Assembly (NCBI GenBank): GCA_964424265.1
Contig: CAYRHX010000002.1
Coordinates: 3,345-67,344, forward strand
DNA from: an uncultured Candidatus Saccharibacteria bacterium
GTDB taxonomy: Bacteria > Patescibacteriota > Minisyncoccia > Phycocordibacterales > UBA2100
Direction of reading: 5' to 3'
Length of the DNA stretch: 64,000 nucleotides
In this document: positions 1 through 64,000 of the stretch, piece after piece
Numbering within the stretch: position 1 is the first letter of the stretch
Layout of the letters: each line of letters opens with the position of its first letter
Notes under the pieces: generated by a model
The model's input: the letters and a program-made list of their open reading frames with translations, nothing else
Told to the model about the DNA's origin: nothing
Databases searched by the model: none
Translations under genes and position numbers: made by a program

Positions 1-718
1 GTCCGAAAATGCCGTGACCCAATTCATGCGCAAGCTGACTAGGTGCGGTTAGTAAACTCGTATTTACATAGACTGCTGCCGGATTGAGATTACTTTTTGC
101 AAGGGATGCAAACGAGTTGTTTTCCAATCTGATGCCAAAGGAGTCGGCATGTGGGGTTATGAATGTGTTGTTGTTGGGAAGCTCTTTGTTAATAAATATA
201 GGCACTACATACGTGAGGCCGCTTCTCTGTATTGCTCCCTTTCTGTCCTGGGATTTATATTCTAAAAGAGCCGGGGTATCGCCATCGATCAGCACGGAAT
301 CGTACCAGACGTTGAATTTATTCTTATTTGAGCGCAGTGGCTCTATTGCGAACGGCCCGAATGCGACTCCATTTCGAACGGGGCTGCCGTTCCAGCTCAA
401 CATCTCAATTGCAGATGCCTTGAGCTCCTCGAGCGAAGCAAAATTCATCCCCGCCACCACAAGATTTATCCTGTCGGCACTTACAATGTTATGGCCCTGG
501 ACGAGGGGCTGGATGTCTGCTGGCCTTGGGTCAAGGCAGACGCCCTTGGGATCGAGTACATATCCTATGGGGAGGACGGTCTGAACGCCATCAAGATTGG
601 GACACACGTCTGTTGTAGATTCCCCAAACACACTACCTTGGCTATTGGCAGCTGACACAGAATTAGCTGGGAAAAAGAGCAGGAGTCCTGCTACTGCAAA
701 AGCGAGTATTTTGTGCAT
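1..718 (-). CDS. Partial secreted zincin-like metallopeptidase (HELGH motif); N-terminal part only, runs off the left window edge
   Basis: My own translation of the minus strand from the ATG at 716-718 gives MHKILAFAVAGLLLFFPANSVSA (signal peptide) ... SQLAHELGHGIFG at the window edge. The frame is open across 1-718 and is absent from the ORF track because no stop lies in the window. The track ORF 84..584(+) overlaps it and is probably spurious. Confidence 0.5.
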   Translation of the reverse strand, partial: MHKILAFAVAGLLLFFPANSVSAANSQGSVFGESTTDVCPNLDGVQTVLPIGYVLDPKGVCLDPRPADIQPLVQGHNIVSADRINLVVAGMNFASLEELKASAIEMLSWNGSPVRNGVAFGPFAIEPLRSNKNKFNVWYDSVLIDGDTPALLEYKSQDRKGAIQRSGLTYVVPIFINKELPNNNTFITPHADSFGIRLENNSFASLAKSNLNPAAVYVNTSLLTAPSQLAHELGHGIFG

Positions 719-840
719 ACGTGACGAAGTGATGATGAATGGTAAGTGCACAAATTGTTACATGCACTCGAGATGATGCAAGGGGGATGGAACAACTCGC
801 CTCTGTACCTCTTCTCCAAAGCGATATAATCTAGTGGTAT

Positions 841-1305
841 ATGGGTGAAGACCTGGAGAACACGCCTAGTGGTAACATCTTACGATTCCCATCAAGAAAG
901 AAGGTCGGTGGAGAACATGCGCCAGAAACTAATTCCATTGCCCACGTCGTACCGCTTAACCGGATAGAACAATCAAGGAGCGGCGTCGAGATGCTTTCGC
1001 TTTTCACGAATGAGAAGAGAGAACGCGCCATATATGAAAGAAGGCTTGCTACTTTGATGCACACGCCTGAACTCCTCAGTTTCATCCACATGGCACAAGT
1101 ACTCTCCGTTACCATTGAGGATATGAAGGGCGACCGCACGAGGGCCGAATCGCTAGACGAAGCCGCACAAAAACATCTAGTCTACTTTCAGGAAATGAAC
1201 ATGGGGCAACTCGCATCATGTGTGAACTCGGTAGGAATAGATCCATCTGACGACACGATCGCCAACAGCCTTGCGTTGTTTATGACTATTCTGAGAAAAT
1301 CTTGA
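841..1305 (+). CDS. Hypothetical protein (154 aa)
   Basis: ORF with helical charged composition; TATAAT-like box about 15 nt upstream; no recognisable motif. Competing antisense ORF 831..1139 looks like junk. Confidence 0.3.
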   Translation: MGEDLENTPSGNILRFPSRKKVGGEHAPETNSIAHVVPLNRIEQSRSGVEMLSLFTNEKRERAIYERRLATLMHTPELLSFIHMAQVLSVTIEDMKGDRTRAESLDEAAQKHLVYFQEMNMGQLASCVNSVGIDPSDDTIANSLALFMTILRKS

Positions 1306-1314
1306 GCTCGCGCA

Positions 1315-2211
1315 TTATTGACGAGACACATATAGTGTCGCACCAGACGATGTGACGGATTTGAGCTCTATCAAGAGCGCGGCTGGCCAGTTTTTTGTGA
1401 GCACCTTCCCTCCTTGAGGAAGAGAGATCGTCTCCGACTGGAGGCCGCCCTGAACAGGCCCCGTGGCTCTGAGTTTTGCCATTGTGCCAGCAGTCGAGAT
1501 AAGTTCAATTCTGAACGCTCCGTTCAAGAGCGAACCCTGCGCTTCTTGGAGCGCCTGGTGCACGAAGAGTGTCTGGGTAACACTGCCGACAGCAAATGTG
1601 AAATTTACCACCGAGTACTCGGCACCATTGGCGGTCAAGCCCTTTATGCAGTAGCTCAACATTCTTTCCTGGGTGGCTGAATCGGGAACTCCCGTCTGCG
1701 AGAGGCCCTCATCCCTTTGGTACCGCTTGAGATATTCCTCGGTATTCGATCCAAAGATGCCGTCCACGAAGCCTGCCTCTGCCAAGCCATATTTATGAGC
1801 GAGAAACGTTTGCAGGTTTGCGATATCTCCACGAGCGGATGATGATTGAGCCGCGTCGCGATCTCCTATTTTGAAGCCCGTCCTAAATCGTGGGCAAAAC
1901 TGCGTGTTGGATGTGATGGGGGCTGTCGACGGTTTCGGCGCAGGCTTTGCTATAGGTGCGGACTTCGGCGCAGGCGATGATGTGGTTGCCTGTGCGGGAA
2001 TCTGAAGACCGATATCCGACGGTGAAATTGGATTGGGTGATGAAAAGTACCAGACAAACAAGACCACGCTTCCCGTGAGTGCGAGGCCAAGGCCTAATGT
2101 TCGAGTATTCATGTGCTTCGAAAAAATTACGTAATCATCAGCGGAATCTGTAGAGTCTATAGCGCGTGGTCTATGGTGTCGATACAAATATTCTGCGTGA
2201 GAGAGGCTCAC
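1315..2211 (-). CDS. Secreted/membrane-anchored protein with a putative peptidoglycan-binding (PG_binding_1-like) domain
   Basis: N-terminal TM/signal segment, Pro/Ala-rich linker, then LQTFLAHKYGLAEAGFVDGIFGSNTEEYLKRYQRDEGLSQTG, typical of PG-binding domain 1. Confidence 0.5.
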   Translation of the reverse strand: MSLSHAEYLYRHHRPRAIDSTDSADDYVIFSKHMNTRTLGLGLALTGSVVLFVWYFSSPNPISPSDIGLQIPAQATTSSPAPKSAPIAKPAPKPSTAPITSNTQFCPRFRTGFKIGDRDAAQSSSARGDIANLQTFLAHKYGLAEAGFVDGIFGSNTEEYLKRYQRDEGLSQTGVPDSATQERMLSYCIKGLTANGAEYSVVNFTFAVGSVTQTLFVHQALQEAQGSLLNGAFRIELISTAGTMAKLRATGPVQGGLQSETISLPQGGKVLTKNWPAALLIELKSVTSSGATLYVSRQ

Positions 2212-4634
2212 TGAAACATCGAGGTCGATATTTTTTTCAAGACGAGATCAAGAGATGCTAGAGCATTGGCAATCTGAGAATAGTAGTCTTCAAACGGAAG
2301 TAGAGAAAATTGCGCTCTGGATAACTTCGGCGTAATAAGGACATCGAATGAAACTACGTTTGACTGCGCGCCATCGCTGTCACGAATAAGCGTTATGTAG
2401 TAAGTGCCGGGCGGTGTTGGGATTTGCGTTGCAGAAGTCCCCTTACCAACACTGTCATCCATTGTCGTTGGAAATGTAAAGCTAAGACTGCCGCTCGACG
2501 CTCCAGACACACCTGTGACAAAAGCGCCTACCGTTGAAGAAGTGTCGTACACAGACAAGGAGTTGGCGCTTTTAGAGGTATCGAATCCGGATCCGGTGAT
2601 CTCAACGACACTTCCTGCGGCTCCTCGCATCGGACTAATGGCGCTTATGGTGGGCGGGGTAGTAATAGTGAGGAATCGCTCAAGAATTAAAGTGCGATTG
2701 TTGGTCGTATCGGTGACCACGATCGTCAGTGTCCGTGAGCCTACCGTAGATTCCGGCACTTTAAAAGAAATTTGCATGTATGCTCCAGCTCCCGGAGCCG
2801 ACGCGATCGAACTAGGATATGCATCGATAAACCAATCCTCCCCTCCTGAGATTGTCGCTGAGACTGAAACGTCGGACGGCGGACAACTGGCACGGTCTTT
2901 GTTGTTGAGCGTAAATGAAACGTACCCATACGAACCGGATCCAAGTTGTGTTCTACCCGCCATGTCGGCCGCCTCAAACCCGATGAGCTCACACACGACT
3001 GGCTTTACAGCAACCGCAAAGGATGCGGTGGAACGTTTTTTGATAGAGAACGATCCGATGGAAATTCCATGACTATCCCACGCAAACGAGCTTCCCTGCA
3101 TAAGCGCTTGCTGTGAATTCGGATCAATCGCGTAATTCGCATTGATGAGTCGCGGGAATGGGAGATAATCCGGGACGACCTGATTGATATGTATCCCTGC
3201 CGACAGCGGTGAGAGTACGGAATCAAATCCTGTCGGTTGCCTAAACTCAAGATACAGAGGCGCAATTGAAGGTACTGATGGATTCGTTATGACGGCAGCA
3301 CGTACCCCGCTTTGCGCTTCTAGCGGTAAAAGAGTGTAGCTGCCAGTTTGCCGTATGAATACTTTTGACGATGTCGCGAGCCACCCCAATATATCTTTAT
3401 AGAACGCGTTAAAATGCGCCGCCGAATCCCCGTTCCCCATCACGTCAAAAGAGTTTCCATATTCGGAGTGGTAGCAGCCGGTATCCAGAGAAAGGCCTGT
3501 ACAACTCCATGAATTCGCGTGCATCACGCCGAGTTCGTGCCCCATTTCGTGCGCAAGCACATACTCAAAGCCAGACATGTTTGACTTCTGCCATCCGTCA
3601 TCGGGCCATCCAACCCAGCCTTGCGACAGTCGATACGCGCCGCCATTAAATGTCACGTCTGATTTTCCGACAAACGCGCAACCGCCCTGCCACCCATTGA
3701 TGACAAATACTAGACGTCCATAACGCGATAGGTCTATTCGATTTTGAGTGATGTGATTCTTTACTTCTGACTGATCAAGCGTAGGAGAGACACATCCGAG
3801 ATATGAAGAGGTAGGTATTGATATCCAATCAGTGACATCACCAACGAATCGGATGTTCTTATATGATTGTTCATCGTAATATTTCTCGAAATTGCCGGTG
3901 AAAATCATTTTCTTCATTTTGTCTTTGGTCGGTGTATTCGGCAGCCCTGGTTGCGTAATGAGAATGATGAGCGTATTTTGCATACCTACCGTCTCCAGCT
4001 TCGGCTTTTTGAGAACTCTGAATTCTCCTGCGCGCGCCTCCGCAATGATCTTCTTCCCTTTCTGATACCCCTTGATCTCCACGACGGCACCGGAGGTAAG
4101 CGCGGGTGCGCCTCCCGCAAGATAGAGGGAGAAGCGTTCGGTCCCCGTATTTACCTGATAGGCAAAACGCGAATTGCGCTCATTGGAGAAATCGTCGGTA
4201 TGGAGCACGTCAAGAGTGCCGGTGACTGTTGTTTGTATTTCCACTTCTGCTTGGATTGCGCTCGGAAGTTTGGCACGAGCTTCGGGCGAGATCACGTTCC
4301 GGAGAAAGGCCTGAGGATCGCTCTGTGCGAGCTCCTCCATTATCCGTCCTCTTTTTTGGGCGATTTTCAGTTGTTGCGCGGGCGATGTCGACGTGGCGCT
4401 CCGAGCTCCGATACCCGTTATCGCCGGTCGAAGTGTATCGGTAAGAGAACGAAGCTCACGAAGTCCTTTCGTGGATATTCGTTCGGGAATGCGATCAGTC
4501 TCAATCGCTGACAGCGCGATTGGTCCACCAGTGAGTACAATGAGGCCACACAAGACAGCCGCAAATACGAGATGTCGGGCCGAGGTAATCTTCCCTTTCA
4601 CCGGAGCATGGTAACACTCTTTACGTCCCTTCAC
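2208..4634 (-). CDS. Secreted zinc metalloprotease (HExxH...H zincin) with C-terminal IPT/TIG-like domain
   Basis: Signal/TM at N-terminus; VLAHEMGHELGVMHANSW zinc-binding motif; C-terminal ISPMRGAAGSVVEITGSGF resembles an IPT/TIG fold. Four-nt overlap with the downstream gene suggests an operon. Confidence 0.6.
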   Translation of the reverse strand: MKGRKECYHAPVKGKITSARHLVFAAVLCGLIVLTGGPIALSAIETDRIPERISTKGLRELRSLTDTLRPAITGIGARSATSTSPAQQLKIAQKRGRIMEELAQSDPQAFLRNVISPEARAKLPSAIQAEVEIQTTVTGTLDVLHTDDFSNERNSRFAYQVNTGTERFSLYLAGGAPALTSGAVVEIKGYQKGKKIIAEARAGEFRVLKKPKLETVGMQNTLIILITQPGLPNTPTKDKMKKMIFTGNFEKYYDEQSYKNIRFVGDVTDWISIPTSSYLGCVSPTLDQSEVKNHITQNRIDLSRYGRLVFVINGWQGGCAFVGKSDVTFNGGAYRLSQGWVGWPDDGWQKSNMSGFEYVLAHEMGHELGVMHANSWSCTGLSLDTGCYHSEYGNSFDVMGNGDSAAHFNAFYKDILGWLATSSKVFIRQTGSYTLLPLEAQSGVRAAVITNPSVPSIAPLYLEFRQPTGFDSVLSPLSAGIHINQVVPDYLPFPRLINANYAIDPNSQQALMQGSSFAWDSHGISIGSFSIKKRSTASFAVAVKPVVCELIGFEAADMAGRTQLGSGSYGYVSFTLNNKDRASCPPSDVSVSATISGGEDWFIDAYPSSIASAPGAGAYMQISFKVPESTVGSRTLTIVVTDTTNNRTLILERFLTITTPPTISAISPMRGAAGSVVEITGSGFDTSKSANSLSVYDTSSTVGAFVTGVSGASSGSLSFTFPTTMDDSVGKGTSATQIPTPPGTYYITLIRDSDGAQSNVVSFDVLITPKLSRAQFSLLPFEDYYSQIANALASLDLVLKKISTSMFQ

Positions 4635-4666
4635 TCGAAGACGGTGTTAACATCCGTATTTGTGAA

Positions 4667-6808
4667 CTACTTCCTCGCAGCAATCACCGCATCTGCCGCA
4701 GTCTTGGGAACAATCGCGTAATGAGAAAATTCAAGGTTCGGGACGCCGCGGCCCTCGGTCGCGGAACGAAGCTGAGTTGTGAATCCGAAAAGCTCTGAAA
4801 GAGGCACCTTTGCTGTGATGACACGAGCTTGGCCGCGCTCCCCCATTGCTTCGATCGAGCCACGCTTTGCGTTGATCATACCGGTCACATCACCCATAAA
4901 TTTCTCCGGCACTACCACTTCCAACTTCATGATCGGTTCGAGAATGACGGGTCGCGCTTTCGCCATCGCCTCTTGCATAGCGTTGATGGCGGCGAGTTTG
5001 AAGGCGATTTCTGAAGAGTCCACATCGTGCGCAGAGCCGTCATAGAGCTCGACGGAAATATCGACGACGGGGAATCCAGCCTGAATGCCGCGCTCCATCG
5101 CTTCGATAAGGCCCTTTTTCACGGGCTGGATGAATTCCTGTGGAATAACTCCTCCTTTGATGTTGTTGATGAATTCAAAGTGATCCTCTCGCTCGACATT
5201 GTTTTTGATTTTCTTCCCTTCTTCCAGCGGCTCGAGCGGCTTCACGCGGATTTTCACGTGACCGTACTGACCACGGCCACCCGTCTGCTTGATGTGTTTG
5301 TATTCCACATCTGCGGTGCCTTGAATCGTCTCGCGATATGCAACCTGCGGCTTCCCTGTCGTCGCCTGGACGCCAAACTCTCGCTTCATACGATCCACGA
5401 TGATCTCGAGGTGCAGCTCGCCCATGCCCGAGACGATGGTTTCCATGGTTTCAGGGTCGGATTTGATGCGGAAGGTAGGATCTTCGTCGGATAGTTTGGA
5501 GAGTGCCATACCCATCTTTTCTTGGTCGGCTTTTGTGTTGGGCTCGATACGCATCGAGACCACCGGCTCCGGAAAGACGATCGATTCGAGTGCAATCGGA
5601 TGCGCTGCGTCGCAAAGCGTGTGGCCGATCTTCACCTCTTTCATACCGACGGCAGCCGCAATTTCACCGGCGTAGACGATTTTCACGTCTTCACGCTTGT
5701 CGGCCTGGAGCCGCACGATGCGGCCTACGCGCTCTTTTTTGTTGTTGGCAGAGTCGTAGATCGTCTGCCCCGCTTCAAAACTTCCGGAATACACGCGGAA
5801 GAATGAAAGCTGCCCAACGAAAGGATCGGTCTGGATTTTGAATACAAGCGCCGAAAACGGGGCTTCATCCGATGCGGGGCGTGTGTCCTCTTCGCCCGTG
5901 TCAGTATTTATCCCTTTGGCTGGTGGCATATCCAAGGGTGACGGAAGGTAATCGACGACCGCATCAAGCACGAGCTGCACTCCCTTGTTTTTGAGTGAAG
6001 ATCCGGTGAGCACAGGGAAGATCTTGTTCTCAATGACGCCCTTGCGGAGCGTTTCCTGAAGAACTTTGGTAGAGATTTCTTTACCATCCAAAAAATCTGC
6101 CATCACCGCATCGTCATTCTCGACAATGCGCTCAACGAGCTCATCGTGATACTTCTTTGCTTCGGCCTTCATGTGTTCGGGAATATCGTATGGAACAACA
6201 TTCTTACCCATCTCGCCTTCAAATTTGTACGCCTTCATGTGCAGCAGGTCGATGATTCCCTCAAATTTGTCTTCGAGACCGATAGGAATCTGCAGTCGCA
6301 CGGCTTTAGAGGAAAGACGGTCGAGAATGGATGCGTATGACTTTTCAAATGACGCGCCGGTGCGGTCGAGTTTGTTGATATAACAAATGCGCGGCACGTT
6401 GGCCTCCTCCGCATAACGCCAGTTGGTCTCAGACTGCGGCTCGACGCCAGCGACGCCGTCGAACACTACAACCGCGCCATCCAAGACACGCATCGAACGC
6501 TTCACTTCTGAAGTGAAGTCGATGTGTCCGGGGGTGTCGATGATGTTGAAGCGGACCTTTTTCGAGAGATCAGCGCCCATGTAGGTCGGGTTCCAGAAAC
6601 ATGTGATCGCAGCGGCCGTGATCGTGATGCCGCGCTCGCGCTCCTGCTCCATCCAGTCCGTGACCGTATTGCCCTCGTGCACTTCGCCGATCTTGTGCGA
6701 CTCGCCGGTGTAGTAGAGGATGCGCTCAGACGTGGTTGTCTTCCCCGCATCGACGTGCGCAACGATGCCGAAATTTCGTACTTTCTCTAATTGATAGTCT
6801 CGTGCCAT
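4667..6808 (-). CDS. fusA: Translation elongation factor G
   Basis: MARDYQLEKVRNFGIVAHVDAGKTTTSERILYYTG... is full-length EF-G. The track ORF extends 22 codons upstream (to 6874); the Met at MARDY is the likely start. Confidence 0.95.
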   Translation of the reverse strand: MARDYQLEKVRNFGIVAHVDAGKTTTSERILYYTGESHKIGEVHEGNTVTDWMEQERERGITITAAAITCFWNPTYMGADLSKKVRFNIIDTPGHIDFTSEVKRSMRVLDGAVVVFDGVAGVEPQSETNWRYAEEANVPRICYINKLDRTGASFEKSYASILDRLSSKAVRLQIPIGLEDKFEGIIDLLHMKAYKFEGEMGKNVVPYDIPEHMKAEAKKYHDELVERIVENDDAVMADFLDGKEISTKVLQETLRKGVIENKIFPVLTGSSLKNKGVQLVLDAVVDYLPSPLDMPPAKGINTDTGEEDTRPASDEAPFSALVFKIQTDPFVGQLSFFRVYSGSFEAGQTIYDSANNKKERVGRIVRLQADKREDVKIVYAGEIAAAVGMKEVKIGHTLCDAAHPIALESIVFPEPVVSMRIEPNTKADQEKMGMALSKLSDEDPTFRIKSDPETMETIVSGMGELHLEIIVDRMKREFGVQATTGKPQVAYRETIQGTADVEYKHIKQTGGRGQYGHVKIRVKPLEPLEEGKKIKNNVEREDHFEFINNIKGGVIPQEFIQPVKKGLIEAMERGIQAGFPVVDISVELYDGSAHDVDSSEIAFKLAAINAMQEAMAKARPVILEPIMKLEVVVPEKFMGDVTGMINAKRGSIEAMGERGQARVITAKVPLSELFGFTTQLRSATEGRGVPNLEFSHYAIVPKTAADAVIAARK

Positions 6809-6904
6809 ATTTTCTTTAAACAAAAACGCGCTGTGCGCGTCCAAGTAATGTAGCGGAAATTTAGAAAAAAGCAATCATTAAGCGGTGATTGGATACCCAG
6901 GCCG

Positions 6905-7165
6905 CTAATCGTAAATAGTGTGATCGCCGACGATGTGGAGTAGGGCTTCGCCACCAGCAACCCACTCGAACTTGATGCGGTTTTTACGATCGATCCAGAA
7001 GCCTAAGAACCCCTTATATTTACCGTGCAATTTATGTACTTTGAGCCTCTGGTGATTACTTCTATCCCTGAACAACTCGATTTTCTGGAATGCGTCCTCC
7101 TGTAGTTGCGGAGGAAGCTTCTTCAAACTTCGGAAGAACGCCGGCGTAAACCCAACGGTGACCAT
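6905..7165 (-). CDS. Type II toxin, RelE/ParE superfamily
   Basis: 86 aa; ...HKLHGKYKGFLGFWIDRKNRIKFEW..LLHIVGDHTIYD matches the RelE/ParE fold signature; immediately downstream of a small RHH gene with a 4-nt gap. Confidence 0.7.
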   Translation of the reverse strand: MVTVGFTPAFFRSLKKLPPQLQEDAFQKIELFRDRSNHQRLKVHKLHGKYKGFLGFWIDRKNRIKFEWVAGGEALLHIVGDHTIYD

Positions 7166-7169
7166 ACCG

Positions 7170-7388
7170 TTAGAATCTCTTTATCAACTCACGCGGGTCA
7201 CCATAAAGAACCTTCCCTTCTTTCGCCTCCTGCAAAGAGCGCTGCAGAGATGCGAATGTCGAGTCTTCCTCAAGGGCATCTATACTCAATCGCACTGCAT
7301 GCGCTTTGTTTGCCGCTCGGCCACTTTTGACAAGACCCTTGAGAAACCTCTCCTGCTTGGACGTTATGGGCACTGAAATGGTAACCAT
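7170..7388 (-). CDS. Type II antitoxin, ParD-like (ribbon-helix-helix)
   Basis: 72 aa; ISVPITSKQERFLKGLVKSGRAANKAHAVRLSIDALEE resembles the ParD/COG3609 pattern; paired with the downstream toxin. Confidence 0.6.
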   Translation of the reverse strand: MVTISVPITSKQERFLKGLVKSGRAANKAHAVRLSIDALEEDSTFASLQRSLQEAKEGKVLYGDPRELIKRF

Positions 7389-7451
7389 ATGATTTTATAT
7401 TATCGGATATGACAATATCATACGTCCTCCCTCCTTTTTAGCAAGCACAAC

Positions 7452-7480
7452 GAAACGGCCGCCCTATGGGCGGCCGTTTC
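7452..7480. terminator. Perfect 13-bp inverted repeat hairpin (GAAACGGCCGCCC tat GGGCGGCCGTTTC), probably a bidirectional terminator
   Basis: Seen directly; T-rich flank on the plus side; lies between the rpsG 3'-end remnant and the TA module. Confidence 0.5.
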
Positions 7481-7499
7481 TTAGATTATTCTCAAATCG

Positions 7500-7547
7500 T
7501 TACCACGCAAAGTGGGCGAAGGCTTTGTTGGCTTCGGCTAGGCAGGC
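7500..7547 (-). repeat. Duplicated copy of the rpsG 3' end (encodes ...AEANKAFAHFAW*), direct repeat of 8574..8621
   Basis: ttaccacgcaaagtgggcgaaggctttgttggcttcggc is about 90% identical to the true rpsG 3' end ttaccacgcgaagtgggcgaaggccttgttggcttcggc; in frame behind the stop of the 317-aa ORF. Confidence 0.75.
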
Positions 7548-8501
7548 CTAGTAGCTTTTCTCAGGAGGCCTTTCCGTGCAACGATCAGCGGTGGTCACCA
7601 TTTTCTCATATCGCTCACCAGTGTATACGAACCAATACGTATGCAGTTTGTCGTACGCACAGTGGATGTTTACTGCTACGAATGAGGCTATATCCACATC
7701 ATTGATGACCTGGTCTTTGAAGAACACGTGTCGCTTGTCTTTAAAAAAGAAGGTGTTGAAATATCTATCCTCCGGAGCAGCGTCTCGTAAAGGGATACGC
7801 TCTGCTGTTTGAATGTCCATGAGCGTCATGTGTGCATAGTCGACGCTCGTATCGTCGTAATAATGGAGTTCGGCTTTTACACCAAAATCGCCGTTTCCAT
7901 TATTGAATCCTGATAGACCCGCTCGGGGGTCGTTTCTACCTCCCGCTTTTGTTGTCTGTGCTTGATCATTTCGAGCGATGTCGTAAAACGTGATCGACTG
8001 CATTATCATGCGACCAACCGCAGAGGCCACCGATGCTGAAGCATGCGGTTTGCCGATCCCAAATGGGAAGATCGCCTCGAAAGAACTGTCCTGGGTCGCT
8101 CCAATATAGAGATATTCGACAACACCATAATCGCTGGAGCTGTTCCGCGTTCGGTAGATAGTCTCAACGACAGTTTTTCCATCTACGAGAACATTCTCCT
8201 TTTTCTCGACAGAGAACGTCTCGCTGCCGTCAACGGGAACATTGTTGAGTGCCATGTACGGATCGCCGCTTGCACCTCCAGCATAGCAGGTGAGCTGAAT
8301 CCAGTTCGGATGGGCGATATGCGATTGACGTTTGGTGCAATCCCATCCGTTTACAGTGCCAAGTGAAATCCCGATCTCAGTCAATACGAAAGCCGCAGGA
8401 GCAGCGCTTCCTGTAACTGGCTCCGGCATCGGTGTGAAATACCAATAAGCACCGCCGCCAAGAAGAATGGAAGCTGCGAGCACACTGAGATATTTATTCA
8501 T
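7548..8501 (-). CDS. Hypothetical secreted protein (317 aa), cargo between rpsG 3'-end direct repeats
   Basis: Signal peptide MNKYLSVLAASILLGGGAYWYF; no recognisable catalytic motif. Confidence 0.5.
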   Translation of the reverse strand: MNKYLSVLAASILLGGGAYWYFTPMPEPVTGSAAPAAFVLTEIGISLGTVNGWDCTKRQSHIAHPNWIQLTCYAGGASGDPYMALNNVPVDGSETFSVEKKENVLVDGKTVVETIYRTRNSSSDYGVVEYLYIGATQDSSFEAIFPFGIGKPHASASVASAVGRMIMQSITFYDIARNDQAQTTKAGGRNDPRAGLSGFNNGNGDFGVKAELHYYDDTSVDYAHMTLMDIQTAERIPLRDAAPEDRYFNTFFFKDKRHVFFKDQVINDVDIASFVAVNIHCAYDKLHTYWFVYTGERYEKMVTTADRCTERPPEKSY

Positions 8502-8573
8502 AGCTACTATAATAACCCTCTGACTTCGCTCAGGGTAATTTTGCGCCCTTCGATAAACTCAGGGTAAACAAAA

Positions 8574-9035
8574 TTACCACGCGAAGTGGGCGAAGGCCTT
8601 GTTGGCTTCGGCCATGCGGTGCGTCGTCTCTTTCTTCGTGGCAGCAGCGCCTTCACCCTTGTGTGCGGCCCTCAATTCGGCGAGGAGACTCTCGTGCATG
8701 GGCTTGCCCTTGGTGCCCTCAGCCGCTTCTACGATCCAGCGCATACCGAGTGAGAGCTTGCGATTGGGATTCACTTCGCGAGGCACCTGGTAGTTGGCGC
8801 CACCGACGCGGCGTGAGCGTACTTCCACGGAAGGAGATGCCTTCTCAAGCGCCTCTTCGAGGAAGGTGACAGGATCGCCATCTTTCTTCAGCTCATCCAT
8901 CACTTTGTAGACAATCTTGCGGGCAGTATCTTTCTTGCCGCGCTCCATGACGTAGTTGATGAGCTTCGCAACCTTAAAAGATCCGTACACTTCGTCCGGC
9001 TGAGGCTGCATTCTATTTTTTACGGGTCGTCGCAT
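8574..9035 (-). CDS. rpsG: 30S ribosomal protein S7
   Basis: MRRPVKNRMQPQPDEVYGSFKVAKLINYVMERGKKDTARKIVY... is canonical S7. Confidence 0.95.
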   Translation of the reverse strand: MRRPVKNRMQPQPDEVYGSFKVAKLINYVMERGKKDTARKIVYKVMDELKKDGDPVTFLEEALEKASPSVEVRSRRVGGANYQVPREVNPNRKLSLGMRWIVEAAEGTKGKPMHESLLAELRAAHKGEGAAATKKETTHRMAEANKAFAHFAW

Positions 9036-9042
9036 AGGGGTA

Positions 9043-9084
9043 GTGATTAGCCAATGGTGATTAGTGATTAGTGATTAGTGAATT
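9043..9084. repeat. Tandem heptamer repeat (GTGATTA)x3 plus degenerate copies in the rpsL-rpsG intercistronic spacer
   Basis: gtgattag ccaatg gtgatta gtgatta gtgatta gtgaatt, seen directly. Confidence 0.6.
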
Positions 9085-9116
9085 TTGATTTTTTTACTAG
9101 TGACGATTCCCGGTGG

Positions 9117-9533
9117 CTATTTACTCGCCTTCGGCTTCTTCGCACCGTACAGTGACCGGCCTCGGCGTCGCTTGTCTATACCTCCGGTGTCGAGCTTACC
9201 GCGGACGATAGTGTAACGCACACCGATGTCCTTCACGCGACCACCGCGGATGAGGACCACGGAGTGCTCCTGAAGGTTGTGACCCTCGCCTGGGATATAC
9301 GCGGTGACCTCCATACCATTAGTAAGGCGCACACGAGCGATTTTGCGGATTGCAGAGTTTGGTTTGCGGGGAGTCTTGGTCGTCACGCGAGTGCACACAC
9401 CACGCTTGAAAGGTGCAGAGTAGAAAGAGGGGCGGTTTTCCAAAGTATTAAAACCTCGCGAAAGTGCGATGGTCTTGGTGCGCCAGGTCTTCTTGACCCG
9501 ACCCTTGCGCGTAAGCTGATTGATTGTAGACAT
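9117..9533 (-). CDS. rpsL: 30S ribosomal protein S12
   Basis: [15 protein letters not shown]...[24 protein letters not shown]... is canonical S12. Confidence 0.95.
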
Positions 9534-9547
9534 TTTGAATGAAAAAC

Positions 9548-9575
9548 TCCTGCCTACCGGCAGGCAGGCCCTAAG
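9548..9575 (-). terminator. Hairpin CCTGCC-TGCCGGTA-GGCAGG followed by a T-run on the minus strand
   Basis: Sits between the stop of the 107-aa gene and the rpsL start; minus-strand reading is cctgcctgccggtaggcagg agttttt. Confidence 0.45.
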
Positions 9576-9620
9576 GGAGTGCGAGGAGTGTACCTTATGA
9601 GATTTATAAAGTCCAGTTCT

Positions 9621-9944
9621 TTATGACCCACCCTTCACGACGACTTCTGCAAGCGCGTATATGGCTGCAGGAAAATCATCTTTTGGGACATCGCTCATGA
9701 CGCTGTCGACGATACTGAAGTGTTCATGCACAAACTTCTTGCAGCTCTCTTCTGAAACATTTTCAAGACCACCAATCTCCGTAAGAAAACCTCTTATGAG
9801 AGTAACCAGCCTTTCGGCATTTACCACTCTCTCAGAGTTCTCCCGGTACCGTCCTGCCTTCTCGGCAAATGGAAGCCCTTTTTCAGCCTTCTCTTGGTTT
9901 CTTATCATCTGACCAAGTGCCGTACCCTTTTCCCATTCCTTCAT
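9621..9944 (-). CDS. Hypothetical small protein (107 aa)
   Basis: ORF only; no motif. Confidence 0.3.
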   Translation of the reverse strand: MKEWEKGTALGQMIRNQEKAEKGLPFAEKAGRYRENSERVVNAERLVTLIRGFLTEIGGLENVSEESCKKFVHEHFSIVDSVMSDVPKDDFPAAIYALAEVVVKGGS

Positions 9945-9957
9945 ACAATGATTCTAG

Positions 9958-9981
9958 CACGACTACACCCCCGCAATCGTG
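9958..9981. repeat. 24-bp direct repeat (cacgactacacccccgcaatcgtg), copy 1; identical to the last 24 bp of the M50 protease gene
   Basis: Exact 24/24 match with 10685..10708. Confidence 0.8.
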
Positions 9982-9984
9982 GTT

Positions 9985-10509
9985 CTACTCAGTAGCACCT
10001 ATCGTCATATACCCCCCGCCGATTGTCGCTATAACAAAAAGCTCGTCCATCCCTGACGGATACATATACTTGAATCTGATGGCGGACACATTTGGGGATG
10101 TGACCCGAACACCCTGCAACACTGACCCTTCTCGAGGCTTCATTACGGTGGAAAACTTCCCATCATCCCCCATCATTTGCAGGACTTGTGTATTCGGGTC
10201 AAATCTAATAAATCGATCCGAGCCACGTAATATTTCCCCGGCATCTCTCCCATAAAAAACCTTGTCATTGACCTGTTCTCCCGCAGTGCTGTTATCATCA
10301 AGATCTCTCGCATATTTATCCAAATAACCAACACCTTCATCGAAACCTTTCTTGTATCCTTGGTGCTGCAGCTCATTAGCAACGATTGCTCCCCCGGCCA
10401 CTCCTGCCACCGCCGCCCCTATTTTTCCAAGAAGTTGTCTCCGCCCAACATTTTCAGGACCTTTGTCCACGGGACCCTTCCTCGTTAGATCTTCGTTCAT
10501 AATGGGCAA
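9985..10509 (-). CDS. Hypothetical exported protein with twin-arginine-like signal (RRQLLGKIGAAVAGVAGGAIVA)
   Basis: ORF; Tat-like motif; bracketed by the 24-bp direct repeats. Confidence 0.45.
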   Translation of the reverse strand: MPIMNEDLTRKGPVDKGPENVGRRQLLGKIGAAVAGVAGGAIVANELQHQGYKKGFDEGVGYLDKYARDLDDNSTAGEQVNDKVFYGRDAGEILRGSDRFIRFDPNTQVLQMMGDDGKFSTVMKPREGSVLQGVRVTSPNVSAIRFKYMYPSGMDELFVIATIGGGYMTIGATE

Positions 10510-10684
10510 TATATCACGGCCTATGCGTGTCTCGTTAAAGTCCGTGGATAAGTCGTGAAAGCTTTGATCTGAGCCAGATTTTCGCGCTTTTACACCTGCG
10601 TGATTTAATGCTTGCTAATTACGCCTCCTTTCCAAATCAAGCAATTTTGCGTCTTCCTTCAATATAGTAAGTACTGAACTTTGT

Positions 10685-10708
10685 CACGACTACACCCCCG
10701 CAATCGTG
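10685..10708. repeat. 24-bp direct repeat, copy 2 (forms the 3' end, ...HTIAGV*, of the M50 protease gene)
   Basis: Exact match to 9958..9981. Confidence 0.8.
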
Positions 10709-11385
10709 TGGGCGATGAGGTAGATGAAACTTCCGAAGGCATCGCCGAGAAGGAGTATGAAAATAACGATGGCACCCATGCCGAGAAATACATTTTGTTC
10801 CATCTTTGCCCGCCACTCTTCATATCCCCGCGCCAGAGATTGAGGAAGGAGCGACTGCAACACCTTTGACCCATCAAGCGGCGGAATGGGGATGAGGTTG
10901 AAAATGCCGAGCATTATATTTACAACAACGATGACAAAAAGAATATCGCTCATAGAGGCAAGCATCCCTGTACGAATGATGATCGATCCGATGACCGCGA
11001 TTACGAAATTCGACAAGGGTCCTGCAAAAGCAACGATTGCTTCGGAAAAACGGCCGGGGCGTAGATTGTAAGGATTGTACGGTACTGGCTTCGCCCATGC
11101 GAAAAAGAAGGGTGCCTGCGATAAAGCCAACATGACAGGAAGGAGGATCGAACCAAATAGATCGATGTGCGGAATGGGATTGAGTGTAAGTCGGCCAGCA
11201 TAGCGCGCGGTCGGATCCCCAAGCTTCTCGGCAGCAACGCCATGCATCACCTCGTGGATGATCGCAGAAAAGATGATGACCACTATGAGGAAAATCGTGT
11301 CAACAATTTGCATAAGCAGTTGCCGAATGGTACCATGCGCCGCTATATGGCAAGAGTGTGTGAAATAACAGGCAAGAAAAGCCAA
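10690..11385 (-). CDS. Site-2 protease family zinc metalloprotease (peptidase M50)
   Basis: Multi-TM protein with HEVMHGVAAEKLG (HExxH) and downstream FAGPLSNFVIAV LDG motifs typical of M50/SpoIVFB-like proteases. The start may be the internal Met at about 11313, since rpmB starts at 11347 on the other strand. Confidence 0.75.
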   Translation of the reverse strand: MAFLACYFTHSCHIAAHGTIRQLLMQIVDTIFLIVVIIFSAIIHEVMHGVAAEKLGDPTARYAGRLTLNPIPHIDLFGSILLPVMLALSQAPFFFAWAKPVPYNPYNLRPGRFSEAIVAFAGPLSNFVIAVIGSIIIRTGMLASMSDILFVIVVVNIMLGIFNLIPIPPLDGSKVLQSLLPQSLARGYEEWRAKMEQNVFLGMGAIVIFILLLGDAFGSFIYLIAHTIAGV

Positions 11386-11589
11386 GTGGGGGGCGGGTAT
11401 TCCAACCGCGTCCGCGCGACCAAATTCAATCCCACGGGCAAGCGCCGCCGCTTCGTAAACCTCCAGAAAAAGACCCTTTTCATCCCCGAACTCGGCAAGA
11501 AGGTCACCGTAGTGGTATCAGCAAAAGGCTTAAAGACAATGAAGAAACGCGGCGCATTTCTCACGCTCAAGAAGGCGGGGATGATCTAA
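11347..11589 (+). CDS. rpmB: 50S ribosomal protein L28
   Basis: MARVCEITGKKSQVGGGYSNRVRATKFNPTGKRRRFVNLQKK... is canonical L28; the track ORF 11167..11589 over-extends 5'. Confidence 0.85.
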   Translation: MARVCEITGKKSQVGGGYSNRVRATKFNPTGKRRRFVNLQKKTLFIPELGKKVTVVVSAKGLKTMKKRGAFLTLKKAGMI

Positions 11590-12440
11590 ATCTTCTGTAC
11601 GGTTTTGCCGTCGGATACAAACGAGACCGTACCGTCAGTGCACGTGTCTGAAAGCGATATCTGCAGTCGCGCAAACGTGTCGAGTGTTTGCTGGTGCGGA
11701 TGACCGTAGGTGTTGTCACACCCTCGCGAGAGCACACCGTACTCGGGACCAACGAATCCGACGAAGGCAAGTGCCGATGAGGTCTTCGATCCATGGTGTC
11801 CGGCTTTTAACACATCGGACCTTAGCTTCCCGCCGTCCAGAGCGACAAGATACTTTTCGATCGACTGCGGCGCGTCACATGAGAGCATGAAAGCAGTATC
11901 GCCATAGACAAGCCGCGCTACAACACATCCTGTATTCGTCTCGAGGTGCGGTACCAAGCGGTCAGGAAACAATATTTCGAGATACGCACCGCTGCCGAGG
12001 ACGATAATCTGCCCGCGTAACGCCGTCACCTGCCGCGCTTTCTCTTTCGCAATTCTCTCTCCAAGCGTACGCCACATCTGTGTATCACCTTCCACACTCG
12101 ACGTAATCGCCATCCCCACCTCGTACCTATCAAGTACATCAATAAGCCCACCGATATGATCGGCATCGGGATGCGTAGCGATCATTACATCAATACTACG
12201 GTCATACCACGGCATTACATCCGATAGCGCACGCAGCACAGAACTCCCCTTCCCACCGTCGATAAGTACTTGCCGCCCCGACGGGGCATCGATAAATATT
12301 GCGTCACCTTGCCCGACATCAAGAAATGAGACCGTGAGCATTCCACCCCGTTCTCCCCTCAAAACGACATACCAAACACAAGCGGAAATAATAATGAAGA
12401 CAAGGATCGCAATACCTCTTACCTTTGAACTGCGCCGCAT
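11586..12440 (-). CDS. ComEC C-terminal-type metallo-beta-lactamase domain protein (membrane-anchored), separate gene
   Basis: TM helix then LTVSFLDVGQGDAIFIDAPSG...IATHPDADHIGG...KAGHHGSKTSS... is the ComEC/Rec2 lactamase_B domain. Start chosen at MRRSSKVRG; the track ORF extends to 12488. Confidence 0.8.
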   Translation of the reverse strand: MRRSSKVRGIAILVFIIISACVWYVVLRGERGGMLTVSFLDVGQGDAIFIDAPSGRQVLIDGGKGSSVLRALSDVMPWYDRSIDVMIATHPDADHIGGLIDVLDRYEVGMAITSSVEGDTQMWRTLGERIAKEKARQVTALRGQIIVLGSGAYLEILFPDRLVPHLETNTGCVVARLVYGDTAFMLSCDAPQSIEKYLVALDGGKLRSDVLKAGHHGSKTSSALAFVGFVGPEYGVLSRGCDNTYGHPHQQTLDTFARLQISLSDTCTDGTVSFVSDGKTVQKI

Positions 12441-12463
12441 GGAGACAATGATATACTCTCCGC

Positions 12464-13060
12464 ATGCACACATACACTCCAAAAACATTTACCATCTCCG
12501 CACTCGACGGCATCTCTTCGAAATCAATTGAGGAACACTTGGGACTCTACCAAGGCTACGTGAAGAACTTTAATGCTATCTCCAAACAAATCGCGGAGCT
12601 TGCTACGAGTGATGCGGAGAAGTACACGCACGCAATTTCTGAGCTTGTACGTCGGCGCTCGTTTGAATTCGACGGCATGCGATTGCATGAGCTCTACTTT
12701 GCGCAGCTAGAAGGAGGGCCGACGCCACTCACCCAAGGAAGCGCGCTTGAGAAAGTGCTCATGAGCTCCTACGCGCCGTTTACATGCGAGAAAGTGATGA
12801 AGATGATCGGCAGCATGCGCGGGCCCGGCTGGGCAATACTCTATTTCGACCCTGAAGCAAAAGAGCTCCTTACTGGATTTTCTGGAGAACAACACCAAGG
12901 TCACTTCGCTACCCTCCCCATCATCCTCGCACTCGACGTGTGGGAGCACGCGTATCTGCTCGATTATGGCGCGCTCGGCAAGGCAAAATACCTCGACGCA
13001 TTTTTCAAGAATCTGAATTGGGGCGTCATCGAAAGGAGATTTGCTACGGCACAAAAGTAA
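12464..13060 (+). CDS. sodA: Fe/Mn superoxide dismutase
   Basis: ...HELYFAQLEGG...LALDVWEHAYLLDYGALGKAKYLDAFFKNLNW carries the SOD signature DVWEHAYY. Confidence 0.9.
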   Translation: MHTYTPKTFTISALDGISSKSIEEHLGLYQGYVKNFNAISKQIAELATSDAEKYTHAISELVRRRSFEFDGMRLHELYFAQLEGGPTPLTQGSALEKVLMSSYAPFTCEKVMKMIGSMRGPGWAILYFDPEAKELLTGFSGEQHQGHFATLPIILALDVWEHAYLLDYGALGKAKYLDAFFKNLNWGVIERRFATAQK

Positions 13061-13164
13061 CAAACACCAAAGCCCGGTTTCCACAACCAACCCCGCGCCG
13101 CCCTTTCACCCCAGAAAGGTATGGTATTCTGTACCTGTTACACCTTATTTATAATTATTACCTT

Positions 13165-13608
13165 ATGAACCTCGAACGATCATTTCTTATCGGTTTCCTC
13201 GGCAACTACCTGATCAACACTATCGTCGCAGCGATCGTCGCGCTTGCTCCCCGATCGACTACGGGTGGCGTGCTTACCATTCAGTACATACTCTTTGTCG
13301 GCCTCTCCGCAGTCGTGGTCGCAGGACTCGCCAAGTGGTATATGGGTGACGCACCTCGCACCATTAAGAGTGGCGCGCTCTTCGGCGTTATGGGTTTTGT
13401 TGTCGCCGTAGTCACAGCCTTTGTGACGGGTGTCGCCGGAGTCTTGGCTCAAACAGGCTCGTTTTCTGCTGTTGCAGGTGTCTTGCCTAATTTCTGGCCT
13501 TTCATCGCCAACTGGTCGACCCTCTTCCTCGTCGGCTACTGGATAATCCCAGGCGCACTCGTTGGATTCCTCCTCCAACCAAAAAGCGCTCAGCAGCCGA
13601 TGATGTAA
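13165..13608 (+). CDS. Hypothetical integral membrane protein
   Basis: MNLERSFLIGFLGNYLINTIVAAIVA... has several TM segments; the start is uncertain (the track ORF begins at 12940, overlapping sod). Confidence 0.4.
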   Translation: MNLERSFLIGFLGNYLINTIVAAIVALAPRSTTGGVLTIQYILFVGLSAVVVAGLAKWYMGDAPRTIKSGALFGVMGFVVAVVTAFVTGVAGVLAQTGSFSAVAGVLPNFWPFIANWSTLFLVGYWIIPGALVGFLLQPKSAQQPMM

Positions 13609-13628
13609 TCAGCTTCGTACATTGCCAG

Positions 13629-13657
13629 AAAACAGCCGCGCTTGTCGCGGCTGTTTT
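13629..13657. terminator. Bidirectional terminator hairpin AAAACAGCCGCG-cttgt-CGCGGCTGTTTT
   Basis: Seen directly between convergent gene ends. Confidence 0.55.
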
Positions 13658-15138
13658 CATTTACGCAACCACAACCACGCGACGCCCAAGAGTATGTACG
13701 CCCCAAGCATCCACCATGCACTGAAGGCAGGAATCGAGACAGCCGCAAAAGGGAGCGCTGCGAAGGACTGCGCAACGGCGATGATGTACCAAAGCAGTGC
13801 GTACGCTGGCGCCGCGAGAGGAAGCGCATACGAGCCAAACATCATTCCACCCAGTGCCGCAACGAACGACGCGCCCATCGCGTAGGGCACCGCCACGAGT
13901 GCGAGCAGATTGGCGGGCAGTGCAACCAAGGAAAAGAGTCCATTTTGAAAAAGGAGGAGGGGTAAAACTGTGATCTGTGTGGCGACGGTAGACGAGAAAA
14001 TTTCCCGCAAGCCAAATTTTTCTGGCATCCATACGAGTCGCGCTGACAAGGGCTCCGTAAAAAGAATGAGACCGAGTGTTGCGAGTATCGACAACTGGAA
14101 TCCTGGGTCAAAAGCGAGGTACAGCGGATTCCACGCTACCATCCCAAGCGCGACCACACCCAAAATACGGAGAGCTAAGAAGGTGCGCGCCGTCGCACGC
14201 GCGTAGACCGCAATCATGGACATAGCGCCGGCGCGCACCGCGCTCGGAGCTCCGCCCGTCATCAAGACGACAAAAAGCACCGCCGAGGCAATCCCCCCAT
14301 ACTGGACAACTCTGGGAAGAAAGACGAGTCCCCGGCGCACCATGTTGATGACAATAGTGATGTTGTATCCCGAAAGCACCACGACGTGAATGAGAGAAGC
14401 GGTTTTGAACACTTCGGAAAGCTCTTTCCCGATCGAACGTTTGTCACCGACGGTGATTCCCCCCGCAAGTCCTGATTCGGGCTCCGGCAGGACCGCTTGG
14501 AGCCCTGCGAGAAATGTATGCTTCACCGCGATCGCGGATGCTTGCAATATATTGCCGTGATTTTCACCGAGTGATTCCGCCTCGGCGGAGATGAGCATGT
14601 ATCCGATCCCATCTTTTGCGAGAAACATCGGATAATTAAATTGTCGACCCTCGCTCGTACCAAACGATTCGGGTAGTTCGAGGACCCCTTCCACTCGCAC
14701 GGTATCGCCATATGCGATCTTCGTGTGCGCCGGGACCACGGCGAGGATGCCTGTGCGCACGGACACCGACGTACTTCCGACGAGAAGCGCCGTGACGTCG
14801 ACATGTACACGGATGTTGGATTCTCGCACATCAAGGTCACCCACAACCACCCCTTCGACAACGACTTTTGTATTCAAACGCTCATCGAGCACAGAATCCC
14901 CCATCGAGGCCACGCTCGCCACACGCAGCGCACCGAGAGCAAATGCGCACAATGCGATCACAATGAAGATAGAACGACGTACTCCTGATTTCTCAAGCCA
15001 TGAGATGAGCAGCGTGACGAGTGCGAGCAATAAAAGGAAGACGAGCGTGGCAAAGCCGATGAAGAAAAAGGAGCTCACGAAAACGCCGGAAAGAAATCCG
15101 ACGATAACAGCCCACACGATGTGCGTGACCATCGACAC
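13657..15138 (-). CDS. comEC: ComEC/Rec2 N-terminal channel part (DUF4131 + Competence domain), lacks the lactamase domain
   Basis: 493-aa polytopic membrane protein, ...VVLSGYNITIVINMVRRGL...; domain recognition by eye. Confidence 0.75.
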   Translation of the reverse strand: MSMVTHIVWAVIVGFLSGVFVSSFFFIGFATLVFLLLLALVTLLISWLEKSGVRRSIFIVIALCAFALGALRVASVASMGDSVLDERLNTKVVVEGVVVGDLDVRESNIRVHVDVTALLVGSTSVSVRTGILAVVPAHTKIAYGDTVRVEGVLELPESFGTSEGRQFNYPMFLAKDGIGYMLISAEAESLGENHGNILQASAIAVKHTFLAGLQAVLPEPESGLAGGITVGDKRSIGKELSEVFKTASLIHVVVLSGYNITIVINMVRRGLVFLPRVVQYGGIASAVLFVVLMTGGAPSAVRAGAMSMIAVYARATARTFLALRILGVVALGMVAWNPLYLAFDPGFQLSILATLGLILFTEPLSARLVWMPEKFGLREIFSSTVATQITVLPLLLFQNGLFSLVALPANLLALVAVPYAMGASFVAALGGMMFGSYALPLAAPAYALLWYIIAVAQSFAALPFAAVSIPAFSAWWMLGAYILLGVAWLWLRK

Positions 15139-15166
15139 AGCGTATCAAACAAATCCCGCGCGAATC

Positions 15167-15316
15167 TAGAGCACGTTTGAAAACGCTTAACCGGAGTGAG
15201 GGGCGGCATTCCCGAGGAATCCCCGCAGTACGAAGAGTGCGAGGATTGAGGATTTTCCAGCAGGAAAATCCGGGTTCCGAGGGAATACCGCCTCGGAGCA
15301 GAGGTTTTCAAATATG
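15167..15316 (+). mobile_element. MITE-like ~147-bp inverted-repeat element, copy 1
   Basis: TAGAGCACGTTTGAAAAC ... GTTTTCAAATATG terminal inverted repeats; internal perfect hairpin GGATTTTCC-agca-GGAAAATCC and arm pairing GGCGGCATTCCC / GGGAATACCGCC. About 90% identical to 28560..28707. Confidence 0.7.
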
Positions 15317-15318
15317 TT

Positions 15319-15633
15319 CTACAATTTCTTGATATCGAGCTTCTCCAATCGCAGCGCCTTGAACAAGGCGTACACAATGGCAGCAATAATGATGAAGTCT
15401 ATTGCATTGGAGAGAAAGGCTCCGATCTTCACCGATCCGAGTGACCAGCCTGCAAGCGAATCAGCCGATCCGATCAGCGCACCGATAATCGGATTGAGTA
15501 GATCTTGCACAAAAGATGAAACGACCTTCGAAACGGCCGTGCCCAGAATGAATCCTATGGCGAGCCCCATCACGCCCTGTTCCCGTATGAAATTGATGAA
15601 GCCCTGGAATGACCCAACGATATGATCTTGCAT
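15319..15633 (-). CDS. mscL: Large-conductance mechanosensitive channel
   Basis: MQDHIVGSFQGFINFIREQGVMGLAIGFILGTA... is canonical MscL. Confidence 0.85.
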   Translation of the reverse strand: MQDHIVGSFQGFINFIREQGVMGLAIGFILGTAVSKVVSSFVQDLLNPIIGALIGSADSLAGWSLGSVKIGAFLSNAIDFIIIAAIVYALFKALRLEKLDIKKL

Positions 15634-15644
15634 GCTTATTTCTA

Positions 15645-16061
15645 CTATGATTCTTGCGCCTCGTCCATCGCCTCATTCGCGAGTCGATCGGCAACCGTAT
15701 TCTCCTCACGCGGTACGTATACAAATTTGATGCGCAAAAAATCCGCGGAGATCATCGCTCGCACTTTTGCATGCTGCAATTTCAATGCAGGTTCTTTTAT
15801 CTTCCAATGACCTGAGATTTGCTCAACGATAAGTTTGCTGTCGGCACGAACTTCGATCTCACGATCTTCTAAACCCATTTTTTTTGCTTCCCTGAGTGCG
15901 AGCACCACCGCCTCATACTCTGCCCAATTGTTAGTCTGCTCTCCCAAATACTTTTTCACTTCCGCGAGCACGCGCTCCCCCTCTAAAATCACCGCGCCCG
16001 CGCCCGCGGGCCCAGGATTATTTCGAGCGCCGCCGTCGGTGTATATGATTACTTTCGACAC
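15645..16061 (-). CDS. rnhA: Ribonuclease HI
   Basis: IIYTDGGARNNPGPAGAGAVI...NNWAEYEAVVLAL...ENTVADRLANEAMD has the RNase H catalytic residues. Confidence 0.9.
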   Translation of the reverse strand: MSKVIIYTDGGARNNPGPAGAGAVILEGERVLAEVKKYLGEQTNNWAEYEAVVLALREAKKMGLEDREIEVRADSKLIVEQISGHWKIKEPALKLQHAKVRAMISADFLRIKFVYVPREENTVADRLANEAMDEAQES

Positions 16062-16068
16062 AAGAATT

Positions 16069-16836
16069 CTACGCGACGGGAGTATGTCCAGGCGCAGGAG
16101 GAGTTGTTACGGGATTCGCAGGAGCGGGAGCATCAGAGACAACAGCGTTCGGGCAGAGCGTGCGATAGAGGTGCGCCATTGCGAGCAGTGAGACTGGAAT
16201 CGAGACGAGAAGCCCGACCAAGAGAGCAATCGCTCCAAGAATGTTGAGGAGCCCGAGCACGATCGTGAAGAGGATTATTTTACCCGCGACGTGTTGTGTC
16301 GCTCGAAAACTTTCCTTGATTGCGTCACCCGGCCCTTTTCCGGCATCAAGCACAAGATACTGCACAAACGTAAGTCGAGCACTCGCGTAGAGCATCCATG
16401 CCACAGCAAGTAGCGCAATAATCACCACAAGAAGAACGGAGCTCGAACCCATTGTGGGTTTCCCCGAAGCCTGGGCGAGCGCGCCGATAGACATAGCAGC
16501 GACGATACCTGCAACAAAGATGGGGCCCGCGGTAATCGCCCCTTTTAGAATCCCGGCTCCAATATATCGCCAGAAACCGACAGTATTCTTGAACACTGCA
16601 AACGAAGCAGTCTCGACAGAATCATGCGCCCCAAGAAACAAGCGGATCATGCCCATCCCAACAAATATGCCAGCGACGACTGAAAAGATAAATCCCAGAA
16701 CAGGAATCGCGCTAAGCATTTGCAGTGCAAATTGCACGACGAGCAATAAGCACACCGCTCCCACAAAAAACCACGGTCGCCTTTTAAAGGTCTCCCACCC
16801 AAACGTAATCATCTCCCCTATTGAAAATGTATTCAT
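16069..16836 (-). CDS. Hypothetical polytopic membrane protein (DUF975-like), Pro-rich C-terminus
   Basis: TM-rich ORF; weak resemblance only. Confidence 0.4.
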   Translation of the reverse strand: MNTFSIGEMITFGWETFKRRPWFFVGAVCLLLVVQFALQMLSAIPVLGFIFSVVAGIFVGMGMIRLFLGAHDSVETASFAVFKNTVGFWRYIGAGILKGAITAGPIFVAGIVAAMSIGALAQASGKPTMGSSSVLLVVIIALLAVAWMLYASARLTFVQYLVLDAGKGPGDAIKESFRATQHVAGKIILFTIVLGLLNILGAIALLVGLLVSIPVSLLAMAHLYRTLCPNAVVSDAPAPANPVTTPPAPGHTPVA

Positions 16837-16890
16837 AGAAATAGGCTACCACGACTCACAGAAAATCATAGTCCCTCACTTCACAACTCG

Positions 16891-18567
16891 TCATGCCGAG
16901 ATCACGTCTACAATCCGAAGTGCGAGGCCGCCGCGGAAAGTGTCGCGCTCGATCGTGGCGAGTATTCCCGCCGCAACTCCTGGCGCTGGGCACAGAGAAA
17001 AGTCTTCAGGTGATTTGAAGAAATCGAATGCCCGCATGCCGCGACCCGTAGTACGACACTCGAGTAATACTTCGACGTGATTGCCCTCTTTACCGAAACG
17101 CTTCACACCGATCACACGCGCTCCACTCATCAGAAACACAGGCTTTGGATTACCGATACCAAATGGCGCGAGCCTAGAAACATCTTTGAGAAGCGCCCCC
17201 GAGACTTCGGAAAGGGTAAGGATAAATTCGTGCGAGCGCTCTACCTCGACTGACTTCGTCTTCGGTACGCGATTCAATGCTGCCGACAAGGCTTCTGGTA
17301 GACGATGCACGTTGTCATGTGAAACGCTGAAGCCACCTGATGCGTTGTGTCCACCGTACTCTATAAACGCATCGCCGGCCTCGGCAAACAATTCAACAAC
17401 AGAAACCTCGCCGTCGGATCGGCACGATCCTTTTAAATTACCGAGCGCATCCCTTCCCCACATACAGACGACACCGCCGCGATCTCCCATGATTGAATTC
17501 GCCGCAAGTCCCAAGAGTGCGGGCTTCCATTCTGGATTGCCGAGGACGACGATGCGATCTTCTAGTTTGTATCGCGCGTCCACATGATGCCGCGCCTGCT
17601 TCACCACACCAGCAACGACACTCTTGCGTTTGGTATTTAATTTTTCTAATTGCGCGGCAAGCAATTCCGCTCGCCCCACGTCGGCCGTCGTCAAAAGTTC
17701 TAGCGCGAGCATGGGCTCGTCCATCCGAGATGCCGCATTGATGCGGGGCGCAATTGAAAAGCCGATATCATCTTCAGTGATTTCATTTTTCCGCATACGC
17801 GTCTTCTCACAGAGCGCGATGATTCCTGGTCGCGGAGATTTACGCAGAACCTGTAACCCCCAATATGCGAGTGCGCGATTCTCACCGACGAGCGGCACCA
17901 TGTCCGCAACCGCTGCGATCGCGACCATATCGAGCAGCCACTTTTCCCACCCGAGCGGTATATCCACGTAACGTTTTTCTTCGCGCCGACGACCGTCGAT
18001 CAGCATCGCCTGCACAAGCTTAAATGCAACCGCCGCTCCACATAAATGAGGAAAGGGATACCCTTCAATTTTTGGATTGAGAAGCGCATACGCATCCGGG
18101 AGATCTCCAGAAATCTCGTGGTGATCCGTGACGATGACATCAACCCTTTTTTCTTTTGCAAATTTCACTGCCTCAACCGCCTTCGTGCCGACGTCGATCG
18201 TGATGATGAGCGACACGCCGCGCGCGGAAAGCGCAGAGATCGCTTCCGTGTGAAACCCATATCCTTCGCGATCACGGTGCGGAAGATACACTTCGAAATT
18301 TTCATACCCGATCTTACGAAAGAGATCCCCGAGAAGCGCAGCGCCCGGTATCCCATCACAATCAAAGTCCGCGTAGATCGCGATCCGCTCATTGTTATTC
18401 ACCGCCGCATTCACGCGCGCCACCGCCCTGTCCATCCCGTTCAATAAAAAAGGGTCGTGAGTATCTCTCACGTAATCGGGCGCGAGAAAAGCCGCAATAT
18501 TTTCTTCACCCTCTACTTCGCGTCGCGTAAGAAGAGTACGTACCAATTCTGAATATGCAGCAGACAT
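16891..18567 (-). CDS. recJ: Single-stranded-DNA-specific exonuclease RecJ
   Basis: DHH motifs ...IAIYADFDCDGIPGAALL..., DVGT, VIVTDHHE. Confidence 0.9.
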   Translation of the reverse strand: MSAAYSELVRTLLTRREVEGEENIAAFLAPDYVRDTHDPFLLNGMDRAVARVNAAVNNNERIAIYADFDCDGIPGAALLGDLFRKIGYENFEVYLPHRDREGYGFHTEAISALSARGVSLIITIDVGTKAVEAVKFAKEKRVDVIVTDHHEISGDLPDAYALLNPKIEGYPFPHLCGAAVAFKLVQAMLIDGRRREEKRYVDIPLGWEKWLLDMVAIAAVADMVPLVGENRALAYWGLQVLRKSPRPGIIALCEKTRMRKNEITEDDIGFSIAPRINAASRMDEPMLALELLTTADVGRAELLAAQLEKLNTKRKSVVAGVVKQARHHVDARYKLEDRIVVLGNPEWKPALLGLAANSIMGDRGGVVCMWGRDALGNLKGSCRSDGEVSVVELFAEAGDAFIEYGGHNASGGFSVSHDNVHRLPEALSAALNRVPKTKSVEVERSHEFILTLSEVSGALLKDVSRLAPFGIGNPKPVFLMSGARVIGVKRFGKEGNHVEVLLECRTTGRGMRAFDFFKSPEDFSLCPAPGVAAGILATIERDTFRGGLALRIVDVISA

Positions 18568-18628
18568 GCGCGTGATTGTACCTCAACGCCCAACCCGTTG
18601 TCTGCAAAACAAGATTCCTTAGACCGAC

Positions 18629-18916
18629 TCACGAAGAGTTGTGCTTTTTGTAGACACGATCGTGATGGTCAAAGTCAATCAGGCGCACCTCGCGAGCCCT
18701 GATTTCATACAGAAGCACAAACGATCCCTTGACGTGAACGCGTCGATAATTACGGAGCGTGTGTCGTAGGGGCTTTCCAATTTCCGGTTCGCGAACAAGC
18801 TTAGCAAAATGCGCGGTAAGCTCCCGCACCAGATCCGGCTTTTTCTTTTTTAGATGTCGAATTACACGTTCAAAATTGAGAGAGAATGTGAGCGTATATC
18901 TGTCGCCCTCACTCAT
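18629..18916 (-). CDS. Type II toxin, RelE/ParE family
   Basis: 95 aa; ...KLVREPEIGKPLRHTLRNYRRVHVKGSFVLLYEIRAREVRLIDFDHHDRVYKK fits the RelE/ParE pattern. Confidence 0.75.
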   Translation of the reverse strand: MSEGDRYTLTFSLNFERVIRHLKKKKPDLVRELTAHFAKLVREPEIGKPLRHTLRNYRRVHVKGSFVLLYEIRAREVRLIDFDHHDRVYKKHNSS

Positions 18917-18919
18917 AGA

Positions 18920-19186
18920 CTACATTCTTTCGATAAACGCTTGCGCATCTTTAGCCGAAGTAAAGCGTCGACCCTTTCCCCGATCAAGCGCGAGCGATTC
19001 TCGTTCAAGTAATCTCATTTTCTGTTGTGTGACCCTATCGACAATCCCCACGCTGAGCGTGCCGTCAGCAAACGCTCGTGCTGCAAACTTGAGCACCGAT
19101 GCAAATGGGATACCGTCGCGCTTTGCGCGCTTCATTGCCCGAGCTTTGATCTTCGGATCTATATTGAATACAACCTGTGTTGTCAT
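18920..19186 (-). CDS. Type II antitoxin, RHH (RelB/DinJ/ParD-like)
   Basis: 88 aa; VVFNIDPKIKARAMKRAKRDGIPFASVLKFAARAFADG; 3-nt gap to the toxin. Confidence 0.65.
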   Translation of the reverse strand: MTTQVVFNIDPKIKARAMKRAKRDGIPFASVLKFAARAFADGTLSVGIVDRVTQQKMRLLERESLALDRGKGRRFTSAKDAQAFIERM

Positions 19187-19334
19187 GTGTATAGTTTATA
19201 TATAGCTAATATATATGTCAATGCTTAAGGAGAAACAATCTCAAAGCACAGGCAATCGAGGATCCGTGGGGGATGCTCCATATGGACATGGGATTGAATT
19301 TGCTCTCTATATCATATACTTTATACTCTCTTTT

Positions 19335-19742
19335 ATGGAGGACTGTATTTTCTGCAAAATCGTGCGCGGCGAAATACCCTCGTTTAAGGTATACGAGGAT
19401 GCGAATGTGCTGGCCTTTCTCGACATCCATCCCACAAATCCCGGCCACACGCTCGTCGTACCCAAGATACACGCTGAGAATATCTTTGAAATATCATCAG
19501 AATCATGGTCGCAGGTAATGGAGACCGCGCGCAAACTCTCAATCACGATCGAAAACGCGCTCGATGCGAAAGGAATCAACCTCATGATGAACAACCGCGA
19601 GCACGCGGGCCAGGTCGTCGATCATGTACACGTGCACATCGTCCCCCGCTTCACCGGCGACGCACATCGACAGTGGTCGCAGTCATCCTACAAAGACGGC
19701 GAGGCAGAAAAGATCCTTGATAAAATCCGTAAGGGACTCTAA
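19335..19742 (+). CDS. HIT-family (histidine triad) nucleotide hydrolase
   Basis: CIFCKIVRGEIP...HPTNPGHTLVVPK...HVHVHIVPR. Start placed at MEDCIFCKI; the track ORF begins at 19215. Confidence 0.85.
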   Translation: MEDCIFCKIVRGEIPSFKVYEDANVLAFLDIHPTNPGHTLVVPKIHAENIFEISSESWSQVMETARKLSITIENALDAKGINLMMNNREHAGQVVDHVHVHIVPRFTGDAHRQWSQSSYKDGEAEKILDKIRKGL

Positions 19743-22700
19743 AAAGCGACCGGACCAGGACAGGGTCCGTTACTAATCATGGTCGCGCCAGCAGCATTGA
19801 GGTTGCACACGCTTGAGTATGTGACAGGCGGCACGGCTGCACAGGCCACTCCTTGCGGACAAATCCCTCGAGGGGGTGCGCCGCACACCGGCTTATACAA
19901 GTCAGGGCATCTAATGGGGGCTGAGCCGACCTCAACTGTTGCTGTCGCCTTCGCTGTTTTTCCTCCCGAATCACGGACAAGCATTTTCACTGTGTAAGTA
20001 CCCGCACGGGCATAGCTGTGTGTGAACGTCGTTGATTGCGCCACGGCAGCTCCAGGATAGAAGAAGCTAGCGGGGGCGATCCTCGCATACCATTCATCTC
20101 CCCACTCTATTGAATAGGTGAGCGTGCCGTTTTCAGGGTCCGATGCTTGGACTCTCCATGTGCCTGTGGCGCCTACCGCGAGTGTGGTTGGTCCAGAGAA
20201 CGAAGAGATGACGGGAGACTGATTGTCGTCTGAGGATGTAAAGTACGCCCTACAATACGGATCTTGCGTAGGAGATCCTTCTGCCCGGATGCATGCCATC
20301 ATTGTGCACATCGCAGGAGCTCCGGGAGACGATCGGCTGCACGTATTACATCCATCAAACCAGGATTTGCAACGTGGATCCGCTTCGGGATTCGAGGCGG
20401 TAGGGCGACACGCACCTTCGTACGCAAACGTCGCACCATCTGCCCGCATCGCACATGCATTACTGTAGGTCTGCTGGACAGGATTGCACGGTGTCGTGAT
20501 GCATTGCACCTGCTTCGAGCCACAAACCGGATTGTACTCCATCGTACATGCTTGCGGTCCTCCACCCCCACCTTCGCACCATCGCATCATCTGATTACGA
20601 GAGAGTGGGCCGAACATGCCGAGAGCAGGGAGGCCTTGCGACGACTGCCATCTGGAAACTGACTGTGCGGTGACAGATCCGAAGTGGCCCGTGGGGTCGG
20701 TAGTGAAGTATCCCTGTTCTCGCAAGAATTCTTGCAGTCTCCGCACGTCGTCTCCCCAAAGGCCTACTGAGAGATCGCGGTAGAGCGCTTTGCAGATCGG
20801 ATGCTTGGGAGGGACGGGATTGGGGGTTGGCGGTTGTGGAGCCGGTCGACACGCCCCTTCGTATGCAAGCGTCGCGCCATCGGCCTTCATCTTGCACTTG
20901 TTGCCGTATGTCGTCGGCACCGGATCACACGGTGTCGTGATACAAACGATCGGCTTCTTGCCGCAGACGGGTATGTATTCCTCTGTGCATGCGATCGTGA
21001 CTCCGGTATTATTCGCGCAGTTCCCGGCAGTGTCGCGCGTGTAGCCTACAGGTACGCCGATTTGTATATCCTGGATGTTGGCACACGCATCTATTGTCAT
21101 TCCCGTGCATGTCGATGGCCACACTGCGGGACACGGATGAATCGGGCCGATGTGGCAATTTCCGTTGGTCTTGGAATAACCATTGGGTACAACGGCCTGT
21201 GCTCCTAGAATGTTTGGACAGAGATCGGTGATCGAATCTTGCGAGGTGACCGTGATCATCGTGGCGCCTGCCCACACGTCTTGTGTGAAGCTGCCGTTGA
21301 ATTGGTTCACATCAGAAAAGTCGTATATCTTCGCTCGTATTGTGTAGGTGCCTGCCTCTGCGTATGTGTGAATGCCACACGGTGCGTTGCGTCCGTTTTG
21401 CGTGGGATACGTGCCGTCGCCCCAATCAATTGAGAATGTACGGCCGCCAAAGCGGGGCTGATTGTTCGTACACTCTGAAGAAACGAGCGACCTCCATTCT
21501 TCAGGAAAGATAGCCGAGACGGTAAGCGGCGCCTCCCCTGAGGTGGGAGACGCTGAAAATGCCGATATCGGAGGCAAGCACCCAACCCCTCCCACACCTT
21601 CCGCACAAACATGCGGAGCGAGATCAATTATTATAGGGACTGGAACGGGCATTTTATTGTATAGATCTGCCACCTGAGTTTCGGATAGAGCCGTCTTGTA
21701 GTACACGAAGTTTGCCAACGACCCCTTGAAATGATTGATGCCGTTGGGGTAGTAGCCAGGCATATCGTACATGCGACCGATTGAGGGCATCGAATTGTGG
21801 TACCCCCTGTTGTTTGACGCTACGTCGATGGTCTTCACAGGCCGACCATTTAGATACACGGTCGAAGCGCTGCCCGTATTTACCCACGTCATGTGATTCC
21901 AGGTACCTGATATATTCCTCGACAATGGCACTTCGTACTGCCGCGCCGATGCACAACCGCTACCCAAAAGCGAAGATCCATTTTTGTCCGCACGGATAAA
22001 CACCGAATCTGCATCTACCGATAGCACGAGGTCATTTCCGTTGTTGCCATCCGCGTCGGAGAAGATCGTGCCGCAACTCGTACCCATGAAATACACCCAC
22101 GCTCCGATCGTAAATTCGTTTGAATCAGGTACCGGGGTCATCGAAACATACGAGTCAGTGCCATTAAACTGTAGTGGGCCTTTCCATGAGAGGACGGGGG
22201 TGGGTTCGGCAACACTCCCGACCGTGATCGTCGCCGTGCTAATGACCGTATCTTGTACAAGGCCGAGAGAACATGCAATCATGGTGAGAATATTCCCGCT
22301 GCACTTTTCCAAGAGACGCGCCGCGTAGGTGCCGGGACTCGCATACGTATGTGCCTTAAATACCGCGCATTTGTTGGCGAGAAAAGCCTGCTCCGAACAA
22401 CCCATTCCCACATTCAAGGCGAGCGTTGTGCCGTCGCCAAACTCAAGCATGTGCTGCATCGAAGCCTCGCGAGGGATGGTGAAGGTCACGGCAAGTGGAG
22501 CTATGCCCGATGTCGGAGATGCCGTGAACGGTGGGGACACCGACGGTGTCACAACGGGATTGGCAGGAACCTCTGGTCCATTGGACATCACGTACTTAAC
22601 GGCAATACGAACGGTGCTGTCGGAGGCCGTGGTTACATTAAAAGAGCAGATGAGACCGGTGCATCGCACAGGAGTAGTAAACTGGCTCACCGAGCAGGGC

Positions 22701-23626
22701 GTACCGCCGGAGGGAAACGAACACGTTCCTACGCTTTCCGTAAACCTAGGAATATCGATGACGCGAACCGTGTGAACACCTGGATCCACCGACGAAAATG
22801 CCGATGGATTTGATCTCATGTATTTTCCTTGTCCGTCGAGCTGCGCTTCCACTCTTCTTGGGGCCGACTCTGTGGTCATATCTTCGCCCACATGGGTAAC
22901 AGACAAAATCTCTGGTTGCTCAGTGCCAGGCACCATCGGCGTGTACAAAACTACAATGCGCGTAGAGGCTCCTCCGAAAACCTGTATCGGAATGAGGCAA
23001 GTCTTCCCGTCACACAATGGAGAGAAGGGGTATACCGAAACAGAGCAGCGCGTGTCGCCGTTTCTAAATGAGCACGAAGCGACGCGTTCGGCGTATCCGG
23101 AGATATCACGGATCTGTACCACGTGCGACCCCTCAGCGACAGATCCAAAATCTGCAATGTTGCCCGATTTGTTCGAGCCAGAATCGAGCTTCGCTTTGAC
23201 TCCAGAGGGTGGGATCTCGAGCGATCCAATGCCTACGTGTTTCACCGAAATTCTACCGATGCGTGACGTGTCGCTCGGGGCGGGATCCGCTTGCTGGGCG
23301 TTCACGGCAGGTTGACTGTCCGTCCCTCCCGGAGTCCCTGTGGGAGATCCATCACTTGGACCACTTTGGGACGTGCCTTGTGATGCTGATTGGGACGACT
23401 GTGATCCCACCGCGCTATTCGGTGCTCCATCTGGATTTGGATTAGTGCAGCATGCATCTGCTGGCGATACACTATCAGGACCGTCGGGAGAGACGGAGGT
23501 CTCAGAAGGAGATACGCCCGCATCGACACCATCCGCCTCCTCCGCATGTACAATAGATACGTATACAAAAATAGATGCTGCCGCAACGAGGAGACCAATA
23601 AGTGGGAACGCGATTTTTTTGCTCAT
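19739..23626 (-). CDS. Giant secreted multidomain surface protein (1295 aa): signal peptide, Ser/Gly/Pro-rich linker, PKD-like repeats, LamG/concanavalin-like domain, three Kazal-like domains, PG_binding_1-like domain
   Basis: Signal MSKKIAFPLIGLLVAAASIFVYVSIVHA. Kazal-like units EYIPVCGKKPIVCITTPCDPVPTTYGNKCKMKADGATLAYEGAC, EYNPVCGSKQVQCITTPCNPVQQTYSNACAMRADGATFAYEGAC and LYKPVCGAPPRGICPQG...TYSSVCNLNAAGATMISNGPC. PKD-like FGDGT / WGDGTY / IEWGDEWY. LQEFLREQGYFTTDPTGHFGSVTAQSVSRWQ is PG-binding-like. Confidence 0.7.
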   Translation of the reverse strand: MSKKIAFPLIGLLVAAASIFVYVSIVHAEEADGVDAGVSPSETSVSPDGPDSVSPADACCTNPNPDGAPNSAVGSQSSQSASQGTSQSGPSDGSPTGTPGGTDSQPAVNAQQADPAPSDTSRIGRISVKHVGIGSLEIPPSGVKAKLDSGSNKSGNIADFGSVAEGSHVVQIRDISGYAERVASCSFRNGDTRCSVSVYPFSPLCDGKTCLIPIQVFGGASTRIVVLYTPMVPGTEQPEILSVTHVGEDMTTESAPRRVEAQLDGQGKYMRSNPSAFSSVDPGVHTVRVIDIPRFTESVGTCSFPSGGTPCSVSQFTTPVRCTGLICSFNVTTASDSTVRIAVKYVMSNGPEVPANPVVTPSVSPPFTASPTSGIAPLAVTFTIPREASMQHMLEFGDGTTLALNVGMGCSEQAFLANKCAVFKAHTYASPGTYAARLLEKCSGNILTMIACSLGLVQDTVISTATITVGSVAEPTPVLSWKGPLQFNGTDSYVSMTPVPDSNEFTIGAWVYFMGTSCGTIFSDADGNNGNDLVLSVDADSVFIRADKNGSSLLGSGCASARQYEVPLSRNISGTWNHMTWVNTGSASTVYLNGRPVKTIDVASNNRGYHNSMPSIGRMYDMPGYYPNGINHFKGSLANFVYYKTALSETQVADLYNKMPVPVPIIIDLAPHVCAEGVGGVGCLPPISAFSASPTSGEAPLTVSAIFPEEWRSLVSSECTNNQPRFGGRTFSIDWGDGTYPTQNGRNAPCGIHTYAEAGTYTIRAKIYDFSDVNQFNGSFTQDVWAGATMITVTSQDSITDLCPNILGAQAVVPNGYSKTNGNCHIGPIHPCPAVWPSTCTGMTIDACANIQDIQIGVPVGYTRDTAGNCANNTGVTIACTEEYIPVCGKKPIVCITTPCDPVPTTYGNKCKMKADGATLAYEGACRPAPQPPTPNPVPPKHPICKALYRDLSVGLWGDDVRRLQEFLREQGYFTTDPTGHFGSVTAQSVSRWQSSQGLPALGMFGPLSRNQMMRWCEGGGGGPQACTMEYNPVCGSKQVQCITTPCNPVQQTYSNACAMRADGATFAYEGACRPTASNPEADPRCKSWFDGCNTCSRSSPGAPAMCTMMACIRAEGSPTQDPYCRAYFTSSDDNQSPVISSFSGPTTLAVGATGTWRVQASDPENGTLTYSIEWGDEWYARIAPASFFYPGAAVAQSTTFTHSYARAGTYTVKMLVRDSGGKTAKATATVEVGSAPIRCPDLYKPVCGAPPRGICPQGVACAAVPPVTYSSVCNLNAAGATMISNGPCPGPVAF

Positions 23627-23753
23627 GATAAAAAGTGATGTCGAATAATTACTGACATGATATCATTATTCATGCAGACGCCTATCTGCCTTGTGTATTA
23701 CAAGGTTGTGCAGAATGAGAGATTACCTCAACGCCTCGGCCCCTTCAGCGGTG

Positions 23754-24881
23754 TTATTTGAGCGCGTCAGTGCCCGGCAACGCACCCTTCAATAGGTACT
23801 CGAGCATGGCGCCGCCGCCAGTAGACAGAAAGCCGAGCGATTCCTGAGGTACGCCGGTCTTTTCTATAGCTGCAATCGTGTCTCCGCCTCCGATCACTTT
23901 CTTCGCCGTACTTTCTGAAATGAGCTGCGCGATCCCCTGCGTGTAGTGTATGTAGCCACTCTCGTACATGCCCGTCGGGCCCGCCCACAATATAAACTTC
24001 GCTCCCGCAATATGCGGAGCCAGCATCGCAACCGTATCGGGGCCGATATCGACAATCTTATCGTCTGGTTGCACATCTTCCGGCTTCTTTACACGCGCTT
24101 GTCCGTCGGAAGTTTCCGTCGTGACGTCGATAGGAGCGAGGAAGTGCGGATGCTCCAGAATTGACACATCGGGCAATTCTTTGGATATGAGAGAGCGGCC
24201 TACGGGGAGCCCACGCGCCTTGAAGACATCGTTGGCAAGTGCGCCAGTAATGAATACACGATCGTACCTTTCAAGCAGCAACTTGATGAGTGGAGCCTTG
24301 GTCTCAAACTTTGCACCGCCCAGTATCGCAAAAGAGGGTGAGAGCGGCGAACGTGCGGCATCGATCTCGCGCACTTCGTTGCGCATAAGGAGCCCCGCAT
24401 ACGAAGGGAGAAACTTGGTGATGTTGACCATCGTCGTGCTCGTACGGTGAACACTTGGAAACGCATCGTTTACGTATATCTCAGCCAGTGCGGCCAATTC
24501 TTTTCCGAATCCGTCGTCGCCAGAGACTTCACGAGGATCCTGCTGTAAATTCTCAAGAAGCACAACGTCGCCGTCTTTCATCGCCCCGATCGCATCTCGC
24601 ACGATCGCTCCCCTGAGCCCTGGCACAAAAAATACAGGAAAGTACGCCTCCATCGCTTTCGCTACCGGGGCCATGCTATCTTTCGGATCACGCCCAATTT
24701 TCGCCACGACGATAACGCGGGAGCCGCTTTTTACTAGAAAATCTATAGTGGCACACGACTGTTTCAAACGAAACAGGTCGGTCACTTCCCCGCTTTTGTT
24801 TACCGGAAGATCGAGGCCAGCACGCAACAAGACCCGTTTCCCCCTTAATTCACTCAACGGGATTTCATCAATGCATTTCAT
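23754..24881 (-). CDS. pgk: Phosphoglycerate kinase
   Basis: ...VLLRAGLDLPV..., ...FILWAGPTGMYE..., GGGDTIAAIEK...STGGGAMLE are PGK motifs. Confidence 0.9.
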   Translation of the reverse strand: MKCIDEIPLSELRGKRVLLRAGLDLPVNKSGEVTDLFRLKQSCATIDFLVKSGSRVIVVAKIGRDPKDSMAPVAKAMEAYFPVFFVPGLRGAIVRDAIGAMKDGDVVLLENLQQDPREVSGDDGFGKELAALAEIYVNDAFPSVHRTSTTMVNITKFLPSYAGLLMRNEVREIDAARSPLSPSFAILGGAKFETKAPLIKLLLERYDRVFITGALANDVFKARGLPVGRSLISKELPDVSILEHPHFLAPIDVTTETSDGQARVKKPEDVQPDDKIVDIGPDTVAMLAPHIAGAKFILWAGPTGMYESGYIHYTQGIAQLISESTAKKVIGGGDTIAAIEKTGVPQESLGFLSTGGGAMLEYLLKGALPGTDALK

Positions 24882-25630
24882 GCGTTTGATAGTGAGCTCA
24901 TAAGCGCCTCAAATCTCTCCGCATCTTCGCTCGCGCGCCCCACAAGCAGGCCGTGCACATCACCTTCGCGCAGCATTGCTGCCGCACTCGTCTCGTCCAC
25001 TGATCCGCCGTAGAGTATTTTCGTGTTCATTCCGCCTTCACCAAGCAATCCTACAATCGTCTTTCGGATGAAAATCGCCATTTCATGCATGTCGCGCGGA
25101 CTCATGGCGCGTGAGGCGCCAATCGTCCAAAGCGGTTCGTAGGTAATGATAACGCGACTGAGCTTTGTGGGGGTTACGTCGGCCAATCCGGCGCGCAGCT
25201 GGTCCTTCACGGTCGTAAAATATACGCCGTCAGAATTGCGTGCTGTTTCACCTACGCAGAGAATGGGTGTTATGTCGGCCGCGAGAGCAGCTGCCACCTT
25301 TTTCCTCGTATCGTCGTTGGTCTCTCCCATCCCGCGTCGCTCCGCATGGCCAATGAGGACATACGCGATTCCGGCATCCTTCGCCTGAGCGCACGAAATC
25401 TCTCCCGTGTATGCGCCCTTCGATTCAAAATGTACGTTTTGGAGCGCAAATGCAATCCGCTTTCCTTTGTATGCGCTCCGCAACTCTCGCGCGTAGAGTG
25501 CGGGAGGCGCAATAACGACCGATGCGTTCTTTGTACGATCCACGACGCGCTTCGTCGCTTCGAAAAGCTTCTTCGCATCGCGCCACGTCGAAGGATTCAT
25601 CTTCCAATTTCCGACGAGCAAGAATTTCAT
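24878..25630 (-). CDS. tpiA: Triosephosphate isomerase
   Basis: LVGNWKMN...VLIGHAERR...GGSV are TIM motifs; 4-nt overlap with pgk. Confidence 0.9.
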   Translation of the reverse strand: MKFLLVGNWKMNPSTWRDAKKLFEATKRVVDRTKNASVVIAPPALYARELRSAYKGKRIAFALQNVHFESKGAYTGEISCAQAKDAGIAYVLIGHAERRGMGETNDDTRKKVAAALAADITPILCVGETARNSDGVYFTTVKDQLRAGLADVTPTKLSRVIITYEPLWTIGASRAMSPRDMHEMAIFIRKTIVGLLGEGGMNTKILYGGSVDETSAAAMLREGDVHGLLVGRASEDAERFEALMSSLSNA

Positions 25631-25700
25631 TTTGCGATTGTACCACGTGTGACAATTCTCAAGAATCAGACGCCAATATCACTGGTATACTACTGAGAAC

Positions 25701-26177
25701 ATGAGCTACACGAAGCGCGGTGCACGCGCTGGCGTATCGCTAATAGAGATTTTGATGGTAATCGCCATTTTTTTGGTGCTTTTCGTACTGACCACACGCT
25801 CCTTCAGCACAACGAACGCAAGCAAGGCACTCGATACGGAGGCACAGCATATCGTCGCCGAACTCAACAGGGCCAGATCATTGACACTCTCGTCGAAAAA
25901 TTCCCAGCAATATGGTATTCATTTTGCGACCACGAGCATTACGTTATTTCAGAGCGCGACGTATGAAGTCGGAAGCTCAACAAACGACACTGTATTCCTT
26001 CGCACACTCATACAAGTAGCCTCTACGAGCTTCGCGGGAGGAGGGTCCAACGTCGTTTTCGAGCGACTCACGGGAAAGACGACACAAAATGGCACAGTCA
26101 CACTTTCTTTGAGATCTGACGCGTCACGTACAAAGACTGTCACCATATATGCAACTGGTCTCGTTGAAACACAATGA
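25701..26177 (+). CDS. Type IV pilin-like protein (prepilin N-terminal methylation motif)
   Basis: MSYTKRGARAG|VSLIEILMVIAIFLVL... with Glu at +5. Confidence 0.75.
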   Translation: MSYTKRGARAGVSLIEILMVIAIFLVLFVLTTRSFSTTNASKALDTEAQHIVAELNRARSLTLSSKNSQQYGIHFATTSITLFQSATYEVGSSTNDTVFLRTLIQVASTSFAGGGSNVVFERLTGKTTQNGTVTLSLRSDASRTKTVTIYATGLVETQ

Positions 26178-26680
26178 GTATGCAAACACCTCGATCAATA
26201 CGTGGATTTAGCCAAGCGCAACGTGGAACCATGTTGATTGAGTCTGTGGTCGGGATCGGCATCGCGCTAATTACCCTCGTGGGCACGATGTCGGCGTTTT
26301 CCTATCTCTACCGCGCTTCAGTCAACAATATATTGACGGTGCAGGCAGCCTTTCTCGAAGAAGAGGGCCTCGAGGCCGCGCGCATCATGCGCGACAATGC
26401 CTGGAGCAATATCTCCTCGCAAACATCAGGCGCGAGTGTGTATCTTCAATTCAATGGGACAACATGGGCCACAAGCACCAACAATACATTTATCGACGGC
26501 ACGTTTGAACGTAAGGTCGTGTTTACAAATGTGTACCGAGATGCCAATCAAAACATTGCCCCCACGGGCACACTCGACGCCAATATCAAAAAGGTGACCG
26601 TCTCAATATCGTGGCGCGATCACGGCGCGACGACCACACGGTCGCTTGTCACCTATCTTGCAAACGTATTTAACGAATGA
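26174..26680 (+). CDS. Type IV pilin/pseudopilin-like protein
   Basis: ...QRG|TMLIESVVGIGIALITL...; translationally coupled to the previous gene. Confidence 0.7.
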   Translation: MSMQTPRSIRGFSQAQRGTMLIESVVGIGIALITLVGTMSAFSYLYRASVNNILTVQAAFLEEEGLEAARIMRDNAWSNISSQTSGASVYLQFNGTTWATSTNNTFIDGTFERKVVFTNVYRDANQNIAPTGTLDANIKKVTVSISWRDHGATTTRSLVTYLANVFNE

Positions 26681-27219
26681 GTATGAACACAAAGAAACAC
26701 AGGAAGGCTGGCGCGAGTGGAGCCACCATGATCGAGATGCTCGTCTATATATTTATCCTTGTCCTTCTCGTGTCCGCTGTGATCTATACGCTCTTAACGC
26801 TCGGCAATCTCTATCGATCGATCAAGGCGACGGCAGGGATCAAAGCGGCGGCAAACGTCGCGCTTGAACGAATGACGCGAGAAATCCGCGGAGCAACGAG
26901 TATAGATACGGCAAACAGCATTCTCAACGCCTCCCCCGGCAAGGTCACTCTCAATACACTCGATCAAGATGGGGCAACAACGACCGTGGAGTTTCTTATG
27001 ATCGGAAACACACCGCACATTAAAGAAGCGGGGGTAGACATGGGTCCGCTCTCGGGCACAGGTGTACGGGTGACAAGCTTGATTTTCCGGTCAATCACTG
27101 CGGCTCGATCTCAGGGAGTCAAGATCGAAATGCACATCGAGAGCGGCAGCGGCAAGAGTTACAAGACGGAGTCATTCTATGCAACGGCCGTGCTGCGCGG
27201 CTCATACCCCATTCAATAA
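26677..27219 (+). CDS. Type IV pilin/pseudopilin-like protein
   Basis: ...SG|ATMIEMLVYIFILVLL... Confidence 0.7.
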   Translation: MSMNTKKHRKAGASGATMIEMLVYIFILVLLVSAVIYTLLTLGNLYRSIKATAGIKAAANVALERMTREIRGATSIDTANSILNASPGKVTLNTLDQDGATTTVEFLMIGNTPHIKEAGVDMGPLSGTGVRVTSLIFRSITAARSQGVKIEMHIESGSGKSYKTESFYATAVLRGSYPIQ

Positions 27220-27221
27220 GT

Positions 27222-28562
27222 ATGAAAAGCACATTTCACATACAACGTTCGAGACATAAGGAAAGCCGGGGGCAGATCTTGATATTAACGCTCGTATTGT
27301 TTGCCGCTATCGCGGTAACTGCAGTCACGGGGGTTTCCGCACCAATTCTCCGCGAAATCCGCATTGGTAAAGATTTGCAACTCTCCAAACAAAGCTATTA
27401 CACCGCGGAGGCAGGGAGCGAGGACGCATACCATCGCATACGCAGCAACCTTGCCACATCGTTCCCCTCGACCCTCGCGGTAGGCGGCGCAACGACCACC
27501 ATTACTCTCTCCACCATCGACCTATCGAATCAGGAGATCGTCTCCGTCGGCAACATGAATAATCACATACGAACCATCGTAAAAGAAATCACGGTCACTG
27601 ACGGATTCGACTTCAACTTTGCGCTTCAAACAGGCGTGGGCGGTATATCCATGAGTAACAACGCGAGTGTAAACGGCAACGTTTATTCAAGCGGACCGGT
27701 GACGAGCACCAATTCAAATTCAAACCAATATAATTACGTCCATGGGGCTATCGTTTCTGCCGGACCAACCGGGCTTGTGCATCAGATACACTCCACAAGC
27801 AGTGTCTATGCGCACACTATTACCAATTCCACGATTGATAAAGACGCGTACTACATAACCTTCGCAGGCGCCACATCGAGCGTGACCGTATCAGGGGTGA
27901 AGTATCCAAACAGCGCCGACCAACCAACCATCCCGATGCCAATATCCGATGAGCTGATCGCCTCATGGGAGACAGACGCCGTAGCAGGAGGTACCGCCAC
28001 ATGCACAAATGGCACCTACTCGATCACATCGAACGTGACGATCGGTCCAAAGAAAATACCGTGCAACCTATCGATCAGCGGCAGCGGAACCACCGTGACG
28101 CTACGGGGCGCACTCTGGGTCACGGGGAACATCACGATCGCCAACTCCTCAGTTATGAGGGTTGACGATTCTGTAGGGAACAAAAGCGTCCCCGTCATAG
28201 CGGACAAACCAGGTAACAATGCCACGAGCGCGCTTATCTCAATCAGCGGAAGCTCCAACTTCTACGGCTCCACCGGCAACTCGAGCTCATACGTGATGTT
28301 GATTTCGCAAAACAATAGCGCGGAAACAGGGGGCAACAACCTCGCGATAGACATCGTGAATGGCGCTACGGGAAACCTTCTTACGTACGCCGCGCACGGG
28401 CAGGTCCGACTCCAAAATAACGTCAACTTGCGTGAAGTAACCGCATACAAAATCACCCTTCTAAACAACGCGATCGTTAACTACTCGATTGGCCTTGCAC
28501 AGCCGTTGTTTACTTCGGGGGCAGGAGGATCGTGGAAAATTAAGAGATGGAAAGAGCGCTAG
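27222..28562 (+). CDS. Large pilin-like protein (446 aa) with N-terminal hydrophobic pilin-type helix but no Glu5; Thr/Ser/Asn/Gly-rich beta-rich body (possible minor pilin/tip protein)
   Basis: MKSTFHIQRSRHKESRG|QILILTLVLFAAIAV...; last gene of the pilin operon. Confidence 0.5.
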   Translation: MKSTFHIQRSRHKESRGQILILTLVLFAAIAVTAVTGVSAPILREIRIGKDLQLSKQSYYTAEAGSEDAYHRIRSNLATSFPSTLAVGGATTTITLSTIDLSNQEIVSVGNMNNHIRTIVKEITVTDGFDFNFALQTGVGGISMSNNASVNGNVYSSGPVTSTNSNSNQYNYVHGAIVSAGPTGLVHQIHSTSSVYAHTITNSTIDKDAYYITFAGATSSVTVSGVKYPNSADQPTIPMPISDELIASWETDAVAGGTATCTNGTYSITSNVTIGPKKIPCNLSISGSGTTVTLRGALWVTGNITIANSSVMRVDDSVGNKSVPVIADKPGNNATSALISISGSSNFYGSTGNSSSYVMLISQNNSAETGGNNLAIDIVNGATGNLLTYAAHGQVRLQNNVNLREVTAYKITLLNNAIVNYSIGLAQPLFTSGAGGSWKIKRWKER

Positions 28563-28707
28563 AGCATGTTTGAAAACGTTTAACCGGAGTGAGAGGCGGT
28601 ATTTCCGAGGAATCCCCGCAGCACGAAGATTGCGAGGATTGAGGATTTTTCAGCAGGAAAATCCGGGTTCCGAGGGAATACCGCCTCGAAGCGAAGGTTT
28701 GGAAGCA
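28560..28707 (+). mobile_element. MITE-like ~147-bp inverted-repeat element, copy 2
   Basis: TAGAGCATGTTTGAAAACG...GGATTTTTCAGCAGGAAAATCC...GGGAATACCGCC...GGTTTGGAAGCATG; begins on the stop codon of the pilin-like gene and sits between convergent gene ends. Confidence 0.7.
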
Positions 28708-28739
28708 TGCCCTAGCTGTGTCCCAATCACCGTTCCGCG

Positions 28740-29957
28740 TTAAATATTTTGTGAGAGCCCATAGATCGGCGCGATCATGGCGACCGCGAAGAAGCCTACC
28801 GCGCCGCCGATGAAGAGCATGAGGAATGGTTCGATTATGGTCGACATGTCTTTCGTATTGCGATCTACTTCGTCTTCATAAAAGATCGCTATTCGCTTCA
28901 TCATCTCGCCCACATCCCCCGTCTCTTCCCCAACAGCCATCATCTCGCCCACAAACGGAGGGTACAAATCGGGGCGACGCATAAATGCGGCCGAAAGCGG
29001 CTGGCCCGATGAAACCGAGCGCGACGCATCTTCAATGACTGCTCGAAAATACGAATTTTGCACAACATCTTTCACGATAGCGAGCGCACTTATCACATCA
29101 ACGCCCGAGGAAAGAAGCGATGCGATCGTGCGCGCGGTGCGCGCCGCGTTGACCTCGCGAACCATGTTGCCAATGAGTGGGATGTGCAAGAAGCCGAAAT
29201 CGATACTGCGACGTCCCCATGCTGTGCGCGATACGAAATAGATCGTAGCAACAAGGCCAAACACACTCCCGAAAGCGAGAAAGGTGTGCTGAGTGAGAAA
29301 ATTGCTCACCCCGATCACAAACTGTGTCGTGGCAGGTAATTCCCCACCCATTTCTTTAAACGTCGCCGCGAGAGTGGGCACTACTTGCGTCATCATGAGA
29401 TACCCAACACCAACAATTGCTACGAGAATGACGCATGGATATACGAGAGCGCCACGAATCTTTCTTTTCAAGGTATACATGCGCTCGGTTTGATCGGCAA
29501 TTACCTGAAGTGACTGCGATAACCCGCCGCTTTCTTCGCCAGCGCGCACCATGGCAACAAAAAGCCGCGAGAAGACACCCGGATTCTTTGAAAGCGCGCT
29601 GAAGAGCGTGTCTCCCCTTCGCACATCACTCGCCACTTGCGATAACGTGAGCGACATTTTCGCGTTCTTCGTCTGCCGCTCCATGAGCGCAAGCGCTCGC
29701 GAGAGCGAGAGACCCGCGGAAAGCATCGCGCCCAGATTTCGCGCAAAAAGGATTTTCTCATACTCAGTTACGCGCGAAAGCAGCGCGTTCCAATATGTAA
29801 GACTCAGCATGCTTCTGGCCCCCACCTCATGAATGAAGAGGAGATGGGCGCCTTCGCGTCTGATAATGTTGTAGACTTCAAAACGATCTGCAGCATCTGC
29901 GACTCCTTTGTAAATCTCACCGTCGGCCTTTTCCGCCGTGTACGTGTAATGCGCCAT
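28740..29957 (-). CDS. pilC: Type IV pilus assembly platform protein PilC (GspF family)
   Basis: 405 aa, polytopic, two T2SS-F domains (MAHYTYTAEKADGEIYKGV...). Confidence 0.9.
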   Translation of the reverse strand: MAHYTYTAEKADGEIYKGVADAADRFEVYNIIRREGAHLLFIHEVGARSMLSLTYWNALLSRVTEYEKILFARNLGAMLSAGLSLSRALALMERQTKNAKMSLTLSQVASDVRRGDTLFSALSKNPGVFSRLFVAMVRAGEESGGLSQSLQVIADQTERMYTLKRKIRGALVYPCVILVAIVGVGYLMMTQVVPTLAATFKEMGGELPATTQFVIGVSNFLTQHTFLAFGSVFGLVATIYFVSRTAWGRRSIDFGFLHIPLIGNMVREVNAARTARTIASLLSSGVDVISALAIVKDVVQNSYFRAVIEDASRSVSSGQPLSAAFMRRPDLYPPFVGEMMAVGEETGDVGEMMKRIAIFYEDEVDRNTKDMSTIIEPFLMLFIGGAVGFFAVAMIAPIYGLSQNI

Positions 29958-30012
29958 TTATGTTTAGTATAGCGCGCGAAACGCGCCCGAATTTCTTTTT
30001 CCACTCTACACA

Positions 30013-31755
30013 CTACTCGGTAATCACGCGCAGCACTTCTTCGATGGTGGTTACCCCCTGAACAGCTTTGAAGATTCCGTCTTCACTCATGCTGAGCATA
30101 CCCTCGCTTCGCGCCTGTTTGTCGATTGCATCGCCCGTCGCGCCCTTCATGACCAACTCTTTGATCGTCGACACCATTGGTAAGACCTCGTAAATACCGA
30201 CGCGACCCGAAAACCCGCTTGCAGTCACACCATTTTCTTTCGCACGGAAAAAAGGGATGTCCTTCCATAAAGCATTTTGAGCGACGACCTTTTCTTCTTT
30301 CAGCGCCTTAAGCACGGTGGCAGGATCAATGACGTGCTCGAGCATTTCTCTCTCTTCGCGTGAGAGCGTGTACTGTTCTTTGTCGGCGCTTAGGCGTCGG
30401 ACGAGCCGCTGCCCCACTACTACGCGAAGTGTCGAGACGAGAAGAAATGGCTCTACACCCATGTCGAGCAAACGCGCAACAGCTCCGGCAGCAGAATTCG
30501 TGTGCAAGGTGGAGAGCACTAAATGGCCCGTGAGCGCCGCGTTGATCGCAAGAGAGGCTGTTTCTTTGTCGCGAATTTCACCGACCATGATGATGTCCGG
30601 ATCCTGACGAACGAGACTACGAAGGCCGTTGGCAAAGGTAAATCCGATATCCGGTCGCACTTGTGTTTGATTCACACGCGGCATCTGATACTCGATAGGA
30701 TCTTCGATGGTCGAAATATTCACGTCCGGCGTATTCACGATGTCGAGCAGTGTATAGAGCGTTGTCGATTTTCCCGCGCCCGTCGGGCCTGTTGCGAGCA
30801 TCATTCCGGTCGTCTTGCGCATAGCCTCATGCATGCGCTCGAGCGCTACGCCATGAAACCCTATGGATTCGAGCGTAAATCCAGAAATCGAATCGCGCAG
30901 AAGGCGCATGACGATCTTCTCCCCGTAATATATTGGCAAAATCGAAACACGAAAAGAAATCTTCTCACCAGAACTTTCTGCGCCAAACCTTCCATCTTGC
31001 GGCAATCGATGCTCGTCGAGTTTCATATTGGCCAAAACCTTGATGCGTGCGGTGATGGCAGCGGCAGCATGCTTGGGGATCTCCATGGCATCGTGCAAAA
31101 TGCCGTCGATTCGATAGCGGATAAGAAGCGTACCCTCGAGCGGCTCGATGTGAATATCGGAAGCGCCTTGCGCATTTGCGTGCCTGATGAGCGTGTCGAC
31201 AAGGCGGACCGCAGGCACACCCTCGGCCATCTGCTTCAGGTCTTCCTCCTTCACTTCACCCGCGGAACCCTTCTCGAGCGCAGCGGTCTCTCGATGGATG
31301 ACGTCGCCCAAATTATCCTTGAGCTCTTGCTGGTAGAGCTTGAGCGCAAGCTTTATTGATGCGACATCGGTAAGTCGGGGCAGGATTTTCAAATGAGTCT
31401 TCTTCTTTATGAAATCAATCGCTGCCAGATCATCGGTGTCGAGCATCGCCACTTCGAGCTCCTCACCGCGATGATTGTAGGCGATGATGTTGTTGCGGCG
31501 AGCGACAGGCTCAGGGATCATCGAGAGCGTTTCGAATTTGACGTTGGTCCCGGCAAGCGAAACAAACGGAATTCCCAAAATATATGCATAGGTGCGACGC
31601 AACTCATCCTCACCGATGGCATTCTTTGCTTTCAAAACATCCCCCACAGGCTTTCCCGTTTCTTTTGCCTCAGCTTCTGCAATATCAAAATCCTTTTGCG
31701 ATACCAAACCCGCATCAGCGAGAAATGATTTGAGATGTGTATCGGAGATGTACAT
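30013..31755 (-). CDS. pilB: Type IV pilus assembly ATPase PilB (GspE family)
   Basis: Walker A GPTGAGKSTTLY, ...IMVGEIRDKETA..., LVLSTLHTNSAAGAV. Confidence 0.9.
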   Translation of the reverse strand: MYISDTHLKSFLADAGLVSQKDFDIAEAEAKETGKPVGDVLKAKNAIGEDELRRTYAYILGIPFVSLAGTNVKFETLSMIPEPVARRNNIIAYNHRGEELEVAMLDTDDLAAIDFIKKKTHLKILPRLTDVASIKLALKLYQQELKDNLGDVIHRETAALEKGSAGEVKEEDLKQMAEGVPAVRLVDTLIRHANAQGASDIHIEPLEGTLLIRYRIDGILHDAMEIPKHAAAAITARIKVLANMKLDEHRLPQDGRFGAESSGEKISFRVSILPIYYGEKIVMRLLRDSISGFTLESIGFHGVALERMHEAMRKTTGMMLATGPTGAGKSTTLYTLLDIVNTPDVNISTIEDPIEYQMPRVNQTQVRPDIGFTFANGLRSLVRQDPDIIMVGEIRDKETASLAINAALTGHLVLSTLHTNSAAGAVARLLDMGVEPFLLVSTLRVVVGQRLVRRLSADKEQYTLSREEREMLEHVIDPATVLKALKEEKVVAQNALWKDIPFFRAKENGVTASGFSGRVGIYEVLPMVSTIKELVMKGATGDAIDKQARSEGMLSMSEDGIFKAVQGVTTIEEVLRVITE

Positions 31756-31853
31756 GCGAAAAAATCTTACGAGTCACGCGAGCAATGTTTACCCCGCCGA
31801 GAAAGATGGCGCATCTCGTAACACACAAATTATACCACTCTCTCGATTCACAT

Positions 31854-33008
31854 TTACAAACCAGTCTTACCCGCATCTGTACTTTGCAAAATATTTCTTG
31901 TGATGCTCGCGAGCCTCTCCGCATCGGCCAACATGAGCCCAGGGACCGTAATCCCACCCCCAACAACTACAGTGCGACCGTTGACGATCACGCTGCCCGT
32001 TGCCGCATTCCGAATAACGACATTCGCGATTCCGAACATGCGAGCAAGGACATTTTGTGAAACGCTTACATCTTGAATCGAACGGTACGGAAGATGTCTT
32101 TCTTCCCTCGCAAGAATCCCTGAGCGCATAACTATATATTCTGGAAGAAACTCAAAAGAGAAAAAGATCTTCCATAAAATGGGATGAGCAAGATTTCCAA
32201 CAATCAGCACGGGCACTAAGATCATATTCGCCATAAGTAAATACCCTTCCAGCCCCATCATCGCGGCAATAGACAGATCTCTATTCTGACCCCGAGCAAA
32301 TATCAACGTATTGAGCGCGAATATAATGATAATCGCGGTACCGAGCCCGACAAGCGTATACAAAAGGACCCATCGACGGGAAACGGGAAACACGCTACTA
32401 GATATTCCCTGCGGAACGACGACCTTTGCTACCGGAGCAGAATGGGGCTCGGTAGACGGCATCGAACCGAGAGCGCCTGAGGGTTCACCCGATCCATGTG
32501 CGACACGCCTCAGCAGCAACTCTTTTAGACCTTCCGCAGCCGCGTAATCAACGCCATCGATATGTGCTTCCATCGCCGACACGGCCGTCGCGCTTGCGAT
32601 GTGAACATCGTAGAGGCCCATGATCCGATCCAGAATGTCTTGGTCTACGTACACATCTTGTATCTTCTGAAATTGCACATGAATCTCGGCGGGAGCAAAT
32701 ACGCCCTTCTTGATCGTGATGAATTGATTATTGATATCGTAAAAGTATCGACGAATGTACACTCGCACGAACCATGCGTACAGAACGATAAACAAGATCC
32801 CTAGTAGAGCTACCCAAAAACTAAAGAATGCCGCCACGGATGGCGACATTTGACCTCCCTCACCACCGACTGGAAGACTGATCAACCACAGCGATACCGG
32901 AATGATTTCAAGAAGCACAAACGCGACGACGAGAAAAGGAATCCGTTCTATCATCTTCTTCCAAAACTTCCTGGGGCTTAATGGATACTTTGACTGTAAG
33001 GTGGGCAT
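31854..33008 (-). CDS. Membrane protein with duplicated bacterial PH (bPH_2/YdbT-like) domains
   Basis: Two TM pairs, each followed by a bPH-like segment (...ITIKKGVFAPAEIHVQFQKIQDVYV... / ...REERHLPYRSIQDVSVSQN...). Confidence 0.55.
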   Translation of the reverse strand: MPTLQSKYPLSPRKFWKKMIERIPFLVVAFVLLEIIPVSLWLISLPVGGEGGQMSPSVAAFFSFWVALLGILFIVLYAWFVRVYIRRYFYDINNQFITIKKGVFAPAEIHVQFQKIQDVYVDQDILDRIMGLYDVHIASATAVSAMEAHIDGVDYAAAEGLKELLLRRVAHGSGEPSGALGSMPSTEPHSAPVAKVVVPQGISSSVFPVSRRWVLLYTLVGLGTAIIIIFALNTLIFARGQNRDLSIAAMMGLEGYLLMANMILVPVLIVGNLAHPILWKIFFSFEFLPEYIVMRSGILAREERHLPYRSIQDVSVSQNVLARMFGIANVVIRNAATGSVIVNGRTVVVGGGITVPGLMLADAERLASITRNILQSTDAGKTGL

Positions 33009-33213
33009 ACATCTTGGGACAAATAATAAGCGCTACTGGCATGATATCACTGGTTTAGGTACACACATGCGGCGAATTAACTTTCCTGATCGCGCGACAA
33101 GGTAAAACCCTGTCGCGTACTTCAAAGTGCAAGCGCGACCCAGTGCGCCTCAAAGATCCCCGCAAGCGAATCGTGAAACTTGTGGCTTTGTGCAAAGAAC
33201 GTCAATGTTCCGT

Positions 33214-33498
33214 TCATGACGAACCATTCAACTTTTTAAATTCTGTTACGGGAATAAACTTCCTCATATCTTCAGCGCTGTTTGCTCCATATTTATGGAC
33301 CAATACAGTTGGCTCACCTGACGTGTGGTCTTGTATGACCCCAAGAACCTGCCAATCACCCTCAATGGTGCCGTCGGATCGTTTCACCATCGCTTTGTCC
33401 CCTACTTTAATGCCAAAATTCTCTGGCGTGGACGTGCTAACACGGTGTTCCATTTCAGGAGGTGCAGCTTTCCTTCGAAACATTCCCTCTAAACCCAT
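33214..33498 (-). CDS. Hypothetical small protein (94 aa)
   Basis: ORF only. Confidence 0.3.
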   Translation of the reverse strand: MGLEGMFRRKAAPPEMEHRVSTSTPENFGIKVGDKAMVKRSDGTIEGDWQVLGVIQDHTSGEPTVLVHKYGANSAEDMRKFIPVTEFKKLNGSS

Positions 33499-33647
33499 AA
33501 CGTATGTATTTATCAGTAATATTGATTATGGTAGCACGGGGGGTCGATCTGTCCTTTAGTCTAGACTGCCGTACTCGAATCAATTCCACTATGCGAAGTC
33601 GGGGGTATTGCCTTCGACCTTGCATACAGGCGGGGCGAAGTTTTTTC

Positions 33648-33675
33648 TTGACACCGAGCCCCTCTGATATATACT
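33648..33675 (+). promoter_or_regulatory. Putative sigma70 promoter TTGACA-16-TATACT upstream of nusA, followed by leader hairpin CCGCC-cta-GGCGG + T-tract (33685-33710)
   Basis: Seen directly in the sequence. Confidence 0.45.
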
Positions 33676-33758
33676 GTCTACATTCGTTCCGCCCTAGGCG
33701 GACGTTTTCTTTAAAAGGCGTGCCTATAAACTACTAACTAAGGACTACAAGCTATCTT

Positions 33759-34967
33759 ATGGCTCTATTCGACCTCAAATCACTCAATTCGGCTCTCGAC
33801 GAGCTCCAGCAGGAGCGCGGTATCTCGCGCGAAAGCGTAACCGAGGCACTCTCGACTGCCCTAGCCGCCGCATACCGCCGCGAGTACGGAAAGCGCGGGC
33901 AAATCATCCGTGCGACATTTAACCCAACGACGGGCGACATGGAATTCCGCCAGGCAAAGATCGTCGTCGACAACACGCTCGTGCGCGCAGAAGGAGAAGA
34001 CGCGGGTGACGATGATCACCGCTCACGATTCAACCCGGAGCAGCACATCATGATAGAGGACGCGCGACGTATCAAGCGCGATGCGCAACTCGACGAAGAG
34101 ATATCGTTCCCTCTTGAACCCCAGGAAGATTTTGGACGCATTGCCGCGCAAGCTGCAAAGCAGGTCATCATGCAGAAGGTCCGTGAAGCGGAGCGCGCGA
34201 GCATCATCACCGAGTACGGACAGCGCGAAGGCGACATCGTGACGGGTCACGTGCAACGCTTCGAGCGAGGCAACCTTTTCGTCGACCTTGGTCGCGCGAC
34301 AGCCATTCTCCCCTATGATGAACAGATCCCTGGCGAGCGGTATCGACAAGGTGAGCGCGTGCGCGCACTCCTCTTGCGCGTCGACGAAGGCGTACGTGGC
34401 ACATTCATTCGCCTCTCTCGTTCTCACCCCCGCTTTCTTACCAAACTTTTCGAGGCAGAAGTACCTGAAATGGCGAGCGGCATTGTGGAAGTTAAGGGTA
34501 TTGTGCGAGAGCCCGGCAGCCGCGCCAAGATCGCGGTGTTCTCCAACGACGACCATGTAGATCCTGTGGGCGCTCTCGTGGGTCAGCGCGGCGTACGAGT
34601 CGCGGTCGTCACATCCGAGCTCGGCGGAGAGAAAATCGATGTCATCGAATGGTCTGCAGATCCTGTGGCATACGTAAAAGAATCTCTCAAGCCTGCACAG
34701 GTACACTCAGTCGAACTCATTGAGTCCGAGGCTCGCGCAATCGTACAGGTCGCTGAAGATCAGCAGTCGCTCGCGATTGGCCGCGGGGGCCAGAATGTGC
34801 GCTTGGCAGCACGACTTACCGGCTGGAAGATCGACATCCGATCTGCCGGAGGCGAACAGGTCGCAAGTGCGGATGAAACGGCCGTAGAGACCCCTGAAGA
34901 GACCGTCGCGGAAGCTGCCGCTACTGAAACACCGGCCGAACAGCCAGAAGAAACTTCGAAAGAGTAA
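33759..34967 (+). CDS. nusA: Transcription termination/antitermination factor NusA
   Basis: N-terminal domain, S1 (GDIVTGHVQRFERGNLFVDLG), KH1/KH2 (...LAIGRGGQNVRLAARLTGWKIDI...). Confidence 0.9.
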   Translation: MALFDLKSLNSALDELQQERGISRESVTEALSTALAAAYRREYGKRGQIIRATFNPTTGDMEFRQAKIVVDNTLVRAEGEDAGDDDHRSRFNPEQHIMIEDARRIKRDAQLDEEISFPLEPQEDFGRIAAQAAKQVIMQKVREAERASIITEYGQREGDIVTGHVQRFERGNLFVDLGRATAILPYDEQIPGERYRQGERVRALLLRVDEGVRGTFIRLSRSHPRFLTKLFEAEVPEMASGIVEVKGIVREPGSRAKIAVFSNDDHVDPVGALVGQRGVRVAVVTSELGGEKIDVIEWSADPVAYVKESLKPAQVHSVELIESEARAIVQVAEDQQSLAIGRGGQNVRLAARLTGWKIDIRSAGGEQVASADETAVETPEETVAEAAATETPAEQPEETSKE

Positions 34968-35066
34968 TATTCAATTCGAAATTCAACGCGCGGCGCGCCC
35001 AAGGCGCGCCGCTTTCGTATCCCCTGAAGACTTTTCAAACACGTCATTTCTGTTACACTCTCATCT

Positions 35067-35606
35067 ATGAACCTCTGGCACGATATACCTCTCGGCGAAA
35101 GTGCGCCCGAAGAATTTAATGTGATTGTAGAGATCCCTCGCGGCTCGCACAATAAATACGAGATCGACAAAGAGACTGGCCTTATCAAACTCGATCGCGT
35201 CAATTTCTCTGCTTCCCCATACCCTTTTGATTATGGTTTTGCGCCACAAACGCTCTGGGACGATGGCGATGCGCTCGATGCCGTCATCCTCACCACCAAT
35301 CCGATTCCCCCAGGCATCTTGGTCACCGTGCGCCCTGTCGGCATCATGGAAATGACAGACGACGGTGAGTCCGACGACAAGATTATTTGCGTTCCCACCG
35401 AAGACATCCGCTTTGATAATGTAAAAAACATTGAGGATGTGAATCCACACACACTCAAAGAGATGAAGCATTTCTTCGAGCACAACAAGGCACTCAAGAA
35501 GAAGCCGGTCCCTATCACCGTCCACGGATTCAAGGGGCGCGACGACGCGCTCGCCGCTATCAAAAAGTCGGTTGAGACGTACAACAAGAAATTCCCTAAG
35601 AAGTAA
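35067..35606 (+). CDS. ppa: Inorganic pyrophosphatase
   Basis: ...NVIVEIPRGSHNKYEIDKETG...DGDALDAVIL... are family I PPase motifs. Confidence 0.9.
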   Translation: MNLWHDIPLGESAPEEFNVIVEIPRGSHNKYEIDKETGLIKLDRVNFSASPYPFDYGFAPQTLWDDGDALDAVILTTNPIPPGILVTVRPVGIMEMTDDGESDDKIICVPTEDIRFDNVKNIEDVNPHTLKEMKHFFEHNKALKKKPVPITVHGFKGRDDALAAIKKSVETYNKKFPKK

Positions 35607-35609
35607 GTC

Positions 35610-35909
35610 TTGAGTTGTCCACTCCCTCCGTCGCTACACGAGGATAACTCGTGGCTATACTATAATGAAACCCTTATGCCTACGAACCAACAGCTTCCTC
35701 CTCCCACTCCCCCTTTTGATCCCGTAGATCATCTTCTACCGCCGGCTCACGCGCGATCACCCATCGGGCCGACCATTGGGATCATAATCATCATTCTCAT
35801 TCTGATTACCGGGGCTATCTACCTCTGGCGCACTAGCGCAGACCACCCGAATCGAAACGACAATCTACCCCTCATCCCCGGAGATATCGCGAGTGAAGCG
35901 ACTCAATAA
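35610..35909 (+). CDS. Hypothetical small Pro-rich membrane protein
   Basis: ORF with a single TM (IGIIIIILILITGAIYLW). Confidence 0.3.
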   Translation: MSCPLPPSLHEDNSWLYYNETLMPTNQQLPPPTPPFDPVDHLLPPAHARSPIGPTIGIIIIILILITGAIYLWRTSADHPNRNDNLPLIPGDIASEATQ

Positions 35910-35970
35910 GCTCTCTTTTCATACTTTTTCCCCGAACACGCGCCTCTTGGCCGTGGTGTAAGATTGTGAC

Positions 35971-36933
35971 ATGAGCGAGAGCCCTCAATTTATCGGGAGA
36001 AAGTACTCCGACGAAGAACGAGCTGACCTGCGAGAAGTGTTAATGGAGCGGTCCAAAGACTCACTACGGCCACTTGAGGGTGAGTTCGAAAAGACTCCGG
36101 AAGAACTGCATATAATCGAGGTTGCGAACGATCTGCTCCGCATGGAACTTGATTCGCTCGGAATCCCCAATTACCGATCTATAGAGCCAGCGAGAGTCCA
36201 CATGTTGACGGGCGATGTTTACACCAAACATTTCCCTCATTTAGCATCTGCGTGGGGTCACGTTACTTCGTCCACCGATATGATCGTAGTAAACAAGGAA
36301 TTTGCTGCCTCACCGTTGATACAATTTGCAGTCACTTTGCATGAAATGATACATCGCGCCTCCACCATGAGATTCTACGAACCTAAAAATGGCAGGATTA
36401 CCACTGCCCGAAGTGGCTATAAAATCAACTCTCCCTGGAAGGAGACGCTTGGGTATGACGAATTAGCCGGCTTCAACGAAACGATTGTGGAGTACACAGA
36501 AAAAAAGATCGTCGCCAATGAAAGCAACACGCTGCAACGAGAGTTCGGTGTTTCGAATGATGCGTTGCAACGGATACCGTATCCATACGCCATATACGCC
36601 CCCCTCTTGCACACGATTTCGCGTGGCATCGCAGCGAACAAAGAAATTCCTATTCAGCGCGTGTTAGATACGCTGGAGCGAGGGCAATTCCAAAAAACGA
36701 TCCTGGCACTAAAAGACCTAGAACCCGCCTTCGGCAAAGGAGCGTTGCGAGTCCTCGCATGTCTCGGCGCGCTCTCAGATCCGAGTGCGCGGACACACAT
36801 AGACAATATGGTCTCACAATATTTTGATACTGAAAACGAAAACGATCGTTTCGATACAATGGCGCGTATTCGAGAGGTCTTCGAGAAATACCTGAAGCGG
36901 CAGGTAGTAAAAGCTGCCCCTGCGAACCGATAG
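35971..36933 (+). CDS. Hypothetical protein with HExxH motif (LHEMIHRAS), possible metallopeptidase-like
   Basis: ORF; single motif only. Confidence 0.35.
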   Translation: MSESPQFIGRKYSDEERADLREVLMERSKDSLRPLEGEFEKTPEELHIIEVANDLLRMELDSLGIPNYRSIEPARVHMLTGDVYTKHFPHLASAWGHVTSSTDMIVVNKEFAASPLIQFAVTLHEMIHRASTMRFYEPKNGRITTARSGYKINSPWKETLGYDELAGFNETIVEYTEKKIVANESNTLQREFGVSNDALQRIPYPYAIYAPLLHTISRGIAANKEIPIQRVLDTLERGQFQKTILALKDLEPAFGKGALRVLACLGALSDPSARTHIDNMVSQYFDTENENDRFDTMARIREVFEKYLKRQVVKAAPANR

Positions 36934-36985
36934 CAGCCACGAATCACTTCTTGGGCCTTAGATCGTTTTCTGTTACACTCGCGCG

Positions 36986-38101
36986 ATGATGAGTACCATA
37001 ACAAACACGAGGGTCACGCGAGATGACAAAGCGTGGGAGGTTGAGATTGTTGGCGAAATCTCCGTTGAGGTACTTGCGAAGTATCGCGAACATGCCCTCA
37101 AGGACATCCAGAGAGAGGCGAAGCTCGATGGCTTCCGTCCTGGCAAAGCGCCGATCGATCGTATCCTCCAGGTCTACGGAGAACCAGCCATAATGCGCGA
37201 GGCCGCACAGCAAGCAATACAGAATGAACTGCCAGAATTTCTCGCGTCAGAGAAACTACTGATCATAGAGTCACCGCGCGTGACGACCGACGCACCAGAA
37301 GCTGGAAAGCCACTCAAATTCACAGCCCGCGCCGCCTTGGCGCCTTCTATCGAGTTGGCTGATTACAAAGAGCTAGCGGCGCAGCATCCGGCTATCAGCG
37401 AAAGTGACGTTTCTGTCTCTGATGAGGAGCACTCGCAAGCAATGACCCATCTCAGGCGTGAACGCGCTCGCATCGACAAAATAGAGGCGGGCACGGAAAC
37501 ACAAAAGGCCGCTGACGAATCTCGTTCGATGAAGGAGGAAGAACTGCCCGTGCTGGACGACGCGTTCGTCCAATCGTTGGGATACGAAAGCTCGGAGAAG
37601 TTTTCCGAAGCGCTTCGTGCAAACATCAAGACCGAGAAAGAGATGCAGGCGCGCGAAAAACGCCGCGCTGCCATCCTCGACACCCTCGTGAGAAATTCGA
37701 AAATTTCATACCCCGCCGCGCTTCGTGAATACGAGCTCGACGATATGGAGGCGCGAGTCAAGGACGATCTCGCTCGTGCAAATCAAACCTTCGAGGGCTA
37801 TCTCGCACAAACCAAAAAGACACGAGAACAGCTCCGCACCGATTGGCAGGAAGCCGCCGACAAACGCGCAAAGGTCCGACTCATCCTTACGGATATTGCA
37901 CGCAAAGAAAGAGTCGAGCCAGATGAAAAGGCTCTCGAGCACGAACTCGAGCATGCTCGCAAGCGTTACCCACAAGCAGATCCGATCGCCCTGCGCGCCC
38001 ATATCGCCCACGCTATGCGCAACGATGCAACCCTTAGATTCCTCGAGGGCGACACGACCCCGCAGGAGCACCATCATCACGAGCACGCGCACAGTCATTA
38101 G
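36986..38101 (+). CDS. tig: Trigger factor (short form; PPIase domain apparently absent; His-rich C-terminal tail)
   Basis: N-terminal ribosome-binding signature GFRPGKAP in ...AKLDGFRPGKAPIDRILQVYG...; ends ...QEHHHHEHAHSH. Confidence 0.7.
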   Translation: MMSTITNTRVTRDDKAWEVEIVGEISVEVLAKYREHALKDIQREAKLDGFRPGKAPIDRILQVYGEPAIMREAAQQAIQNELPEFLASEKLLIIESPRVTTDAPEAGKPLKFTARAALAPSIELADYKELAAQHPAISESDVSVSDEEHSQAMTHLRRERARIDKIEAGTETQKAADESRSMKEEELPVLDDAFVQSLGYESSEKFSEALRANIKTEKEMQAREKRRAAILDTLVRNSKISYPAALREYELDDMEARVKDDLARANQTFEGYLAQTKKTREQLRTDWQEAADKRAKVRLILTDIARKERVEPDEKALEHELEHARKRYPQADPIALRAHIAHAMRNDATLRFLEGDTTPQEHHHHEHAHSH

Positions 38102-38170
38102 ACCTGTCGTGACCACGTATTCTCTATCCAATCTCTGGAGGTGCGCCCCACATGCTAAAGTAAGAAAGCT

Positions 38171-38701
38171 ATGAAGAATCCGTCTCAGGAGGAGGGACAA
38201 AAGGCGTTTCTTGCGGCATACGATGCGTATGGAGATGCGATCTTTCGCTTCCTCACTATGAAAATCGCGGATCGAGAAACGGCGCGAGACCTCACGCAGG
38301 AAACGTTTACCCGCGCATGGGATTTTTGTGTAGAGGGCGGAGAGATACGTGAGTGGAAGCCATTCCTCTACCGCACTGCGTACAACCTCGTCGTCGACAC
38401 GTATCGGAAGAAAAAGTCGGTCTCGCTCGATGCGCTCATTGATGATGATGGATTCGCGATCTCCGATGATGGAGTGGGCCAAAAGAATTCGATGGAGAAG
38501 GCCGAGATGAGAGAAGTCCGGGCAGCGATTGATAAGCTCGATCCCTCGTACCGCGACATCATTGCACTGCGATATGTCGAAGATCTTCCTCCGAAAGAGA
38601 TCGCGAGCATGATGGGGCTTTCCGAAAATGTCGTTTCTGTAAGAATCCACCGCGGCGTCGAGAAATTGCGACAACTCCTCAGCCCCCAAAAAAGCATATG
38701 A
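38171..38701 (+). CDS. ECF-type RNA polymerase sigma-70 factor
   Basis: Region 2 (...ETFTRAWDF...YRTAYNLVVDTYRKK) and region 4 (IALRYVEDLPPKEIASMMGLSENVVSVRIHRGVEKLR). Confidence 0.85.
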   Translation: MKNPSQEEGQKAFLAAYDAYGDAIFRFLTMKIADRETARDLTQETFTRAWDFCVEGGEIREWKPFLYRTAYNLVVDTYRKKKSVSLDALIDDDGFAISDDGVGQKNSMEKAEMREVRAAIDKLDPSYRDIIALRYVEDLPPKEIASMMGLSENVVSVRIHRGVEKLRQLLSPQKSI

Positions 38702-39717
38702 AATTTCCAGGCATCTTTACAAAAGAGAACGACCGCGATATCGCGGAGCGTATGAAACACGCCGCACAGATCACCATGGATGATGCGTCGCGTGAACGCA
38801 TGCGGGCACACCTTTTTGAGTACACGAAGGTACGCCCGGTACGTTCGGCTACATCGCGCGTGGCGAATCACAACCAATTGTTGGCATTCCTTTCGCATAT
38901 CCGCCCGATGCCCGTAGTCGCAGCGTTACTCATCGTAGTACTGAGCGGTAGCACCGTCGCCGCATCGGAAAACGCGCTGCCAGGTGACATCCTCTATTCG
39001 ATCAAAGTACATGTCACGGAAGAGGTGCGCGCCTCTCTTGCCGTGTCTCCAAAAGCAAAAGCTGATTGGGCTCTTGCGCGCGCCGAACGCCGTCTTGAAG
39101 AGGCGGCAACCCTTGAGCTCGCGGGAAATCTCGACGAAGTGACGCGCGCAGAGATAGATACAAATTTGGATGAACACGTACTCTTCGCGAGCGAAAACGG
39201 CCAGAAGCTTGGAGAAAGCGAGCGCGCCTCCATCACAGAAATAGAAGATACGATCGCTGCCGTCCGCATCGCTCGCGAAAATGTATTTGGCCAGCACCCT
39301 AAATCCCTCGCGGCCAATGTGGAGGCAGAGATTGCCGTCCCCGAAGTAATGACCATGAGTACGGTCTTCGAAGCGCCTCAAGAGAAATCGGTGGTGGTTC
39401 AGCGCATGGAAATAATTGAAAAACCTGAAGTCAGGTCGCGCGGTAATCGCACTGCAGCGAGAGTACGGATCGACGCAGCAAAAAAGTTTCTCGAAACTCG
39501 CAAAAACCTCAACGAGAAAGCGCGCGCAGAGGTCGCAGAACAAATTAAGATCGCGGCCGACACACTCTCATCAGGCGACGACAAGGCTTCCCGCGGTGAC
39601 GAAGAAGACGCCGCATCCGAATTTAAACATGCGCTCGAAGAAGCGACTGAGGCGGGCATACTTCTTTCAAAAGACACGGACGAGAGCGCGGAGCGAGAGG
39701 ATGCGTCGGGATTTTGA
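38698..39717 (+). CDS. Putative anti-sigma factor / DUF5667-like membrane protein (cognate to the ECF sigma)
   Basis: Translationally coupled (4-nt overlap) to the ECF sigma gene; cytoplasmic N-terminus, single TM (PVVAALLIVVLSGSTVAA), helical extracytoplasmic domain. Confidence 0.45.
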   Translation: MKFPGIFTKENDRDIAERMKHAAQITMDDASRERMRAHLFEYTKVRPVRSATSRVANHNQLLAFLSHIRPMPVVAALLIVVLSGSTVAASENALPGDILYSIKVHVTEEVRASLAVSPKAKADWALARAERRLEEAATLELAGNLDEVTRAEIDTNLDEHVLFASENGQKLGESERASITEIEDTIAAVRIARENVFGQHPKSLAANVEAEIAVPEVMTMSTVFEAPQEKSVVVQRMEIIEKPEVRSRGNRTAARVRIDAAKKFLETRKNLNEKARAEVAEQIKIAADTLSSGDDKASRGDEEDAASEFKHALEEATEAGILLSKDTDESAEREDASGF

Positions 39718-39747
39718 AAAATCTTATATTGGAGTATACTTTTTCAC

Positions 39748-40386
39748 ATGAATACAAAAGCGCGCATTCGGCCTACTGGCCTCAGTACTACCTCGCTCGG
39801 CGCTCGGGCGCAAATGTTGGTCCCGATGGTAATAGAGAAGACCTCTTCAGGCGAGCGCGCGTTTGATATCTACTCGCGACTCCTCAAGGAACGCATCGTT
39901 TTCTTGGGCGGCCCCATCGATAGCGATGTCGCCAACCTCGTCGTTGCTCAGTTTCTCTTCCTTGCATCCGAAGACCCGAAAAAAGATATTTCTTTCTATA
40001 TCAACTCCCCTGGCGGCCACGTATCCGCCGGCCTCGCGATTTTGGACACAATGAACCACATCCAACCCAACGTCTCGACTGTATGTGTGGGAATGGCCGC
40101 ATCGATGGCGGCGGTCCTGCTCTCTGCGGGAGAAAAGGGTAAGCGCTTCGTATTGCCAAATGCGGAGGTGATGATCCACCAACCAAGCGGAGGAGCCGAG
40201 GGTCAGGCTACCGATATTGAGATTACCGCAAAGCAGATACTCAAACTGCGCGAGCGTCTCAACAAAATACTTGCCAAAAATACGGGTCAAAAGCTGGAGA
40301 AAATCTCGGCCGATGTAGAGCGCGACTTCTTCATGAGTGCGGAAGAATCGGTAAAATACGGCGTGGTGGACAAGATATTGAGCTGA
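39748..40386 (+). CDS. clpP: ATP-dependent Clp protease proteolytic subunit
   Basis: ...[24 protein letters not shown]...[14 protein letters not shown]...[10 protein letters not shown]...[10 protein letters not shown] carries the Ser-His-Asp triad context. Confidence 0.9.
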
Positions 40387-40587
40387 AATAGCCCGAAAAG
40401 GGACTCCTGAGTCGGCCGGTGGTCATTTTTTCCTCTCGTGGTATATTTGTTGTGTACCAATTTAGCATGTGTATGAAATTCAATTTCGTTTCCAGTGAGC
40501 TGCGTGTGATGCCTCTAGCACTTATTCGTGATTTCTCAATCGAAGTCGGCCTGATGCGCGCATAACCTCACGCGGGAGCATCCGCGT

Positions 40588-42117
40588 ATGTCACTAAAAA
40601 TCATTTTATTCCTGCTCGCCAGTGCGGGCCTTGTCGGTATCGGGATCGGATATTACCTCCGAGTTATTATTTCGTTAGGTAAACGCGGCTCAATGGAGCT
40701 CGAGATCAGGAAAATGATGCTCGACGCGGAGGAGCGTGCCAAGAAGATTTCTGAAGAGGCCGACCAGCGTGCAAAACACAAGGAGGAGCACGCGACCGAT
40801 GGATTGAAGGAGCGCGAGAAGGAGCTCAAGCAAGTGGAAGAGCGTCTCATTCGCAAAGAAGAGCTGCTCGACAAGCGTCAGACTAACCTCGATTCGGAGC
40901 AAGAATCGCTCGCGAAGAAAAACGAGGATGTGATCGCCTCGAAGGCGCGCGTTGAGGAGCTTGCCCGCGCACAGCAAGAAAAACTCGAGAAAATCGCTGG
41001 ACTTTCTGCAGAGGAAGCCAAGGCTGATCTCATAAAATCAGTCGAGAAACAATCCGAAACAGACATCGAGAGCCGCATGCGTAAGCTAGAGATCTCCGGC
41101 AACGACCAGCTCGAACATCGTGCGAAGGAAATCCTCACAACCGCAATTCATCGCCTCGGCAATTCAGTAGTCTCCGACGTCCTTGCAACGACCATTTCGC
41201 TGCCCAACGAGGAAATCAAAGGCAAAATCATCGGCAAGGAAGGTCGCAACATTCGCGCGTTTGAGCGTGCGACAGGTGTCGATGTCATCGTCGACGACAC
41301 ACCGGGCACCATCACCCTCTCTTCGTACGATCCGATCCGCCGACAGATCGCGCGCATTGCGCTCGAGAATCTGATCATCGACGGACGCATCCAACCCGCA
41401 AAGATCGAGGAGTCCGTGCAGAAAGCTGAGCAAGAAATCAACAACATCATCAAGAAAAAAGGCACCGAAGCCGCCTTCGAAGCACGCGTCACCAACCTTG
41501 ACCCCAAGCTCCTTATGATCCTCGGTCGTCTCTACTTCCGCTCGAGCTATGGGCAAAACGTCCTCGATCACTCGGTGGAAGTCGCGCACTTGGCCGGCAT
41601 GCTCGCCGCTGAGCTTGGCGCAAACGAGGCAACAGCTCGCGCAGGCGCGCTCTTCCATGACATCGGCAAAGCGGTCGACCACGAAGTGCCTGGTACGCAC
41701 GTAGAGATCGGTCGCCGCATCTTGCAGAAATTTGGCGTTGGAGAAGACGTGGTAAAGGCGATGCAAGCGCACCACGAAGAATACCCATACGAAACGCCCG
41801 AATCCATGATCGTGCAAGTAGCCGACGCGATTTCTGGCGCACGCCCTGGCGCACGCCGCGACTCAGTAGAAAACTACATCAAGCGACTCACTGAGCTCGA
41901 AGCAATCGCCAATGGCAATCCGGGCGTCGAAAAGAGCTATGCAATCGCCGCAGGACGCGAAGTCCGCGTCATTGTGAAGCCCGCTGAAATCACCGACCTC
42001 GATGCACGCAAACTCGCCCGCGACATCGCGGACAAAATAGAAAAAGACATGCAATACCCCGGAGAGATCAAGATCTCCGTCATTCGCGAAACCCGCGTGA
42101 TCGAGTACGCGAGATAG
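40588..42117 (+). CDS. rny: Ribonuclease Y
   Basis: N-terminal TM, coiled coil, KH (...IIGKEGRNIRAFERATGVDVIVDD...), HD (HSVEVAHLAGMLAAELG...ALFHDIGKAVDHE). Confidence 0.9.
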   Translation: MSLKIILFLLASAGLVGIGIGYYLRVIISLGKRGSMELEIRKMMLDAEERAKKISEEADQRAKHKEEHATDGLKEREKELKQVEERLIRKEELLDKRQTNLDSEQESLAKKNEDVIASKARVEELARAQQEKLEKIAGLSAEEAKADLIKSVEKQSETDIESRMRKLEISGNDQLEHRAKEILTTAIHRLGNSVVSDVLATTISLPNEEIKGKIIGKEGRNIRAFERATGVDVIVDDTPGTITLSSYDPIRRQIARIALENLIIDGRIQPAKIEESVQKAEQEINNIIKKKGTEAAFEARVTNLDPKLLMILGRLYFRSSYGQNVLDHSVEVAHLAGMLAAELGANEATARAGALFHDIGKAVDHEVPGTHVEIGRRILQKFGVGEDVVKAMQAHHEEYPYETPESMIVQVADAISGARPGARRDSVENYIKRLTELEAIANGNPGVEKSYAIAAGREVRVIVKPAEITDLDARKLARDIADKIEKDMQYPGEIKISVIRETRVIEYAR

Positions 42118-42149
42118 CGCAAACAAGGAGATTTTGATACAGTGGCCAC

Positions 42150-42383
42150 ATGAAGTCCCGTTACTCGTATCAAATCTTTCTGCGACCAGAGCAAGAGGGT
42201 GGCTATACAGTTATTGTCCCATCTCTGCCCGGATGCGTGACCTACGGAAAGACCGTTGAAGAAGCCAACGAAATGGCCGAAGATGCTATCCGCGGCTACC
42301 TTGCCAGCATGCGCAAACACGGAGAGAAAATCCCTTTGGAAGACAAGGGGAACATCATCGCCACAGCAACAGTGGCAGTTTGA
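42150..42383 (+). CDS. hicB: HicB-family antitoxin
   Basis: YSYQIFLRPEQEGGYTVIVPSLPGCVTYGKTVEEANEMAEDAIRGYL is HicB/UPF0150-like. Confidence 0.75.
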   Translation: MKSRYSYQIFLRPEQEGGYTVIVPSLPGCVTYGKTVEEANEMAEDAIRGYLASMRKHGEKIPLEDKGNIIATATVAV

Positions 42384-42601
42384 CCAGTATGCCCCGGCTG
42401 CCGTCGCGCACAGGCAAACAAATCGTCCGCATTCTGCTGCAGAATGGCTTCGTACTCGACCACGTTACCGGCAGTCACCATATCTTTGTCAACATAGACA
42501 CGAGTCGTCGAGTAACTATTACTGTTCACAATAAAGATATTCCCAAAGGAACACTTCGGGAGATTCTCAAGCAAGCCGGATTGTCCGCAGAGGATTTGTA
42601 G
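42380..42601 (+). CDS. hicA: HicA-family mRNA interferase toxin
   Basis: KQIVRILLQNGFVLDHVTGSHHIFV... is HicA/YcfA-like; 4-nt overlap with hicB. Confidence 0.8.
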   Translation: MTSMPRLPSRTGKQIVRILLQNGFVLDHVTGSHHIFVNIDTSRRVTITVHNKDIPKGTLREILKQAGLSAEDL

Positions 42602-42610
42602 GCGAGTTTC

Positions 42611-42700
42611 GTAGATAAAATAGAAAAGGATGCGCAATACCCAGGAGAAATTAAAGTAAGCGTGATACGAGAGACACGGGCTATCGAGTACGCTAGATAG
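42611..42700 (+). repeat. Diverged duplicate of the rny 3' end (encodes [28 protein letters not shown]), direct repeat of 42027..42117
   Basis: About 75% nt identity and 25/28 aa identity to the true rny C-terminus; follows the hicA stop in frame. Confidence 0.75.
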
Positions 42701-42859
42701 TGGCTCTACAAAGCCATCCGGGTTGCGCCAGTCCGCCAAGCATATCAACCTACCATAACCTGTGGATATCCGCACTTTGTCAATTGACAGGCGGAAAATA
42801 CGGCTCAAAATGGTCATATAGAGGTCGAGTGCGCATTTAATATTTAAGAATAAAATAGT

Positions 42860-43135
42860 ATGGCAAATAAAATGGATTTGGTTGAGAAGGTCGCTTCCAC
42901 GATCGGCTGCACAAAAGCAGATGGCGAGCGCGCAGTGGAGGCGGTTATCGCTACCATCACTGAATGCTTGAAGCGTGGTGATGAAGTGTCGATCGCTGGC
43001 TTGGGGATTTTCCAGGCGAAGACTCGTGCTGGTCGCACGGGCCGCAACCCACGTACAGGGGCAACGATTCAGATCAAGGCGATGAAAGTGCCAAAGTTCC
43101 GCGCCTCAAAGACGTTGAAGGATGCAGTGAAGTAA
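42860..43135 (+). CDS. hup: DNA-binding protein HU
   Basis: MANKMDLVEKVAS...GDEVSIAGLGIFQAKTRAGRTGRNPRTGATIQIKAMKVPKFRASKTLKDAV is canonical HU. Confidence 0.9.
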   Translation: MANKMDLVEKVASTIGCTKADGERAVEAVIATITECLKRGDEVSIAGLGIFQAKTRAGRTGRNPRTGATIQIKAMKVPKFRASKTLKDAVK

Positions 43136-43157
43136 CGCGAGGATTTTCTCGAGAAAA

Positions 43158-43190
43158 CAAAAACCGCCCGAGGGCGGTTTTTGTTTTTCG
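43158..43190 (+). terminator. Rho-independent terminator AAAACCGCCCGAGGGCGGTTTTTGTTTTT after hup
   Basis: Seen directly. Confidence 0.75.
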
Positions 43191-43264
43191 TGTGCGGGAT
43201 GGGAGAATCGGACTCCCATTTCGAGTTTGGAAAACTCGCGTGTTACCATTACACCAATCCCGCA

Positions 43265-43936
43265 TTAATGAACACCTAACACCAGATCCGACCAGGCAAG
43301 TATTTTCCTTGCCAAGAACACACCGAATCTCTTCTCGCCCAAGCCATTGACCGAGAGGTGCACCGTTCCGTGTGGAAGTTTGCCCGACTTAAACGCCTTT
43401 TTGTTTTTACGCCAATCAACTACTGTCTTTTGGAATTGGCTCATCGGAATGGTAGTCTTTTCCGACCAAAACTGCAAACTTTGTCTCTCGTTACAATCTG
43501 GATATATATGTAACCGTATCTTCAAATTATTCTTCTTGAGCCCTACGGCCTTTGTAAACCACTTGATCATGAAATTTATTATCGCTGGATTCGAGTTCAC
43601 AAACCTAATCTGCTGCGTCGACTTCGCTCCTTCCCCAATATACAGTCCGAGTCCGAGCATGAAAAGATCGCGGCGAGAAAGGTGGCCGACATCATCCTTT
43701 GCTTCTACTCGTGCGCGTTCGAGCGACTCCCTCTTCAGCTTACTCTTAGCTTCGCCAGAAGCAGCCCGAGCATTACCAATACGCTGTATCGTCTCAGTAT
43801 TAGGAATATACGGCACATCAGCGAGCCAGATAGCCAATGTGCTCTTTGATACACCCGCCACCTTCGCAATGTAATTATACGAGTGCCCATCCTTACGTAG
43901 AGCGATCGCGGTCATTCGCGCGTGGGCCTTTGTCAT
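43265..43936 (-). CDS. HTH-domain protein with LAGLIDADG-like motif (possible free-standing homing-endonuclease-like gene)
   Basis: N-terminal HTH (ALRKDGHSYNYIAKVAGVSKSTLAIWL), then DLFMLGLGLYIGEGAKS...QIRFVNSNPAIINFMIKWF resembling the LAGLIDADG core plus following beta-strands; recognised by eye only. Confidence 0.4.
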   Translation of the reverse strand: MTKAHARMTAIALRKDGHSYNYIAKVAGVSKSTLAIWLADVPYIPNTETIQRIGNARAASGEAKSKLKRESLERARVEAKDDVGHLSRRDLFMLGLGLYIGEGAKSTQQIRFVNSNPAIINFMIKWFTKAVGLKKNNLKIRLHIYPDCNERQSLQFWSEKTTIPMSQFQKTVVDWRKNKKAFKSGKLPHGTVHLSVNGLGEKRFGVFLARKILAWSDLVLGVH

Positions 43937-44040
43937 ACTTACATCGTATAGTAGCAGTGCTCATCATCGAAGGTTCGATAATTTGCACAACACCTGGGCA
44001 AATCCTTGAGTCTGCGGCAAATACAACGTACATTGCCTCA

Positions 44041-45159
44041 ATGCATCCTTTCGTTCGATCTTTCCTCGCATTCGTCGGCGTCATCGCCGTCGCGGCTTCA
44101 ATATTTCTCCTCTTACCAAAGACGAGCCTCGCCCCTGTACAACAAACAACGGACCAACCGGACATAAACATGGAGGCAACACCTGTTTCTTCGAAAGGAT
44201 CGTCACCATCTACAACACCCACCAAGACTACTACTACTTCAAAGATCCCGGTGCCTGCGAAAGCGGCGCCCATAAGCGAAGCCATACGCATCACAAATCC
44301 GTATCCATTTCCCCCACCCTCAACAGAATCCGTGACGCGAGCTGCTCGAGCAGCGCTCGTCAACATCTTCTGCATTTCAAGTAATCGCACCTTCAAATCA
44401 GTCTCGGGCTCCGGCGTCGTAATCGACCCGAGAGGGGTCATACTCACCAACGCTCATGTTGCCCAATATGTACTCTTATCTGCTCGACCTGAGCTTGGAA
44501 TATCGTGCACAGTGCGCTCCGGGGCGCCCGCTATTGCCCGATGGCGCGCCCAGGTGCTCTATATTCCTCCAATATGGGTGCAATCACACGCCTCTGAGAT
44601 ACTCTACAGTAAAACTGCGAGTGCGGGCGAACATGATTATTCTCTGCTTCTCATTACTGGATCGGTCGACAATACCACCACGAGCCCCTTCCCCTTTTTG
44701 CCAGTCGACGTGCGCGAGGCTGTTGCATTTCCTGGTGACCAAATCTTGGTGGCAAGTTATCCCGCAGAATTCCTTGGTGGCGTGAACGCGCAATTCAACC
44801 TCCATCCGGTGAGCTCGATTACAACCATCGGGCAATTATATGCATTCTTCGCAGAAACCGCTGACATATTTTCACTTGGCAGTATCATAGAAGCTCAGAG
44901 CGGCTCGTCCGGCGGCGCAGCAGTCAATATGTGGGGGCACTTGGTTGGTTTGGTCACTGCCACAAGTGATGGAGAAACGACCGCAGATCGAGATCTCCGC
45001 GCGCTCTCTATGAGTTACGTAAATCGAGACATTGCAGTACAAACAGGACTGGATTTGGCACAGATTTTAACTGGTGATGTGGCCGCATATGCGATCGACT
45101 TCAACGCACGCATCTCACCCATTCTCATAGCGCTATATCTTCCCCACATCTCCTTGTAG
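44041..45159 (+). CDS. Membrane-anchored/secreted trypsin-like serine protease (S1 family)
   Basis: TM/signal, then ...GVILTNAHVAQYV... (His), ...GSSGGAAVNMWGHLVGLVTA (Ser). Start placed at MHPFVRSF; the track ORF begins at 43837, overlapping the upstream gene. Confidence 0.65.
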   Translation: MHPFVRSFLAFVGVIAVAASIFLLLPKTSLAPVQQTTDQPDINMEATPVSSKGSSPSTTPTKTTTTSKIPVPAKAAPISEAIRITNPYPFPPPSTESVTRAARAALVNIFCISSNRTFKSVSGSGVVIDPRGVILTNAHVAQYVLLSARPELGISCTVRSGAPAIARWRAQVLYIPPIWVQSHASEILYSKTASAGEHDYSLLLITGSVDNTTTSPFPFLPVDVREAVAFPGDQILVASYPAEFLGGVNAQFNLHPVSSITTIGQLYAFFAETADIFSLGSIIEAQSGSSGGAAVNMWGHLVGLVTATSDGETTADRDLRALSMSYVNRDIAVQTGLDLAQILTGDVAAYAIDFNARISPILIALYLPHISL

Positions 45160-45162
45160 TAA

Positions 45163-45233
45163 TCGGGGTGCCCAGAATCGAACTGGGTCTACTTGGTCCC
45201 AAACCAAGCGTACTACCGGTATACGACACCCCG
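45163..45233 (-). tRNA. tRNA-Pro (anticodon UGG)
   Basis: Minus-strand read CGGGGTG-tc-GTATACCGGTAGTACG-CTTGG-TTTGGGA-CCAAG-taga-CCCAG-TTCGATT-CTGGG-CACCCCG-A. Acceptor, anticodon and T arms are clean; the D-arm is slightly irregular; CCA is not encoded. Confidence 0.75.
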
Positions 45234-46054
45234 CCGCGCCCTTCATGATTTTACGAAGGAGGGTTGCGCGCATGCTACCACAAAAAGTACGCGATACGAA
45301 AAACGGTGCGAGAATATCCGGCTGATTTGCACCTTGGCAACAAACCATTAGCGTTGCCTCTGCACCTCCACTCGCGGTTCACGTGTAACATCCAATATTC
45401 GGGACTTATCCCGTCAAGTGGGTAGTTTATCCCCACAACACTAACGAAAAAGTGTCAAAATAGTGTGCCATAATACATGACAAGACCGCCTCTTTGGACA
45501 GTGCGTGGGAGGTCGTAAAAGCAATTTGCTTTTTCCCCGTGCTTTGCCCCAATAGGCGGTCTTACCTCCTAAGTATACCCGATATTTTGGGGTTTTTGTC
45601 GAAAAACCTAGTGTTGGGGATATTCCTTTATTAGCCTTAATCTAAGCCCTAAAACATGGCGAAGAATGAAAGAACCCACCCGACCCCAGCGAAATTGGCG
45701 GCAAAAGGTCTTCGTGGGGAGCATCTGACAAAAAAAGAAAATCTCCGAGTATACGGAAGTCTTTTGACTCAGACACCCGATAAGAAACGTCGCTAGAGAC
45801 GCTTAATGCGCCTCACGGCTCTCTTAGGTATCCAACACGGCGACCCCCACGGTTTAAATCCATCGTGGGGGTTTCTGTGTGTAGAAAAGATATACCAATC
45901 TCCCTTTTCAGCTATAAAATAAGCCACAGTTTCCTGTAGGAAGGGTAACGTAAGCCCCTCAATGTCCTCATCATTGAACCACCCTAAATGACTGTAGGTG
46001 TCTATCCACTCTATACGGTATTTATACCCCTTGCGTGGGATAGTACCCCAATAT

Positions 46055-46145
46055 TCTGGTGATTAGGGCATGTTTGAAAACGCTTAACCGAGAGCGAGAG
46101 ACGGTATTCCCGAGGAATCCCCGCAGCACGAGGAGTGCGAGGTAC
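46055..46145 (+). mobile_element. MITE-like element, copy 3 (5' half only, truncated)
   Basis: TAGGGCATGTTTGAAAACGCTTAACCGAGAGCGAGAGACGGTATTCCCGAGGAATCCCCGCAGCACGAGGAGTGCGAGG then diverges; matches the left arm of copies 1 and 2. Confidence 0.6.
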
Positions 46146-46186
46146 GAACTCGATCTATTCGTCTCTAAAGGACAAGATCTTGTCCT

Positions 46187-46567
46187 TTATAGATTCCCCT
46201 CCAATGCTTGCTCAAATAGCCTACATGTGGCCGTTTTTGTGCTGTTATTAAGAATTACTCCGACCACATCAATTTGATACTCACGCTTGTCCTTTATCGT
46301 CTCCATATAGAGAGATGCTGTACGCGCGATTTTCCTCAATTTTCTAGCATCCACCAGCTCTTCCGGACGGTAATCAGGGCTTTCACGTGAAACCGTCTTT
46401 ACCTCCACAAATCTGACTACCCCATCTTTTTCACCGATAATGTCGATCTCGCCCCATTTTTTTCTATAATTCCGTACAGTTATTGTGTACCCCTTTCTCT
46501 CCAAAAATTTGCAGGCGACATCCTCGCCCGCGCTTCCGACCTCCTTACGTGCGTAGCCATCGATCAT
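46187..46567 (-). CDS. YraN-family (UPF0102) PD-(D/E)xK endonuclease-like protein
   Basis: ...GSAGEDVACKFLERKGYTITVRNYRKKWGEIDIIGEKDGVVRFVEVKT... Start placed at MIDGYARK; the track ORF has a 46-codon N-terminal extension (to 46705). Confidence 0.65.
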   Translation of the reverse strand: MIDGYARKEVGSAGEDVACKFLERKGYTITVRNYRKKWGEIDIIGEKDGVVRFVEVKTVSRESPDYRPEELVDARKLRKIARTASLYMETIKDKREYQIDVVGVILNNSTKTATCRLFEQALEGNL

Positions 46568-46958
46568 ATACCTCGCATTATAGTCCAAATTATAGACAGG
46601 GTTCACGTGTAACGATCTCCAGGCGTTACTTAAGAAACGTCCCCCGGCCTTGTCCTTTACGGTTTTTGCACCTTCGATCCCCAAAATACGCCCGAGATGC
46701 GTCATATTCCTGCGGGAGCGAGTGTTTCATGTCCAAATAACGACTGTTGTCCGTTATCCACATATCCACTGAGTTGTCCCCAGTTTCGCAAAAAAGCTAT
46801 GAAACGCGAGCTTAATACTATCGGAAGGAATCTCCGTTGTTTCGGACACACCAACTCACCTGTCCTATAGAAAATACGGCTTCAACAAAGGACAAATTCA
46901 CTATCTACAACACAAAATTCCCTTGACTCCAATACCATATATAGAATAGGTTTGCCGT

Positions 46959-47930
46959 ATGAATAGAGCACGAGGACATGTTTCATATTATCAATTGTCC
47001 CTTCTTATAATTGTCGGGAGTCTTCTTTTGGTAACATTTGCACTCCCAACACATGCGTCAGCGCTCGAGATCTCGGCCCAGACTGCACAGATTTTGCCTC
47101 TTGGGGGAAATGGTTGCGCACCCATCGCCGCACGAGACTTTACTCCCTATATCTACGACGGCGCTTTGCACTCTTTTGAGTTTACCGTGCCAGATTCGTC
47201 CTACGTTGCGCTCGTTGGCTCGGTAGGAAATACCTCGATACCTTTCCAGCGCTTCACCCGCGGGATACGTGCGGATGGTACGCTCAGAATCCACATGGAT
47301 GTGGAAACGACTTCCGTCAGCGGATCACTGCCACTTTCTGTAACCTTGCTCTCTGCACGCTCTGGTCAGCCTGTCTGCCTAAGCATTATCTCCACCAATG
47401 TAGGTACGGCGCCTACGGCATACGTCCCAAGCGTTTCTTCGGACACCGTGCCAGCTCCTGAAAGCGTGACCGCAGCTCCAACCAATCCTGAGGAAGCGGA
47501 AACGACTCCCACAGTAACAGCAGGGGGAGAGAGTCCTTCTGGTGTCACTGCCGCACCCGTCGTGGGCACGTTGAAAAACCCGTTGCGCAACATTTGCTCA
47601 TCTGACGCTGTGGCTTTTCGCACATGGCTGATACTCCTCGTACTCTTTACGCTCCTTGTGGGCGGATCTCTCTGGGCTGAATTCCCAATGTCTTTGCCAT
47701 GGGCACGCACACCGGAGCGGGTTGCAACCATTATTCTCGCACTACTGCTCGCGCTCCTTGCTTTCTGGTACTTATCGGTCTCATGCCGCGCAGCGTTGTG
47801 GATGCCGATCTTGGCATTTCTTATCACGGTCCTCGGTCTGCTCGCCGCGTTTTGGAATCACCCACGTGTCACACAGCTTTTGCTCGTACAAGACGCGAAG
47901 ACCATCAAACTTCCTCAAGCAAAAAAGTAG
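46959..47930 (+). CDS. Hypothetical exported protein with C-terminal multi-TM anchor
   Basis: Signal peptide (LLIIVGSLLLVTFALPTHASA), Thr/Pro/Ser-rich linker, three C-terminal TM helices. Confidence 0.45.
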   Translation: MNRARGHVSYYQLSLLIIVGSLLLVTFALPTHASALEISAQTAQILPLGGNGCAPIAARDFTPYIYDGALHSFEFTVPDSSYVALVGSVGNTSIPFQRFTRGIRADGTLRIHMDVETTSVSGSLPLSVTLLSARSGQPVCLSIISTNVGTAPTAYVPSVSSDTVPAPESVTAAPTNPEEAETTPTVTAGGESPSGVTAAPVVGTLKNPLRNICSSDAVAFRTWLILLVLFTLLVGGSLWAEFPMSLPWARTPERVATIILALLLALLAFWYLSVSCRAALWMPILAFLITVLGLLAAFWNHPRVTQLLLVQDAKTIKLPQAKK

Positions 47931-47992
47931 GCCGAGCCACATTGCTGGCTTACTCAAGTGCTGTATAATCCGCTGCACTGCTTTTGCAGAGC

Positions 47993-48063
47993 GCGGGTAT
48001 GGTTTAGTGGTAGAACGCGTCCTTGCCAAGGACGAGAGCGGAGTTCGATTCTCCGTACCCGCA
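47993..48063 (+). tRNA. tRNA-Gly (anticodon GCC)
   Basis: GCGGGTA-t-GGTTTAGTGGTAGAAC-GCGTCC-TTGCCAA-GGACG-agag-CGGAG-TTCGATT-CTCCG-TACCCGC-A. Confidence 0.85.
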
Positions 48064-48127
48064 CAGACGAACCGCTTGTTTGTATTTAGACTCTCGTCCG
48101 CGTATGATGCATTGGTTGGTTTATTAG

Positions 48128-48199
48128 GCTCCCGTGGTGAAACGGATATCACAACAGTCTTCGGAACTGTCGTTCCAGGTTCGAATCCTGGCGGGAGCA
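48128..48199 (+). tRNA. tRNA-Arg (anticodon UCG)
   Basis: GCTCCCG-tg-GTGAAACGGATATCAC-a-ACAGT-CTTCGGA-ACTGT-cgtt-CCAGG-TTCGAAT-CCTGG-CGGGAGC-A. Confidence 0.8.
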
Positions 48200-48227
48200 A
48201 TGGCGTATCTTTTCGAGTTACAATATT

Positions 48228-49700
48228 GTGATGAAATCGAACGAACTGCCGATTCCGCAAGAGGTGCTTTCCCTCTGCAAGACACTGAAAGAGGCCCACT
48301 TCGACGCCTATTTGGTGGGCGGATGCGTCCGAGATCTGCTGCTCAACAAAGAACCCAAGGATTGGGATATTACGACGAATGCGACCCCCGAAAAGATACA
48401 AGATCTTTTTGAAGAGACCTTTTATGAAAACGACTACGGCACGGTCGGCATCGTCACGCAATCAGAAAATCCGCGATTGAAAGTGGTGGAGGTGACCCCA
48501 TATCGCATGGAGGGGAAGTATTCAAACGCGCGCCATCCAGACACCGTCAGCTTCAGCACAAATTTATCAGAAGATCTAAAACGACGAGATCTTACCATCA
48601 ACGCTATCGCCTACGACCCAACCACACATACGCTCGTCGACGAGCACGGCGGTAGAGATGACGTCGCTAGGCGACGCATTAAGACTGTCGGCAATCCGCA
48701 CGCACGATTCGAGGAGGATGCGCTGCGGATGCTGCGGGCTGTCCGGTTATCTGCCGAACTCGATTTCGTTATAGACGCAGAAACCATGGCTGGGATTTCC
48801 GCACAAGCTGAGCAGCTAAAAAAGATCTCTCGCGAACGCGTACGTGATGAACTCATTCGGATTCTCGAAAGCGATCGCCCTATGCAGGCGCTGTATGTGG
48901 CCCAAAAGCTCGGTCTTTTACGGCATGTCATTCCCGAACTCGAGGAGGGGATCGGGTGCGCGCAAAACCAAGCGCATTCCTTTGATGTGTTCGAGCACCT
49001 TATGCGCGCGCTCCAATATGCGGCAGATCAGAAATGGTCACTCGATGTGCGCCTTGCCGCGCTCCTCCACGATGTGGGCAAGCCAGCGACCCGATTGTGG
49101 TCGGATGAGAAAAAAGACTGGACATTCCACGGACACGACGTGGTGAGCGCAAAGATGACAAAACGAATTCTTGCTGATTTACGCTTTCCCAAAGAAACAA
49201 TCGAGAAGGTATCTAAACTCGTCCGATTGCATATGTTTTTCTCCGATCCCGACCAAATCACCCTCTCCGCAGTTCGTCGCGTCATATCAAAGGTTGGTAC
49301 GGAACACATTACCGATCTCCTCAACCTACGCGTATGTGATCGTATCGGTACAGGGAGGCCCAAGGCGCATCCCTTTCGCCTGCGCAAATATATGTCTATG
49401 GTGGACGAAGCGATGCGAGATCCGGTATCGGTCGCGATGCTCAAAATCAATGGCACACGCCTCATTGAGCTTGGGGAGACCCCTGGACCCCGGATCGGCT
49501 GGATTCTACATGCACTTCTTGAGGAAGTGCTCGATGATCCGACCAAAAACACCGAAAACTACTTGGAGCAACGCTCAGGAGAGCTCAGGAATATGGAGTT
49601 CGAGGCATTAAAATCGCTCGGAGAAGCTGGGAAGGATCGGAAGGAGGGAGAAGATGATGCGGCAGTACAGGAATTGCGCAAAAAGCATCGTGTGAGCTAA
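48228..49700 (+). CDS. cca: CCA-adding tRNA nucleotidyltransferase with HD domain
   Basis: ...AYLVGGCVRDLLL...DWDITT... and ...RRDLTINAIAYD... are PolyA_pol head motifs; HD domain ...LLHDVGKP... Confidence 0.9.
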   Translation: MMKSNELPIPQEVLSLCKTLKEAHFDAYLVGGCVRDLLLNKEPKDWDITTNATPEKIQDLFEETFYENDYGTVGIVTQSENPRLKVVEVTPYRMEGKYSNARHPDTVSFSTNLSEDLKRRDLTINAIAYDPTTHTLVDEHGGRDDVARRRIKTVGNPHARFEEDALRMLRAVRLSAELDFVIDAETMAGISAQAEQLKKISRERVRDELIRILESDRPMQALYVAQKLGLLRHVIPELEEGIGCAQNQAHSFDVFEHLMRALQYAADQKWSLDVRLAALLHDVGKPATRLWSDEKKDWTFHGHDVVSAKMTKRILADLRFPKETIEKVSKLVRLHMFFSDPDQITLSAVRRVISKVGTEHITDLLNLRVCDRIGTGRPKAHPFRLRKYMSMVDEAMRDPVSVAMLKINGTRLIELGETPGPRIGWILHALLEEVLDDPTKNTENYLEQRSGELRNMEFEALKSLGEAGKDRKEGEDDAAVQELRKKHRVS

Positions 49701-50070
49701 CCCTGCTTCGCCAAAGCTACGCAGGATGCCGCTTCGCGGCAAAAGAAAATGCCGCCTCACCTGGCGACCCGTTTCTATTTTTAGGTCGCCGCCGTGAAGC
49801 GGCATTTAGTGTGTCTCCGTGCCTCTAAAAGCGACTTGAGATAATGATTTTCGGTACGTTTGCATTCAATCGATCACAGAGGTGATCGTATATATTTTAT
49901 GCGAGAGTACTTAGTATCGTTTTTACTCGTTTGCTTTTTGTGCAACGAGAGACAGAAAGAACATTCAGGAACTCTATTGAGTTCCTACAAGCAATAATAA
50001 CCTTCTATCGGACACTGTAAAGGACATGCTGGGGATAACCCTGTCCTTTATCGGACACGCCAAAAAGCGG

Positions 50071-50868
50071 CTACAAATCTATGTCCAATAAGATCGGGCA
50101 GTGATCTGATCCAGTGAAGCTGGGAAGAATCTTGGCAGTAGATATATTGGGAGCTAACCGCTTGCTCACGAAGAAGTAATCAATGCGCCACCCGATATTG
50201 CGCTCTCGCGCATTTCCAAAGTTACTCCACCAGCTGTAGTGCCCGTCACCCTGCGTGAACATTCTAAACGTATCGACAAATCCCGCAGCAATGATCCGGT
50301 CGACCCCTTCGCGCTCTTCTTTGGTAAACCCGTGCTCACCCTCATTGGCCTTTGGGTTGGCCAAATCATCCGGCGTATGCGCCACATTGAGATCACCACA
50401 GAAGATGACCGGCTTCTTCTTCTCGAGCTGCGTCATAAACGCCAAAAATGCTGGATCCCAGTGCTTGTGCCGCAGCGTAAGGCGACTGAGATCTGGTTTT
50501 GAATTGGGGGTATAGACGTTGACCACATAAAAGCTCTCAAACTCTGCCGTAACGACCCGCCCCTCTTCATTTGGATCGCCATATCCGTCTTTGAGCTTGT
50601 ATTTCTTGAGAATATCATCTGGGAAACCGAAAATAAGGCTCAGGGGCTTGCTTTTCGAGAAGATGGCTGTGCCGGCATACCCCTTGCGACCTTTCGAGGA
50701 ATTCCAATACTCATCGTATTCGGGCAAGTCCACTTCCGACTGATGCTCCTCGGCCTTCGTCTCCTGGAAGCACGCCATATCTGGTTTCACTTTCTCGAGA
50801 AAAGGGACGAGGGCGCCCTTGCGATGAATGCTCCGAATTCCATTTACATTCCACGAAATCAGTTTCAT
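50071..50868 (-). CDS. xth: Exodeoxyribonuclease III (AP endonuclease)
   Basis: MKLISWNVNGIRS...CFQETK...FCGDLNVAH...SWWS...GWRIDYFF...GSDHCPI. Confidence 0.9.
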   Translation of the reverse strand: MKLISWNVNGIRSIHRKGALVPFLEKVKPDMACFQETKAEEHQSEVDLPEYDEYWNSSKGRKGYAGTAIFSKSKPLSLIFGFPDDILKKYKLKDGYGDPNEEGRVVTAEFESFYVVNVYTPNSKPDLSRLTLRHKHWDPAFLAFMTQLEKKKPVIFCGDLNVAHTPDDLANPKANEGEHGFTKEEREGVDRIIAAGFVDTFRMFTQGDGHYSWWSNFGNARERNIGWRIDYFFVSKRLAPNISTAKILPSFTGSDHCPILLDIDL

Positions 50869-50886
50869 GAAGAAATCCTATCACGC

Positions 50887-51822
50887 CTACTTCCTCCGCT
50901 TTCCGTGGAAAGATTTGTGCACCTCTCGGAGATGCTTGTCGGTCACGTGCGTATAGACCTGCGTCGTTGCAATGTTGGCGTGTCCAAGAAGCGCCTGCAC
51001 CGAGCGAAGGTCCGCCCCATTTTCGAGTAGATCGGTGGCAAAGCTGTGGCGGATCACGTGCGGTGTCACTTTGCGTGTGATGCCCGCCTTAATCGCATAC
51101 TGCTTCACAAGCCGCTCGACTGATCGGGGAGTGATGCGCGAAAGATCTTTGTTTACCCTAAGCGTAGTCGAAAAGCCTTTTCCACCACCTTTCCCATACG
51201 ACACAAACAGGGCATCACTCATATCACCCCGCTTTTTGATATACGCCGCGACCGCTTCCTTCGCAGAAGGAGAGAGGAAGACCACGCGTACTTTCTCACC
51301 CTTGCCACGTACCGAAAACTCGTCGCGCGTGAGATCAAGATCCTGATTCAAATTACACAACTCCGACACACGCAAGCCTGTAGAAAAAAGTAGCTCAAGT
51401 ATCGCGCGATCACGGAGCGCGGGAAGCTCGTCGCCTGTCGGCGCTTTCATGATGCGATTCAACTCATCGGCAGTGATGAGATCGAGATCGCGGCCACCCA
51501 CTTTCGCAAGCTCGATGCGCTCGGGATTGAGCGATTCGACATCGCGCTTGCGAAGAAACTTGAGGAACGCGCGTAGCGCAATGAGGTGGTAATTTTGCGT
51601 GTTCTTCTTCATCGTGCCCGCGACGCCACTCGAGCGATTAAGCGTAATCCGAAATTCACGGACCTTCTGCTCTGTGATATCACGCGGGGAAGAGACCTTT
51701 GCGAAATTGAGAAAACGCATGATGTAGCGATCGTAATTTTCGACCGTCTTCACGCTCCGTCCTTTTTCGATCTCGATGTATTCGAGGAATTGCGTTTTGA
51801 GAGATTTGAGGTCAGTGGCCAC
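50887..51822 (-). CDS. xerD: Tyrosine site-specific recombinase, XerC/XerD family
   Basis: N-terminal SAM-like domain; catalytic core ...TGLRVSEL... / ...HVIRHSFATDLLENGADLRSVQALLGHANIATTQVYTHV. Confidence 0.85.
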   Translation of the reverse strand: MATDLKSLKTQFLEYIEIEKGRSVKTVENYDRYIMRFLNFAKVSSPRDITEQKVREFRITLNRSSGVAGTMKKNTQNYHLIALRAFLKFLRKRDVESLNPERIELAKVGGRDLDLITADELNRIMKAPTGDELPALRDRAILELLFSTGLRVSELCNLNQDLDLTRDEFSVRGKGEKVRVVFLSPSAKEAVAAYIKKRGDMSDALFVSYGKGGGKGFSTTLRVNKDLSRITPRSVERLVKQYAIKAGITRKVTPHVIRHSFATDLLENGADLRSVQALLGHANIATTQVYTHVTDKHLREVHKSFHGKRRK

Positions 51823-51931
51823 ACACCTATTTTATCAACAATATTGTGCGACGCGACATTTGCCTATCCCTAGATCTTGTGGTTCAATACTTCCGCCGCA
51901 AAACTATAGCGCTTTGCGGTAAGGAGGGACA

Positions 51932-52120
51932 ATGGCAGAAAGACAGGAATCGCTCGGCCTGACGGCCGAGCAGATCAACGCTATCCTCTGGGGCCCTGGG
52001 GGCTCCGAGGATCACCCCAACGGAGGGATCGGTATCACCCGCGCCGAAGCGCGGGCCAACCGATCAATCGACTTCGGGGGCGACCGCGTCCCCGGGGTAG
52101 AAGACTCGCCCTCCGAGTAG
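51932..52120 (+). CDS. Hypothetical small Gly-rich protein (62 aa) with perfect Shine-Dalgarno and own terminator
   Basis: TAAGGAGGG 5 nt before the ATG; upstream hairpin CCGCAAA-N10-TTTGCGG; downstream hairpin GGGAAGGGGCG..CGCCTCTTCCC + T-rich tract (about 52125-52170). Confidence 0.35.
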   Translation: MAERQESLGLTAEQINAILWGPGGSEDHPNGGIGITRAEARANRSIDFGGDRVPGVEDSPSE

Positions 52121-52250
52121 GGCGCGGGGGGAAGGGGCGAGCACTGAGCCGCCTCTTCCCACCAATTTTTATTTCAAATACTTCCTCGTGAGAGATTAGT
52201 CTCAATCCAAAGTGGTGGTTTTTCTCTACTAAAATTCGGGGTCGCCACAA

Positions 52251-52308
52251 ATTACCGGGATTCCCCGCTTCTTGACACATTACCGGGATTCCCGGTAATA
52301 TTACCGGG
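52251..52308 (+). promoter_or_regulatory. Promoter/operator: TTGACA (52272-77) -18- TAATAT (52296-301) with 21-bp perfect palindrome ATTACCGGGATTCCCGGTAAT (52279-99) in the spacer, plus two more ATTACCGGG half-sites (52251-59, 52300-08)
   Basis: Seen directly; the -10 ends 8 nt before the ATG of the GHKL-ATPase gene (near-leaderless). Confidence 0.5.
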
Positions 52309-52309
52309 T

Positions 52310-53272
52310 ATGAAGATTCATCTCCCAAATAGTGCGTGGTTGGGGAATATTGATCCATTCCTACGACAATTCGATCCTACCAATCCAAATGAACTCCTCA
52401 TTACAGCAAATAAAAAATGGATCTCCGTACACCCTGTGATACTCACAATGATCGCCTCACTCGGGCAAACTGTCTCACCCAAGCATATCTCTTGCGAGGC
52501 ACTCGAAGCGACTTCGAAACATTACTTTGAGCGAATGGGGTTGTTTGCATTCCTCAAGATCGACTCTGGCATCAGGGTAATAAGTCATGAGCCTGCCGGC
52601 CGCTTCGTCCCTCTCACGCAGATCAAGACAGCATCGGAGCTCACGCAGTTTATAACTGACATGATCCCCCTCCTCCACCTTACGCCCTCCCACGCAGAAC
52701 CAATTCGCTATATCGTTAGTGAGCTGGTGCGCAATGTAATTGAACATGCAAGATCTCCGCACGGCGCGTTCGTCGCTGCGCAATACTATGAAAAGAGCAA
52801 CTCGATCCGCATCGGTATCAGCGATGTTGGAGTGGGTATTAGAAAAACAATCAGTACATCGTACCCAGTGTCAGACGATCTTTCAGCAATACAACTTGCG
52901 CTGATGCCCGGTATCACAGGAACAACCCGACGCGAGGGAGGTACCGAACAAAATGCAGGGGCCGGATTGTTCTTCATCAAATCTATTGCATCGGTAAACG
53001 GCGATTTCTTTGCAATGTATAGTGGAACTGGATTATACAAACTCCTCAAACAACACTCAAAGAAGCGGCACGTCCTTCACGCTAATCCAGAAAAAGATCG
53101 GCATTCATCGGGCAACAATTTTCCTGCATGGCCCGGGACTGCAGTCGGCATTGACATGAAGCTGGACGAAAACGAGACATTTTCAACACTTCTAGACCAT
53201 ATACGAAACACCTACTCTCGAGCCGTGCGTGAACGACGACAATCTCGTTACAAGAAACCTACCTTTATATGA
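52310..53272 (+). CDS. GHKL/HATPase_c-domain protein with N-terminal domain of unknown function (320 aa)
   Basis: N-box IVSELVRNVIEHA, G1 ISDVGVGI, G2 NAGAGLFFIKS; no His-kinase DHp/HisKA region; N-terminal 130 aa unrecognised. Confidence 0.6.
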   Translation: MKIHLPNSAWLGNIDPFLRQFDPTNPNELLITANKKWISVHPVILTMIASLGQTVSPKHISCEALEATSKHYFERMGLFAFLKIDSGIRVISHEPAGRFVPLTQIKTASELTQFITDMIPLLHLTPSHAEPIRYIVSELVRNVIEHARSPHGAFVAAQYYEKSNSIRIGISDVGVGIRKTISTSYPVSDDLSAIQLALMPGITGTTRREGGTEQNAGAGLFFIKSIASVNGDFFAMYSGTGLYKLLKQHSKKRHVLHANPEKDRHSSGNNFPAWPGTAVGIDMKLDENETFSTLLDHIRNTYSRAVRERRQSRYKKPTFI

Positions 53273-53559
53273 CACTTATTGATCTTCATGCGGCAGTCGG
53301 TGATTTTGCCGAAAACAAAGACATCGCACGCGACATTCGTTTACAGAAGATTATTCCCGCCCTAGAACGAGGGGAAGAAGTAGTTCTTGATTTCGAATCC
53401 GTCTCTGGAGCGACGCAATCTTTTATACACGCTCTGATCAGCGATGTATTTCGACTCTATGGCAGCGATACACTGGATCACATCACTTTCAAGAATTGCA
53501 ACGAAACAGTCCAGAAGGTCATCACTATCGTATCCGAATATATGCAAGAATCAACGTAA
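53269..53559 (+). CDS. DUF4325-like STAS-fold protein (96 aa), translationally coupled to the GHKL protein
   Basis: ...VVLDFESVSGATQSFIHALISDVFRLYG... matches the DUF4325 (STAS-like) pattern as I recall it; 4-nt start/stop overlap (ATGA). Confidence 0.55.
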   Translation: MTLIDLHAAVGDFAENKDIARDIRLQKIIPALERGEEVVLDFESVSGATQSFIHALISDVFRLYGSDTLDHITFKNCNETVQKVITIVSEYMQEST

Positions 53560-53619
53560 GGCACCGATCGTTTGGCTAAGTCAAGAAAACCGCCTCTCTG
53601 CGTGCGCCCCTATGGTCAC

Positions 53620-54780
53620 CTATCGTAGGTATTTTTTCTTCTTCAATTTTTCAGGCAAAAAAGATTCGGTATCACCTGTCCCGAGTTTACTCGAGGGATA
53701 CATTTCATATCCCTTTCCATAATCCAATCCCTTCATGAGCTTCGTCGGTGCGTTGCGTACCTTGAGAGGGATGAGGAGATTGCCGAATTTTTTTACATCA
53801 TCGAGTGCCTCGAAAATCGCGTCGTACGCACGACGATCTTTTTTGCACTGTGCCAAGTAGGCGACGCCGTGCGCGAGGTTGATCGTCGCTTCTGGATATC
53901 CGATTTTATTGACCGCTTCAAACACCGCGTTGGCGACGACGAGTGCGGTCGGCTGAGCGAGGCCGATGTCTTCACTCGCAAAAATCACCATGCGTCGCGC
54001 GATAAATTTGGGATCCTCACCAGCTTCTACCATGCGCGCGAGGTAATAGAGCGCCGCATCTGGCTGCGATGCACGCATTGATTTTATGAGTGCAGAGATG
54101 GTGTTGTAATGCTCCTCGCCCCTTTTGTCGTAACGAAGATGCTTCGACTGCACCGCTTCCTTGAGCGTGTCGATCGTGATCTTGCCGTATAGATTCTGCG
54201 CAGTTTCGAGCGTCGTGATCGCCTGTCGCGCATCACCGCCCGCCATTTGAAAGAGCCACTCGCGCGCGGCCTTCGGCAATTTGATTTTCGTGCGGGCAAG
54301 TATTCTTTCCATCTCCACTTCGCTGTGCTCGTTCAACACAAACACGCGACAACGTGAGAGAAGGGGAGCAATAATCTCGAAGCTCGGATTTTCTGTCGTC
54401 GCACCAATGAGCGTGATGTCACCGCGCTCTACAAAGGGCAAGAGAAAATCTTGTTGCGCTTTATTGAAACGATGGATCTCGTCGACGAAAAGTATCTTGG
54501 GCCGCTGCGTAAGGAGCGTACCTCGACCCCCGATGACCTTTTTAATATCTTCTTTCCCAGAGTCCACGGCCGACAATTCATAAAACTCCGCTCCCACCGC
54601 GTTTGCGTAGATGCGCGCGAGCGTGGTCTTGCCGCTACCCGGCGGCCCCCACAGAATAAAGGAAAATAGCTCCTTCTTTTCTGTCGCAACACGTAGGGGT
54701 TTGCCCGCACCTACCAAATGCTCCTGCCCCACGAAATCTGCCAAGACCTTCGGCCGCACCCTTGACGCAAGTGGTTCCAT
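53620..54780 (-). CDS. rarA: Replication-associated recombination protein A (AAA+)
   Basis: ...ILWGPPGSGKTTLARIYAN..., ILFVDEIHRFNKAQQD, C-terminal MgsA helical domain. Confidence 0.9.
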   Translation of the reverse strand: MEPLASRVRPKVLADFVGQEHLVGAGKPLRVATEKKELFSFILWGPPGSGKTTLARIYANAVGAEFYELSAVDSGKEDIKKVIGGRGTLLTQRPKILFVDEIHRFNKAQQDFLLPFVERGDITLIGATTENPSFEIIAPLLSRCRVFVLNEHSEVEMERILARTKIKLPKAAREWLFQMAGGDARQAITTLETAQNLYGKITIDTLKEAVQSKHLRYDKRGEEHYNTISALIKSMRASQPDAALYYLARMVEAGEDPKFIARRMVIFASEDIGLAQPTALVVANAVFEAVNKIGYPEATINLAHGVAYLAQCKKDRRAYDAIFEALDDVKKFGNLLIPLKVRNAPTKLMKGLDYGKGYEMYPSSKLGTGDTESFLPEKLKKKKYLR

Positions 54781-54860
54781 GGGTTCATTTTACGCTGATT
54801 CTCCTTATACACACACTCGAGATCTTGCACATCCAAACATATGCGTTATCTTATCGGTAT

Positions 54861-55397
54861 ATGAATATACAAACCATCATCATCGGCATCGTCGTTATTA
54901 TCGTTATTGCAGTAGGCGGATACGGAATTTATAGTTCAAAAATGACTGCACCGGCTCCGACAACAGGCGCCACGGCCGCCCAGGCAACGGGTACACCTCC
55001 CACAGGAGGCGCAGATCAGGTACAAGGTCAGGACGTGAAGATAGGCACTGGCAGGGAAGCGAAGCCTGGAGACACAGTGTCCGTCCTTTACGCAGGCAAG
55101 TTCACTGACGGAACAGTATTTGATAGCTCGGCGGCACACGGCGGTACGCCGCTCACGTTTGTCTTGGGGTCAGATGGCCTCATCCCAGGATTCCAGGTGG
55201 GTATCAACACGATGAAAGAAGGTGGTCAGCGACTGCTCTCCATCCCCCCAGCTCTTGGGTACGGAGCACAGGATGTAAAGGATCCAACCGGCAAGGTCAT
55301 TATTCCAGCGAATTCCACCCTCATCTTCGAGGTGGAGCTCGTGAAAGTATCCGATACGCCAACTCCGGCTGCCACAACGACCGCACCTAAGCAATAA
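54861..55397 (+). CDS. FKBP-type peptidyl-prolyl cis-trans isomerase with N-terminal TM anchor
   Basis: ...VSVLYAGKFTDGTVFDSS...PLTFVLGSDGLIPGFQVGINTMKEGG...IPPALGYG...IPANSTLIFEVELVKV. Start at MNIQTIIIG; the track ORF starts at 54762, overlapping rarA. Confidence 0.8.
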   Translation: MNIQTIIIGIVVIIVIAVGGYGIYSSKMTAPAPTTGATAAQATGTPPTGGADQVQGQDVKIGTGREAKPGDTVSVLYAGKFTDGTVFDSSAAHGGTPLTFVLGSDGLIPGFQVGINTMKEGGQRLLSIPPALGYGAQDVKDPTGKVIIPANSTLIFEVELVKVSDTPTPAATTTAPKQ

Positions 55398-55421
55398 CCC
55401 CTCCGCTACAAAGCATCACTC

Positions 55422-55460
55422 AAAACCCCCTCGCGGCCGCCGGTCGCGAGGGGGTTTTCC
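55422..55460 (+). terminator. Rho-independent terminator AAAACCCCCTCGCG-gccgccgg-TCGCGAGGGGGTTTT
   Basis: Seen directly. Confidence 0.75.
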
Positions 55461-55495
55461 TTGCGTAAAGCCATGGAATGTGATATCGTTCAAAA

Positions 55496-55762
55496 ATGCT
55501 TACGAAGCGAAAGAAGGCCAACGAAATCGTCAAATCCCGCCGTCATGAGACAGACACGGGGTCACCTGAGGTACAGGTAACCATTTTGACGCGACGAATC
55601 GAGGAGCTTTCTGCGCACCTAGACAAGAATCGTAAGGATAAACACGGTCGCCGCGGTCTTTTGGGCCTCGTCGCAGACCGTCGCAAGCATTTGAAGTACC
55701 TTGAGGCCAACAACAAGCGCTCATACGGCACCTTAATCAAGAAACTTGGGCTCAAGAAGTAA
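55496..55762 (+). CDS. rpsO: 30S ribosomal protein S15
   Basis: ...HETDTGSPEVQVTILTRRIEELSAHLDKNRKDKHGRRGLLGLVADRRKHLKYL... is canonical S15. Confidence 0.9.
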   Translation: MLTKRKKANEIVKSRRHETDTGSPEVQVTILTRRIEELSAHLDKNRKDKHGRRGLLGLVADRRKHLKYLEANNKRSYGTLIKKLGLKK

Positions 55763-55888
55763 GCTCCGAGCACGGCTGCTCGAGGTTTTGGTAGTATTTT
55801 TTCTTGGTGAGTGATATATTCTGTGTAGAGGATATTTTTATATACATTCCACTAGTGACTGCACCCTAGTGGCTAACTAACTTTATTT

Positions 55889-56509
55889 ATGGCAATCATC
55901 AAACATCCAGAGCAGCGTGTCGGCGTATTCGTCGATACCCAAAACCTTTACCATAGCGCGAAGAATCTCTACCACGCACGAGTCAACTTCGGCAACGTAC
56001 TCAAAGATGCGGTCGGTGAGCGGCGCCTCATACGCGCGCGTGCCTACATGGTAACCACGGAAACGGGAGAAGAAAAAGCGTTCCTCGAAGCGCTTACAAA
56101 AATGGGCATCGAGCCGAAGACAAAAGATCTTCAGATCTTTTATGGAGGTGCAAAAAAGGCCGATTGGGACGTCGGTATGGCCGTCGATGCGATCACTGCA
56201 TCCACCAAACTCGACACCGTCATCCTCTTCACAGGCGATGGTGATTTCATTCCTCTTGTAGAATACTTGAAGATCCATGCGGGTTGTCAGGTGGAAGTGG
56301 TTTCATTCGGCCGCTCAACATCGGGCAAACTGCGAGAAGCTACCGACCACTTCCTAGACCTCGACGAAGATCCAAAGCGTTACCTCATCAACTACCGCGG
56401 CCCTTCCGGTCGTCCACGCACAGGACGCGGGATAAAAAGCAATTCCGACATCCGAGTATCGGCGCCCGACGATTCGATCGCACCAAACGACTTCGACGCA
56501 TCAGCGTAG
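55889..56509 (+). CDS. NYN-domain (LabA-like) protein
   Basis: RVGVFVDTQNLYHSA...LFTGDGDFIPLVEYL is NYN/PIN-like. Confidence 0.65.
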   Translation: MAIIKHPEQRVGVFVDTQNLYHSAKNLYHARVNFGNVLKDAVGERRLIRARAYMVTTETGEEKAFLEALTKMGIEPKTKDLQIFYGGAKKADWDVGMAVDAITASTKLDTVILFTGDGDFIPLVEYLKIHAGCQVEVVSFGRSTSGKLREATDHFLDLDEDPKRYLINYRGPSGRPRTGRGIKSNSDIRVSAPDDSIAPNDFDASA

Positions 56510-56537
56510 GGAGAATTACGGGGGTTTAGTAGCGCAC

Positions 56538-57521
56538 CTAGCGTCCGCGCATCTCACGACGAGAAGAAATGTAGGCGAAGGTTATGAAGACCAGTCCGAT
56601 CAAGCCCGTGATGACCTCCGGCACGTGCATGAAGATCCCGAGCAACATCGAGAGCGCGAGCCCGAAGATTGCCCAGTGTGCACCGTGTTCGAGATAGGGA
56701 AGTGCGTCCAGTGTCTTTGCGCGCACCAGGTAGACGGTAAATGAACGCACAAACAGGGCCCCAATACCCAATCCTGTAATGATCACGGGGAGTACCGAGG
56801 TGATTGCAAACGCGCCGACTACCCCGTCGAGGGAGAAGGCGGAATCAAGTACGTTGAGGTACACGAAGAGTGCCGCGCCTCCTGTAGCTACGGCAGTACC
56901 CGTTTCCATTTCGAACGACTGCGCAATACCTTCGACTACGATAAAAAGTACGACTCCGATAAGTCCTGCGATAAGGAGCGTCGCCGCATCGTGCGGCACC
57001 ACAAACGCACACCCGAGAAGCACCACGAGCACGAGAGCAATCTCGATCGCCTCAATACCACCCCATCGCGAGAGATGTCTCTCGATGACATGTATCCAAT
57101 GGACGGTCTTTTTGTGGTTAAAAAAGTATTTCAGTGAGACAAGGAGGAGAAACGAACTCCCAAACGACGCGATCGCGACGTGGGCACCGGCGAGATATTC
57201 TCCATATTTGACCGCATCGAAAAATGCGAGCTTCGTGACAAAAATCGGAGAGAGGCCCGCTGCTGCTGCAACGATGAGTATCGGGAGCACGAATCGAGTA
57301 CCGAACACGGCAACAGGAATCCCCCAGACGAGAAAACGTCTTTGCCACACGGCATTCATACGCTTAAGCACCTTCGCGTTTACCACTGCGTTGTCGAATG
57401 AAAGAGTTGTCTCGAGTACCGCAAGAAGCATTGCGAAGAAGAGCGCGTTCAACCCACCCCAGATATAGACACCTATAAAGGCCGCGGTGGAGACGACAGC
57501 AGGGAAAATAAACACTCTCAT
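56538..57521 (-). CDS. TerC-family / DUF475 integral membrane protein
   Basis: ...LAVLETTLSFDNAVVNA... conserved TerC-like motif; about 9 TM helices. Confidence 0.55.
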   Translation of the reverse strand: MRVFIFPAVVSTAAFIGVYIWGGLNALFFAMLLAVLETTLSFDNAVVNAKVLKRMNAVWQRRFLVWGIPVAVFGTRFVLPILIVAAAAGLSPIFVTKLAFFDAVKYGEYLAGAHVAIASFGSSFLLLVSLKYFFNHKKTVHWIHVIERHLSRWGGIEAIEIALVLVVLLGCAFVVPHDAATLLIAGLIGVVLFIVVEGIAQSFEMETGTAVATGGAALFVYLNVLDSAFSLDGVVGAFAITSVLPVIITGLGIGALFVRSFTVYLVRAKTLDALPYLEHGAHWAIFGLALSMLLGIFMHVPEVITGLIGLVFITFAYISSRREMRGR

Positions 57522-57558
57522 AACAATGCGGGTATCCTACCACACCGACACGGCCCTC

Positions 57559-57603
57559 TTGACGCGCCACAGACCTTTGTTATAATTTGGTTATAACATA
57601 ACC
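57559..57603 (+). promoter_or_regulatory. Putative promoter TTGACG-16-TATAAT followed by inverted repeat GGTTATAAC-ATAACC (57589-57603) upstream of the AbrB-Doc TA operon
   Basis: Seen directly; a plausible autoregulatory operator. Confidence 0.45.
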
Positions 57604-57614
57604 GCCTTACATGT

Positions 57615-57857
57615 ATGTCCCAAAAAGTCATCGTTGTTGGTAATTCGCTCGCAGTCACCATCCCAAAGGAATCAGCCAAGAGACTCGGCCTTAGTGCAGG
57701 CGACACCCTTGAATTCTCCGAGCACCCATCGACGCGCGCGTTTACAATGCGCGCACAGAAGGACACCTATTCAGACGTTAATCCCGACGTAGTCATGTGG
57801 ACCAATGCGTTTATCGACAAAAATAGGAAACTCTTGGTTCGGCTCGCAGATAAGTAG
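57615..57857 (+). CDS. AbrB/MazE/SpoVT-type antitoxin
   Basis: VIVVGNSLAVTIPKESAKRLGLSAGDTLEF is a swapped-hairpin beta-barrel signature. Confidence 0.7.
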   Translation: MSQKVIVVGNSLAVTIPKESAKRLGLSAGDTLEFSEHPSTRAFTMRAQKDTYSDVNPDVVMWTNAFIDKNRKLLVRLADK

Positions 57858-57858
57858 C

Positions 57859-58257
57859 ATGAACTACCTTTCGGCTGCGGATATTCTTGCTATTCACGAC
57901 CGCCTCATCGAAGAAACAGGCGGCATGTTGGGCGTGCGCGAAGAAAATCTATTGCAATCCATCGCACAACGCCCCAAGACCTCCTTCGGAGACGTAGAGC
58001 AATTTCCGGATATTTTCACGAAAGCGGCCGTGTACCTTGAATCCATTGCGACCTACCATGTCTTTCTCGATGGCAACAAACGCACCGCGCTTTCTGCAGC
58101 GGCAGTGTTTCTACGCCTCAATGGATACGAAGCGACCTTTCCAATCGCAGCGACGGAGGAATTCATGGTTGCAGCGGCACAGCGGAAATATTCACTCGAG
58201 CAAATCGCCGCCTGGCTGAAATCCCGCTCAAAGCGAACCCCTCGAAAGGAATACTGA
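57859..58257 (+). CDS. doc: Doc (death-on-curing) Fic-family toxin
   Basis: ...YHVFLDGNKRTALSAAAVFLRLNGY... is the Doc motif HxFx(D/N)GNKR. Start at MNYLSAADIL, 1 nt after the antitoxin stop; the track ORF starts at 57805. Confidence 0.8.
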   Translation: MNYLSAADILAIHDRLIEETGGMLGVREENLLQSIAQRPKTSFGDVEQFPDIFTKAAVYLESIATYHVFLDGNKRTALSAAAVFLRLNGYEATFPIAATEEFMVAAAQRKYSLEQIAAWLKSRSKRTPRKEY

Positions 58258-58444
58258 CACAGAAACATTGCGAGAAAAATTGGATGAGGAACCGCCCTGC
58301 GCAGGCCCCGATTACGTGCCGGTGAAAAAATAGCGCGAGGAGAAAATTGTGGTATAGTGCAGACATTAGTAAATAGCTGTGGCGGGCGGATAGGCAGTGT
58401 TGACCATATGGCTCACTACTGAAATCCGATCGTCACTCAAAAAA

Positions 58445-60625
58445 ATGGAAAAGAAAGTATATTCTCTCGAAATCGGGGGGAAGACGATGTCTGCCGAGTT
58501 CAACGACTGGGCAGATCAGGCGAATGGTTCGGTCTTGGTGCGCTACGGCAATAGCGCGGTTCTTGCGACGGCAGTGATGGGAAAAGAATCCGACAAAGAT
58601 TATTTCCCACTCTCCGTCGAATACGAGGAGAAGTTTTATGCAGCAGGGGCAATCCTTGGCTCACGATTTATGCGCCGCGAAGGCAGGCCTTCAGATGAAG
58701 CGATTCTTTCCGGCCGCATCGTCGACCGCACCATTCGTCCACTCTTCCCAAAAGGAATGAAGCGCGAAGTCCAGGTCATTATCACAGTGCTCTCTATTGA
58801 GGAATACGACACCGACATCTTGGCGGTAAACGCCGCGTCTCTCGCGCTCGCCACATCCAACATACCGTGGAACGGGCCTGTTTCTTCGGTACGCATCGGG
58901 GTGGAGGAAGGCGATGACACGCTGATCGTAAATCCGACGTACAAACAGCGCGAGGAAGAGCTTCCACCCAAAGCGCTCCTGGACCTAACTGCTTGCGGAA
59001 AAGACGGACTCATCAACATGATAGAAGTTGGCGCACGCGAGATCGGAGAATCGACACTTGAAAAAGCGCTGGCACGTTCGAGCGAAGAGATTGAAAAGAT
59101 CCAAGCATGGCAGAAGTCGATCATCGCCGAGCGCGGCAAGACGAAATGGGATTTCAAATCACCGGAAGCAACGCCAGAAATGGTCGCAGAATTCGCAGAG
59201 CTCGTCGAACCAAAACTCAAGGCTTCAGGCGGCAAACTTCCAAAATCAGAATTGGGTCCGATGAAGGCTGAGTGGATGAAAGCGGCAACGGAGAAACTTC
59301 CCGAGACACCAAAAGGGCAACTCGACGCATACTATGAAGAGCGCCTCGACGCCTTCGTCCACGACCTTGCAATCAACGAAGGGAAGCGTGTCGATGGCCG
59401 CGCACTCGACCAAATCCGACCACTCTTTGCACAGGCTGGCGGCGTTTCACCCGTCATCCACGGCACGGGCATCTTCTATCGTGGTGAGACGCATGTACTC
59501 GCGGCACTCACGCTTGGAGGCCCTGGTGATGCACAACTCATCGACACGATCGAGTTTCAGGATACGAAGAAGACCTTCATGCTCCACTACAACTTCCCGC
59601 CTTTCTCAGTGGGTGAGACAGGGCGCGTCGGTGGATTCAACCGTCGCATGACTGGCCACGGCGCACTCGCAGAGAAAGCATTGCGTGTAATGATGCCATC
59701 GAAAGATGTATTTCCGTATACCGTTCGCATCGTTTCTGAATGCCTCGCCTCTAATGGATCGACTTCGATGGCGACCGTTTGCGCTGGTACGCTCGCTCTC
59801 ATGGACGCAGGGGTCCCTATCGCTCGCCCCGTCGCAGGAATTGCAATGGGCATGATGTCTGACTCAAAAGCAGGAAAGTACAAGGTGCTCACCGACATTC
59901 AGGGGCCAGAAGACCACCACGGCGATATGGATTTCAAGGTCGCAGGAACGTCAGAGGGCGTCACCGCCGTACAAATGGATGTGAAGGTGGAAGGAGTGCC
60001 GCTTAAGACGCTTACCGAGGCATTCATCCAGGCAAAACGAGCGCGCATGCAGATCCTCGACGTCATCACAAAAGAAATCTCAGCGCCACGAACAAATATC
60101 TCAGATCGGGCTCCAAAGATCCTCACACTTGTCGTGAAAAAGGATCAGATCGGACTCGTCATCGGCCCTGGCGGCAAAATGATCAATGGTATCCGTGAGC
60201 GCACCGGCGTCGACGACATCACGATCGAGGAAGACGGCACCGTGTTCATCACCGGCAAAAATGGCTCTGCTGAGGCCGCGTTCAAAGAGATCAGCGACCT
60301 CACGCGAGAATATATGGTGGGTGATCGATTTGAGGGCGAAGTAGTGCGTCTCATGGATTTCGGCGCATTCGTAAAAATCGGACCCAACAATGACGGACTC
60401 GTGCACGTCTCCGAAGTTGCGCCGTTCCGCATCGCAAAAATCACTGACGCGGTGCGCATTGGCGACATCGTACCAGTCGTACTCAAAGAGATTGACGAGA
60501 AAGGGCGGTATAATCTTTCCATCAAAGCAGCAGATCCTGAATGGGCCACTCGAAAGGGTCTCAAGCCGGATCAAAGCGGAGATTCACATGCCGGACGAAG
60601 CGAAAGACCACGACGCACTTACTAA
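58445..60625 (+). CDS. pnp: Polyribonucleotide nucleotidyltransferase (PNPase)
   Basis: Two RNase PH domains, KH (...IGPGGKMINGIRERTG...), S1 (GDRFEGEVVRLMDFGAFVKIG). Start at MEKKVYSLEIGG; extended -10 TGGTATAGT lies about 90 nt upstream. Confidence 0.9.
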   Translation: MEKKVYSLEIGGKTMSAEFNDWADQANGSVLVRYGNSAVLATAVMGKESDKDYFPLSVEYEEKFYAAGAILGSRFMRREGRPSDEAILSGRIVDRTIRPLFPKGMKREVQVIITVLSIEEYDTDILAVNAASLALATSNIPWNGPVSSVRIGVEEGDDTLIVNPTYKQREEELPPKALLDLTACGKDGLINMIEVGAREIGESTLEKALARSSEEIEKIQAWQKSIIAERGKTKWDFKSPEATPEMVAEFAELVEPKLKASGGKLPKSELGPMKAEWMKAATEKLPETPKGQLDAYYEERLDAFVHDLAINEGKRVDGRALDQIRPLFAQAGGVSPVIHGTGIFYRGETHVLAALTLGGPGDAQLIDTIEFQDTKKTFMLHYNFPPFSVGETGRVGGFNRRMTGHGALAEKALRVMMPSKDVFPYTVRIVSECLASNGSTSMATVCAGTLALMDAGVPIARPVAGIAMGMMSDSKAGKYKVLTDIQGPEDHHGDMDFKVAGTSEGVTAVQMDVKVEGVPLKTLTEAFIQAKRARMQILDVITKEISAPRTNISDRAPKILTLVVKKDQIGLVIGPGGKMINGIRERTGVDDITIEEDGTVFITGKNGSAEAAFKEISDLTREYMVGDRFEGEVVRLMDFGAFVKIGPNNDGLVHVSEVAPFRIAKITDAVRIGDIVPVVLKEIDEKGRYNLSIKAADPEWATRKGLKPDQSGDSHAGRSERPRRTY

Positions 60626-61967
60626 CAACGGCGCTACCGCGCGTGCCACACCCGTGCCGATCGCACCACCCGCAGCATCACAAATCGATGAAGCGGTGAT
60701 TCTTGAAGAGCACATCACGCCGCACAACCCCCCACAAAATCCGACGCCTGCCCCAAATCCTTCTGTCCCGCTATCCTCTACAGCAGCGATTCCAACATCG
60801 CCAACTCCACCCATACCCGGACCGATACCACCCCCAAAAGCAACAATATCCGCGCCAGAAACCCCAATCCCCGTGGAGCCTCACCCCCTTGCGCCTACAA
60901 TACGCGCGCAGGATCCGACCGAAGCAGCCGCCACGGTGGCGAATATTTTACAAGCGGTCAAACTTCCAGAACGCTATTCGCAAAAAGGCTCTGCCGACGC
61001 TAAGATACCGCCCCCTTCGACCGCGCCATCTACTGAAGCTGAGCCCGCTCCCGCTGTTGCGCGGACGCCGCCCACACAAAACGCGTCAACTCTAATAAGT
61101 CCGGTGCATACCCTCAAAGATGACCTCGTAGATGTCTCGCGCGAACAGAAGATGTCTCTCGTGCACGCTGTATCGCTCGAAGAAGATCGTCGCGCACATA
61201 CAAAAGGCGCGTCAGAAACACCCGCTGTTCAGAAACAAACAAAAAAGACCTTTACGATTCTCTTGGCGGTTGTTCTCTTGCTTGTGATTGGCGGAGGATT
61301 GCTTTTCACAACACTGAGCCTTATGAAGAAACCCGGAGATATCGCTCCGGCCATGAGCTCATCATCACTTCTCTTTGCAGAGGCAAGCGTTACGCTTCCG
61401 CTTACGAATAACTCACCCATAGATGTGCGAAGTACACTCCGAGCACAGCGGACCTCGAATGATCAAACGCTCGGATCGATCACTCGCATTCTTCCGTATG
61501 TCACGATCAAAGATGCGGACGGAAATACACAAGACATCCCGGCGACCTTCTCTCAATTCATGAAGAGCCTCGGTGGGCATATACCCGATGATCTTCTGCG
61601 GGCTCTTGGAGACGAATTTTTCCTAGGACTTCACACGATCGATAAAAACGCCCCACTCATGATCATCCCGGTAAAATCCTACGACCGCGCCTTCGCTGGG
61701 ATGCTCGCGTGGGAGCCATCTCTCAACACGGATCTCGTCCCGTTATTTACGGAAATACCTTCAATCACAAACCAGGACGAACTCCCCCAAACGCGCCTCT
61801 ACCAGGATTTGGTGATCCGAAACCACGATGTACGAGCGCTCAAAGACGACCGTGGAGAAATCCAACTCTATTATTCTTTCCCAAATCAAAATACGCTTGT
61901 GATCGCAGAAAGCCCCTACTCATTTACGGAAATCCTGAGTCGACTCCAGGCAGAACGGAAACTCTAG
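60588..61967 (+). CDS. Hypothetical Pro-rich single-pass membrane protein (459 aa)
   Basis: Start at MPDEAKDHD (overlaps the pnp 3' end by 38 nt in another frame); Pro-rich N-terminus, TM (TFTILLAVVLLLVIGGGLLF), globular C-terminal domain of unknown type. Confidence 0.45.
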   Translation: MPDEAKDHDALTNNGATARATPVPIAPPAASQIDEAVILEEHITPHNPPQNPTPAPNPSVPLSSTAAIPTSPTPPIPGPIPPPKATISAPETPIPVEPHPLAPTIRAQDPTEAAATVANILQAVKLPERYSQKGSADAKIPPPSTAPSTEAEPAPAVARTPPTQNASTLISPVHTLKDDLVDVSREQKMSLVHAVSLEEDRRAHTKGASETPAVQKQTKKTFTILLAVVLLLVIGGGLLFTTLSLMKKPGDIAPAMSSSSLLFAEASVTLPLTNNSPIDVRSTLRAQRTSNDQTLGSITRILPYVTIKDADGNTQDIPATFSQFMKSLGGHIPDDLLRALGDEFFLGLHTIDKNAPLMIIPVKSYDRAFAGMLAWEPSLNTDLVPLFTEIPSITNQDELPQTRLYQDLVIRNHDVRALKDDRGEIQLYYSFPNQNTLVIAESPYSFTEILSRLQAERKL

Positions 61968-62001
61968 CCTAAGTACACGGATTGTTGGTATACTATCGCG
62001 C

Positions 62002-62373
62002 ATGGATACACTCACCGAGGGGCAGTTGGAAGAATTGCGAGCATTACTCGAGGCTGAACGTGATTCTCTGGAAGAAGAGCTCGCGAATCATGGACGCATC
62101 AAGGGCGGAGACGGTGATTGGCAGGGCAGCTCGGGAGGGCTCGAGGGGATAGAGGCAGACCCTACCGACGCCGCTGATCAGATTGAAGAATTAGTGACCA
62201 ATGTGCCACTCGTCGAGGAGATGGAACGCCGCCATCGTGAAATTATGTCGGCGCTTGAGCGAATGGAGGGGAAGACATATGGGATATGCGAAGTCTCCAA
62301 AGAATCCATCCCTTTTAAACGACTCGAGGCCAATCCCGCTGCACGCACCTGCATCAAGCACGCCCAGTCTTAG
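62002..62373 (+). CDS. DksA/TraR-family-like protein (degenerate C4 zinc finger)
   Basis: Acidic coiled-coil N-terminus (QLEELRALLEAERDSLEEEL) and C-terminal ...YGICEVSKESIPFKRLEANPAARTCIKHA. Confidence 0.45.
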   Translation: MDTLTEGQLEELRALLEAERDSLEEELANHGRIKGGDGDWQGSSGGLEGIEADPTDAADQIEELVTNVPLVEEMERRHREIMSALERMEGKTYGICEVSKESIPFKRLEANPAARTCIKHAQS

Positions 62374-62389
62374 CTGTTACAATTGTGCC

Positions 62390-63958
<1,569 letters not shown>

Positions 63959-64000
63959 GTAGGGTATGAGCAACGAAAAATTGCCGGGACGAAAGCCTGC

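What the first reader, a model, noticed from the sequence alone, without database searches (positions are those of the whole stretch)
15167..15316. MITE-like ~147-bp structured repeat family, full copy 1 (three copies in window)
Near-identical elements at 15167-15316 and 28560-28707 and a truncated one at 46055-46145, all in the same orientation. Each has terminal inverted repeats (CAYGTTTGAAAAC … GTTTTCAAA), an internal perfect hairpin GGATTTTCC-AGCA-GGAAAATCC, a tandem GAGGATT-GAGGATT, and 12-bp complementary arms GGCGG(C/T)ATTCCC / GGGAATACCGCC. There is no coding capacity. The two full copies each abut a stop codon in an intergenic region (mscL|comEC and pilin|pilC). Three copies in 64 kb of a small genome implies a high-copy nonautonomous element or a structured RNA (terminator or regulatory) family.
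Basis: seen in the sequence. Interest (0 to 1): 0.65.

Follow-up and report, generated by a model that had tools for sequence, protein, structure and literature searches.

The report
MITE-like repeat carrying conserved RNA fold
A 155-bp non-coding repeat with inverted ends has spread to gene ends in this tiny Kaiserbacteria (CPR) genome, and its core is a three-armed folded motif, absent from the RNA family database, that related bacteria also keep between genes.

Summary
There are two full 155-bp copies (15167-15321, 28560-28714; 89% identical) and a truncated one (46064-46142), all in one orientation. A third full copy and a 57-nt short form lie just beyond the window on the same contig. The closest relatives lack the element at all three full-copy sites, so these are lineage-specific insertions. 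The ends are 13-19-bp inverted repeats (TAGAGCATGTTTG...), usually with TAG on both sides. The same ends bound a 62-nt element and a 26-bp palindrome in two other Kaiserbacteria. That supports the MITE reading, although no transposase was found. It is an 81-nt three-way junction that also occurs in other Parcubacteria, about one match per 100 kb of sampled DNA, often between a pilus-operon gene and tpiA. It shows strong covariation (87% of cells paired against 61% in shuffles; 28 of 30 pairs changed on both sides). A conserved U.G wobble, kept in 9 of 17 members, forms only on the window's minus strand. Rfam, plasmids, phages and the literature gave nothing. Best reading: a non-autonomous TIR element that captured a conserved structured 3'-UTR motif. 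It is a new member of a known kind.

The parts
15167..15321 (-). Full copy c1 (155 nt). It lies between the mscL stop codon (CTA at 15319-15321, which is TAG on the minus strand) and comEC.
   Evidence: The site is empty in L005, L008 and L009, where mscL and comEC abut or overlap (TAATG). Logan contig L004 ends inside it.
15207..15287 (-). Three-way-junction core of c1: inner P1, the P2 hairpin (loop UGCU) and the P3 hairpin (AUCCUCGCA...UGCGGGGAU, with a U.G wobble).
   Evidence: Covariance-model hit of 97 bits. Fold. Covariation.
15167..15185 (.). Left terminal inverted repeat of c1, TAGAGCACGTTTGAAAACG. Its partner is 15303-15321 (GGTTTTCAAATATGTTCTA).
   Evidence: The same ends bound a 62-nt element in L102 and make up the 26-bp palindrome in L038.
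15133..15166 (-). 34-nt spacer between c1 and the comEC ATG (15132-15130). It carries TGATACGCT-N6-ATG, a leaderless-promoter-like signal. Relatives lack this spacer.
   Evidence: Read from the sequence. The same TGnTAnAAT-N6-ATG layout stands before tpiA in many loci. That it is a promoter is inferred.
28560..28714 (-). Full copy c2 (155 nt), between the convergent 446-aa pilus-cluster gene (stop TAG at 28560-28562) and pilC (stop at 28740-28742).
   Evidence: The site is empty in L093 (38-nt gap) and in L005 (30-nt gap). Logan contig L087 starts inside it.
28600..28680 (-). Three-way-junction core of c2.
   Evidence: Covariance-model hit of 94.8 bits.
46064..46142 (-). Truncated copy c3. On the minus strand it keeps the P3 hairpin, the 3' strand of P1 and the outer repeat; the rest is lost. 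It lies downstream of the UPF0102 gene (46187-46705, minus strand).
   Evidence: Weak covariance-model hit at 46105-46175.

Best explanation
This is a non-autonomous, TIR-bounded intergenic repeat (MITE-like) in a Candidatus Kaiserbacteria genome.

It has two layers. The outer layer is a 13-19-bp terminal inverted repeat, TAGAGCATGTTTG(AAAAC). The inner layer is an 81-nt three-way junction made of helices P1, P2 and P3. That junction is an older, conserved structured motif of Parcubacteria.

In this lineage the composite spread to at least five sites within 72 kb. It lands at or next to TAG stop codons at the 3' ends of genes.

Inferred, not shown: a transposase acting in trans moves it, with a TA/CTAG target choice like IS630/Tc1-mariner elements. 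The element is co-transcribed as the 3' UTR of the upstream gene on the window's minus strand. There the long stem and junction act as a 3'-end structure, meaning a terminator, an insulator or a block to exonucleases, ahead of the next gene's leaderless promoter.
For: Repeat family. Three full copies, one truncated copy and one short form, 87-92% identical, lie on one contig. Three independent Logan contigs break inside copies.

Insertions. All three full-copy sites are empty in the closest relatives:
- c1: L005, L008, L009.
- c2: L093, L005.
- c4: L102, L103.
Conversely, L102 has a 62-nt TIR element at a site where the window (61968-62001) has none.

Ends. TAG stands on both sides in c1, c2, L102 and L038. 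The inferred targets are C/G-TAG-A/C.

Size classes. Elements of 26, 57, 62 and 155 nt share the same TIR.

Core.
- 86.9% of cells are paired, against 61% in shuffles and 37-54% with slid partners. 28 of 30 pairs changed on both sides.
- RNAalifold predicts the same junction independently.
- A U.G wobble in P3 is kept in 9 of 17 members. It can form only on the window's minus strand.

Position. c1, c3 and c4 follow minus-strand genes in sense orientation, and c2 is sense to pilC. In about 10 species the core sits between the stop codon of a pilus-operon gene and the tpiA promoter. L091, L094 and L096 have a classical hairpin plus T-run just upstream of the tpiA promoter.
Against: - No transposase is present in the window or in 1.5 Mb of related loci. 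The only HTH ORF (43265-43936) has a LAGLIDADG-like motif and matches IS630 only over 35 N-terminal residues.
- The left flank of c4 is CCG, not TA.
- c1 differs from the empty sites by an extra 34 nt, so it is not a clean insertion.
- The flank sequences of the empty sites are too diverged to prove a duplication.
- No T-run follows the element, and the terminator scan does not flag it.
- Two distant members (L054, L019) are antisense to their neighbouring genes.
- Three of the four single changes in the stems of the young copies are wobbles on the plus strand, not the minus strand.
- No expression data exist.
- The covariance-model alignments lean towards the model's structure. My manual alignment gave 91.6% paired against 40-54% in shifted registers.
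Confidence: 0.6

Rival explanations
1. It is a purely functional cis-acting RNA motif, such as a 3'-UTR terminator or stabiliser or a protein-binding site, and not a transposon. The 'TIRs' are only an extension of helix P1. The copies arose by recombination or duplication, and selection kept them at gene ends.
For: - The core is conserved with covariation across Parcubacteria and holds the same position next to tpiA in about 10 species.
- The core is better conserved between copies than the outer parts: about 94% against about 84% for c1 versus c2, by my count of the differences in the alignment.
- L048 sits between two convergent stop codons with U-rich tracts on both sides.
Against: - The same outer repeat bounds elements that lack the core: L102 (62 nt), c5 (57 nt) and L038 (26 bp).
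- The copies sit at unrelated loci with sharp boundaries at TAG, and relatives have empty sites.
- There is no T-run after the element.
Confidence: 0.2
2. It is a DNA-level element that is recognised as a single-stranded hairpin by an HUH/Y1 enzyme. That would make it REP/RAYT-like, or a palindrome-associated derivative of IS200/IS605. The strand bias would then come from replication.
For: - The four 155-nt-type copies (c1-c4) share one chromosomal orientation, on a stretch with uniformly falling cumulative GC skew.
- The P2 hairpin has a conserved stem and 4-nt loop.
- The long, near-perfect stems turn over in sequence between species.
Against: - No Y1/RAYT gene was seen.
- The ends are true terminal inverted repeats flanked by TA/TAG. 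IS200/IS605 derivatives typically lack both (established knowledge).
- Four out of four in one orientation is weak statistics.
Confidence: 0.1
3. It is a free-standing small RNA gene family with its own promoter.
For: The structure is strong and conserved, and Rfam has no match.
Against: Copies begin directly at the upstream gene's stop codon, which leaves no room for a promoter, and nothing terminator-like follows them.
Confidence: 0.05

Closest known systems
Correia elements (NEMIS/CREE) of Neisseria
   Same: They are 100-155 bp, have terminal inverted repeats, lie between genes, are co-transcribed with neighbouring genes and fold into long stems. Their transcripts are proposed RNase III targets (PMC2229807). 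That they insert at TA is from my own knowledge.
   Different: There is no sequence similarity. No IHF site is evident here. Correia elements number in the hundreds per genome, whereas only 5 copies in 72 kb are seen here. A Correia element is not known to have a core that other genera keep as a single-copy covarying motif.
RUP (Streptococcus pneumoniae), a MITE mobilised by IS630-Spn1
   Same: It is a small non-autonomous TIR element thought to insert at TA and to be moved in trans by an IS630-family transposase (PMC2229807). The TAG/CTAG flanks here fit that target choice.
   Different: For RUP the link rests on TIR similarity to a resident IS. Here no IS or transposase with matching ends was found, so the mechanism is only an analogy.
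ERIC/IRU and REP/BIME repeats of enterobacteria
   Same: They are imperfect palindromes in transcribed intergenic regions, often at the 3' ends of genes. ERIC affects mRNA stability when co-transcribed with its neighbours (PMC2229807).
   Different: They are different sequences and simpler hairpins. REPs are 20-40 nt and are tied to RAYT transposases. None of these has a three-way junction conserved across a class-level clade.
Rfam structured RNA families
   Same: The core is a compact three-way junction with covariation, like many cis-regulatory RNAs.
   Different: No family matches at the gathering thresholds. The E-value scan returned only three far-below-threshold eukaryotic lncRNA or sRNA matches.

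Membership tests
Bacterial MITE (miniature inverted-repeat transposable element) | Small size (under about 300 bp) and no coding capacity | tested here: met
   The element is 155 nt. By my reading, most differences between copies are non-synonymous in the one open frame. A six-frame protein search found nothing.
Bacterial MITE (miniature inverted-repeat transposable element) | Terminal inverted repeats | tested here: met
   TAGAGCAYGTTTGAAAAC pairs with GTTTTCAAAYRTGYTCTA. The match is about 15 of 19 in c1 and weaker at the right end of c2. It is 12 of 13 in L102 and perfect in L038.
Bacterial MITE (miniature inverted-repeat transposable element) | Multiple dispersed copies in one genome | tested here: met
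   Five copies at unrelated loci within 72 kb of one contig. The genome-wide count could not be obtained.
Bacterial MITE (miniature inverted-repeat transposable element) | Presence/absence polymorphism (empty sites in relatives) | tested here: met
   The c1, c2 and c4 sites are empty in L005, L008, L009, L093, L102 and L103. The L102 element's site is empty in the window.
Bacterial MITE (miniature inverted-repeat transposable element) | Target-site duplication | tested here: inconclusive
   TA(G) stands on both sides in c1, c2, L102 and L038, but the left flank of c4 is CCG. A TA duplication cannot be told apart from a TIR that includes TA, because the empty sites come from diverged species.
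Bacterial MITE (miniature inverted-repeat transposable element) | Cognate autonomous element or transposase with matching ends | tested here: not met
   None was found in the window or in 1.5 Mb of related loci. The rest of the genome could not be searched.
IS630/Tc1-mariner-mobilised MITE | Insertion at TA, often within CTAG, with TA duplication | tested here: inconclusive
   The flanks read C/G-TAG-A/C at four of the five complete TIR-bounded elements (c1, c2, L102, L038; not c4). The duplication itself is unproven.
IS630/Tc1-mariner-mobilised MITE | A resident IS630-family (DDE_3) transposase | tested here: not met
   The only weak match covers 35 residues of an HTH in ORF 43265-43936, which otherwise has a LAGLIDADG-like motif.
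Intrinsic (Rho-independent) terminator | A GC-rich hairpin followed directly by a T-run | tested here: not met
   No T-run follows c1, c2 or c4, and the scan reports no site at the elements. Failing this test lowers membership of the family. It does not exclude a role at the 3' end of transcripts.
Known Rfam RNA family | A score at or above a family's gathering threshold | tested here: not met
   The whole window gave only four tRNAs. E-value scans of c1 and of L035 gave only chance-level matches.
Diversity-generating retroelement TR/VR pair (considered) | Differences between repeats confined to adenines of one copy; a reverse transcriptase nearby | tested here: not met
   The differences are mostly C/T and G/A transitions at mixed positions. 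The window shows no reverse transcriptase: the RVT_3 match on the 138-aa RNase H gene (window 15645-16061) is an RNase H-like domain.

The most novel reading that the evidence does not exclude
The 81-nt three-way junction is a previously undescribed functional RNA class of Parcubacteria (CPR bacteria). It would act at gene 3' ends, for example as a terminator or insulator without a U-tract placed ahead of leaderless promoters, or as a docking site for a conserved protein or RNase. In this lineage it has been captured and multiplied by a TIR transposon, so that a host regulatory RNA is being spread as MITE cargo.
Probability: 0.35. Interest if true: 0.65.

Novelty: new member of a known kind. 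Interest (0 to 1): 0.5.

Why it matters
CPR/Patescibacteria genomes are small and streamlined, so a repeat family that has spread within one is worth recording. I found no paper that describes a MITE or a structured intergenic RNA in Kaiserbacteria.

This element shows that such repeats can proliferate in these genomes. It inserted between mscL and comEC, which are translationally coupled in relatives, and comEC now sits behind a new promoter-like signal.

The conserved three-way-junction core is a candidate new RNA motif for a clade in which transcription termination and 3'-end formation are unstudied. It offers a concrete, alignable target for RNA-seq or Term-seq on enrichment cultures.

In practice the element also breaks short-read assemblies: three Logan contigs end inside copies.

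Tried and rejected
- An exact-pattern scan (TTGAAAACG-N20-32-CCGAGGAATCCCC) found nothing in the representative genomes and nothing in viral contigs. It gave one chance hit inside a histidine-kinase gene in the metagenome contigs.
- A six-frame concatenated translation was searched as a protein, to catch spurious ORF calls on other copies. Nothing was found.
- Rfam gathering and E-value scans found nothing relevant.
- blastn against plasmids and phages, and a core-pattern scan of viral contigs, found nothing.
- IS630 transposase idea: ORF 43265-43936 matches only in its N-terminal HTH and carries a LAGLIDADG-like motif. Rejected.
- DGR template/variable repeat idea: rejected because the substitutions are not adenine-specific.
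- Integron attC idea (GCTTAAC fits the R'' consensus RYYYAAC): rejected because the 3' end lacks GTTRRRY, the copies are 13-17 kb apart, and there is no integrase next to them.
- Inversion of the pilus cluster as the origin of c2: rejected because c2 is antisense to the 446-aa gene, whereas the orthologous elements are sense to their upstream gene.
- Padding a manual alignment with N to force it through MAFFT failed. I counted covariation in Python instead and then used alignments made by the covariance models.
- A look-up with the maximal ORF 62201-63958 failed because the start codon was wrong. The DksA-like ORF worked.
- The second nhmmer hit in L035 (5069-5152) lies inside recJ and was dismissed as chance.

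Full report
OBSERVATION

The three sites are as described. c1 is 15167-15321 and c2 is 28560-28714. Both are 155 nt, read TAG...CTA, and are 89% identical. c3 is 46064-46142 and keeps only the plus-strand 5' half. Two element-specific words occur three times each, against 0.17-0.43 expected, and no shuffle out of 100 reached three. The named hairpin, the tandem GAGGATT and the 12-bp arms are all present. Both full copies fold far better than shuffles (z from -4.5 to -7.1). A 51-codon frame stays open across the element, but most differences between the copies are non-synonymous in it, and a six-frame protein search found nothing.

SOURCE ORGANISM

The window is identical to ENA contig ERZ27247820:k141_767014, which is 97 kb long. 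The best RecJ relatives are Candidatus Kaiserbacteria and other Parcubacteria MAGs at 74% identity or less. The species itself is not among the representative genomes, which explains why my first, strict DNA pattern found nothing there.

MORE COPIES

Reading 8 kb past the window's right end on the same contig gave a third full copy, c4. It is at L097:13722-13876, equivalent to window position 65723-65877. It has the same orientation and ends on the TAG stop codon of an M23/LysM peptidase gene. The same stretch holds a 57-nt short form, c5, at L097:12586-12642. It has the same ends and lies on the purA stop codon. The copies are 87-92% identical. Logan assemblies break inside c1, c2 and c4, as expected for a dispersed repeat.

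THE COPIES ARE INSERTIONS

- In L005, which has the same gene order, the gap between pilC and the 446-aa gene is 30 nt. mscL and comEC overlap as TAATG.
- In L093, the closest relative (PGK 87% identical), the same pilC gap is 38 nt.
- L008 and L009 also have mscL and comEC abutting.
- L102 and L103 (purA 87% and 83% identical) have no element after the peptidase gene.
- Conversely, L102 carries a 62-nt element, TAGAGCATGTTTG...CAAACACGCTCTAG, after the gene upstream of dksA. The window has nothing at that place (61968-62001).
- L038 has the two ends fused into a perfect 26-bp palindrome between convergent genes, with both stop codons embedded in it.

One TIR therefore bounds elements of 26, 57, 62 and 155 nt, which is typical of MITE families. 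TAG stands on both sides in c1, c2, L102 and L038, and the inferred targets read C/G-TAG-A/C. That resembles the TA/CTAG preference of IS630-type elements; this comparison is from my own knowledge, and for RUP it is in PMC2229807. The left flank of c4 is CCG. c1 differs from the empty sites by a further 34 nt. The empty sites are too diverged to prove a duplication. No transposase was found. The one HTH ORF (43265-43936) has a LAGLIDADG-like motif.

THE CORE IS OLDER AND CONSERVED

nhmmer and then two covariance models showed that the central 81 nt recur in other Parcubacteria. In about ten Kaiserbacteria the core sits between the stop codon of the last pilus-operon gene (C-terminus ...PPPFTP..STDY.F.LWREQ) and the tpiA promoter. 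Other members lie at these sites:
- rpsG|fusA (L052)
- alaS|tgt (L054)
- HIT|pgk (L048)
- sodA|146-aa gene (L019)
- upstream of a pilus operon (L037)

The core is a three-way junction:
- P1 is long, nearly perfect and species-specific in sequence. P1 columns are 4-67% identical between species, yet they still pair.
- P2 is an A/U-rich hairpin closed by C-G, with a loop of UGCU, UACU or AGCU.
- P3 is the third helix.

My manual alignment of 8 members gave 91.6% canonical pairs, against 40-54% in shifted registers. On the 17-member alignment made by the covariance model, 86.9% of cells are paired against 61% in shuffles. In that alignment 28 of 30 pairs changed on both sides, and the covariation score is 0.68 against 0.21, a value no shuffle out of 500 reached. 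RNAalifold predicts the same junction. The caveat is that model-made alignments lean towards the model's structure.

A U.G wobble in P3 is kept in 9 of 17 members. On the other strand it would be C.A, so the structure belongs to the window's minus strand, which is the sense strand of mscL, pilC, the UPF0102 gene and the peptidase gene.

Outside this genome the motif occurs about once per 100 kb of sampled loci, and that sample is biased towards tpiA. Here there are four core-bearing copies in 72 kb. Comparing c1 with c2, the core is better conserved (about 94%) than the outer parts (about 84%).

FUNCTION (INFERRED)

Copies start at or near the stop codon of an upstream gene in sense orientation, which leaves no room for their own promoter. 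They are therefore most likely 3' UTRs. In L091, L094 and L096 a classical hairpin plus T-run stands just upstream of the tpiA promoter. That suggests the motif fills a terminator or insulator slot ahead of leaderless promoters of the form TGnTAnAAT-N6-ATG. Several facts argue against a simple terminator:
- No T-run follows the element.
- The terminator scan does not flag it.
- Two distant members are antisense to their neighbours.

The c1 insertion split mscL from comEC, which are coupled in relatives. comEC now starts behind TGATACGCT-N6-ATG within the extra 34 nt.

COMPARISON WITH KNOWN FAMILIES

Nothing matched in Rfam, in plasmids, phages or viral contigs, or in the literature. A survey of MITEs across 183,232 genomes does not mention Patescibacteria. 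The closest analogues are Correia, RUP and ERIC/REP. They resemble it in kind, not in sequence.

VERDICT

The transposase is missing, and target-site duplication is unproven. The new point is the conserved, covarying core. I score it as a new member of a known kind, of moderate interest, with a fair chance that the core is a new CPR RNA class.

Noticed in passing
window 25631-25660 (tpiA), 61985-62004 (dksA-like), 62372-62393 (comM-like), 15130-15147 (comEC); tpiA upstream regions in most loci: Many genes start 6-7 nt after an extended -10 box (TGnTAnAAT-N6-ATG/GTG) and have no Shine-Dalgarno sequence. That implies leaderless mRNAs are common in these Parcubacteria.
   Followed up: partly
L031 about 5650-5790, L040 about 6960-7094, L050 about 6800-6936, L012 13131-13200: A second MITE-like family has inverted ends CCCGTTAGAAAT...ATTTCTAACGGG. 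In three species it sits exactly at the tpiA start codon with ATGAA repeated on both sides. In L012 it sits between mscL and comEC.
   Followed up: no
L012 3335-3440; also L006 3361-3387, L015 (three sites), L018 20901-20935: A CTAG-rich palindromic repeat (AGCTTCTAGCTGCTAGGGACTAG...) recurs in several Kaiserbacteria genomes. It is another intergenic repeat family.
   Followed up: no
window 42026-42117 and 42609-42700: The last 92 nt of the RNase Y gene, including its stop codon, are repeated 583 bp downstream at 74% identity. This looks like the scar of an insertion into the 3' end of rny. An ORF with an HTH and a LAGLIDADG-like motif (43265-43936) and a tRNA-Gly gene follow.
   Followed up: partly
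window 7500-7543 and 8574-8617: 44 nt at the 3' end of rpsG (S7) are repeated at 91% identity downstream of a 317-aa gene with no Pfam match that lies between S7 and EF-G. This suggests the gene was inserted at the rpsG end. In L052 the three-way-junction motif occupies the S7|EF-G gap.
   Followed up: no
window 45234-46060: About 830 bp between tRNA-Pro and c3 hold no ORF longer than 71 codons. That is unusual for this dense genome and may be a decayed insertion.
   Followed up: no
window 46162-46189: The palindrome TAAAGGACAAGATCTTGTCCTTTA overlaps the stop codon of the UPF0102 gene and lies about 20 nt from the truncation point of c3 (46142). Like the L038 palindrome, it is flanked by TA.
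   Followed up: no
window 49729-49802 (+): The covariance model gave a weak hit (20.9 bits) just after the CCA-adding enzyme gene. It is a long hairpin, CCGCTTCGCGGC...GCCGTGAAGCGG, with an internal branch, and may be another 3'-end structure or a very diverged relative.
   Followed up: partly
window 25701-28562 compared with L090, L091 and L006: The pilin-like cluster between pilC and tpiA is on the opposite strand and consists of different proteins in this genome, in L005 and in L093, compared with other Kaiserbacteria. This is a cluster replacement or an inversion.
   Followed up: partly
L103 15593-17012 and L104 6121-7540: A relative carries a gene with a CD-NTase C-terminal domain (CBASS-like) plus a 176-aa partner near purA. 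The window genome lacks both.
   Followed up: no

What the first reader, a model, noticed from the sequence alone, without database searches (positions are those of the whole stretch)
45234..46186. ~950-bp gene-poor region beside tRNA-Pro, ending in a truncated MITE copy
After tRNA-Pro (45163-45233, minus) there is no ORF of 60 aa or more on either strand for ~820 bp, which is unusual in this compact genome. The region contains a long imperfect hairpin (AGACCGCC…GGCGGTCT, ~45480-45560), a CCCCCACG-N12-CGTGGGGG stem with a T-loop-like GGTTTAAATCC (~45845-45875), and a 46-codon very basic ORF (MAKNERTHPTPAKLAAKGLRGEHLTKKENLRVYGSLLTQTPDKKRR, 45656-45796). It ends with a 5'-truncated copy of the MITE-like element next to a YraN-like nuclease gene. 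Candidates are an unannotated structured ncRNA (I could not recognise RNase P, tmRNA or SRP signatures by eye), a decayed integrated element at a tRNA hotspot, or a small basic protein gene.
Basis: seen in the sequence. Interest (0 to 1): 0.55.

Follow-up and report, generated by a model that had tools for sequence, protein, structure and literature searches.

The report
Two missed phage genes beside tRNA-Pro
The apparently empty 950-bp stretch next to tRNA-Pro is a strain-specific insertion of phage-derived DNA that carries two small genes of unknown function which ordinary gene finding misses, so it is an annotation gap and not a new kind of RNA gene.

Summary
The window comes from a Kaiserbacteria-like (CPR) genome. 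In 81 relatives, yraN is followed by tRNA-Pro after a median of 108 bp. Here the spacer is 953 bp, so about 870 bp (~45290-46161) is lineage-specific.

The insert holds two convergent small genes whose stop codons overlap (CTAG, 45793-45796):
- **The 46-aa basic ORF (45656-45796, +).** It belongs to a conserved phage family. It scores 64 bits against a profile built without it, and its relatives match PHROG 5079.
- **An 82-codon gene on the minus strand (45793-46041).** It has 46 homologues (best E 1e-19), all 79-105 aa and all phage-borne where context was seen. ATC stands where the homologues have Met, so ORF finders skip it.

The same convergent pair recurs in 6 other phage loci.

The long hairpin is the core of a 195-nt structure bounded by inverted repeats (z -5.9), directly upstream of the basic gene. 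It is single-copy and unexplained. The CCCCCACG stem lies inside the minus-strand gene and looks like the basic gene's terminator.

Rfam finds only tRNAs. The function of both proteins is unknown. The finding is ordinary, with minor curiosities.

The parts
45163..45233 (-). tRNA-Pro (anticodon TGG), native to the host lineage
   Evidence: ARAGORN and Rfam. It is 71/71 identical to the tRNA-Pro of relative L010 and 69/71 to L007 and L009.
45271..45282 (-). Retained native promoter-like box of tRNA-Pro (GTGGTAGCATGC on the minus strand). It marks the left limit of the insertion.
   Evidence: Relatives carry GTGCTAGTATGC or GTGTTAGCATGC at the same place upstream of tRNA-Pro. This was read from the sequences by eye. 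The simple sigma-70 scan did not list it.
45375..45390 (-). parS-like site TGTTACACGTGAACCG, 2 mismatches to TGTTNCACGTGAAACA
   Evidence: It is the best match in the window. The same motif class lies upstream of and inside yraN here (46379-46394, 46599-46614) and in most relatives. No binding was tested.
45428..45622 (.). 195-nt structured element bounded by inverted repeats (TATCCCCACAACACTA ... TAGTGTTGGGGATA). Its function is unexplained.
   Evidence: Inverted repeats I5 and I6. MFE -70 kcal/mol, z -5.9 on the + strand; z -4.4 on the minus strand with flanks. A covariance model found no second copy in the window or in 92 loci.
45482..45563 (.).
   Evidence: -37 kcal/mol, z -5.0.
45609..45624 (+). 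TAGTGTTGGGGATATT: a possible promoter or operator for the basic-protein gene (-10-like GATATT at 45619-45624, 31 nt before the ATG)
   Evidence: Read from the sequence. L156 has TAGTGTTGGTATAAT at a similar place upstream of its homologue. This is inference only; the sigma-70 scan did not list it.
45656..45796 (+). Gene for a 46-aa Lys/Ala-rich basic protein (phage family; relatives match PHROG 5079)
   Evidence: 57% identical to a 44-aa gene in L153. 14 full-length relatives in viral contigs. 64.1 bits, E 1e-17, against a profile built without it. 14 of 15 family members match PHROG 5079.
45835..45880 (+). Strong hairpin followed by TTTCTGTGTGT: a terminator-like element for the basic-protein gene, embedded in the coding sequence of the convergent gene
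   Evidence: -30.3 kcal/mol, z -5.3 as + strand RNA against -25.5, z -3.5 as minus-strand RNA. The terminator scan did not list it.
45793..46041 (-). 82-codon gene for a small beta-barrel protein of a phage family (relatives match PHROG 25889). ATC (46041-46039) stands where homologues have Met.
   Evidence: phmmer against 1.84 billion representatives gave 46 hits at E<=1e-3, best 1e-19, aligned end to end. Relatives match PHROG 25889 (17/30). AlphaFold2 pLDDT 89.8. Never called as a gene in three assemblies.
46064..46142 (+). Left half of the 156-nt palindromic repeated (MITE-like) element. Its terminal bases supply the in-frame TAA 22 nt upstream of the ATC.
46162..46193 (.). TAAAGGACA...TGTCCTTTA palindrome overlapping the yraN stop codon. 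It is native, conserved in relatives, and marks the right limit of the insertion.
   Evidence: I2. The same palindrome follows yraN in relatives. The motif occurs 7 times in the window against 0.2 expected. z -3.3.
46187..46705 (-). yraN (UPF0102) gene, the conserved neighbour
   Evidence: Pfam PF02021, E 1e-22. Synteny in 86 relatives.

Best explanation
The region is a lineage-specific insertion of about 870 bp (~45290-46161) of phage-derived DNA in the normally short yraN-tRNA-Pro spacer of a Kaiserbacteria-like (CPR) genome. It is not empty. It carries a two-gene cassette that also occurs in phage genomes, made of two convergent genes whose stop codons overlap.

- **The basic-protein gene (+ strand).** It encodes a 46-aa basic protein. 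It looks like a self-contained transcription unit of the phage 'moron' type: its own upstream region rich in inverted repeats, a -10-like box, the ORF, and a strong hairpin followed by a T-rich tract about 40 nt downstream.
- **The minus-strand gene.** It has 82 codons and encodes a small Sm/SH3-like beta-barrel protein. The reading frame is intact, but ATC stands in place of the start codon and a truncated repeat element sits 22 nt upstream. It is probably either poorly translated from a non-canonical start, on read-through transcripts from yraN, or freshly inactivated.

Shown: the insertion, the homology of both genes, the recurrence of the pair in phages, and the stability of the structures. 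Inferred: the promoter, the terminator, the expression state, and how the DNA arrived (a leftover of a lost prophage, or illegitimate recombination into a spacer that tolerates insertions). The biochemical function of both proteins is unknown.
For: **Insertion.**
- 81 of 86 relatives have tRNA-Pro downstream of yraN with a median spacer of 108 bp; 65 are at most 222 bp.
- The window has 953 bp with no nucleotide similarity to any relative.
- The native tRNA-Pro, its promoter-like box and the yraN palindrome are retained at the two edges.

**Minus-strand gene.**
- 46 homologues, best E 1e-19, all 79-105 aa and aligned over the full length; conserved Trp/Asp/Pro positions are kept.
- Homologues sit in contigs with terminase, portal and lysins, one directly upstream of a large terminase subunit.
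- 17 of 30 match PHROG 25889.
- The confident model matches only uncharacterised phage proteins in BFVD.

**Basic-protein gene.**
- Relatives are found in 14 viral contigs spanning 38-68% GC and in 7 cultured phages.
- It scores 64 bits against a self-excluded profile.
- Relatives match PHROG 5079.

**The pair.** The same convergent arrangement occurs in L153, L159, L160, L164, L167 and L168.

**Terminator.** The hairpin is more stable on the + strand.
Against: - The window's own two proteins do not reach E<=0.01 against the PHROG profiles directly; only their relatives do.
- The basic-protein gene has no Shine-Dalgarno sequence.
- The simple scans listed neither its promoter nor its terminator.
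- The minus-strand gene has no canonical start and was never called in three assemblies, so it may be dead.
- No donor phage, integrase or att-like repeat was found.
- About 360 bp (45290-45655), including the 195-nt structure, is not accounted for by the cassette. It has no counterpart in most phage loci.
- No expression data could be consulted.
Confidence: 0.8

Rival explanations
1. The 195-nt element bounded by inverted repeats (45428-45622), or a roughly 400-nt transcript from it to the 45880 hairpin, is a novel structured non-coding or cis-regulatory RNA. This RNA, not the small ORFs, would be the functional content of the region.
For: The predicted structure is exceptional: z -5.9 for 45428-45622 and z -5.1 for 45476-45885. 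Two of 14 other loci with the basic-protein gene (L155, L156) also have large inverted repeats upstream of it, with ACACTA/TAGTGT arms.
Against: - Rfam finds nothing even at E<=10.
- Both strands fold about equally well, as expected for DNA-level inverted repeats.
- No homologue exists, so no covariation test is possible.
- 12 of 15 loci with the gene have unstructured upstream regions.
- Both ORFs are conserved at the protein level across 38-68% GC, which an RNA-only reading cannot explain.
Confidence: 0.1
2. The 195-nt element is a second non-autonomous transposon (MITE) with 16-nt terminal inverted repeats and a TA target duplication. It would have landed upstream of the basic-protein gene independently of the phage cassette.
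For: - Terminal inverted repeats TATCCCCACAACACTA / TAGTGTTGGGGATA with one indel, and TA at both ends (and the sequence).
- The genome already hosts another palindromic repeat family with three copies in the window.
- Both strands fold well.
Against: - It is a single copy in the 64-kb window.
- A covariance model found no copy in 618 kb of relatives and phage loci.
- There is no exact match of the paired ends in the viral collection.
- The TA may simply be part of the repeat.
Confidence: 0.2
3. The whole insert is inert, decaying junk. Both small ORFs are non-functional remnants of a degraded prophage and nothing in the region is expressed or selected.
For: - The minus-strand gene lacks a start codon, and a truncated repeat element has replaced its upstream region.
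- The basic-protein gene has no Shine-Dalgarno sequence.
- The closest species-level relative (74% YraN identity) lacks the insert entirely.
Against: - Both reading frames are full-length without frameshifts or internal stops, and they keep the family's conserved residues.
- The basic-protein gene keeps its ATG and a strong strand-biased downstream hairpin.
- The sequence is identical in three independent assemblies.
- None of this proves selection.
Confidence: 0.25
4. The region is the scar of a classical integrase-mediated integration that targeted the tRNA-Pro gene.
For: It is adjacent to a tRNA gene. The content is phage-type. Lysogeny is reported to be common in Patescibacteria (PMC12911398).
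Against: - The insert lies on the 5' (promoter) side of tRNA-Pro, between yraN and the retained tRNA promoter.
- No integrase or recombinase remnant appears in any frame (Pfam).
- No duplicated tRNA segment is present.
- The only flanking direct repeat is 9 nt, with 0.33 expected by chance.
- The tRNA is native.
Confidence: 0.05

Closest known systems
PHROG 5079 small basic phage proteins (e.g. Caulobacter phage CcrBL9 gp148, Streptococcus phage Javan290_0058; all annotated 'hypothetical protein')
   Same: Length of 44-60 aa. N-terminal MAKNE[KR]T, central A..L, C-terminal LTQ.PDKK and a Lys-rich tail. 43-57% identity. Often a lone small gene set against the direction of its neighbours; in Javan290 it converges on and overlaps its neighbour, and in TMW 1.1386 P1 the unannotated match overlaps an annotated opposite-strand CDS.
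   Different: Here it sits in a cellular CPR chromosome outside any recognisable prophage. The window's own protein does not reach E<=0.01 against the PHROG profile. It has His-Pro-Thr-Pro where the family has Ser/Gly-x-Lys-Val.
PHROG 25889-type small phage proteins (e.g. an uncharacterised protein of Pelagibacter phage HTVC025P)
   Same: About 80-90 aa. Motif pattern Y.I.W.DTYS..GW ... WIPKG.I.KIK.L. The predicted small beta-barrel matches these phage proteins in BFVD. Often convergent with the small basic gene.
   Different: ATC stands in place of the start codon. Ala stands where at least 90% of relatives have Gly (position 47). The window's protein does not hit the PHROG profile directly. 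It is located in a bacterial spacer.
Phage 'morons' (autonomous promoter-gene-terminator units inserted between phage genes; established concept, cited from my own knowledge)
   Same: The basic-protein gene has its own upstream non-coding region and a downstream hairpin. It is oriented against its neighbour, and in temperate phages it lies antisense within the early operon.
   Different: The promoter and terminator are only inferred. No fitness function is known. Here the unit is in a host chromosome.
Sm/LSm and related SH3-like barrels (e.g. archaeal SmAP, MnxE/F)
   Same: Best PDB fold matches of the minus-strand gene's model, with TM 0.5-0.58.
   Different: E-values are 0.19 or worse, there is no sequence relationship, and Sm motifs were not examined. 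This is a fold-level hint only, not membership.
MITEs / palindromic repeat elements of the same genome (copies at 15166-15321 and 28559-28714)
   Same: 46064-46142 is 89-90% identical to the left half of that family. The 195-nt element shares the general architecture of terminal inverted repeats and a hairpin-forming body.
   Different: The 46064 copy lacks its right half. The 195-nt element is unrelated in sequence and is single-copy.

Membership tests
Small basic phage protein family (PHROG 5079) | Full-length similarity to family members, scored with a profile that excludes the query | tested here: met
   64.1 bits, E 1.2e-17 among 19,701 six-frame pieces. 43-57% identity over residues 1-46 to 15 relatives.
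Small basic phage protein family (PHROG 5079) | Direct match of the window's protein to the PHROG 5079 profile | tested here: not met
   Member 1 matched no family at E<=0.01, while 14 of 15 aligned members match with best E 1.8e-16. Membership is therefore by transitive homology.
Small beta-barrel phage protein family (PHROG 25889) | End-to-end homology with family members of the same length | tested here: met
   46 hits at E<=1e-3, 19 at E<=1e-10; query 10-89 aligns to protein residues 2-85.
Small beta-barrel phage protein family (PHROG 25889) | Direct match of the window's protein to the PHROG 25889 profile | tested here: not met
   Member 1 matched no family at E<=0.01, while 17 of 30 homologues match with best E 1.4e-8.
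Small beta-barrel phage protein family (PHROG 25889) | Intact gene with a canonical start codon | tested here: not met
   There is no ATG/GTG/TTG between the in-frame TAA (46065-46063) and codon 46. ATC stands at the position of the homologues' Met.
Housekeeping or other described structured RNAs (RNase P, tmRNA, SRP, 6S, all Rfam 15 families) | Covariance-model match at or near the gathering score | tested here: not met
   Only the four tRNAs pass. In the region the best non-tRNA matches are 14-21 bits against thresholds of 49-92. ARAGORN finds no tmRNA.
MITE (for the 195-nt element at 45428-45622) | Terminal inverted repeats | tested here: met
   Arms of 16/14 nt with one indel.
MITE (for the 195-nt element at 45428-45622) | Multiple dispersed copies | tested here: not met
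   No second copy in the window, in 92 loci totalling 618 kb, or in the viral collection with both ends exact. The rest of the genome was not available.
MITE (for the 195-nt element at 45428-45622) | Target-site duplication | tested here: inconclusive
   TA is present at both ends but may belong to the repeat itself (from the sequence).
Integrase-mediated island at a tRNA gene | Integrase or recombinase gene or remnant | tested here: not met
   No Pfam match in any of the 10 longest remaining frames at E<=10.
Integrase-mediated island at a tRNA gene | Insertion at the tRNA 3' end with a duplicated att segment | tested here: not met
   The insert is on the 5' side. The only flanking direct repeat is CCAATATTC, 9 nt, with 0.33 expected by chance.
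Intrinsic terminator (hairpin at 45835-45880) | GC-rich stem followed by a U-tract on the transcribed strand | tested here: inconclusive
   12-bp GC-rich stem at -30.3 kcal/mol, stronger on the + strand. It is followed by TTTCTGTGTGT, but the terminator scan did not list it.
parS centromere site | Match to TGTTNCACGTGAAACA | tested here: inconclusive
   2 mismatches at 45375-45390, and 10 sites with up to 3 mismatches in the window against 1.65 expected. No ParB or binding evidence.
Known anti-phage defence systems (PADLOC) | Profile match of either small protein | tested here: not met
   No family at E<=0.1.

The most novel reading that the evidence does not exclude
The convergent pair (46-aa basic protein plus small Sm/SH3-like barrel, with stop codons overlapping in CTAG) is an uncharacterised functional module that phages carry and that a streamlined CPR bacterium has captured. 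It might act, for example, as a nucleic-acid-binding regulator or exclusion pair. Under this reading, the unique 195-nt structure bounded by inverted repeats upstream would be its cis-regulatory RNA or operator, representing a new regulatory element.
Probability: 0.1. Interest if true: 0.5.

Novelty: new member of a known kind. Interest (0 to 1): 0.25.

Why it matters
The main value is as a caution for annotation. An apparently empty 950 bp in a compact CPR genome hides two real genes. One falls below the usual length cut-off and the other lacks a canonical start codon. A word-indexed homology search missed the second gene, while an exhaustive profile search found it.

The result also documents that phage gene cassettes persist outside prophages in Patescibacteria, and that the yraN-tRNA-Pro spacer is a recurrent site of insertion in this clade. 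The two protein families are widespread in phages and wholly uncharacterised, so their repeated convergent pairing is a small lead for phage biology. None of this is surprising to a specialist.

Tried and rejected
- **Rfam.** Searches at gathering and at E<=10 found nothing but tRNA.
- **Pfam, NCBIfam and PADLOC.** Pfam, NCBIfam and PADLOC gave no match for either small protein; Pfam also gave none for the ten next-longest frames of the region.
- **Word-indexed protein searches.** The search on the 89-codon frame found nothing, and the search on the 46-aa ORF found only itself. Both results were misleading, because the exhaustive phmmer search and the degenerate-pattern viral scan then found the families.
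- **Nucleotide comparisons.** blastn of the region against 143 relatives' loci and against 50,697 phage records found no similarity.
- **Neighbouring phage genes.** tblastn of the neighbours of the homologues against the region found no remnants of further phage genes.
- **195-nt element.** A covariance model of the element, and an exact-ends scan of viral contigs, found no second copy.
- **Replaced tRNA.** The idea that the tRNA-Pro was brought in by a phage was prompted by the CcrBL9 tRNA cluster. It was rejected because the tRNA is identical to that of relatives.
- **Origin of replication.** This idea was rejected because there is no GC-skew switch in the window.
- **Conserved structured leader.** This idea was rejected as a general feature of the basic-gene family, since z is about 0 in 12 of 15 loci.
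- **'HNH' label.** My by-eye reading of the Cys-rich ORF in relatives' spacers as HNH was not confirmed by Pfam.

Full report
**Setting.** The window is a contig of a Candidatus Kaiserbacteria-like bacterium (Paceibacterota, CPR). The YraN protein is found on ENA contigs of three assemblies, and its closest relatives are Kaiserbacteria MAGs. The finding lies between tRNA-Pro(TGG), 45163-45233 on the minus strand, and yraN/UPF0102, 46187-46705 on the minus strand.

**Check of the observation.**
- All described sequence features exist.
  - The long imperfect hairpin has arms at 45482-45509 and 45536-45563 and folds at -37 kcal/mol, z -5.0.
  - The CCCCCACG/CGTGGGGG stem extends to 45835-45880 and folds at -30.3 kcal/mol, z -5.3.
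  - The 46-codon ORF is at 45656-45796.
  - A partial copy of a repeated 156-nt palindromic element is at 46064-46142.
- The region contains the longest stretch of the window without a canonical-start ORF of 60 aa or more: 710 bp, against 265 bp for the next.
- Two corrections are needed.
  - The repeat copy keeps its left half on the + strand and lacks the right half.
  - The minus strand has an 89-codon stop-to-stop open frame (46062-45796) without ATG/GTG/TTG before codon 46.

**The region is an insertion.**
- In relatives the gene order membrane protein, yraN, tRNA-Pro, trypsin-like protease, tRNA-Gly(TCC), HU is conserved.
- Of 86 loci examined, 81 have tRNA-Pro downstream of yraN. The spacer has a median of 108 bp, and 65 are at most 222 bp. 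The window has 953 bp.
- Nothing in it resembles any relative at the DNA level.
- Both edges are native.
  - On the yraN side, the TAAAGGACA...TGTCCTTTA palindrome overlaps the stop codon, as in relatives.
  - On the tRNA side, there is a GTGGTAGCATGC box like the relatives' GTGCTAGTATGC.
  - The tRNA-Pro is identical to that of a relative.
- About 45290-46161 is therefore lineage-specific.
- Sixteen relatives also have expanded spacers (472-1789 bp) with other cargo: a Cys-rich ORF, or a TrmB-like regulator plus a membrane protein. The spacer is a recurrent site of accretion.

**What the insert contains.**

*No described RNA.* Rfam gives only the four tRNAs at gathering threshold. In the region at E<=10 it gives only noise of 14-21 bits against thresholds of 49-92.

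*The minus-strand gene.*
- The word-indexed protein search found nothing for the 89-codon frame.
- An exhaustive phmmer search of 1.84 billion representatives found 46 proteins at E<=1e-3, 19 of them at E<=1e-10 and the best at 1e-19. All are 79-105 aa and align end to end.
- Where the homologues have their Met, the window has ATC (46041-46039). An in-frame TAA lies 22 nt upstream, inside the terminal bases of the truncated repeat element.
- The gene, 45793-46041 on the minus strand, has 82 codons and is otherwise intact, with the invariant Trp, Asp and Pro retained.
- No gene caller called it in three assemblies.
- 17 of 30 homologues match PHROG 25889, of unknown function; none matches Pfam.
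- Their contigs carry terminase, portal, Rad52, Dam and lysins. The homologue P0002 lies directly upstream of a large terminase subunit.
- An AlphaFold2 model (pLDDT 89.8) is a small beta-barrel. It matches only uncharacterised phage proteins in BFVD and, non-significantly, Sm-like barrels in the PDB.

*The 46-aa basic ORF.*
- It is also a real gene. In L153, the contig of a 49%-identical homologue of the minus-strand gene, a 44-aa gene 57% identical to it lies immediately downstream in convergent orientation.
- A degenerate-pattern scan of viral contigs found 14 more full-length relatives in contigs of 38-68% GC.
- 14 of 15 family members match PHROG 5079, and seven cultured phages encode it as a 'hypothetical protein'.
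- Against a profile built without it, the window's ORF scores 64.1 bits.
- In five of the 14 viral loci, a relative of the minus-strand gene again follows in convergent orientation. With L153, the pair therefore recurs in six other loci.
- In the window the two stop codons overlap in CTAG (45793-45796).
- In temperate phages Javan290 and TMW 1.1386 P1, the small gene lies antisense within the early operon near the repressor and antirepressor.

*The hairpins.*
- The CCCCCACG stem lies about 40 nt downstream of the basic gene, inside the coding sequence of the convergent gene, and is followed by TTTCTGTGTGT. It is more stable as + strand RNA (-30.3, z -5.3) than as minus-strand RNA (-25.5, z -3.5). 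It is best read as the basic gene's terminator, although the simple scan did not list it.
Its z is -5.9, and both strands fold well. It ends 33 nt before the basic gene's ATG and overlaps a possible -10-like box (TAGTGTTGGGGATATT).
- Upstream structure is not a general feature of the family, with z about 0 in 12 of 15 loci. L155 and L156 do have large inverted repeats with ACACTA/TAGTGT arms, and L156 shares TAGTGTTGG next to TATAAT. This is a lead and is not established.
- A covariance model finds no second copy in the window or in 618 kb of loci, and an exact-ends scan of viral contigs finds none.
- The element may be an operator or leader, a single-copy MITE, or a chance product of insertion. 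I cannot decide among these.

**How it most likely works.**
- *Shown:* foreign, phage-type DNA with two conserved small genes sits in a normally short spacer.
- *Inferred:* the basic gene is an autonomous unit (upstream region, ORF, terminator) of the 'moron' type. The minus-strand gene, co-oriented with yraN and tRNA-Pro, could only be transcribed by read-through from yraN, and only translated from ATC. It is therefore weakly expressed or recently inactivated, perhaps when the repeat element replaced its upstream region.
- *Arrival:* no integrase remnant was found. There is no att-like duplication beyond a 9-nt repeat at chance level. No donor phage was found. The position on the 5' side of the tRNA also argues against classical tRNA-targeted integration. 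A leftover of a lost prophage, or illegitimate recombination, is more likely. Lysogeny is reported to be frequent in Patescibacteria (PMC12911398).
- *Function:* both proteins are of unknown function, and no defence, Pfam or NCBIfam model matches them.

**Verdict.** The small-protein candidate is right, the foreign-DNA idea is half right, and the ncRNA idea has no support. The region is an annotation gap caused by one very short gene and one gene without a canonical start, inside an insertion of phage origin. The genes are new members of known but uncharacterised phage families. Interest is low. The residual curiosities are the recurrent convergent pair, the ATC start and the unexplained 195-nt structure.

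Noticed in passing
window 45375-45390, 46379-46394, 46599-46614; relatives L005-L143 around yraN: Sites resembling the parS centromere consensus (TGTTNCACGTGAAACA) cluster at yraN. One lies upstream and one lies inside the coding sequence, where GTTTCACGTGAAA is kept even at synonymous positions of the VSRE codons. Many relatives carry 15-16/16 matches. The window has 10 sites with up to 3 mismatches against 1.65 expected.
   Followed up: partly
window 46166-46189, 46288-46296, 46651-46659, 50018-50050, 33550-33558: The 9-mer TAAAGGACA occurs 7 times against 0.2 expected, often as hairpin pairs at gene ends. The same palindrome directly follows the yraN stop codon in most relatives. It may be a clade-wide terminator or a protein-binding motif.
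   Followed up: partly
window 43265-43936 (minus strand): A 223-aa ORF with an N-terminal helix-turn-helix and a weak homing-endonuclease match (PADLOC HEase, E 0.005) sits between tRNA-Gly(TCC) and the protease gene. The closest relative L005 has no gene there. This is a second lineage-specific insertion beside a tRNA.
   Followed up: partly
L006 ~4530-4588, L009 ~4435-4485, L026 ~4430-4525: Just upstream of tRNA-Pro, some relatives carry one or two sequences that look like the 5' half of tRNA-Pro (acceptor strand, D arm, start of the anticodon stem). Each ends in ...GTGGGGA and a run of T.
   Followed up: no
L017, L025, L028, L069, L078, L101, L103 (yraN-tRNA-Pro spacer): A conserved Cys-rich ORF of about 127-150 aa (…CRDCYR…DFHH…CANCHRILHDE) occupies the same spacer in about a dozen relatives. 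It looks HNH-like by eye, but Pfam finds nothing at E<=0.01.
   Followed up: partly
window 15166-15321 and 28559-28714: There are two full copies (89% identical) of a 156-nt palindromic, intergenic repeat element whose ends are inverted (TAGAGCATGTTTGAAAAC ... GTTTTCAAATATGTTCTA). It is the family whose half copy lies at 46064-46142. Only short fragments match in relatives.
   Followed up: partly
L171 (Caulobacter phage CcrBL9, record 80780-80932): The homologue of the 46-aa protein (gp148) lies inside the phage's tRNA gene cluster, about 630 nt from a tRNA-Pro(TGG). This echoes the window's arrangement, but the window's tRNA-Pro is native, so the echo is probably coincidental.
   Followed up: yes
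window 45159-45163: The protease ORF ends 3 nt from the 3' end of the convergent tRNA-Pro. The closest relative L005 has about 110 nt between them.
   Followed up: no

What the first reader, a model, noticed from the sequence alone, without database searches (positions are those of the whole stretch)
52251..53559. Candidate uncharacterised two-gene module: GHKL ATPase (unknown N-domain) + DUF4325/STAS-like partner under a palindromic operator
A 320-aa protein has a bona fide histidine-kinase-like ATPase fold (N-box ELVRNVIEHA, G1 DVGVGI, G2 GAGLF) but no HisKA/DHp region, and an unrecognisable 130-aa N-terminal domain. It is translationally coupled (ATGA overlap) to a 96-aa protein whose ...LDFESVSGATQSFIHALISDVF... 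core looks like the STAS-like DUF4325 fold. GHKL + STAS is the logic of RsbW/RsbV partner-switching, but both proteins here are atypical: the ATPase is twice the size of RsbW, and the STAS-like protein lacks an obvious phospho-acceptor Ser. The pair is driven by a TTGACA-18-TAATAT promoter with a 21-bp perfect palindrome (ATTACCGGGATTCCCGGTAAT) in the spacer and two extra ATTACCGGG half-sites, so a dedicated repressor binds there. It sits directly next to a XerC/D-type recombinase gene in an otherwise housekeeping region. To my knowledge HATPase + DUF4325 pairs are recurrent but functionally unstudied. This could be a signalling switch or a conflict/defence module.
Basis: partly seen in the sequence, partly recalled or inferred. 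Interest (0 to 1): 0.8.

Follow-up and report, generated by a model that had tools for sequence, protein, structure and literature searches.

The report
Self-repressed kinase–STAS switch cassette
This is a small two-gene module, a protein kinase plus the small protein it probably phosphorylates, that appears to switch off its own promoter; it is a stripped-down relative of a bacterial DNA-damage-sensing immune switch first described in 2026, it has spread between ultra-small bacteria and archaea, and its output is unknown.

Summary

**Not unstudied.** The pair belongs to the CapK/CapS and VapK/VapS kinase-substrate class (Chambers et al., EMBO J 2026).
- The "unknown" N-domain is a degenerate STAS domain.
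- The kinase domain is closest to SpoIIAB/RsbW.
- The 96-aa partner is a VapS-type (DUF4325) STAS fold. It does carry invariant Thr49 and Ser51 at the phospho-acceptor position.

**What is new.** It has no PIN toxin, no wHTH and no regulated neighbour operon. In about 150 loci, from Patescibacteria, DPANN archaea and others, the two genes always travel together with no recurrent third gene.

The operator TACCGGGA-W-TCCCGGTA travels with them. In bacteria it sits between -35 and -10. In archaea it sits beside a TATA box. In both, the mRNA is probably leaderless. The repressor is therefore almost certainly cassette-encoded, and I infer the basic kinase, alone or with its acidic partner.

**Most likely mechanism.** A self-repressed stress or infection switch with a toxin-antitoxin-like or defence output.

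**Verdict.** New variant of a known kind. The XerC adjacency is incidental.

The parts
52251..52269 (+). Distal operator site: half-site ATTACCGGGA followed by a degenerate right arm (TACCGGGATTCCCCGCT, 3 mismatches to the palindrome). It lies 28 bp upstream of the main palindrome.
   Evidence: direct repeat D3, 28-bp spacing. The 27-28 bp spacing between forward half-sites is the family norm, seen in 63 of 82 cases.
52272..52301 (+). Sigma-70-type promoter: TTGACA (52272-52277), 18-nt spacer, TAATAT (52296-52301). The -10 ends 8 nt before the ATG and there is no Shine-Dalgarno sequence, so the mRNA is probably leaderless.
   Evidence: One search gives a 10/12 match. The family-wide gap from -10 to ATG is 4-11 nt in 33 of 43 bacterial-type loci. 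An SD-like 4-mer occurs in only 8 of 123 loci.
52279..52299 (.). Main operator: perfect 10+1+10 palindrome ATTACCGGGA-T-TCCCGGTAAT that fills the promoter spacer and overlaps the -10.
   Evidence: I11. The core TACCGGGA-W-TCCCGGTA is conserved upstream of the pair in bacteria and archaea.
52300..52308 (+). Proximal extra half-site ATTACCGGG, immediately before the start codon at the expected transcription start.
   Evidence: I7. Archaeal loci likewise carry a half-site 2-4 nt before the ATG.
52310..53272 (+). CapK/VapK-like Ser/Thr protein kinase, 320 aa, basic (pI 9.6).
   Evidence: - ORF and homologues: (2837 homologues).
- AlphaFold2 model: pLDDT 87, pTM 0.89.
- Homology to VapK: BLASTP 1e-10, hhalign 96.8%.
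- Homology to a bona fide CapK: hhalign 96.4%.
- dN/dS about 0.07.
52310..52630 (+). N-terminal degenerate STAS domain of the kinase (aa 1-107). His41-Pro42 sit where the phospho-serine loop would be, and the domain carries the motif Y-x-x-RMGLF-x-FL.
   Evidence: - The family profile aligns over residues 2-252 with Marinitoga phage MPV1_51 at hhalign 99.0%, E 8e-18.
- Residues 20-88 of MPV1_51 pass Pfam STAS at 25.1 bits against a cut-off of 22.6.
- The second half also aligns with CapK.
- There is no direct Pfam hit.
52631..53173 (+). GHKL (Bergerat-fold) kinase domain, aa 108-288. It contains the N-box E138/N142, G1 D172-G174-G176, and the lid plus G2 N215-AGAGLF.
53174..53269 (+). C-terminal amphipathic helix and basic tail (aa 289-320, ...AVRERRQSRYKKPTFI). 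The extreme C-terminal motif [KR]x[PA][RK]F[ITA] is conserved. This is a candidate nucleic-acid-binding element (inference).
   Evidence: - Helix 291-315 in the model.
- The motif is conserved down to about 30% identity.
- The last 16 residues carry a median charge of +6.
- The element is absent from VapK and CapK.
53269..53559 (+). VapS-type single-domain STAS protein (Pfam DUF4325), 96 aa, acidic (pI 4.6). It is translationally coupled to the kinase by an ATGA overlap. Invariant Thr49 and Ser51 are the candidate phospho-acceptors.
   Evidence: - Pfam and conservation.
- AlphaFold2 model: pLDDT 94.
- The best solved-structure hit is Escherichia VapS, 9z7o.
- hhalign to VapS: E 2.6e-5.
- dN/dS about 0.09.
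53609..53639 (+). Terminator-like hairpin followed by a T-run, 50 nt after the stop codon. It lies over the 3' end of the convergent rarA gene and is a possible end of the transcript.
   Evidence: This is a consensus match only, and the count is no higher than in shuffled sequence.

Best explanation
**What it is.** The locus is an autonomous, horizontally mobile two-gene switch of the CapK/CapS and VapK/VapS class.
- Gene 1 encodes a Ser/Thr kinase. It has a degenerate STAS domain, a SpoIIAB/RsbW-type GHKL kinase domain and a basic C-terminal helix and tail.
- Gene 2 encodes its cognate single-domain STAS substrate (DUF4325).

**Shown here**
- The domain identities and the homology to VapK, CapK and VapS.
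- Strict co-inheritance of the two genes.
- The absence of any third conserved gene.
- Strong purifying selection on both genes.
- A multi-site operator (half-site TACCGGGA) that travels with the pair and overlaps the core promoter in both bacterial and archaeal hosts.

**Inferred**
1. A cassette-encoded protein represses the cassette's own promoter by occluding RNA polymerase. This is most likely the basic kinase, alone or in complex with its acidic partner.
2. The kinase is switched on by a nucleic-acid stress signal. For CapK that signal is single-stranded DNA from damage or infection.
3. The active kinase phosphorylates Thr49 or Ser51 at the start of helix alpha-2 of the partner. This breaks the complex and de-represses the operon.
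4. The freed component then acts on a target common to bacteria and archaea, giving growth arrest or defence in the manner of a toxin-antitoxin module.
5. The probable leaderless mRNA and the ATGA coupling let the cassette be expressed in either domain of life.
For: **Kinase identity**
- The catalytic motifs are invariant.
- BLASTP to E. coli VapK gives E 1e-10 and hhalign gives 96.8%.
- hhalign to the kinase of a verified CapKS-Bub locus gives 96.4%.
- The N-domain is STAS by transitive homology.

**Partner identity**
- DUF4325 scores 51 bits.
- VapS is itself DUF4325 and is the best PDB sequence hit.
- The fold is STAS.
- T49, Q50 and S51 are invariant. They align to the VapS and CapS phospho-serines.

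**Physical link between the two proteins**
- Natural fusions of kinase and DUF4325 exist.
- A PADLOC DrmA model contains both parts in the same order.

**Autonomy**
- The pair is present in every locus where the contig allows.
- Among 132 immediate neighbours, no Pfam family is seen more than twice.
- Among 865 flanking ORFs, the largest cluster spans 6 of 134 loci.
- The downstream neighbour is convergent in 38 of 64 loci.

**Operator**
- It is conserved across domains of life.
- Its spacing is ordered.
- Promoter type tracks the host domain.
- There is no further site in the 64-kb window.

**Other support**
- The kinase is basic (median pI 9.45) and the partner is acidic (median pI 5.4).
- Leaderless geometry holds across the family.
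- dN/dS is 0.07 for the kinase and 0.09 for the partner.
- Mechanistic precedent comes from PMC13373217.
Against: - Neither protein has a recognisable DNA-binding domain, so the operator binder is inferred, not identified.
- No toxin or effector domain is present, so the output is unknown.
- Four distant GC-rich loci, at 44-50% identity, keep the pair but lack the canonical operator. Autoregulation through this site is therefore a property of the core clade only.
- Homology to VapK, VapS and CapK is remote: 23-30% identity. hhalign to VapS reaches only 75% probability.
- ssDNA activation is an extrapolation. The aromatic residue that contacts ssDNA in CapK and VapK could not be aligned with confidence.
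- The neighbours are mostly not defence genes.
- No close relatives were found on viral contigs.
Confidence: 0.55

Rival explanations
1. It is a pure addiction (type II toxin-antitoxin-like) module with no sensing role. The kinase, or the free STAS protein, is toxic, the partner neutralises it, and the complex auto-represses. The cassette persists selfishly.
For: - It has the classic toxin-antitoxin anatomy: two overlapping genes, a palindromic operator over its own promoter, scattered unrelated insertion sites, cross-phylum transfer and strong co-inheritance.
- VapKSC, the nearest relative, is a toxin-antitoxin system.
Against: - There is no known toxin domain.
- The kinase keeps a sensor-like STAS domain homologous to that of ssDNA-activated CapK.
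- Toxicity is untested.
Confidence: 0.2
2. It is a CapKS-type transcriptional controller of an adjacent or distant host operon, so its output is gene regulation.
For: - CapK/CapS do exactly this.
- The narrow and wide half-site arrangements mirror CapS sites.
Against: - The partner lacks the wHTH of CapS.
- The neighbours are unrelated and are convergent in 59% of loci.
- Operator half-sites are not enriched outside the cassette's own promoter.
- No second site exists in the 64-kb window.
Confidence: 0.07
3. It is a classical RsbW/RsbV- or SpoIIAB/SpoIIAA-type partner-switch that controls a host sigma factor.
For: The closest solved folds are SpoIIAB or RsbW for the kinase, and RsbV, RsbS or SpoIIAA for the partner.
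Against: - The same cassette, at 55-70% identity, sits in archaea, which have no sigma factors. One example lies next to TBP and MCM genes.
- No sigma gene is nearby.
- The kinase has extra N- and C-terminal domains and is basic.
Confidence: 0.03
4. The GHKL protein is a DNA-acting ATPase of the MutL, MORC or topoisomerase type rather than a protein kinase, and the STAS protein only modulates it.
For: - The protein is basic.
- A PADLOC DrmA helicase model contains the same module.
Against: - The top structural matches, and the only sequence-level relatives with known function, are Ser kinases.
- There is no transducer or S5 domain.
- An invariant Thr/Ser sits at the STAS acceptor position.
Confidence: 0.07
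5. The palindrome is bound by a host-encoded repressor, or is a structural or transposition signal, and the cassette proteins do not bind it.
For: No DNA-binding domain is detectable in either protein.
Against: - The motif is conserved next to the pair in hosts from two domains of life that share no transcription factors.
- It is repositioned relative to -35/-10 or to the TATA box in each host type.
- It is not found at both ends of the cassette.
- It lies in untranscribed promoter DNA, so it is not an RNA hairpin.
Confidence: 0.05

Closest known systems
VapKSC (VapK kinase, VapS STAS antitoxin, VapC PIN toxin), Chambers et al., EMBO J 2026 (PMC13373217)
   Same: - The kinase has a STAS-GHKL architecture and detectable homology: 29% identity over 129 aa, hhalign 96.8%.
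- The partner belongs to the same Pfam family, DUF4325.
- VapS is the best solved-structure hit.
- The gene order is kinase then STAS, and the operon is stand-alone.
- A conserved Ser/Thr sits at the start of alpha-2.
   Different: - There is no VapC/PIN gene.
- The partner ends at residue 96 and lacks the C-terminal helix (VapS 94-116) that inhibits VapC.
- The kinase has an extra basic C-terminal helix and tail.
- A conserved operator is present here, whereas none is visible upstream of the E. coli vapK examined.
- The hosts are Patescibacteria, DPANN archaea and others rather than enterobacteria.
CapK/CapS (controller of associated pathways), same paper
   Same: - The kinase is homologous to the CapK of a verified CapKS-Bub locus.
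- The system is autoregulated through palindromic half-sites that occur in both narrow (1-bp spacer) and wide arrangements.
   Different: - The partner has no wHTH, and the kinase has no N-terminal HTH.
- There is no downstream immune operon.
- The half-site is TACCGGGA rather than TTAA.
- The DNA-binding subunit is unidentified.
SpoIIAB/SpoIIAA and RsbW/RsbV partner-switching modules
   Same: These are the best structural matches for both proteins. They share the logic of a kinase paired with a STAS substrate.
   Different: - There is no sigma factor, and the cassette is present in archaea.
- The kinase is twice the size and carries its own STAS domain.
- The kinase is basic.
Type II toxin-antitoxin modules with kinase toxins (for example HipBA)
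   Same: Two coupled genes, operator palindromes over their own promoter, mobility and scattered insertion sites. This comparison rests on anatomy and established knowledge only.
   Different: - The kinase fold is unrelated.
- The small partner has no DNA-binding domain.
- Toxicity has not been shown.
Prophage-borne kinase + DUF4325 pairs (Marinitoga phage MPV1_51/50; PHROG 3364 and 5816)
   Same: - The two-gene architecture is the same.
- The family profile matches MPV1_51 at hhalign 99.0%.
- The phage partner is DUF4325 at 59 bits.
   Different: - Identity is only about 27%.
- The phage pair sits in a lysogeny or integrase region.
- No TACCGGGA operator is seen upstream of it.

Membership tests
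CapK/VapK-type kinases | GHKL kinase domain of the anti-sigma-factor (SpoIIAB/RsbW) type with an intact N-box Asn and G1/G2 boxes | tested here: met
- E138, N142, D172, G174, G176, G217 and G219 are invariant.
- Pfam HATPase_c_2 scores 27.1 bits, marginally below its cut-off.
CapK/VapK-type kinases | STAS domain N-terminal to the kinase domain | tested here: met
   - The test is transitive. The profile aligns over residues 2-252 with MPV1_51 at hhalign 99.0%.
- The N-domain of MPV1_51 passes Pfam STAS.
- CapK aligns from residue 57.
- There is no direct Pfam hit, and the fold was not searched separately.
CapK/VapK-type kinases | Sequence homology to experimentally studied members | tested here: met
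   - VapK: BLASTP 1e-10, hhalign 96.8%.
- CapK orthologue: hhalign 96.4%, E 1e-9.
- The locus of that orthologue was verified through its CapS, which matches 9z72 at E 1e-43.
CapK/VapK-type kinases | Kinase activity switched on by single-stranded DNA | not testable with these tools
   Only indirect evidence is available: the protein is basic. The ssDNA-stacking aromatic of CapK (W68) and VapK (F54) could not be aligned with confidence.
CapK proper | N-terminal HTH domain | tested here: not met
   The STAS-like domain starts at residue 2 and there is no N-terminal extension.
VapS / DUF4325 STAS proteins | Pfam DUF4325 match and STAS fold | tested here: met
   - DUF4325 scores 51.2 bits against a cut-off of 23.
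- The model has pLDDT 94.
VapS / DUF4325 STAS proteins | Conserved Ser/Thr at the N-terminus of helix alpha-2 (phospho-acceptor) | tested here: met
   - T49 and S51 are invariant in 79 sequences and in at least 97% of the 123 loci that carry the canonical operator.
- The helix starts at residue 50.
- VapS S48 aligns to position 50.
- The CapS serine aligns to S51.
- Which residue is used has not been tested.
VapS / DUF4325 STAS proteins | C-terminal helix that blocks the VapC active site (VapS 94-116) | tested here: not met
   The protein is 96 aa and ends with the STAS fold, whereas VapS is 116 aa.
VapKSC system | Third gene encoding a VapC-like PIN nuclease | tested here: not met
   No recurrent neighbour is found. 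PIN_2 occurs in 2 of 132 neighbours only.
   - There is no wHTH.
- Downstream genes are unrelated and convergent in 38 of 64 loci.
CapKS system | Autoregulation through palindromic half-sites with narrow and wide spacing | tested here: inconclusive
   The site architecture is analogous: a 1-bp spacer in 132 cases, and spacers of 18-19 or 27-30 bp in 21 cases. Binding was not tested and the half-site sequence differs.
RsbW/RsbV-type sigma-factor partner switch | Cognate sigma factor bound by the kinase | tested here: not met
   The cassette is present in archaea. No sigma gene appears among the neighbours.
Type II toxin-antitoxin module | One product is toxic and is neutralised by the other | not testable with these tools
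   Only the anatomy fits.

The most novel reading that the evidence does not exclude
The cassette may be a previously unrecognised minimal class of conflict system that works in both bacteria and archaea. In this reading the GHKL kinase is at once the nucleic-acid sensor, the operator-binding repressor (through its basic surface and C-terminal tail) and the effector. It would phosphorylate a target universal to both domains. The acidic STAS protein would act as its pseudo-substrate antitoxin. Portability between domains would come from an operator that works with either type of promoter and from a leaderless mRNA.
Probability: 0.2. Interest if true: 0.8.

Novelty: new variant of a known kind. 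Interest (0 to 1): 0.58.

Why it matters
- The kinase-STAS "sense and release" logic was shown in 2026 only for enterobacterial immune regulators and one PIN toxin system. It also exists as a bare two-gene unit with no visible effector or DNA-binding domain.
- This unit is under strong purifying selection. It is found in Patescibacteria (CPR) and DPANN archaea, organisms with tiny genomes and few recognised defence systems.
- It poses a sharp, testable question: what is the output of a kinase-STAS pair that has nothing attached?
- It is a clean natural example of a regulatory cassette built to work in two domains of life. The operator is kept, the promoter elements are swapped, and the mRNA is probably leaderless.
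- The 17-bp operator and two small proteins make it directly tractable by EMSA, phosphorylation assays and toxicity or defence tests.

Tried and rejected
1. **Direct assignment of the N-domain failed.** Pfam at E up to 10 and hhalign against the VapK N-terminus and against DUF4325 gave nothing. The domain was resolved only through the phage homologue MPV1_51.
2. **No close relatives on viral contigs**. The first metagenome scan, with the distant member P0300, found nothing.
3. **Identifying the DNA-binding residues by covariation failed.** I compared operator variants with protein residues. Only one locus had purely variant half-sites. The DUF4325 invariants are also kept in loci without the operator. 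The result is uninformative, though it weakly argues against the STAS helix alpha-2 face being the operator reader.
4. **Flanking 19-nt direct repeat rejected.** The repeat at 52029 and 53666 was considered as a target-site duplication. It is not significant, because only an 11-mer is exact.
5. **RNA-element reading of the palindrome rejected.** There is no Rfam hit. The site lies in untranscribed promoter DNA, and the wide split-site variants cannot form a hairpin.
6. **Integrated-element reading rejected.** The idea was XerC plus a tRNA, but the nearest tRNAs are 4 kb away behind housekeeping genes, and integrases are rare neighbours.
7. **The afdb50 fold library was unavailable**.
8. **The Leptotrichia plasmid DUF4325 hit** was only a fragment.
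9. **No organism name could be recovered for the window.** An exact look-up of both window proteins in the public protein collection returned no accessions and no source names.
Full report
**1. Observation**

- ORF 52310-53272 (+) encodes 320 aa. ORF 53269-53559 (+) encodes 96 aa. The two overlap in ATGA.
- The larger protein carries the N-box ELVRNVIEHA, G1 DVGVGI and G2 GAGLF. It matches Pfam HATPase_c_2 at 27.1 bits, against a cut-off of 27.4. It has no HisKA domain.
- The smaller protein matches DUF4325 at 51.2 bits, against a cut-off of 23.
- TTGACA (52272-52277), an 18-nt spacer and TAATAT (52296-52301) form a 10/12 sigma-70 promoter.
- The spacer holds the perfect palindrome ATTACCGGGATTCCCGGTAAT at 52279-52299. 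ATTACCGGG recurs at 52251 and 52300.
- The 17-mer core with up to 3 mismatches occurs only here in 64 kb. Two hits are seen against 0.16 expected.
- The upstream gene is a XerC-type recombinase.

**2. The pair is a conserved, autonomous unit**

- The kinase has 2837 homologues at E up to 0.001 in the 5.8-billion-protein set. The best 120 are all about 320 aa and 65-88% identical.
- Across loci recovered from species-representative genomes, from metagenomes and by exact look-up, the DUF4325 gene lies immediately downstream, usually overlapping. This holds in every locus where the contig allows.
- Hosts include Patescibacteria (Kaiser-, Zambryski-, Roizman-, Levy-, Buchananbacteria, Gracilibacteria and Saccharibacteria). 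Other bacterial hosts are WOR-1, Omnitrophota, Nitrospirales and delta- and gammaproteobacterial MAGs.
- Archaeal hosts include many DPANN lineages (Woese-, Nano-, Pace-, Aenigm-, Micr- and Iainarchaeota) and Thermoplasmatota. One archaeal locus lies between MCM/TBP genes and eIF genes.
- The scan was seeded with peptides from the window protein, so these lists show where the cassette occurs. They do not show enrichment.
- Contexts are unrelated. Among 132 immediate neighbours there are 171 Pfam families, and none occurs more than twice. Integrases account for 2 of the 132, and a handful are R-M, Abi or PIN genes.
- All-against-all clustering of 865 flanking ORFs from 134 non-redundant loci gives no family present in more than 6 loci.
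- The downstream neighbour is convergent in 38 of 64 loci.
- Both genes are under strong purifying selection. Median dN/dS is 0.07 for the kinase and 0.09 for the partner.
- The cassette is slightly AT-richer than its flanks.
- The XerC adjacency in this window is therefore incidental.

**3. The operator travels with the cassette**

- The core TACCGGGA-W-TCCCGGTA is found upstream of the pair in WOR-1, in an archaeon and in an unrelated bacterium.
- It is found in essentially all loci whose kinase is at least about 50% identical to the window protein.
- Exact half-site 6-mers reach 20.6 per kb in the 110 nt upstream, against 0.44 per kb across whole loci.
- 123 non-redundant loci carry the canonical operator, meaning at least two half-sites within one mismatch. 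In these there are 2-6 half-sites per promoter, and 102 loci have at least one "narrow" palindrome with a 1-bp spacer.
- Forward half-sites are spaced 27-28 bp apart in 63 of 82 cases. "Wide" arrangements with 18-19 or 27-30 bp between opposed half-sites occur 21 times.
- In bacteria the palindrome lies between a TTGAC -35 element and the -10. In archaea it abuts a TTTATAAATA-like TATA box, and a further half-site sits 2-4 nt before the ATG.
- Promoter type follows the host label. Of 38 archaeal loci, 34 are TATA-like and none has TTGAC. Of 27 bacterial loci, 16 have TTGAC and none is TATA-only.
- A rough neighbour-joining tree needs at least 4 switches between domains.
- Hosts from two domains share no transcription factors, and no third gene is conserved. 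The protein that reads this operator must therefore be encoded by the cassette. This is an inference, but a strong one.
- The site is in untranscribed DNA, and the wide variants cannot fold into a hairpin. It is therefore not an RNA element, and there is no Rfam hit.

**4. Probable leaderless expression**

- In 33 of 43 bacterial-type promoters the -10 ends 4-11 nt before the start codon, with a mode of 6. In this window the gap is 8 nt.
- In 47 of 54 archaeal-type promoters the TATA-like box starts 29-31 nt before the start codon.
- Only 8 of 123 loci have a Shine-Dalgarno-like 4-mer.
- Given the usual distances from promoter to transcription start, the transcript should begin at or next to the ATG. 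This is an inference.
- It is established knowledge that leaderless mRNAs can be translated by both bacterial and archaeal ribosomes. Together with the ATGA coupling of gene 2, this would make the cassette portable between domains.

**5. What the proteins are**

*Kinase*
- The AlphaFold2 model of the 320-aa protein has pLDDT 87 and pTM 0.89.
- The catalytic residues are invariant down to 30% identity.

*N-terminal domain*
- The N-terminal 107 residues have no Pfam hit.
- However, a family profile aligns over residues 2-252 with Marinitoga phage MPV1_51 at hhalign 99.0%, E 8e-18.
- Residues 20-88 of MPV1_51 pass Pfam STAS at 25.1 bits, against a cut-off of 22.6.
- The N-domain is therefore a degenerate STAS domain. 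It has His41-Pro42 where canonical STAS proteins carry the phospho-serine.

*C-terminal extension*
- Residues 289-320 form an amphipathic helix and a basic tail.
- The tail ends in the motif [KR]x[PA][RK]F[ITA], which is conserved across the wider family.

*Partner*
- The 96-aa protein models at pLDDT 94.
- T49, Q50 and S51 are invariant and sit at the start of helix alpha-2.

*Charge and physical link*
- The kinase is basic. Its median pI is 9.45, its net charge is +10, and the last 16 residues carry +6.
- The partner is acidic. Its median pI is 5.4, and the window protein has pI 4.6.
- Natural fusions of kinase and DUF4325 exist.
- One PADLOC DrmA model contains both parts in the same order.

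**6. Relation to what is known**

A full-text search found Chambers et al. (EMBO J 2026, PMC13373217). The paper describes two systems.

- *CapK/CapS.* CapK (HTH-STAS-GHKL) is activated by ssDNA. It phosphorylates Ser54 of CapS (STAS-wHTH). This dissolves the CapS dimer and de-represses the CapS gene and a downstream immune operon. CapS binds narrow and wide TTAA palindromes.
- *VapKSC.* VapK (STAS-GHKL) phosphorylates VapS (STAS plus a short C-terminal helix). This frees the PIN toxin VapC, and the operon protects against a phage.

I tested the relationship to each.

- The DUF4325 profile's best solved-structure hit is Escherichia VapS, 9z7o, at E 0.006.
- VapS itself scores 54 bits on Pfam DUF4325. 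An older note that PIN.4 VapC genes are coupled to DUF4325 genes describes the same system.
- I recovered an E. coli vapKSC locus. Its VapK matches the window kinase at BLASTP E 1e-10, with 29% identity over 129 aa, and at hhalign 96.8%.
- Its VapS matches the partner at hhalign E 2.6e-5, probability 75%.
- A distant hit in a Desulfosudaceae genome turned out to be a textbook CapKS locus: HsdS, kinase, a 192-aa protein, then Multi_ubiq, Prok-E2 and JAB-ThiF.
- That 192-aa protein matches two deposited chains at E 1e-43 (9z72, with 9z73) and 3e-39 (9z71). I take them to be the two CapS crystal structures of the paper. They match in length and entry count, and their accessions adjoin that of VapS, but their deposited names are generic. 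The kinase of that locus aligns with the window family from residue 57 to 288 at hhalign 96.4%, E 1e-9.
- The window pair is thus a member of this kinase-substrate superfamily.
- It fails the defining features of both named systems. It has no PIN gene and no VapS tail. It has no wHTH in the partner and no HTH in the kinase. It has no regulated neighbour.
- The paper does not mention archaea, DUF4325 or a two-gene form.

**7. Mechanism**

*Shown*
- A catalytically intact anti-sigma-type kinase with its own STAS domain.
- A STAS partner with an invariant acceptor position.
- Obligate co-inheritance of the two genes, and natural fusions between them.
- A cassette-linked multi-site operator over the core promoter.

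*Inferred*
- The cassette represses itself.
- The binder is most likely the basic kinase, through its C-terminal tail or the STAS-GHKL groove that binds ssDNA in CapK, possibly as a complex with the acidic partner.
- A nucleic-acid stress signal activates the kinase.
- Phosphorylation of T49 or S51 dissolves the complex.
- The output is toxin-antitoxin-like or defensive.

*Weak points*
- No DNA-binding domain and no effector domain is recognisable.
- Four GC-rich loci at 44-50% identity lack the canonical operator while keeping the DUF4325 invariants.

*Mobile-element associations*
- Distant two-gene relatives sit in prophage lysogeny regions. MPV1 carries its pair next to a serine integrase.
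- A Francisella prophage has a 293-aa protein of unknown function followed by a DUF4325 protein, near the cI repressor and integrase genes. Whether that 293-aa protein is a kinase homologue was not tested.
- These fit a conflict role but do not prove it.

**8. Rivals**

- A sigma-factor partner switch is excluded by the archaeal hosts.
- A CapKS-like controller of neighbouring genes is unlikely, given the unrelated and often convergent neighbours and the lack of further operator sites.
- A DNA-acting ATPase role is less likely than a kinase role.
- A host-encoded repressor is implausible across two domains of life.
- A purely selfish addiction module remains a live alternative for the output.

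**9. Verdict**

- The finding is real and well observed. Its main claim to novelty, that such pairs are functionally unstudied, has been overtaken by a 2026 paper.
- What remains new is a minimal, effector-less, self-repressed variant. It is spread across bacteria and archaea, has a conserved operator adapted to both promoter types, and is probably expressed from a leaderless mRNA.
- Novelty: new variant of a known kind. Interest is moderate to high.

Noticed in passing
window 57615-57857 and 57859-58257 (+): A MazE-type antitoxin gene (80 aa) is followed 2 nt later by a Fic/Doc-domain gene (132 aa). This is a separate two-gene toxin-antitoxin-like pair 4 kb downstream. Coordinates were transferred from L001 13306-13948.
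   Followed up: no
window 51932-52120 (+): A 62-aa ORF between xerC and the cassette is unusually GC-rich, 0.61 against about 0.46 in the cassette. It has no Pfam or PHROG match. Public assemblies of this organism call it as a gene, but it is absent from other cassette loci.
   Followed up: partly
window 53174-53269 (kinase residues 289-320): The extreme C-terminus [KR]x[PA][RK]F[ITA]-COOH, preceded by a basic stretch, is conserved down to about 30% identity. It is absent from VapK and CapK. Its function is unexplained; it may dock a partner or contact DNA.
   Followed up: partly
L086 4339-9676: A Desulfosudaceae locus has a type I R-M specificity subunit, then a CapK-like kinase and CapS (matching 9z72 at E 1e-43). 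These are followed by a Multi_ubiq, Prok-E2 and JAB-ThiF (Bub-type) operon. This is a clean example of the published CapKS arrangement.
   Followed up: yes
L170 2992-4345 (Marinitoga phage MPV1, MPV1_51/50): A temperate Thermotogae phage carries a STAS-GHKL kinase plus DUF4325 pair two genes from its serine integrase. PHROG 5816 is a fused kinase-DUF4325 family.
   Followed up: partly
PADLOC model PDLC02567 (DrmA), positions 76-249 and 318-388: A DISARM DrmA helicase model has an N-terminal region that matches the kinase (E 1e-14) and then the DUF4325 protein (E 0.003). Some defence helicases therefore carry this module as a fused head.
   Followed up: no
L167, L164, L114, L138 (upstream of the kinase gene): Operator variants with changed half-sites occur: TACCAGGA/TCCTGGTA, CCGAGGATTCCTCG and TACCGGAA/TGCCGGTA. 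There were too few for a covariation analysis.
   Followed up: partly
L169 3378-4409 (A. baumannii plasmid p2OC074, 6.8 kb): A small plasmid carries a 343-aa distant kinase homologue (26% identity over residues 39-313). It has no DUF4325 gene after it and sits beside a BrnT/BrnA toxin-antitoxin pair.
   Followed up: partly
window 47993-48199 and 48228-49700: tRNA-Gly(gcc) and tRNA-Arg(tcg) genes lie immediately upstream of the CCA-adding enzyme gene.
   Followed up: no
L090, L125, L135, L155 (upstream of the kinase gene): GC-rich loci with 44-50% identical kinases keep the pair and all DUF4325 invariants but lack the TACCGGGA operator. L135 has a GCGGGAATCCCGA-like sequence about 215 nt upstream.
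   Followed up: partly
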